Positions 1 to 5,554 of a stretch of DNA of 5,554 nucleotides are shown in pieces. Position 1 is the stretch's first letter. Every line of letters starts with the position of its first letter. A model generated the notes under the pieces. The model was given only the letters and a program-made list of their open reading frames with translations. It searched no databases and was not told the DNA's origin. The position numbers and the translations under genes are program-made. Location of the stretch: positions 1 through 5,554 of the IMG/VR virus record IMGVR_UViG_3300030418_000012; one strand, written 5' to 3'. Source of the stretch: a virus.

Positions 1-6
1 GGTGGG

Positions 7-951
7 TTAAGCCGTGGCCGTCGCGTCGATGCGGACGATGGCGGACGGGTTGGTCAGCTTGGTCAGCGAGTAGACGCGGTTGGTTACCAGCGTCAAAGCG
101 GGCGTCGGCTTGTATTCCGTGATGACTTCGCGGCGGAGCTTGCCGGACAAACCAAACGTCTTGATGGCAGAGGCGTCGAACTGCGTCGGGGAGTCTTCCT
201 TGTACAGGACATAGACTTCGTTCTCCATGATGGTCTTGGCGTCGCCGGAAGCGTCGCGGTAGGGCATGGCTGCGATGTAAATATCCCTGATAGGCCGAAT
301 CAGCGCATTGCGGAGCAGGTCTTCGTTGAAGAGGCCGACACTGTTGAATGACACCACCTGTCTGGCAATGGGGTTGGCTCGCAGGAGCTGCCAGGCGTTG
401 ATGCCAAAGACGATGGTGTTAGGCATGTGTCCAGTCGCCGCATTGATGGACAGGATGGCATTATCCAGATCCGTCAGCGGATTCTTCTGTTCGTTGGCCC
501 AGTCCCCGTAACCGGCTGCGGCAGGCAACTGGCTGGTGATGAGCTTGGCACGTTCATATTCATACGAGGTCACAAACTGTGATTCGATGAGCTTGTATTC
601 CGCCAGGGTGATAGCCTGCGCCTTTTCGCGGTTGACGCCCAGCAAGGCGTCCGGAATCGGCAAGGTTAAGCCGTACCCCTGAAGGGTGTCGGTTTCGTTC
701 CTGCCGCGCAGGACGGTCTGGCGGGGAGGTTCGCCCGGTCCCACCTGGATCGGCTGGGCCGTAAAGGCAGATTCCGTGTCCCAGACCTTGTACTGGAAAT
801 TGAGGTCGTAAACCGGGACGATCGGCGCAATGCGGCTGATAATGGAGTTCTCTTCGGTGTTTCCGGAACCCGCAGAATAAGCGGTCAGAACATCGGTGAA
901 CTGGACGGCTGAGCAAAATGGAGTAGCCCTTGTTCTTTGTCTTTCTATTGA
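7..951 (-). CDS. Major capsid protein (HK97-fold, lambda gpE-like class); 3' end firm, 5' end unresolved (coordinates give the maximal stop-to-stop open frame)
   Basis: The minus-strand frame is open from TAA 952-954 to TAA 7-9 (hand-translated). The track ORF 7..744 (245 aa) begins at GTG 742-744, the first canonical start. The in-frame translation upstream (..AVQFTDVLTAYSAGSGNTEENSIISRIAPIVPVYDLNFQYKVWDTESAFTAQPIQ|VGPGEPP..) reads as real protein and brings the size to about 300 aa, typical for a major capsid protein. It is the last gene after protease/scaffold and a small decoration-like gene, which is the usual capsid position. The xAPxVPV...Y.V.D N-terminal motif and overall character match phage major capsid proteins of the gpE-like class as I remember them. 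No search was run. Confidence 0.8.
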   Translation of the reverse strand, partial: SIERQRTRATPFCSAVQFTDVLTAYSAGSGNTEENSIISRIAPIVPVYDLNFQYKVWDTESAFTAQPIQVGPGEPPRQTVLRGRNETDTLQGYGLTLPIPDALLGVNREKAQAITLAEYKLIESQFVTSYEYERAKLITSQLPAAAGYGDWANEQKNPLTDLDNAILSINAATGHMPNTIVFGINAWQLLRANPIARQVVSFNSVGLFNEDLLRNALIRPIRDIYIAAMPYRDASGDAKTIMENEVYVLYKEDSPTQFDASAIKTFGLSGKLRREVITEYKPTPALTLVTNRVYSLTKLTNPSAIVRIDATATA

Positions 952-963
952 TTAGTGTTGATG

Positions 964-1395
964 CTACGCAGCTGCGACCTGGTAGGAGGGGACGAATCCG
1001 ATTTCCACCATGCCCTGTTCCCACTGGGCGTGGATCACGCGGGCATAGACAGTTTCTCCGCTGGCGGCGGCTTTCCATGTTCCGTTGGCCGTGATGGTGA
1101 CGGGCGTTCCGGCATTGATCGTGCCCGGCGTGTCGGAAAGAGCCGCCTTGATCAAGCCGGCGTACATGCCGACGAGGGCGGCGACGCAGGTTCCTTGGTT
1201 GGGCTGCCCTTGCAGGACTACGCCGAGCAGCTGCGTCTGCGTGGGAATGGCGGTCAGCGGCGTGCCGACAAACTCGGGAATGTCCGGGTTGGCTGTCAGC
1301 TCCACGACGGTTCCTTCCTTGCCGCATAGGTCAACACCCTCCGGGGTGTTGAAATAGACGATGGCGCTTTTCTGGGTTACGTTGAGTGATGGCAT
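964..1395 (-). CDS. Small head protein, probable head-decoration protein (DUF2190-like)
   Basis: 143-aa ORF with ATG at 1393-1395 and TAG at 964-966, sitting between the protease/scaffold and capsid genes. It is Gly/Ala/Thr/Val-rich and looks beta-rich (..GKEGTVVELTA..LLGVVLQGQPNQGTCVAALVGMYAGLIKAAL..GTPVTITANGTWKAAASGETVYARVIHA..), like the DUF2190-type proteins found immediately upstream of gpE-like capsid genes. There is no Shine-Dalgarno sequence; the leader is A-rich (ACAAAACA before the ATG). The function call is by position and resemblance only. Confidence 0.65.
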   Translation of the reverse strand: MPSLNVTQKSAIVYFNTPEGVDLCGKEGTVVELTANPDIPEFVGTPLTAIPTQTQLLGVVLQGQPNQGTCVAALVGMYAGLIKAALSDTPGTINAGTPVTITANGTWKAAASGETVYARVIHAQWEQGMVEIGFVPSYQVAAA

Positions 1396-1416
1396 TGTTT
1401 TGTATCAGGTTGGAGA

Positions 1417-2538
1417 TTATCGTTCGGAGGTTACAATGTAGCCTTCTTCAGTGGCTTTCTGACAGGCGTCGTAGCGCTTCATGCCGCCCTTCATCAATTC
1501 GTCCACGCGGTTGGTGAATCCGTCAATGGATTCCTTCTTGCGGAACGGATTGGGAGGTGTCTGGTTGGCACGCCGGTTCAAGGACGTTCTTCCAACTGGA
1601 TTGCGGCGGCTTTCGTCAACAACGTCATGCGACGGCTTTGACTTCGCGGACCGATTGAGAGCCTTGACAAAGGCGCCCAGTGCGGCGGGGCTTTCCCGGA
1701 GAGAGTTTTTCAGCTCTTCCCGGCGTTCTTCCGTGAATTCCTTGCGTTCTTCCTCGTCCAGCTCGTTTTCATACGTGCTGACGGCGTCGTCCACTTCGGC
1801 GTTCACGTGGTCTTTCTCCCGCTTTTCCAGCGAGAGCAGTTCATCGAGGCGTCCGAGGATATCCCTGCTCATGTCGTCGGTGCCGTCAAATTCGACATCC
1901 AGCTTGTCAAGCAGGGAATCAAACAGGGCCCGCTGGGCCTTGTCCATTTCCTTGGACGGATATTCTCTATCGTCGTTTTCCATATTGGTTTCTGGGTTGT
2001 TTTCCCCCTGTTCGGGGCTTTGTTGTTCGCCCCCGGTCTCCGTGGAGGCGGGGGAAGTCTGTCGGTTGACCAGAGGGCGCTTTCCCTTAATTCGGGGACG
2101 GTTGGTCAGGGCGAAGCCTGTCAGCTTGGCGGGGCGGTAAATGCCGCCCTCGAAGGTCATGCCCTCTCCATATTCAGTGGAGGATTGCGTATATTCTTTG
2201 TCGGCCAACATTTGCTGCCCGCGTGGCGTCCATTCGATGAAGCCGTACAACTCCAACGCGCCGGAAGGATCGCGGTAGGTGTCCAGCCGCTTGAGCCATC
2301 CGAGAGCGCGAGTGTCGCGTGAAAGGTCATGGCTCAAGTGGTCGCCGTCAATGAGCATGCCGGGCCCGTCAAAGGTGCGGGAGTTGAATTCGTCCACCAT
2401 GGACTTGATCGCCTGCTCGTCGATGCGGAGCACCGCAGGCCCCTCGCCGTAGTCGACCTCATGATCTCCGCTTTTCTCGACGTGGAACCAGCCGTTGGCG
2501 GGATTGGACAGGTCATTGATTTGTTTGGTACTGATCAT
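1417..2538 (-). CDS. Prohead protease / scaffolding protein (Mu gpI-like N-terminal domain plus acidic coiled-coil C-terminal half)
   Basis: 373-aa ORF with ATG 2536-2538 preceded by AAGGA at a 7-nt spacing, and TAA 1417-1419. The N-terminal 150 aa (..NGWFHVEKSGDHEV..LRIDEQAIKSMVDEFN..GMLIDGDHLSHD..ALGWLKRL..LELYGFIEWTPRGQQMLADKEY..) match the pattern I recall for the Mu-like prophage protein I protease family (W.H..P.G.., ..ID.EH..). A low-complexity linker follows, then a Glu/Asp/Arg/Lys-rich helical region typical of scaffolds. The start overlaps the portal 3' end by 26 nt. Confidence 0.85.
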   Translation of the reverse strand: MISTKQINDLSNPANGWFHVEKSGDHEVDYGEGPAVLRIDEQAIKSMVDEFNSRTFDGPGMLIDGDHLSHDLSRDTRALGWLKRLDTYRDPSGALELYGFIEWTPRGQQMLADKEYTQSSTEYGEGMTFEGGIYRPAKLTGFALTNRPRIKGKRPLVNRQTSPASTETGGEQQSPEQGENNPETNMENDDREYPSKEMDKAQRALFDSLLDKLDVEFDGTDDMSRDILGRLDELLSLEKREKDHVNAEVDDAVSTYENELDEEERKEFTEERREELKNSLRESPAALGAFVKALNRSAKSKPSHDVVDESRRNPVGRTSLNRRANQTPPNPFRKKESIDGFTNRVDELMKGGMKRYDACQKATEEGYIVTSER

Positions 2539-3778
2539 CGCTAAATCCTTTCATGAGCCCGGTATAAATGAGCTGCTGCAGCTGCTCGTAAGCGTCGGCG
2601 GGGATGTATGTGCCTTCCGGCTCCCGGTTGACGGCAGCCGCTGCGGGAGCGGTTTCCCTCGTGTCTTCGATGGACATGCCGATCTTTTCCTCGATTTCGG
2701 TTTTCTCGGGACGGACGCCTCCATCCGCAAGAGCGGCAATTTCCTCGGCCTTCTGCAGAGGCGTTTGGACGGTATCAAAGGTGATTTGGAGGCGGGCCAG
2801 CGGTTCGCCGTCTCCCAGCACCATCGGGCTAATAGAGGAGTTAAAAGCTTCCGCTACCTTGGAGCACACGGCGGAGACCACCGAGTTCCAGCTGTCCGTA
2901 TGGGCAGACCCGGCCAGCGTGCCGGAACCCGATTCGTTCAGGACAGTCAAGGTTCCTGCCATCACAAACCGCACCTGATCCTTGTCGGCCATGTTGATGC
3001 GGGATAGGAAGTAGTTTTCGTTGATGGAGGATGCCTTGAGGGGTTCCGCCGTACAGCCGGGAGGCAGGACGACGGATGCGCCGGACTTGAGTTCTTCGCA
3101 GGCGCGCTCAAGCGCGTCCATGACAGCGGCGCTTGCTTTTTGGGGAGCTGTGATAATAGCCGGGGCGGAGCCGTAGCGGTCCATATGGTTGTCCCACACC
3201 ATCTTGGCGTGGTTGCGCTCAAAGGATGCGCGGGAAGCCGAGAACAGGATGGGGTAACGGTGCTCCATTACAACGAGAGTTTCGTCTTCTACACTTTCCC
3301 CGGTATCGACGCCGATATAACAGTGGGGGTTGAATTGCCACTCATTAAGTTCCCCGGGCCGCACCCAGTAACGCTGGGGAATGAATTCAAACCTCCGGCC
3401 CCAGGCATCCTCAATATATTGGAGATGGGCATAGCCATAGAACAGAGCAGAGGCCAGATGTCCGAAGGCCTGTTGAAGACCGTTGACGGAGTTGTAGAAT
3501 TCTTCCAGGTCCTTTTTCTGCTGCTGGGCTTCCCGGCTGTCGTTGGCTGCATCAATCTTCCAGCCTTGCATAGAGACGCTTTCAATTAACCGGGAGTAGA
3601 GCATGCCCAGAAGTCCGTCCGAGTAGATAACCTCGTCCCAGATGAGCATCTGGCGTGCAAAAGCTCCACGCCGTGCTTCATTTCTTGCGTCAACGAGTGT
3701 TTGCAAGCCGGCACCCTGAAGAGGGTCCCAGTATTCAAACCATTGAGGGCGGCCAGGAGTGCGGCTCCGGTCCGTCAA
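2513..3778 (-). CDS. Portal protein (Mu gp29 / DUF935 family)
   Basis: 421-aa ORF directly downstream of terL in transcription order, with stop TGA 2513-2515. The segment ..VRFVMAGTLTVLNESGSGTLAGSAHTDSWNSVV.. resembles the conserved G.LT....G.GS.A....H core of DUF935 portals. The N-terminal ..GLQTLVDARNEARRG...WDEV...D..L..L...R...V.. resembles the conserved N-terminal block. The first canonical start is TTG 3776-3778, with no SD. The frame stays open upstream to 3947, so the start is uncertain (see findings). Confidence 0.9.
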   Translation of the reverse strand: MTDRSRTPGRPQWFEYWDPLQGAGLQTLVDARNEARRGAFARQMLIWDEVIYSDGLLGMLYSRLIESVSMQGWKIDAANDSREAQQQKKDLEEFYNSVNGLQQAFGHLASALFYGYAHLQYIEDAWGRRFEFIPQRYWVRPGELNEWQFNPHCYIGVDTGESVEDETLVVMEHRYPILFSASRASFERNHAKMVWDNHMDRYGSAPAIITAPQKASAAVMDALERACEELKSGASVVLPPGCTAEPLKASSINENYFLSRINMADKDQVRFVMAGTLTVLNESGSGTLAGSAHTDSWNSVVSAVCSKVAEAFNSSISPMVLGDGEPLARLQITFDTVQTPLQKAEEIAALADGGVRPEKTEIEEKIGMSIEDTRETAPAAAAVNREPEGTYIPADAYEQLQQLIYTGLMKGFSDDQYQTNQ

Positions 3779-3900
3779 GGCTTGCCGGGCGAGGTCTGTT
3801 TCCAGTTCCTTGATTCTGGTCTCCTGTTGGGCGACCAGCTTCGGGGCGTTGAGGATATTTCGGACGGCGTTAAACCTGCGGCGGGAGGAAAGGAAAAGGT

Positions 3901-3974
3901 TGGTTGCAGGGGGAGGAGTTGGACCTCCGACATGAGGACAGGAACCTCATATGATACCGTTTCACCACCCTGCG
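3901..3974 (-). tRNA. tRNA-like gene with a complete cloverleaf, anticodon CCU (nominally tRNA-Arg), atypical initiator-like acceptor stem, CCA encoded
   Basis: Minus strand 3974->3901 reads CGCAGGG TG GTGA AACGGTA TCAT A TGAGG TTCCTGT CCTCA TGTC GGAGG TCCAACT CCTCC CCCTGCA A CCA. All four stems fall in the canonical order and spacing. The invariants U8, A14, G18G19, A21, U33, G53-C61, C56 and A58 are present, as are the discriminator and CCA. The deviations are a C1xA72 mismatch, C55, G37 next to U36, a 7-nt D loop and a 4-nt variable loop. It was folded by hand only; no tRNAscan-SE or Infernal run. Confidence 0.6.
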
Positions 3975-4020
3975 GTTGAATATACATCAACACATATAGA
4001 TATGTTGATATATTGTCAAC
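3975..4020. promoter_or_regulatory. AT-rich island with two tandem 17-bp GTTGA-N7-TCAAC palindromes and promoter-like hexamers, immediately 5' of the tRNA-like gene
   Basis: Plus strand: GTTGA ATATACA TCAAC (3975-3991) and GTTGA TATATTG TCAAC (4004-4020), with centres 29 bp apart. The inner arms ATCAAC (3986-3991) and GTTGAT (4004-4009) form a third inverted repeat. On the minus strand, TTGACA (4019-4014) is followed 15-17 nt later by TATATG/TATGTG, and TATATT (3984-3979) ends 4 nt before tRNA position 1. This is the only AT-rich stretch in the window, and it starts 1 nt after the terL stop codon. Its function is not established. Confidence 0.4.
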
Positions 4021-4021
4021 C

Positions 4022-5368
4022 CTAATATCTGCCGATAGCGCGTTTTTGTGCCGGATGTCTGGCATACCACGCTCCAAGCTCCCGGACAAGCCCGCTGTGC
4101 CGGCGCGCGTGCCAGGCCATGACGAGCGCATCAGCACGGTCGGGAGAGCGGACGCCGCGCTTCGCCATGTCCTCCTTACTCTCGATTTTGACGCGGCCAA
4201 TTGCGTCCGTCTGGAAGCGCGGCGCGACAAGCTGCTCAATGGTGTCCTCATCAATGTCGAGGATGAGCTCTTTTTCCTCGATCGCACGTGCCAATGCTCT
4301 CCATGCCTGGGCGCGGAGGTTGACAAAGGCCTGTGTATCGTCGGCGGGAAATCCGCCCCGGTAGGAGTGCACCGGGAAGCCCTCGGCGCGGAAGTCGTCA
4401 ATGAGGGGGAGTCCAAGGCCGTCTCCATCCGCGAAAATGCGGTCGGCTGGAATGCCGAGTTCGGCGGCCTTGCGGCGGAACCGTCCGCGCGCTCCGACGG
4501 TGTCCGGGTCTGCCCAGTGATCAGCAATGAAGAATCGGTTGCCGTGCCCGGCAGCAAAGACGTTTTCGTCTCCGCCGGCGGCGAAGTCAAAGCCGCCGCA
4601 GGTCTCCCCGGTGTCCAAAAAGGGAGGCGGGTTATTGAACAGCTCCATAAGGGAGCGGCGGGAAATGACGGACTGTCCGTCTAGGTCCGTGAATTCTCCG
4701 AGGATGGCGGAGCGGTAGAAAGAGGATTGCTCTCCGTATTCTTTTTTGATGCGGGCGGCCTTGCCCGGGTCGTTGATCTCAATATGAGGACAGTCCTCGT
4801 ATTTGACCCGGATTTTGTAGTAGAGGGAGGAATTTTTGTGGAAGCAGTCGTAGAAGGTGCCGGAGTCAGCTCCAGGTGACGATGTGATGAACGCATGAAA
4901 GAGCGTGCAGCGGGAAACCGCGGTAAAGATGGGGTCCGGGATGGTCTTGGCTTCGTCGAGGACGTAAAAGACCGGGTCCACGTCGGGCGATATTTTCGGG
5001 TGCCATCCTTCCGCGCGTCCGGCGTTGTCGGTGGAGAATCCCACGGCAAAGCCGCCTTCGGGCGTGCGGATTTCCGTCTTATTGAAGGTCCAGCCTGCAA
5101 AGAAGGGGTTGTCCATGTAGCGGCGCAGCGCGGGAAAGAGCTGCTTTTCCACTTGCATCCAGGACGAGGACGTGACAGGAACCTGTCCCCGCGGAAAACA
5201 GGTGAGAAAGTACAGGATGGCCGGCGCAATGCAGTTGCTTGTCTTGCCCGACCCGTTAGGGGCTACCAAAGCCACGCTTTTTCCTCCCAGGGCAATCTTG
5301 CCGAGGGATAGCGCCTTGATGGCCTCTACCTGCCAGGGATAGGGATCCAGGCGGAGGATGTGACGCAA
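4022..5368 (-). CDS. terL: Terminase large subunit (ATPase plus RNase H-like nuclease)
   Basis: 448-aa ORF. It has Walker A VAPNGSGKTS and Walker B VFYVLDEA. The C-terminal nuclease acidic motifs are GGFDFAAGGDENVF, IFADGDGLGLPLIDDF and RSPDRADALVMAW. It lies immediately upstream of the portal. The start in the track is TTG 5366-5368, with no ATG until aa 71. Stop is TAG 4022-4024. Confidence 0.93.
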   Translation of the reverse strand: MRHILRLDPYPWQVEAIKALSLGKIALGGKSVALVAPNGSGKTSNCIAPAILYFLTCFPRGQVPVTSSSWMQVEKQLFPALRRYMDNPFFAGWTFNKTEIRTPEGGFAVGFSTDNAGRAEGWHPKISPDVDPVFYVLDEAKTIPDPIFTAVSRCTLFHAFITSSPGADSGTFYDCFHKNSSLYYKIRVKYEDCPHIEINDPGKAARIKKEYGEQSSFYRSAILGEFTDLDGQSVISRRSLMELFNNPPPFLDTGETCGGFDFAAGGDENVFAAGHGNRFFIADHWADPDTVGARGRFRRKAAELGIPADRIFADGDGLGLPLIDDFRAEGFPVHSYRGGFPADDTQAFVNLRAQAWRALARAIEEKELILDIDEDTIEQLVAPRFQTDAIGRVKIESKEDMAKRGVRSPDRADALVMAWHARRHSGLVRELGAWYARHPAQKRAIGRY

Positions 5369-5401
5369 GAAGAAGCTGACGGGAAGGTAGGGCCTGCGGT
5401 A

Positions 5402-5554
5402 CTACGGGTTGAGCTTGCCGGTAATGGTTTCGAGCGCGGTCTTCTCGTCTTCCTGGAGCTGGGCCAGCTGCTCGGGGTCCAGGGTGATTTTGCGTTCTAA
5501 TGGCGAGCCGGGAACGCCCGCTACATCCTGCCGGACTCGGTCGCCGAATTTCTC
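5402..5554 (-). CDS. 3' end of an upstream gene running off the window (function unknown; position suggests a terminase small subunit or other packaging protein)
   Basis: The hand-translated minus-strand frame is open from the window edge to TAG 5402-5404: EKFGDRVRQDVAGVPGSPLERKITLDPEQLAQLQEDEKTALETITGKLNP*. It shares strand and frame with terL and has coding-like composition. It is absent from the track because no start lies inside the window. The functional guess rests on gene order only. Confidence 0.45.
   Translation of the reverse strand, partial: EKFGDRVRQDVAGVPGSPLERKITLDPEQLAQLQEDEKTALETITGKLNP

What the first reader, a model, noticed from the sequence alone, without database searches (positions are those of the whole stretch)
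3875..3974. The tRNA has an initiator-type acceptor end, and three late genes without ATG starts each carry one in-frame AGG: possible AGG-initiation system (speculative)
Parsimonious reading: this is an elongator tRNA-Arg(CCU) supplementing a sparingly used codon. My hand count finds 0 in-frame AGG in the 448 terL codons, 2 in portal (2657-2659, 3392-3394), and at least 2 in the capsid gene (286-288, 700-702).

The acceptor end, however, is not elongator-like.
- It has C1xA72, G2-C71, C3-G70 and A73-CCA.
- Its 5' CGCAGGGTGG and 3' CCCCCTGCAACCA are almost the E. coli tRNA-fMet ends as I remember them (CGCGGGGTGG ... CCCCCGCAACCA), differing only at pair 4-69.
- In bacteria these positions are the established determinants of formylation and of exclusion from elongation.
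- The anticodon-stem base has A29-U41/G30-C40/G31-C39, so two of the three initiator G-C pairs are present. As I recall, an AU/GC/GC variant exists in some natural initiators.
- Pair 11-24 is U-A, which is elongator-like, so the identity is mixed.
- The anticodon differs from CAU by one base.

Separately, the three genes here that lack an ATG start each have exactly one in-frame AGG in the short open leader.
- terL: AGG 5393-5395, third codon after the upstream TAG and 9 codons before TTG. This would give 457 aa.
- portal: AGG 3875-3877, 33 codons before TTG. This would give 454 aa, a length closer to typical DUF935 portals; the added N-terminus FNAVRNILNAPKLV.. resembles the basic ..LLD..G.P. 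start of these portals.
- capsid: AGG 928-930, eighth codon after TAA 952-954. It is preceded by A-rich GAACA, much like the AAACA before the decoration gene ATG. This would give 307 aa.

The terL and portal AGGs share the context CCGCAGG. That 7-mer occurs only three times on this strand in the window, and the third copy is the tRNA 5' end (3975-3969).

Hypothesis: a phage-encoded initiator-type tRNA lets late structural genes initiate at AGG. Engineered initiator anticodon mutants are known to initiate at the cognate non-AUG codon, so the mechanism is plausible. I know of no natural phage example. The prior is low: by composition, one AGG in leaders of 11, 40 and 69 codons is expected with probability of roughly 0.2, 0.5 and 0.7, so the coincidence alone is not significant.
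Basis: inference. Interest (0 to 1): 0.8.

Follow-up and report, generated by a model that had tools for sequence, protein, structure and literature searches.

The report
Phage initiator tRNA reading AGG starts
This Akkermansia phage carries an initiator-type tRNA whose anticodon has changed from CAU to CCU, and its main virion genes begin with AGG instead of ATG, so the phage appears to run a private start codon for its structural genes, which has not been described in nature.

Summary

**The tRNA (3901-3974, minus strand)**
- It is a real, covarying tRNA with anticodon CCU.
- It has a C1xA72 mismatch, G2-C71, C3-G70, A73 and an encoded CCA in all 22 distinct variants, from 102 related loci.
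- It lacks A20, the main bacterial arginine identity element.
- Every other viral-collection tRNA sharing its 5' half is a CAU tRNA with the same C1xA72 mismatch (A73 in six of seven).

**The AGG codons**
- The terL, portal and capsid AGG codons are invariant in about 70-100 relatives each: 490 of 490 aligned cells across six genes, with no synonymous Arg codon.
- Twelve internal AGG codons all vary.
- Codon periodicity starts right after each AGG. Upstream there are frame-breaking indels. No canonical start is conserved.

**The natural controls**
- A relative with no tRNA detected (L049) has ATG or TTG at the same codons.
- One tRNA-bearing relative (L038) has ATG at the capsid AGG codon.

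**Extent and status**
- Seven genes use AGG: terS, terL, portal, capsid, a tail-fibre gene and two unknowns.
- This is not shown experimentally, and the amino acid (Met or Arg) is unknown.

The parts
3901..3974 (-). Initiator-type tRNA with anticodon CCU (anticodon at 3940-3942). It has C1xA72, G2-C71, C3-G70, A73 and an encoded CCA (3901-3903).
   Evidence: ARAGORN and Rfam tRNA at 49.9 bits. Covariation is seen at 9 pairs, and 1-72 is unpaired in 22 of 22 distinct variants. Relatives sharing the 5' half are all CAU tRNAs with C1xA72.
3875..3877 (-). AGG, the inferred start codon of the portal gene, in the context C-AGG.
   Evidence: AGG in 103 of 103 loci. Codon periodicity begins here, with non-3n indels upstream. 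L049 has TTG at this codon.
2513..3877 (-). Portal gene (Portal_Mu family), 454 aa counted from AGG.
   Evidence: Pfam PF06074, E = 1.6e-31. Gene callers give 352-493 aa for this family.
5393..5395 (-). AGG, the inferred start codon of terL, in the context C-AGG.
   Evidence: AGG in 93 of 93 loci. The downstream TTG/GTG differs between loci. L038, L049 and L051 have ATG within 1-2 codons of this position.
4022..5395 (-). Terminase large subunit gene, 457 aa counted from AGG.
   Evidence: The orthologue in L047 matches PHROG 2, terminase large subunit.
928..930 (-). AGG, the inferred start codon of the major capsid gene, in the context A-AGG.
   Evidence: AGG in 93 of 94 loci, with ATG at the same codon in L038. 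L049 has ATG at this codon. The N-terminus of the JBD67 major head protein aligns within one residue.
7..930 (-). Major capsid gene, 307 aa counted from AGG.
   Evidence: PHROG 1005, major head protein: residue 13 aligns to profile position 14. In the window there is no ATG, GTG or TTG for 62 codons after the AGG.
5402..5554 (-). 3' end of the small terminase gene. Its own AGG start lies outside the window.
   Evidence: The L047 orthologue matches PHROG 1482. In relatives, AGG lies 6-8 nt after a promoter -10 box.
3975..4021 (-). Spacer between terL and the tRNA. It holds a conserved TTGACA-N17-TATATG-type promoter-like element and a 22-nt imperfect palindrome.
1417..2538 (-). Protease/scaffold gene with an ordinary ATG start. 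It serves as an internal control.
   Evidence: Pfam Mu-like_Pro. ATG is conserved in L047 and L049.
964..1395 (-). It serves as an internal control.

Best explanation
**What it is.** The window is the head-morphogenesis region of a temperate Akkermansia phage. Between terL and portal it encodes a compact initiator-type tRNA whose anticodon is CCU instead of CAU.

**How it most likely works.**
- The tRNA is placed in the ribosomal P site as an initiator and pairs with AGG.
- AGG serves as the start codon of seven virion genes. Three are in this window (terL, portal, capsid). Four are elsewhere in the genome: terS, a 216-aa protein, a tail-fibre-like protein and a 723-aa protein.
- Other late genes keep ATG: protease/scaffold, the 143-aa gene upstream of the capsid gene, head-completion genes and an amidase.
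- Translation of the packaging and structural proteins therefore depends on the phage's own tRNA.

**Shown by sequence comparison.**
- AGG is the first codon of these reading frames and is selected as the triplet AGG, not as an arginine codon.
- AGG and ATG exchange at the same codon between lineages.
- AGG starts co-occur with the tRNA.
- The tRNA has the acceptor-end features of bacterial initiators and belongs to a group of CAU tRNAs that share the C1xA72 acceptor mismatch.

**Inferred, not shown.**
- P-site initiation and formylation.
- The amino acid. I lean slightly to Met, charged by MetRS. The tRNA lacks the A20 arginine determinant, keeps C34, U36 and A73, and E. coli MetRS is known to mis-methionylate tRNA-Arg(CCU). 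Arg remains possible.
- The purpose. The most likely one is translational licensing of virion genes by a separately promoted tRNA.
For: **1. The tRNA**
- It is real and its structure is conserved. Nine pairs show compensatory changes, while C1xA72 is unpaired in 22 of 22 distinct sequences from 102 loci.
- G2-C71, C3-G70 and A73-CCA are kept.
- G29-31:C39-41 is complete in most variants and is A-U/G-C/G-C in the window.
- U20 is invariant. Bacterial ArgRS relies mainly on A20 (PMC9976931).
- Its acceptor end matches E. coli tRNAfMet at 16 of 18 positions, against 6 of 18 for E. coli tRNA-Arg(CCU).
- A scan of IMG/VR for its 5' half, with any anticodon allowed, returned 44 CCU copies plus 7 other contigs. 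All 7 carry CAU tRNAs with C1xA72, and six of them have A73.

**2. AGG marks the start of coding**
- Invariance: terL 93 of 93, portal 103 of 103, capsid 93 of 94, g20096 74 of 75, g20795 71 of 71, and g28905 25 of 25.
- For terS the codon-mapped count is 78 of 78. The simple projection gave 79 of 89, and I attribute its 10 misses to a 6-nt in-frame indel just downstream of the AGG; the alignment of 43 loci shows AGG in every row.
- Third-codon-position variability begins right after AGG. For example, capsid has 16, 14 and 54 variable columns of 62 at codon positions 1, 2 and 3.
- Non-3n indels lie upstream of AGG.
- The nearest canonical starts differ between loci.

**3. Selection is on the triplet**
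- All 490 of 490 start-site cells are AGG, with no synonymous Arg codon.
- None of 12 internal AGG codons is invariant: 38% of cells are AGG and 37% are other Arg codons.

**4. Natural controls**
- L049 and L050 have no tRNA by ARAGORN or Infernal. They have ATG or TTG exactly at the portal, capsid, g20096 and g20795 AGG codons, and within 2 codons for terL.
- Six other orthologous starts are ATG at the same codon in both genomes, and four more have an ATG within a few codons.
- L038 (tRNA-bearing) has ATG at the capsid AGG codon and an ATG start for terL. L051 (tRNA-bearing) has an ATG terL but an AGG portal.

**5. Distant homologues**
- The JBD67 major head protein and PHROG profiles place the N-termini at the AGG.

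**6. No codon-supply rationale**
- AGG makes up 4.4% of internal Arg codons in the window.
- It makes up 7.5% of Arg codons both in tRNA-bearing L047 and in L049, where no tRNA was found.

**7. The terS start**
- The terS AGG lies 6-8 nt after the -10 box of sigma-70-like promoters in 26 of 29 distinct upstream sequences (several non-alignable upstream contexts).
- That leaves no room for another start and suggests a leaderless mRNA.

**8. Known mechanism**
- Engineered anticodon mutants of tRNAfMet initiate at the complementary codon (PMC11744186).
Against: - There is no experimental evidence: no N-terminal peptides, no charging or formylation data, and no ribosome profiling.
- The tRNA departs from the canonical initiator pattern. 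Pair 11-24 is U-A. The window's own variant has only two of the three anticodon-stem G-C pairs. The T loop is UCCAACU, with C55. Position 37 is G.
- The host's initiator tRNA and tRNA-Arg could not be retrieved. Descent from a host tRNA and the host's A20 rule are therefore untested.
- tRNAscan-SE isotype models were not available.
- Only one lineage with no detected tRNA was found (two contigs from one sequencing project). Just 13 kb of its 24.6-kb contig could be read.
- In g28905 a conserved TTG lies 9 codons after the AGG, so that gene is less certain.
- Two relatives (L062, L100) keep the portal AGG but retain only the last 14-16 nt of the tRNA at that site.
Confidence: 0.8

Rival explanations
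1. Same system, but the tRNA is charged with arginine by ArgRS through C35/U36/A73. The seven proteins would then begin with Arg or formyl-Arg rather than Met.
For: C35 and U36 are strong ArgRS determinants, and A73 is compatible (PMC9976931). MetRS normally needs A35.
Against: A20, the main bacterial ArgRS determinant, is absent: U20 is invariant in 22 variants. From my own knowledge, basic amino acids on initiator tRNA are poor formyltransferase substrates in E. coli, and an N-terminal Arg is a bacterial N-degron. E. coli MetRS is reported to mis-methionylate tRNA-Arg(CCU).
Confidence: 0.35
2. AGG really is the start codon, but the host tRNAfMet reads it as a weak near-cognate codon. The phage tRNA would have an unrelated role, for example as an elongator or as a decoy against tRNA-targeting defences.
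For: Non-canonical starts can be read weakly by tRNAfMet. Phage tRNAs are known to counter anticodon nucleases (PMC10264068, listed).
Against: AGG mismatches CAU at the middle position, which IF3 does not tolerate (PMC11744186 text). A major capsid protein needs high output. AGG starts occur only where the CCU tRNA is present, and ATG or TTG is found where no tRNA was detected. The invariant 1-72 mismatch has no rationale in an elongator.
Confidence: 0.07
3. This is an ordinary elongator tRNA-Arg(CCU) that supplies a rare codon, and the genes start at the downstream TTG or GTG codons.
For: ARAGORN names it tRNA-Arg(CCT). AGG is a sparingly used codon here. The window has TTG codons 9 and 33 codons downstream in terL and portal.
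Against: Those TTG codons are CTC, CTT or CTG in many relatives. The capsid would lose 62 conserved codons that align to homologue N-termini. Coding periodicity starts at the AGG. There are no synonymous Arg replacements at the start AGGs, against 37% at internal ones. AGG is not enriched relative to the relative in which no tRNA was found. The tRNA has C1xA72, no A20, and G37 in most variants.
Confidence: 0.04
4. These are artefacts or decay: sequencing errors, or pseudogenised prophage genes that have lost their ATG.
For: A single T-to-G change turns ATG into AGG.
Against: The same AGG appears in more than 100 independent assemblies at seven genes, including a deposited phage genome, CP084202.1. 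The reading frames are intact and show third-position-dominated variation.
Confidence: 0.01

Closest known systems
Bacterial initiator tRNA (tRNAfMet, e.g. E. coli metZ/metY)
   Same: It shares the C1xA72 mismatch, G2-C71, C3-G70, A73-CCA and a G-C-rich lower anticodon stem. The acceptor end matches at 16 of 18 positions. Its inferred use is at the first codon of genes.
   Different: The anticodon is CCU, not CAU. Pair 11-24 is U-A, not A-U. It has a compact 7-nt D loop. The anticodon loop is UUCCUGU, with G37. The T loop has C55 in most copies. It is phage-encoded and serves only a subset of genes.
Compact CAU tRNAs with a C1xA72 acceptor end in low-GC IMG/VR phage contigs (L272, L275, L282, L293, L297, L307, L308)
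   Same: The 5' half is near-identical (CGCNGNNTRGTGAAACGGTATCA), as are the compact D arm with U11-A24, the C1xA72 mismatch and the CCA end; six of the seven also have A73.
   Different: They carry CAU in a CUCAUAA loop. The Akkermansia-phage tRNA has CCU in a UUCCUGU loop, and AGG-start genes accompany it.
Engineered anticodon-mutant initiator tRNAs (amber initiator CUA, i-tRNA AAC and others)
   Same: The principle is the same. Changing the initiator anticodon moves initiation to the complementary non-AUG codon, creating a start signal orthogonal to the host's (PMC11744186; preprints listed).
   Different: Those are laboratory constructs in E. coli. This one is natural, is maintained across more than 100 phage genomes, and is wired to a defined set of virion genes.
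Phage stop-codon recoding with phage-encoded suppressor tRNAs (crAss-like and Lak phages; recalled from my own knowledge, not checked here)
   Same: A phage-encoded tRNA gives a codon a meaning the host does not use. The affected genes are late or structural ones, so their translation depends on the phage tRNA.
   Different: That recoding acts on stop codons during elongation and termination. Here the reassigned signal is the initiation codon, and internal AGG keeps its normal place in the genes.
Ordinary phage tRNA-Arg for codon compensation
   Same: It is a phage-borne tRNA with an arginine-type anticodon, and annotation tools call it tRNA-Arg.
   Different: It has no 1-72 pair and no A20. 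There is no AGG enrichment in phage genes. AGG is fixed at gene starts.

Membership tests
Bacterial initiator tRNA | Mismatch at 1-72 (C1xA72). This is a formyltransferase determinant and excludes the tRNA from EF-Tu. | tested here: met
   C opposite A in the window and in 22 of 22 distinct variants, while other acceptor pairs covary.
Bacterial initiator tRNA | G2-C71, C3-G70 and the A73 discriminator. | tested here: met
   G2-C71 in 21 of 22 variants (one is G-U). C3-G70 in 22 of 22. A73-CCA is invariant.
Bacterial initiator tRNA | Three consecutive G-C pairs at 29-41, 30-40 and 31-39. | tested here: inconclusive
   The window variant has A29-U41, G30-C40 and G31-C39. Among the 22 variants, 20 have G-C at 29-41, all 22 at 30-40, and 20 at 31-39, the other two having U.G. 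From my own knowledge, A-U/G-C/G-C initiators exist naturally.
Bacterial initiator tRNA | Purine11-pyrimidine24 pair (A11-U24). | tested here: not met
   U11-A24 in 22 of 22 variants. The CAU, C1xA72 relatives have the same U11-A24, so this may be a trait of the subfamily.
Bacterial initiator tRNA | CAU anticodon. | tested here: not met
   CCU in all 102 copies. This is the point of interest.
Bacterial initiator tRNA | The closest sequence relatives are initiator-type tRNAs. | tested here: met
   All 7 non-CCU hits to the 5' half in IMG/VR are CAU tRNAs with C1xA72 (A73 in six).
Bacterial initiator tRNA | Decodes the first codon of genes. | tested here: met
   Met by comparative inference only. 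AGG is fixed at seven gene starts, exchanges with ATG, and co-occurs with the tRNA.
Bacterial initiator tRNA | Formylation by MTF, IF2 binding, and P-site entry. | not testable with these tools
   This needs biochemistry.
Elongator tRNA-Arg(CCU) | Anticodon CCU with C35 and U36. | tested here: met
Elongator tRNA-Arg(CCU) | A20 in the D loop, the main bacterial ArgRS determinant. | tested here: not met
   U20 is invariant. The rule is taken from PMC9976931. E. coli argW has A at this position.
Elongator tRNA-Arg(CCU) | A Watson-Crick 1-72 pair, needed for EF-Tu. | tested here: not met
   CxA in 22 of 22 variants. E. coli argW has G1-C72.
Elongator tRNA-Arg(CCU) | Codon-supply rationale: AGG enriched in the phage's genes. 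| tested here: not met
   AGG is 4.4% of Arg codons in the window. It is 7.5% both in tRNA-bearing L047 and in L049, where no tRNA was found.
Phage recoding by a phage-encoded tRNA (stop-codon reassignment type) | A phage tRNA gives a codon a meaning the host lacks, in late genes. | tested here: met
   Met by analogy in how it works: AGG acts as a start codon in virion genes.
Phage recoding by a phage-encoded tRNA (stop-codon reassignment type) | The recoded codon is an in-frame stop, read by a suppressor tRNA. | tested here: not met
   The reading frames have no internal stops. The tRNA reads a sense codon at initiation. It is therefore not a member of this family.

The most novel reading that the evidence does not exclude
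The phage runs an orthogonal initiation code as a translational switch.
- The CCU initiator is methionylated by host MetRS through the same C34/U36 'mischarging identity' that lets E. coli MetRS charge tRNA-Arg(CCU). It is then formylated.
- The tRNA is transcribed from its own promoter, which is flanked by a palindrome.
- Only then can seven virion genes be translated. These include a leaderless AGG-terS mRNA, and C(-1) of the mRNA pairs with G37 of the tRNA as a fourth base pair.
- The principle may recur in other phages. One further candidate was seen: an initiator-type tRNA with anticodon ACU, followed by an AGU placed behind a Shine-Dalgarno sequence (L164).
Probability: 0.35. Interest if true: 0.95.

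Novelty: new variant of a known kind. Interest (0 to 1): 0.9.

Why it matters
**A first natural case.** In bacteria and their viruses, initiation is thought to run through a single CAU initiator tRNA reading AUG, GUG or UUG. A natural second initiator with a different anticodon, tied to a defined set of virion genes, would be the first case of start-codon reassignment by a virus. It would be the initiation counterpart of phage stop-codon recoding.

**What it would explain and provide.**
- It explains why gene callers give 352-493 aa for one portal, and why they truncate or mis-extend capsid, terminase and tail genes in this phage family.
- It suggests a new layer of lysis-lysogeny control in prophages of Akkermansia muciniphila, a bacterium of therapeutic interest.
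- It supplies an evolved orthogonal initiator-tRNA/start-codon pair for synthetic biology.

**It is directly testable.** One relative, Akkermansia phage DTMo-2021a, is deposited as a complete phage genome with a named host strain.

Tried and rejected
**Searches that led nowhere**
- Read-through fusion with the upstream gene. terS and terL share a frame in the window, but relatives have 1-nt indels between the stop and the AGG, and the stop codons differ. The capsid has two in-frame stops upstream.
- AGG as part of a Shine-Dalgarno site for a nearby start. No conserved ATG, GTG or TTG follows, and ATG replaces AGG itself in L038 and L049.
- Pfam gave nothing for terL, the capsid gene or the 143-aa gene upstream of it. 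PHROGs was needed instead.
- Finding more relatives that lack the tRNA. The viral scan with the L049 portal returned only a locus already in hand. The genome scan returned one Akkermansia MAG. The metagenome scan returned 56 close relatives: 54 carry the tRNA and two retain only its last 14-16 nt.
- Host initiator tRNA and host tRNA-Arg. They could not be obtained. Only host tRNA-Glu and tRNA-Cys lie in the prophage flank.
- Covariation between tRNA position 37 and mRNA position -1. The variants with A37 still have C at -1, so no covariation was seen. Only L051 fits, with U37 and A at -1.
- Relatives of the ACU initiator-like tRNA of L164. None were found, so it stays a single observation.
- Literature. 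Seven full-text searches found engineered non-AUG initiators but no natural phage example. The library does not cover most subscription journals.

**Not done**
- tRNAscan-SE isotype scoring was not available.
Full report
**What the window is.** All genes lie on the minus strand. In order they are:
- the 3' end of a small terminase gene
- terL
- a tRNA
- a Mu-type portal gene
- a Mu-I-type protease/scaffold gene
- a major capsid gene

The window is 82% identical to Akkermansia phage DTMo-2021a (CP084202.1, host A. muciniphila NBRC 114322). That 31.9-kb genome begins with an ORF whose N-terminus looks to me like a tyrosine integrase (not tested against any family), so the phage is probably temperate and integrative, with a Mu-like head module.

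ARAGORN and Rfam both find one tRNA at 3901-3974 on the minus strand, with anticodon CCU. The cloverleaf has the following features:
- C1 opposite A72, G2-C71, C3-G70, A73 and an encoded CCA
- U11-A24
- anticodon stem pairs A29-U41, G30-C40 and G31-C39

The acceptor end matches E. coli tRNAfMet at 16 of 18 positions, against 6 of 18 for E. coli tRNA-Arg(CCU). The three AGG coordinates, the protein lengths, the internal AGG counts and the three CCGCAGG copies are all as stated.

**The tRNA is functional and initiator-like across the family.** Portal-based searches gave 45 viral, 56 metagenomic and one genomic related locus, plus two more distant relatives.
- 102 loci carry the tRNA, in 22 distinct sequences.
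- On the cloverleaf, 9 pairs show changes on both sides and 95% of cells are paired. Pair 1-72 is C opposite A in all 22 sequences. A mismatch held constant while neighbouring pairs covary is a selected feature.
- Position 20 is an invariant U. A20 is the main bacterial ArgRS determinant. The 1-72 mismatch, together with R11:Y24, is the recognition element for the formyltransferase (PMC9976931).
- An IMG/VR scan for the tRNA's 5' half, with the anticodon left free, returned the Akkermansia-phage copies and seven other contigs. All seven hold CAU tRNAs with the same compact D arm, U11-A24, C1xA72 and a CCA end. Six also have A73, and one sits in a 17-tRNA phage array.

The CCU tRNA is therefore best read as a CAU-to-CCU derivative of a compact family of phage tRNAs with an initiator-type acceptor end. 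The U11-A24 pair that looked elongator-like is a trait of that family.

**AGG is where coding begins.** Across relatives, AGG is invariant at each start:

| Gene | Loci with AGG at the start |
|---|---|
| terL | 93 of 93 |
| portal | 103 of 103 |
| capsid | 93 of 94 |
| g20096 | 74 of 75 |
| g20795 | 71 of 71 |
| g28905 | 25 of 25 |

- For terS the codon-mapped count is 78 of 78. The simple projection gave 79 of 89. I attribute its 10 misses to a 6-nt in-frame indel just downstream of the AGG, and the alignment of 43 loci shows AGG in every row.
- The window's TTG codons are CTC, CTT or CTG in many relatives. The nearest canonical start differs from locus to locus. For terL it is 9, 22 or 28 codons downstream. 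For capsid it is 19 to 95 codons downstream.
- Variation by codon position turns periodic immediately after each AGG. Capsid has 16, 14 and 54 variable columns of 62 at positions 1, 2 and 3. Portal has 13, 6 and 28 of 33. terL has 7, 3 and 20 of 22.
- Upstream of the AGG there are indels of 1, 2, 4, 7 and 8 nt, and no periodicity apart from the 3' end of the preceding gene.
- Gene callers reflect the problem. Database versions of this portal are 352, 378, 397, 421 and 474-493 aa. The long versions start at GTG codons inside the tRNA gene.

**Selection is on the triplet, not on arginine.** At the six start sites mapped by alignment, all 490 of 490 cells are AGG, with no synonymous Arg codon. 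Of 12 internal AGG codons in the same genes, none is invariant: 38% of cells are AGG, 37% are other Arg codons, and the rest are other amino acids.

**The natural experiment.** L049 and L050 have a portal 61% identical to the window's and 43.5% G+C. Neither ARAGORN nor Infernal finds a tRNA in them. I projected the 15 L049 genes that have orthologues onto the complete genome L047.
- L047 has AGG exactly at residue 1 of portal (L049 has TTG), capsid, g20096 and g20795 (L049 has ATG). For terL the AGG lies two codons away.
- Six other starts are ATG at the same codon in both genomes, and four more have an ATG within a few codons.
- With AGG at roughly 0.5-1% of codons, four exact coincidences in 15 is of order 1e-5 by chance.

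Within the tRNA-bearing clade the exchange also occurs.
- L038 has ATG at the exact capsid AGG codon (MANLFY against [AGG]ANLFY) and an ATG terL. It keeps AGG at terS, portal, g20096 and g20795.
- L051 has an ATG terL and an AGG portal.

More distantly, the major head protein of Pseudomonas phage JBD67 aligns residue 5 to residue 4 of the AGG-started capsid. PHROG profiles for terS and the capsid also begin at the AGG.

**Why codon supplementation fails.** AGG makes up 4.4% of internal Arg codons in the window. It makes up 7.5% in both L047 and L049.

**Further anatomy.**
- The seven AGG genes are terS, terL, portal, major capsid, a 216-aa protein, a collagen-repeat tail-fibre protein and a 723-aa protein. 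Interleaved genes use ATG.
- The base before AGG is C in six of the seven genes and A for the capsid. The tRNA has G37 in 19 of 22 variants. Position 37 of tRNAfMet is known to pair with mRNA position -1 (PMC10018350). A fourth G37-C(-1) pair is therefore plausible, but I found no covariation to support it.
- By eye, I saw no Shine-Dalgarno-like sequence upstream of the AGG starts.
- The terS AGG lies 6-8 nt after the -10 hexamer of sigma-70-like promoters in 26 of 29 distinct upstream sequences, which fall into several upstream contexts that do not align with one another. This predicts a leaderless or nearly leaderless mRNA, the type whose recruitment depends most on codon-anticodon pairing with the initiator. 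This step is inference.
- The tRNA has its own conserved TTGACA-N17-TATATG-like element within a 22-nt imperfect palindrome.

**Which amino acid?** This is unknown.
- *For Arg:* C35 and U36 are ArgRS determinants.
- *For Met:* there is no A20. C34, U36 and A73 are retained, as are the initiator acceptor pairs. E. coli MetRS is reported to mis-methionylate tRNA-Arg(CCU) specifically (PMC9976931). From my own knowledge, basic residues are poor formyltransferase substrates, and an N-terminal Arg is a degron.

I lean slightly to Met.

**Comparison with what is known.** In its mechanism this matches engineered anticodon-mutant initiators such as the amber initiator and i-tRNA(AAC) (PMC11744186; preprints listed). 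In its logic it resembles phage stop-codon recoding by suppressor tRNAs. It is an atypical member of the initiator tRNA family: it fails the CAU and A11-U24 criteria. It is not a member of the elongator tRNA-Arg family, because it fails the A20, 1-72 pairing and codon-supply criteria. Seven literature searches found no natural precedent.

**Caveats.**
- All of the evidence is comparative.
- Only one lineage with no detected tRNA is available.
- Host tRNAs and isotype-specific models were unavailable.
- g28905 also has a conserved TTG 9 codons after its AGG.

Noticed in passing
L164 404-480 (-), which is L255 5102-5178 (+); contig IMGVR_UViG_3300031565_000474: This is a second initiator-type tRNA (CGCGGGG...CCCCGCAACCA, with C1xA72) that has a non-CAU anticodon, ACU. 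It also sits directly after a 543-aa ORF that I took to be terL from its position; the family scan failed. The next ORF opens with GGAGG-N6-AGT two codons after an in-frame stop, and its first canonical start is a GTG 7 codons later. It may be an AGU-start analogue. Only one contig was found, and relatives with 34-54% identical homologues of the 543-aa ORF lack the tRNA and use ATG.
   Followed up: partly
L062 about 3520-3537 and L100 about 9960-10000, upstream of the portal: Two relatives retain only the last 14-16 nt of the tRNA (GGTTCCCCTGCAACCA) in front of the portal AGG. Upstream of that lies a different element, which by eye holds a primase/helicase-like gene, a 696-aa coiled-coil protein and a GYF-like protein (not scanned against any family). 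This could be an insertion or recombination at the tRNA 3' end, a tRNA-dependent satellite-like element, or a misassembly.
   Followed up: partly
window 3974-4021: A 22-nt imperfect palindrome (82% complementary, 4-nt spacer) spans the terL-tRNA spacer and overlaps a conserved TTGACA-N17-TATATG promoter-like element. Palindromy is kept at 12-17 of 20 arm positions in most relatives. It may be an operator controlling the tRNA.
   Followed up: partly
L047 10820-10883 and the equivalent position in relatives (outside the window): The small-terminase AGG is preceded by sigma-70-like promoters in several upstream contexts that do not align with one another. In each, the -10 box ends 6-8 nt before the AGG. 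This suggests promoter swapping and a leaderless late mRNA.
   Followed up: partly
window 3915-3923 (T loop) and 3955-3961 (D loop): The T loop is UCCAACU, with C at position 55 where U/pseudouridine is nearly universal. A few relatives have the canonical UUCAA or UUCGA. G19 varies (G, U, A or C) in three variants.
   Followed up: no
database proteins P0001-P0040 (portal homologues): Automatic gene calls for this portal range from 352 to 493 aa. The long forms start at GTG-GTG inside the tRNA gene. This is a systematic annotation error for the phage family.
   Followed up: yes
L272, L275, L282, L293, L297, L307, L308: Low-GC phage contigs (32-42% G+C) carry a compact tRNA(CAU) with a C1xA72 acceptor end, a 7-nt D loop and U11-A24. 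One lies in a 17-tRNA array. This looks like a phage-borne initiator tRNA subfamily.
   Followed up: partly
L047 26516-28825: Two genes have much lower third-position G+C (0.30-0.35, against about 0.7 for their neighbours). They encode a 615-aa coiled-coil protein and, by eye, a GYF-like protein, and they lie just upstream of the AGG-start gene g28905. They look like a foreign insert. A similar gene pair precedes the truncated tRNA in L100.
   Followed up: no
L109-L131, about 8250-8470: Host tRNA-Glu(UUC) and tRNA-Cys(GCA) genes lie about 2 kb beyond the right end of the prophage. This is probably the neighbourhood of the integration site.
   Followed up: no

What the first reader, a model, noticed from the sequence alone, without database searches (positions are those of the whole stretch)
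3901..3974. Unannotated tRNA cloverleaf (anticodon CCU) hidden in the terL-portal gap
The six-frame track explains nothing in the 243-bp gap between terL and the first portal start. Read on the minus strand, 3974->3901 folds into a full tRNA.
- Acceptor stem: 3974-3968 CGCAGGG with 3911-3905 CCCTGCA, giving 6 Watson-Crick pairs plus C1xA72.
- U8 at 3967.
- D stem: GTGA/TCAT (3965-3962 with 3954-3951, one G-U pair). The D loop AACGGTA carries A14, GG and A21.
- Anticodon stem: TGAGG/CCTCA (3949-3945 with 3937-3933). The loop TTCCTGT has U33 and anticodon CCT at 3942-3940.
- Variable region: TGTC.
- T stem: GGAGG/CCTCC (3928-3924 with 3916-3912). The T loop is TCCAACT.
- Discriminator A at 3904 and CCA at 3903-3901.
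Four correctly ordered stems plus this many invariant positions are unlikely by chance, and phage-encoded tRNAs are common. The non-canonical points are C55 instead of U, G37 beside U36 where A37 is usual for ANN-reading tRNAs, short D and variable loops, and the 1-72 mismatch. It could therefore be a functional atypical tRNA, a decaying one, or a tRNA-like processing or structural element. Both ATG codons in the gap (3948-3950, 3931-3933) lie inside its anticodon arm, which argues against the small ORFs they would open.
Basis: partly seen in the sequence, partly recalled or inferred. Interest (0 to 1): 0.7.

Follow-up and report, generated by a model that had tools for sequence, protein, structure and literature searches.

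The report
Phage initiator tRNA reading AGG starts
The hidden tRNA is real, but it looks like a start-of-translation (initiator) tRNA whose anticodon has been changed from CAU to CCU, and the phage's main structural genes begin with the matching codon AGG instead of ATG, which would be a natural private start codon not described in the literature I could search.

Summary
The tRNA at 3901-3974 (minus strand) is confirmed: ARAGORN finds it, Rfam tRNA scores 49.9 bits (threshold 29), and it sits at the same place in every relative that covers the gap. Among 16 variants, 8 base pairs show compensatory changes.

It is not an ordinary tRNA-Arg. It has the bacterial initiator marks: an invariant C1·A72 mismatch, G2-C71, C3-G70, A73 and G-C pairs at the base of the anticodon stem. 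Its nearest sequence relatives are compact phage tRNA-Met(CAU) genes with the same marks.

In this Akkermansia prophage, terL, portal and major capsid genes have no conserved ATG/GTG/TTG. Coding-type conservation begins at an invariant AGG (5395, 3877, 930). At least four more late genes in the reference phage do the same. Relatives carry ATG or TTG at exactly these positions. A syntenic relative with no tRNA in the stretch examined has canonical starts at all five comparable genes.

Internal AGG is rare and drifts to synonymous codons; the first-codon AGGs never do.

Best reading (about 0.75): a phage-encoded initiator tRNA(CCU) starts late-gene translation at AGG. The charged amino acid, formylation and expression are untested. 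I found no natural precedent in the searched literature.

The parts
3901..3974 (-). tRNA gene, 74 nt with encoded CCA, anticodon CCU. Initiator-type body: C1(3974)·A72(3905) mismatch, G2-C71, C3-G70, A73. Anticodon stem is A29-U41/G30-C40/G31-C39 in this copy and three G-C pairs in 12 of 16 variants.
   Evidence: Detected, with covariation. Aligned with phage tRNA-Met(CAU) genes and E. coli tRNA-fMet. In this D-arm family a 1:72 mismatch occurs only with CAT and CCT anticodons.
3940..3942 (-). Anticodon CCT (C34 C35 U36), complementary to AGG.
   Evidence: Invariant in all 16 variants and in L204, while loop positions 37 and 38 vary.
3878..3900 (-). Non-coding spacer between the tRNA 3' CCA and the portal start. 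U/C-rich, with no Shine-Dalgarno motif.
   Evidence: 21 of 23 columns are variable, with indels of 1, 3, 7 and 8 nt in relatives.
3875..3877 (-). AGG at the start-codon position of the portal gene.
   Evidence: Invariant in 44 of 44 relatives. Coding periodicity begins here, with 14/6/28 variable columns at codon positions 1/2/3. The same position is ATG in L203 and TTG in the relative L150, where no tRNA was found. It is still AGG in the 64%-identity relative L204, which has the tRNA.
2513..3877 (-). Portal gene (Mu-type) with corrected extent, 454 codons.
   Evidence: PF06074 match at 1.2e-31. The frame has no ATG/GTG/TTG before TTG 3778, and that TTG is CTG in 7 of 30 relatives.
5393..5395 (-). 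AGG at the start-codon position of terL, 6 nt after the stop of the upstream terS-like gene (TAG 5404-5402).
   Evidence: Invariant in 43 of 43 relatives. TTG 5368 is CTC or CTT in most relatives. L039, L150 and L204 have ATG at or next to this position, ahead of the conserved LPVSFF peptide.
4022..5395 (-). Large terminase gene, corrected extent.
   Evidence: phrog_2 match at 3.1e-25; start analysis.
928..930 (-). AGG at the start-codon position of the major capsid gene, 31 nt after the stop of the previous gene.
   Evidence: Invariant in 39 of 39 relatives and ATG in L039. Homologues P0001, P0005 and P0047 begin with Met exactly here. Periodicity over 930-745 is 15/15/53.
7..930 (-). Major capsid protein gene with corrected extent, 307 codons. 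Public databases call it 231-278 aa.
3991..4019 (-). Promoter-like element just upstream of the tRNA: TTGACA (4019-4014), a 17-nt spacer, then TATGTG (3996-3991).
   Evidence: Read from the sequence. TTGACA is invariant in relatives. A similar TTGACA-N17-TATGTT lies in the terL-portal gap of L150. Function is inferred only.
3974..4021 (.). AT-rich inverted repeat (arms 3974-3995 and 4000-4021, 82% complementary) that overlaps the promoter-like element. Possibly an operator.
   Evidence: Not tested further.
1417..2538 (-). Protease/scaffold gene with an ordinary ATG start, listed as a contrast.
964..1395 (-). 143-aa head gene with an ordinary ATG start, listed as a contrast.

Best explanation
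The gene encodes a phage-borne initiator-type tRNA whose anticodon is CCU instead of CAU.

**Proposed mechanism (inferred).** It is transcribed from the promoter-like element just upstream, at the head of the portal-to-capsid transcript, and then processed. Its anticodon pairs perfectly with AGG in the ribosomal P site.
- The mismatched 1:72 end and the 2:71 and 3:70 pairs are the features that, in bacteria, direct formylation and keep a tRNA out of elongation.
- The G-C pairs at the base of the anticodon stem are the features that admit a tRNA to the P site during initiation.

**Target genes (shown by comparative sequence analysis).** A set of late genes have AGG in place of ATG and no Shine-Dalgarno motif: terL, portal and major capsid in this window, plus terS and three tail-region genes in the reference genome.

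**Consequence (inferred).** These genes can be translated efficiently only when the phage tRNA is present. This gives the phage a private start codon that ties production of virion proteins to its own late programme.

**Basis of each step.**
- Shown here: the tRNA is real and under structural selection, has initiator-type features, and is related to initiator-type tRNA-Met(CAU) genes. AGG occupies the start-codon position of these genes. The tRNA and the AGG starts co-occur.
- Inferred: that the tRNA itself initiates at AGG, which amino acid it carries (most likely Arg, because C35 and U36 are Arg identity elements; possibly formylated), and the regulatory purpose.
For: **1. A real, constrained tRNA.**

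**2. Initiator marks.**
- C1·A72 is unpaired in 16 of 16 variants, while A4-U69/G4-C69 and G7-C66/A7-U66 co-vary. L204 keeps C1·A72 despite new A6-U67 and U7-A66 pairs.
- The acceptor stem CGCAGGG/CCCUGCA-A-CCA differs from the verified E. coli tRNA-fMet stem CGCGGGG/CCCCGCA-A-CCA by one compensated pair.
- G-C at 29:41, 30:40 and 31:39 is found in 12 of 16 variants. This window's copy is au/GC/GC, a variant known in natural initiators (PMC5389676).

**3. Ancestry.** The 5' half CGCNGGNTNGTGAAACGNTATCA otherwise occurs in unrelated phages only in compact tRNA-Met(CAT) genes. These also have C1·A72 and the loop CUCAUAA. Among 140 phage tRNAs sharing the D arm, a 1:72 mismatch occurs only with CAT or CCT.

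**4. AGG at start positions.**
- None of the three genes has a conserved canonical start, and an invariant AGG marks the exact 5' edge of 3-periodic conservation.
- Four more late genes in CP084202.1 behave the same way.
- The terS PHROG profile aligns from residue 7 of the AGG-started protein.

**5. Only start codons replace AGG.**
- ATG replaces it in L039 (capsid, terL), L203 (portal) and L204 (terL).
- ATG or TTG is present at all five comparable genes of L150.
- A synonymous Arg codon never appears there, whereas internal AGGs drift to AGA, CGG, CGC, CGA, AAG and CAG.

**6. Co-occurrence.** Every relative with AGG starts has the tRNA. The syntenic relative L150 has no tRNA in 15.6 kb and no AGG starts.

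**7. Not codon supply.** Internal AGG accounts for 5 of 1,729 codons, yet 3 of 5 first codons are AGG.

**8. Feasibility.** In E. coli, the engineered initiator tRNA(CCU) with an AGG start was the strongest of 12 orthogonal pairs in all strains tested (bioRxiv 10.64898/2026.04.16.719103).
Against: - There is no direct evidence here of expression, charging, formylation or N-terminal sequence. Everything is comparative.
- The pair 11:24 is U:A, the elongator type, not the A11:U24 of bacterial initiators. The phage tRNA-Met(CAU) relatives share this U:A.
- This window's copy lacks the first of the three G-C pairs, and two variants have U31·G39.
- The D loop has U20 rather than the A20 that ArgRS uses in E. 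coli (my knowledge), so charging with Arg is uncertain. Formyltransferase is known to disfavour basic residues (my knowledge).
- The T loop has C55, and position 19 varies in three singleton variants, which could mean a relaxed elbow.
- The AGG starts have no Shine-Dalgarno motif, so how the ribosome picks them is unexplained.
- terS and terL lie upstream of the tRNA gene yet would depend on it.
- Most relatives are close (82-96% identity), so counts of sequences are not counts of independent events. The deeper comparisons rest on L039, L150, L203 and L204.
- Only 15.6 kb of the 24.6-kb L150 contig was examined.
Confidence: 0.75

Rival explanations
1. This is an ordinary elongator tRNA-Arg(CCU) that supplements a rare host codon. 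The AGG first codons are unrelated to it and are read weakly by the host tRNA-fMet through near-cognate pairing.
For: ARAGORN types it as Arg by its anticodon. Phage tRNAs for rare codons are common (PMC10264068 summary). AGG is rare in these genes, so the host may decode it poorly.
Against: - The 1:72 mismatch is invariant. In this tRNA family it is otherwise confined to tRNA-Met(CAT), and elongators with the same D arm all pair 1:72.
- The phage uses only 5 internal AGGs in 1,729 codons, and these drift to other codons.
- A20 and A37 are absent.
- The tRNA co-occurs with AGG starts, and the relative where no tRNA was found has canonical starts.
- A major capsid protein relying on near-cognate AGG initiation would be made very inefficiently (inference).
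Confidence: 0.1
2. The AGG codons are not start codons. The proteins begin at the downstream GTG, TTG or ATG codons used in public annotations, or at near-cognate ATC or CTG codons, and the upstream conservation has another cause.
For: Public gene calls give a capsid of 231-278 aa and a portal of 352-421 aa. In this window TTG 5368, TTG 3778 and GTG 744 exist.
Against: - Those codons are not conserved: TTG becomes CTG, CTC or CTT.
- 3-periodic, conservative substitution runs from the AGG onward.
- Homologues with Met or TTG begin exactly at the AGG position and share the N-terminal peptides.
- The terS and capsid profiles need the upstream residues.
- Some public calls run the portal ORF into the tRNA gene, which shows that the gene callers simply lacked a legal start.
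Confidence: 0.03
3. The tRNA serves another purpose, and its link with AGG starts is indirect. It could be a decoy or a replacement against host nucleases that target tRNAs, or a processing signal that separates the terL and portal messages.
For: Phage tRNAs with altered anticodon loops can evade host anticodon nucleases (PMC10264068). The tRNA lies at an operon junction directly after a promoter-like site.
Against: - A decoy or a processing element does not require an invariant CCU anticodon that is complementary to the invariant first codon of seven genes.
- The syntenic relative L150 keeps the promoter-like junction, but no tRNA was found there.
Confidence: 0.07

Closest known systems
Bacterial initiator tRNA (tRNA-fMet), including the phage-encoded compact tRNA-Met(CAU) genes found here (L163, L167, L175, L187, L192, L202)
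   Same: It shares the C1·A72 mismatch, G2-C71, C3-G70, A73-CCA and the G-C pairs at the base of the anticodon stem. The first 25 nt are 24/25 identical to the L167 tRNA-Met(CAU).
   Different: The anticodon loop is UUCCUGU (CCU, G37) instead of CUCAUAA (CAU, A37), so it cannot read AUG/GUG/UUG and should not be a MetRS substrate. It has U11:A24 rather than A11:U24, and C55 in most copies.
Engineered orthogonal initiator tRNAs in E. coli, such as the amber initiator and i-tRNA(CCU) with an AGG start codon (bioRxiv 10.64898/2026.04.16.719103; PMC11744186)
   Same: The design is the same: an initiator body, a swapped anticodon and a matching non-AUG start codon. AGG with CCU was the best-performing engineered pair.
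   Different: Those are laboratory constructs on the E. coli tRNA-fMet scaffold and use Shine-Dalgarno-led reporters. This one is natural, is found in many metagenomes, and serves at least seven phage genes that lack a Shine-Dalgarno motif.
Phage stop-codon recoding with phage-encoded suppressor tRNAs (crAss-like and Lak phages; bioRxiv 10.1101/2021.08.26.457843; PMC9523058)
   Same: A phage-encoded tRNA with an unusual anticodon changes the meaning of a codon that is concentrated in late and structural genes. This has been proposed to tie their translation to the phage programme.
   Different: That system reassigns a stop codon during elongation. Here the change concerns the start codon and the initiation step.
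Elongator tRNA-Arg(CCU), e.g. E. coli argW
   Same: It has the anticodon CCU and is typed as Arg by ARAGORN.
   Different: It has a 1:72 mismatch, no A20 and G37 instead of A37. The phage genes show no excess of AGG codons.

Membership tests
tRNA (Rfam RF00005) | A cloverleaf that scores above the family's gathering threshold. | tested here: met
   49.9 bits against 29, over the full-length model. ARAGORN also detects it.
tRNA (Rfam RF00005) | Stems maintained by compensatory change in relatives. | tested here: met
   8 of 21 pairs change on both sides, three helices are 100% paired, and 0 of 500 shuffles reach the observed values.
Bacterial initiator tRNA | No Watson-Crick pair at 1:72 (C1·A72). 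| tested here: met
   C·A in 16 of 16 variants and in L204. Elongators that share the D arm all pair 1:72.
Bacterial initiator tRNA | G2:C71 and C3:G70 (formyltransferase determinants) and the A73 discriminator. | tested here: met
   G2-C71 in 15 of 16 variants (one G·U), C3-G70 in 16 of 16, and A73 invariant. The features are as defined in PMC5389676.
Bacterial initiator tRNA | Three consecutive G-C pairs at 29:41, 30:40 and 31:39. | tested here: inconclusive
   12 of 16 variants have all three. The window's copy is A-U/G-C/G-C, a type known in natural initiators. Two variants have U31·G39.
Bacterial initiator tRNA | A11:U24 in the D stem. | tested here: not met
   U11:A24 in all variants. 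The phage tRNA-Met(CAU) relatives are the same.
Bacterial initiator tRNA | Anticodon CAU, charged with Met. | tested here: not met
   The anticodon is CCU in every copy. It is therefore initiator-type, not a tRNA-fMet.
Bacterial initiator tRNA | Formylated, bound by IF2, placed in the P site and excluded from EF-Tu. | not testable with these tools
   This needs biochemistry.
Elongator tRNA-Arg(CCU) | Anticodon CCU. | tested here: met
Elongator tRNA-Arg(CCU) | Paired 1:72, the A20 identity element, and A37 next to U36. | tested here: not met
   It has C1·A72, a D loop AACGGUA with U20, and G37. The feature list comes from my own knowledge of E. coli Arg identity.
Elongator tRNA-Arg(CCU) | Serves an elevated demand for AGG codons in phage genes. 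| tested here: not met
   Internal AGG makes up 2.9 per 1,000 codons and 5% of Arg codons.
Phage code-switch systems (a phage tRNA plus recoded late genes) | A phage-encoded tRNA with a non-standard decoding role, with the recoded codon concentrated in late or structural genes. | tested here: met
   AGG occupies the first codon of terS, terL, portal, capsid and three tail-region genes. Early-region genes use ATG.
Phage code-switch systems (a phage tRNA plus recoded late genes) | The recoded codon is a stop codon read by a suppressor tRNA. | tested here: not met
   The affected codon is the start codon, and stop codons are used normally.

The most novel reading that the evidence does not exclude
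This is a natural orthogonal translation-initiation system. A temperate phage of a human-gut bacterium carries a second initiator tRNA with anticodon CCU and has converted the start codons of its packaging, head and tail genes to AGG. These proteins would then begin with a residue other than Met (probably Arg, perhaps formylated) and could be made only when the phage tRNA is expressed. That would be the first natural start-codon reassignment, and a translational lock on late genes.
Probability: 0.7. Interest if true: 0.95.

Novelty: categorically new. Interest (0 to 1): 0.9.

Why it matters
- **A textbook rule.** Cellular and phage translation is taken to start with a CAU-anticodon initiator tRNA, and non-AUG starts are near-cognate readings by that same tRNA. 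A dedicated natural initiator with a different anticodon and matching start codons would be a new kind of genetic-code deviation, at the start rather than the stop.
- **Directly testable.** Akkermansia phage DTMo-2021a and its host strain exist in culture.
- **Annotation.** Gene finders cannot call these genes. In public databases the capsid, portal and terminase of a prophage common in Akkermansia muciniphila are truncated or run into the tRNA gene.
- **Synthetic biology.** The natural pair matches the best engineered orthogonal initiation pair, and offers a second, Shine-Dalgarno-independent scaffold.
- **Phage biology.** It suggests a translational way to keep virion genes silent in the lysogen, or to insulate late translation from host interference.

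Tried and rejected
1. **TTG 3778, TTG 5368 and GTG 744 as true starts.** Rejected. They change to CTG, CTC or CTT or lie inside conserved coding sequence.
2. **Near-cognate ATC 3856, CTG 3838 or ATC 3814 (after AGGAG 3825-3821) as the portal start.** Rejected. Protein-level conservation and the homologues' N-termini extend to the AGG.
3. **Codon supplementation.** Rejected on AGG usage.
4. **Fourth base pair between G37 and C at -1 (CAGG:CCUG), by analogy with A37:U-1 in E. coli (PMC10018350).** Not specifically supported. C at -1 is just as common before ATG-start genes (8 of 11), and the A37 variant keeps C at -1. L204, with U37 and A at -1, fits, but that is an anecdote.
5. **tRNA as an integration site or prophage end.** Rejected. 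It lies inside the late operon in every relative.
6. **Other Rfam matches in the window.** All are far below threshold, with E above 2.
7. **Comparison with the host's own tRNA-fMet and tRNA-Arg(CCU).** Not possible.
8. **Literature.** Searches for a natural non-CAU initiator tRNA, natural AGG start codons, or work on these phages' translation found nothing. The library lacks most subscription-journal papers, so absence is not proof.

Full report
**1.

ARAGORN finds one tRNA in the window, tRNA-Arg(cct) at 3901..3974 on the minus strand. The Rfam tRNA model scores 49.9 bits against a gathering score of 29 (E = 9.4e-9), over its full length. It flags only the 1:72 pair as non-standard. The minimum-energy fold of the single sequence is a cloverleaf at -28.2 kcal/mol, z = -2.38.

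**2. Context**

All genes are on the minus strand, the same strand as the tRNA:
- large terminase, previously called 4022..5368;
- Mu-type portal, previously called 2513..3778, PF06074 at 1.2e-31;
- protease/scaffold, 1417..2538;
- a 143-aa gene, 964..1395;
- major capsid protein, previously called 7..744.

The window is 81.5% identical to Akkermansia phage DTMo-2021a, CP084202.1. Forty-five IMG/VR contigs and one Akkermansia muciniphila MAG carry portal genes 82-96% identical.

**3. The tRNA is conserved and structurally constrained**

All 46 related loci that include the terL-portal junction have tRNA(cct) at the same place. They comprise 16 distinct sequences.

On the cloverleaf, 8 of 21 pairs change on both sides. 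Examples are UGAGG/CCUCA versus CGGGG/CCCCG, and GGAGG/CCUCC versus GAAGG/CCUUC, GAAAG/CUUUC and GGGGG/CCCCC. The D, anticodon and T helices are 100% paired, and no shuffle reaches the observed values. The anticodon CCT is invariant.

**4. It is built like an initiator, not an Arg elongator**

- Position 1:72 is C·A in all 16 variants, although neighbouring acceptor pairs co-vary.
- The acceptor stem and 3' end, CGCAGGG...CCCUGCA-A-CCA, differ by one compensated pair from E. coli tRNA-fMet, CGCGGGG...CCCCGCA-A-CCA. I verified the E. coli sequence against 5,426 genomes.
- According to PMC5389676, bacterial initiators are defined by two things. [quoted passage not shown] The other is three G-C pairs at 29:41, 30:40 and 31:39. 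Natural au/GC/GC exceptions exist.
- Twelve of the 16 variants have all three G-C pairs. The window's copy is au/GC/GC, and two variants have U31·G39.
- Features that do not fit an initiator are U11:A24 and, of course, the anticodon.
- Features that do not fit an Arg elongator are the unpaired 1:72, U20 instead of A20, and G37.

**5. Its relatives are phage initiator-type tRNA-Met genes**

I scanned viral contigs with the 5' half of the tRNA. This returned the Akkermansia phage group plus six unrelated contigs, and in those the matching gene is tRNA-Met(CAT).

These genes share the same compact 74-nt build, C1·A72, G2-C71, C3-G70 and an encoded CCA. Their anticodon loop is CUCAUAA, which is the E. 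coli tRNA-fMet loop. Two of the phages also carry a second, ordinary tRNA-Met. The first 25 nt of the CCU tRNA are 24/25 identical to one of them.

I also sampled 140 phage tRNAs that share the D arm. A 1:72 mismatch occurs only with CAT or CCT anticodons. The Gln, Asn, Lys and Thr members all pair 1:72.

**6. The neighbouring genes have no canonical start codon; they have AGG**

*Portal.*
- The frame is open from a stop inside the tRNA and contains no ATG, GTG or TTG until TTG 3778. That TTG is CTG in 7 of 30 unique relatives.
- The 23 nt after the tRNA's CCA are 91% variable, with indels of 1, 3, 7 and 8 nt.
- From AGG 3877 onward the variable columns fall 14/6/28 on codon positions 1/2/3. 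Replacements are conservative: R/K, V/L/I, D/E.

*Capsid.*
- The frame is open from 951, but the first canonical start is GTG 744, which is codon 69. The PHROG profiles implied about 70 missing N-terminal residues.
- AGG 930 lies 31 nt after the previous stop, at the edge of conservation. Periodicity over 930-745 is 15/15/53.
- In the most divergent relative (L039) this codon is ATG.

*terL.*
- AGG 5395 lies 6 nt after the stop of the upstream gene.
- TTG 5368 is CTC or CTT in most relatives.
- L039 has ATG one codon away, in front of the conserved LPVSFF peptide.

**7. The pattern extends across the phage**

In the complete genome CP084202.1, four further late genes open with AGG and have no usable canonical start. 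They are the small terminase, two tail-region genes (one of them tail-fibre-like) and a 723-aa gene.

In relatives, each AGG is invariant. Each is followed by 3-periodic variation and preceded by variable, indel-rich sequence. The small-terminase PHROG profile aligns from residue 7 of the AGG-started protein.

None of the seven genes has a Shine-Dalgarno motif, and their leaders are U/C/A-rich. Several ATG-start genes of the same phage do have GGAG motifs.

**8. Only start codons ever replace these AGGs**

Homologous capsid proteins P0001 (84% identity), P0005 (67%) and P0047 (55%) begin with Met exactly at the AGG position.

| Relative | tRNA(CCU) | Start codons |
|---|---|---|
| L150 (portal 61% identical, syntenic) | none in the 15.6 kb from terL to the tail genes | canonical at all five comparable genes, at the AGG position: ATG terL, TTG portal, ATG capsid, ATG for both tail genes |
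| L203 (portal 85% identical) | present | ATG for portal, AGG for the other five |
| L204 (portal 64% identical) | present, with new compensatory acceptor pairs but still C1·A72, three G-C pairs and CCU | AGG for portal, ATG for terL |

Across all loci, only AGG, ATG or TTG occur at these positions.

As a control, I followed the window's five internal AGG codons in the same relatives. They drift to AGA, CGG, CGC, CGA, AAG or CAG, and AGG is the minority state at four of the five sites. The three first-codon AGGs are invariant, at 43/43, 44/44 and 39/39. Internal AGG accounts for 5 of 1,729 codons.

**9. Interpretation**

The simplest account of all this is that the tRNA is a phage initiator tRNA retargeted from AUG to AGG, and that a set of late genes has been moved to the AGG start codon.

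The pair is known to work in bacteria. In E. coli, an engineered initiator tRNA(CCU) with an AGG start gave the strongest orthogonal initiation of 12 pairs in every strain tested.

A promoter-like TTGACA-N17-TATGTG sits directly upstream of the tRNA and is overlapped by a 22-nt-arm inverted repeat. A similar promoter-like element is present at the same junction in L150, where no tRNA was found. The tRNA therefore appears to have been inserted between this promoter and the portal gene.

The regulatory purpose is inferred. One possibility is that virion genes stay translationally silent unless the tRNA is made. Another is that late translation is insulated from host interference. This parallels what has been proposed for stop-codon recoding in gut phages.

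**10. What is not shown**

- Expression of the tRNA, the amino acid it carries, formylation, and the actual protein N-termini are all untested.
- Charging by ArgRS is plausible from C35 and U36, but A20 is missing.
- How AGG sites are chosen without a Shine-Dalgarno motif is unexplained.
- Most relatives are close, so the independent evidence rests mainly on the L039, L150, L203 and L204 lineages.
- I could not obtain the host's own tRNA-fMet or tRNA-Arg for comparison.

**11. Novelty**

Six literature searches found engineered non-AUG initiator tRNAs, but no natural initiator tRNA with a non-CAU anticodon, no natural AGG start codons, and nothing on translation in these phages. The library is incomplete, so I rate the finding categorically new with that caveat.

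A practical consequence is already visible in public protein sets. The capsid is called at 231-278 aa instead of 307. The portal is called at 352-421 aa, or at 474-493 aa when the call runs into the tRNA gene.

Noticed in passing
window 3974-4021: An AT-rich inverted repeat (22-nt arms, 82% complementary) overlaps a promoter-like TTGACA-N17-TATGTG. It sits immediately after the terL stop and about 10-20 nt before the tRNA 5' end, and may be an operator for a late regulator.
   Followed up: partly
window 3816-3838 (minus strand, inside the portal N-terminal coding region): A 9-bp hairpin, CUGGUCGCC-CAACA-GGAGACCAG, contains an AGGAG. L039 shows one compensatory change (C to U paired with G to A), but other relatives break a pair with a synonymous change. 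Its function is unknown.
   Followed up: partly
public protein clusters P0002-P0046 and P0049-P0088: Gene callers mis-annotate these genes in Akkermansia genomes and metagenomes. The capsid is truncated to 231-278 aa. The portal is truncated to 352-421 aa, or extended to 474-493 aa through the tRNA gene.
   Followed up: yes
L163, L167, L175, L187, L192, L202 (viral contigs): Unrelated phages, some large, carry compact 74-nt initiator-type tRNA-Met(CAU) genes with C1·A72 (A·A or C·C in a few) and only two G-C pairs plus A31-U39. ARAGORN trims C1 and ACCA from four of them. L192 carries 17 tRNAs.
   Followed up: partly
tRNA positions 55 and 19 (window 3923 and 3958): The T loop has C55 in most copies but the canonical U55 in L014, L024, L039 and L204. 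G19 is U, A or C in three singleton variants. The D-loop/T-loop elbow therefore seems less constrained than usual.
   Followed up: no
tRNA variant v4 (L006, L012, L022, L041) and L204: Position 37 varies. It is G in most copies, A in variant v4 and U in L204. In L204 the portal AGG is preceded by A, which could pair with U37, but v4 keeps C at -1.
   Followed up: partly
L150 1-30: The Logan contig begins with a Nextera transposase adaptor sequence (AGATGTGTATAAGAGACAG), so its end is an assembly artefact and the terS region is missing.
   Followed up: no
P0056: One source names the portal homologue 'AKMU_P330 (plasmid) [Akkermansia muciniphila]', and CP084202.1 is a separate 31.9-kb linear record. 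In L047 the phage lies inside a 283-kb MAG contig. It may exist both integrated and extrachromosomally.
   Followed up: no
L070 (IMGVR_UViG_3300029541_000020): A terS-like gene 45% identical over the N-terminus starts ATG-AAG-AAA-AAA where the Akkermansia phages have AGG-AAA-AAG-AAA. I did not check this contig for the tRNA.
   Followed up: no
window 560-1327, 3775-4590, 4013-4684 and others: Long ORFs in other frames or on the plus strand overlap the head genes. They look like by-products of the 58% G+C content, not genes.
   Followed up: no
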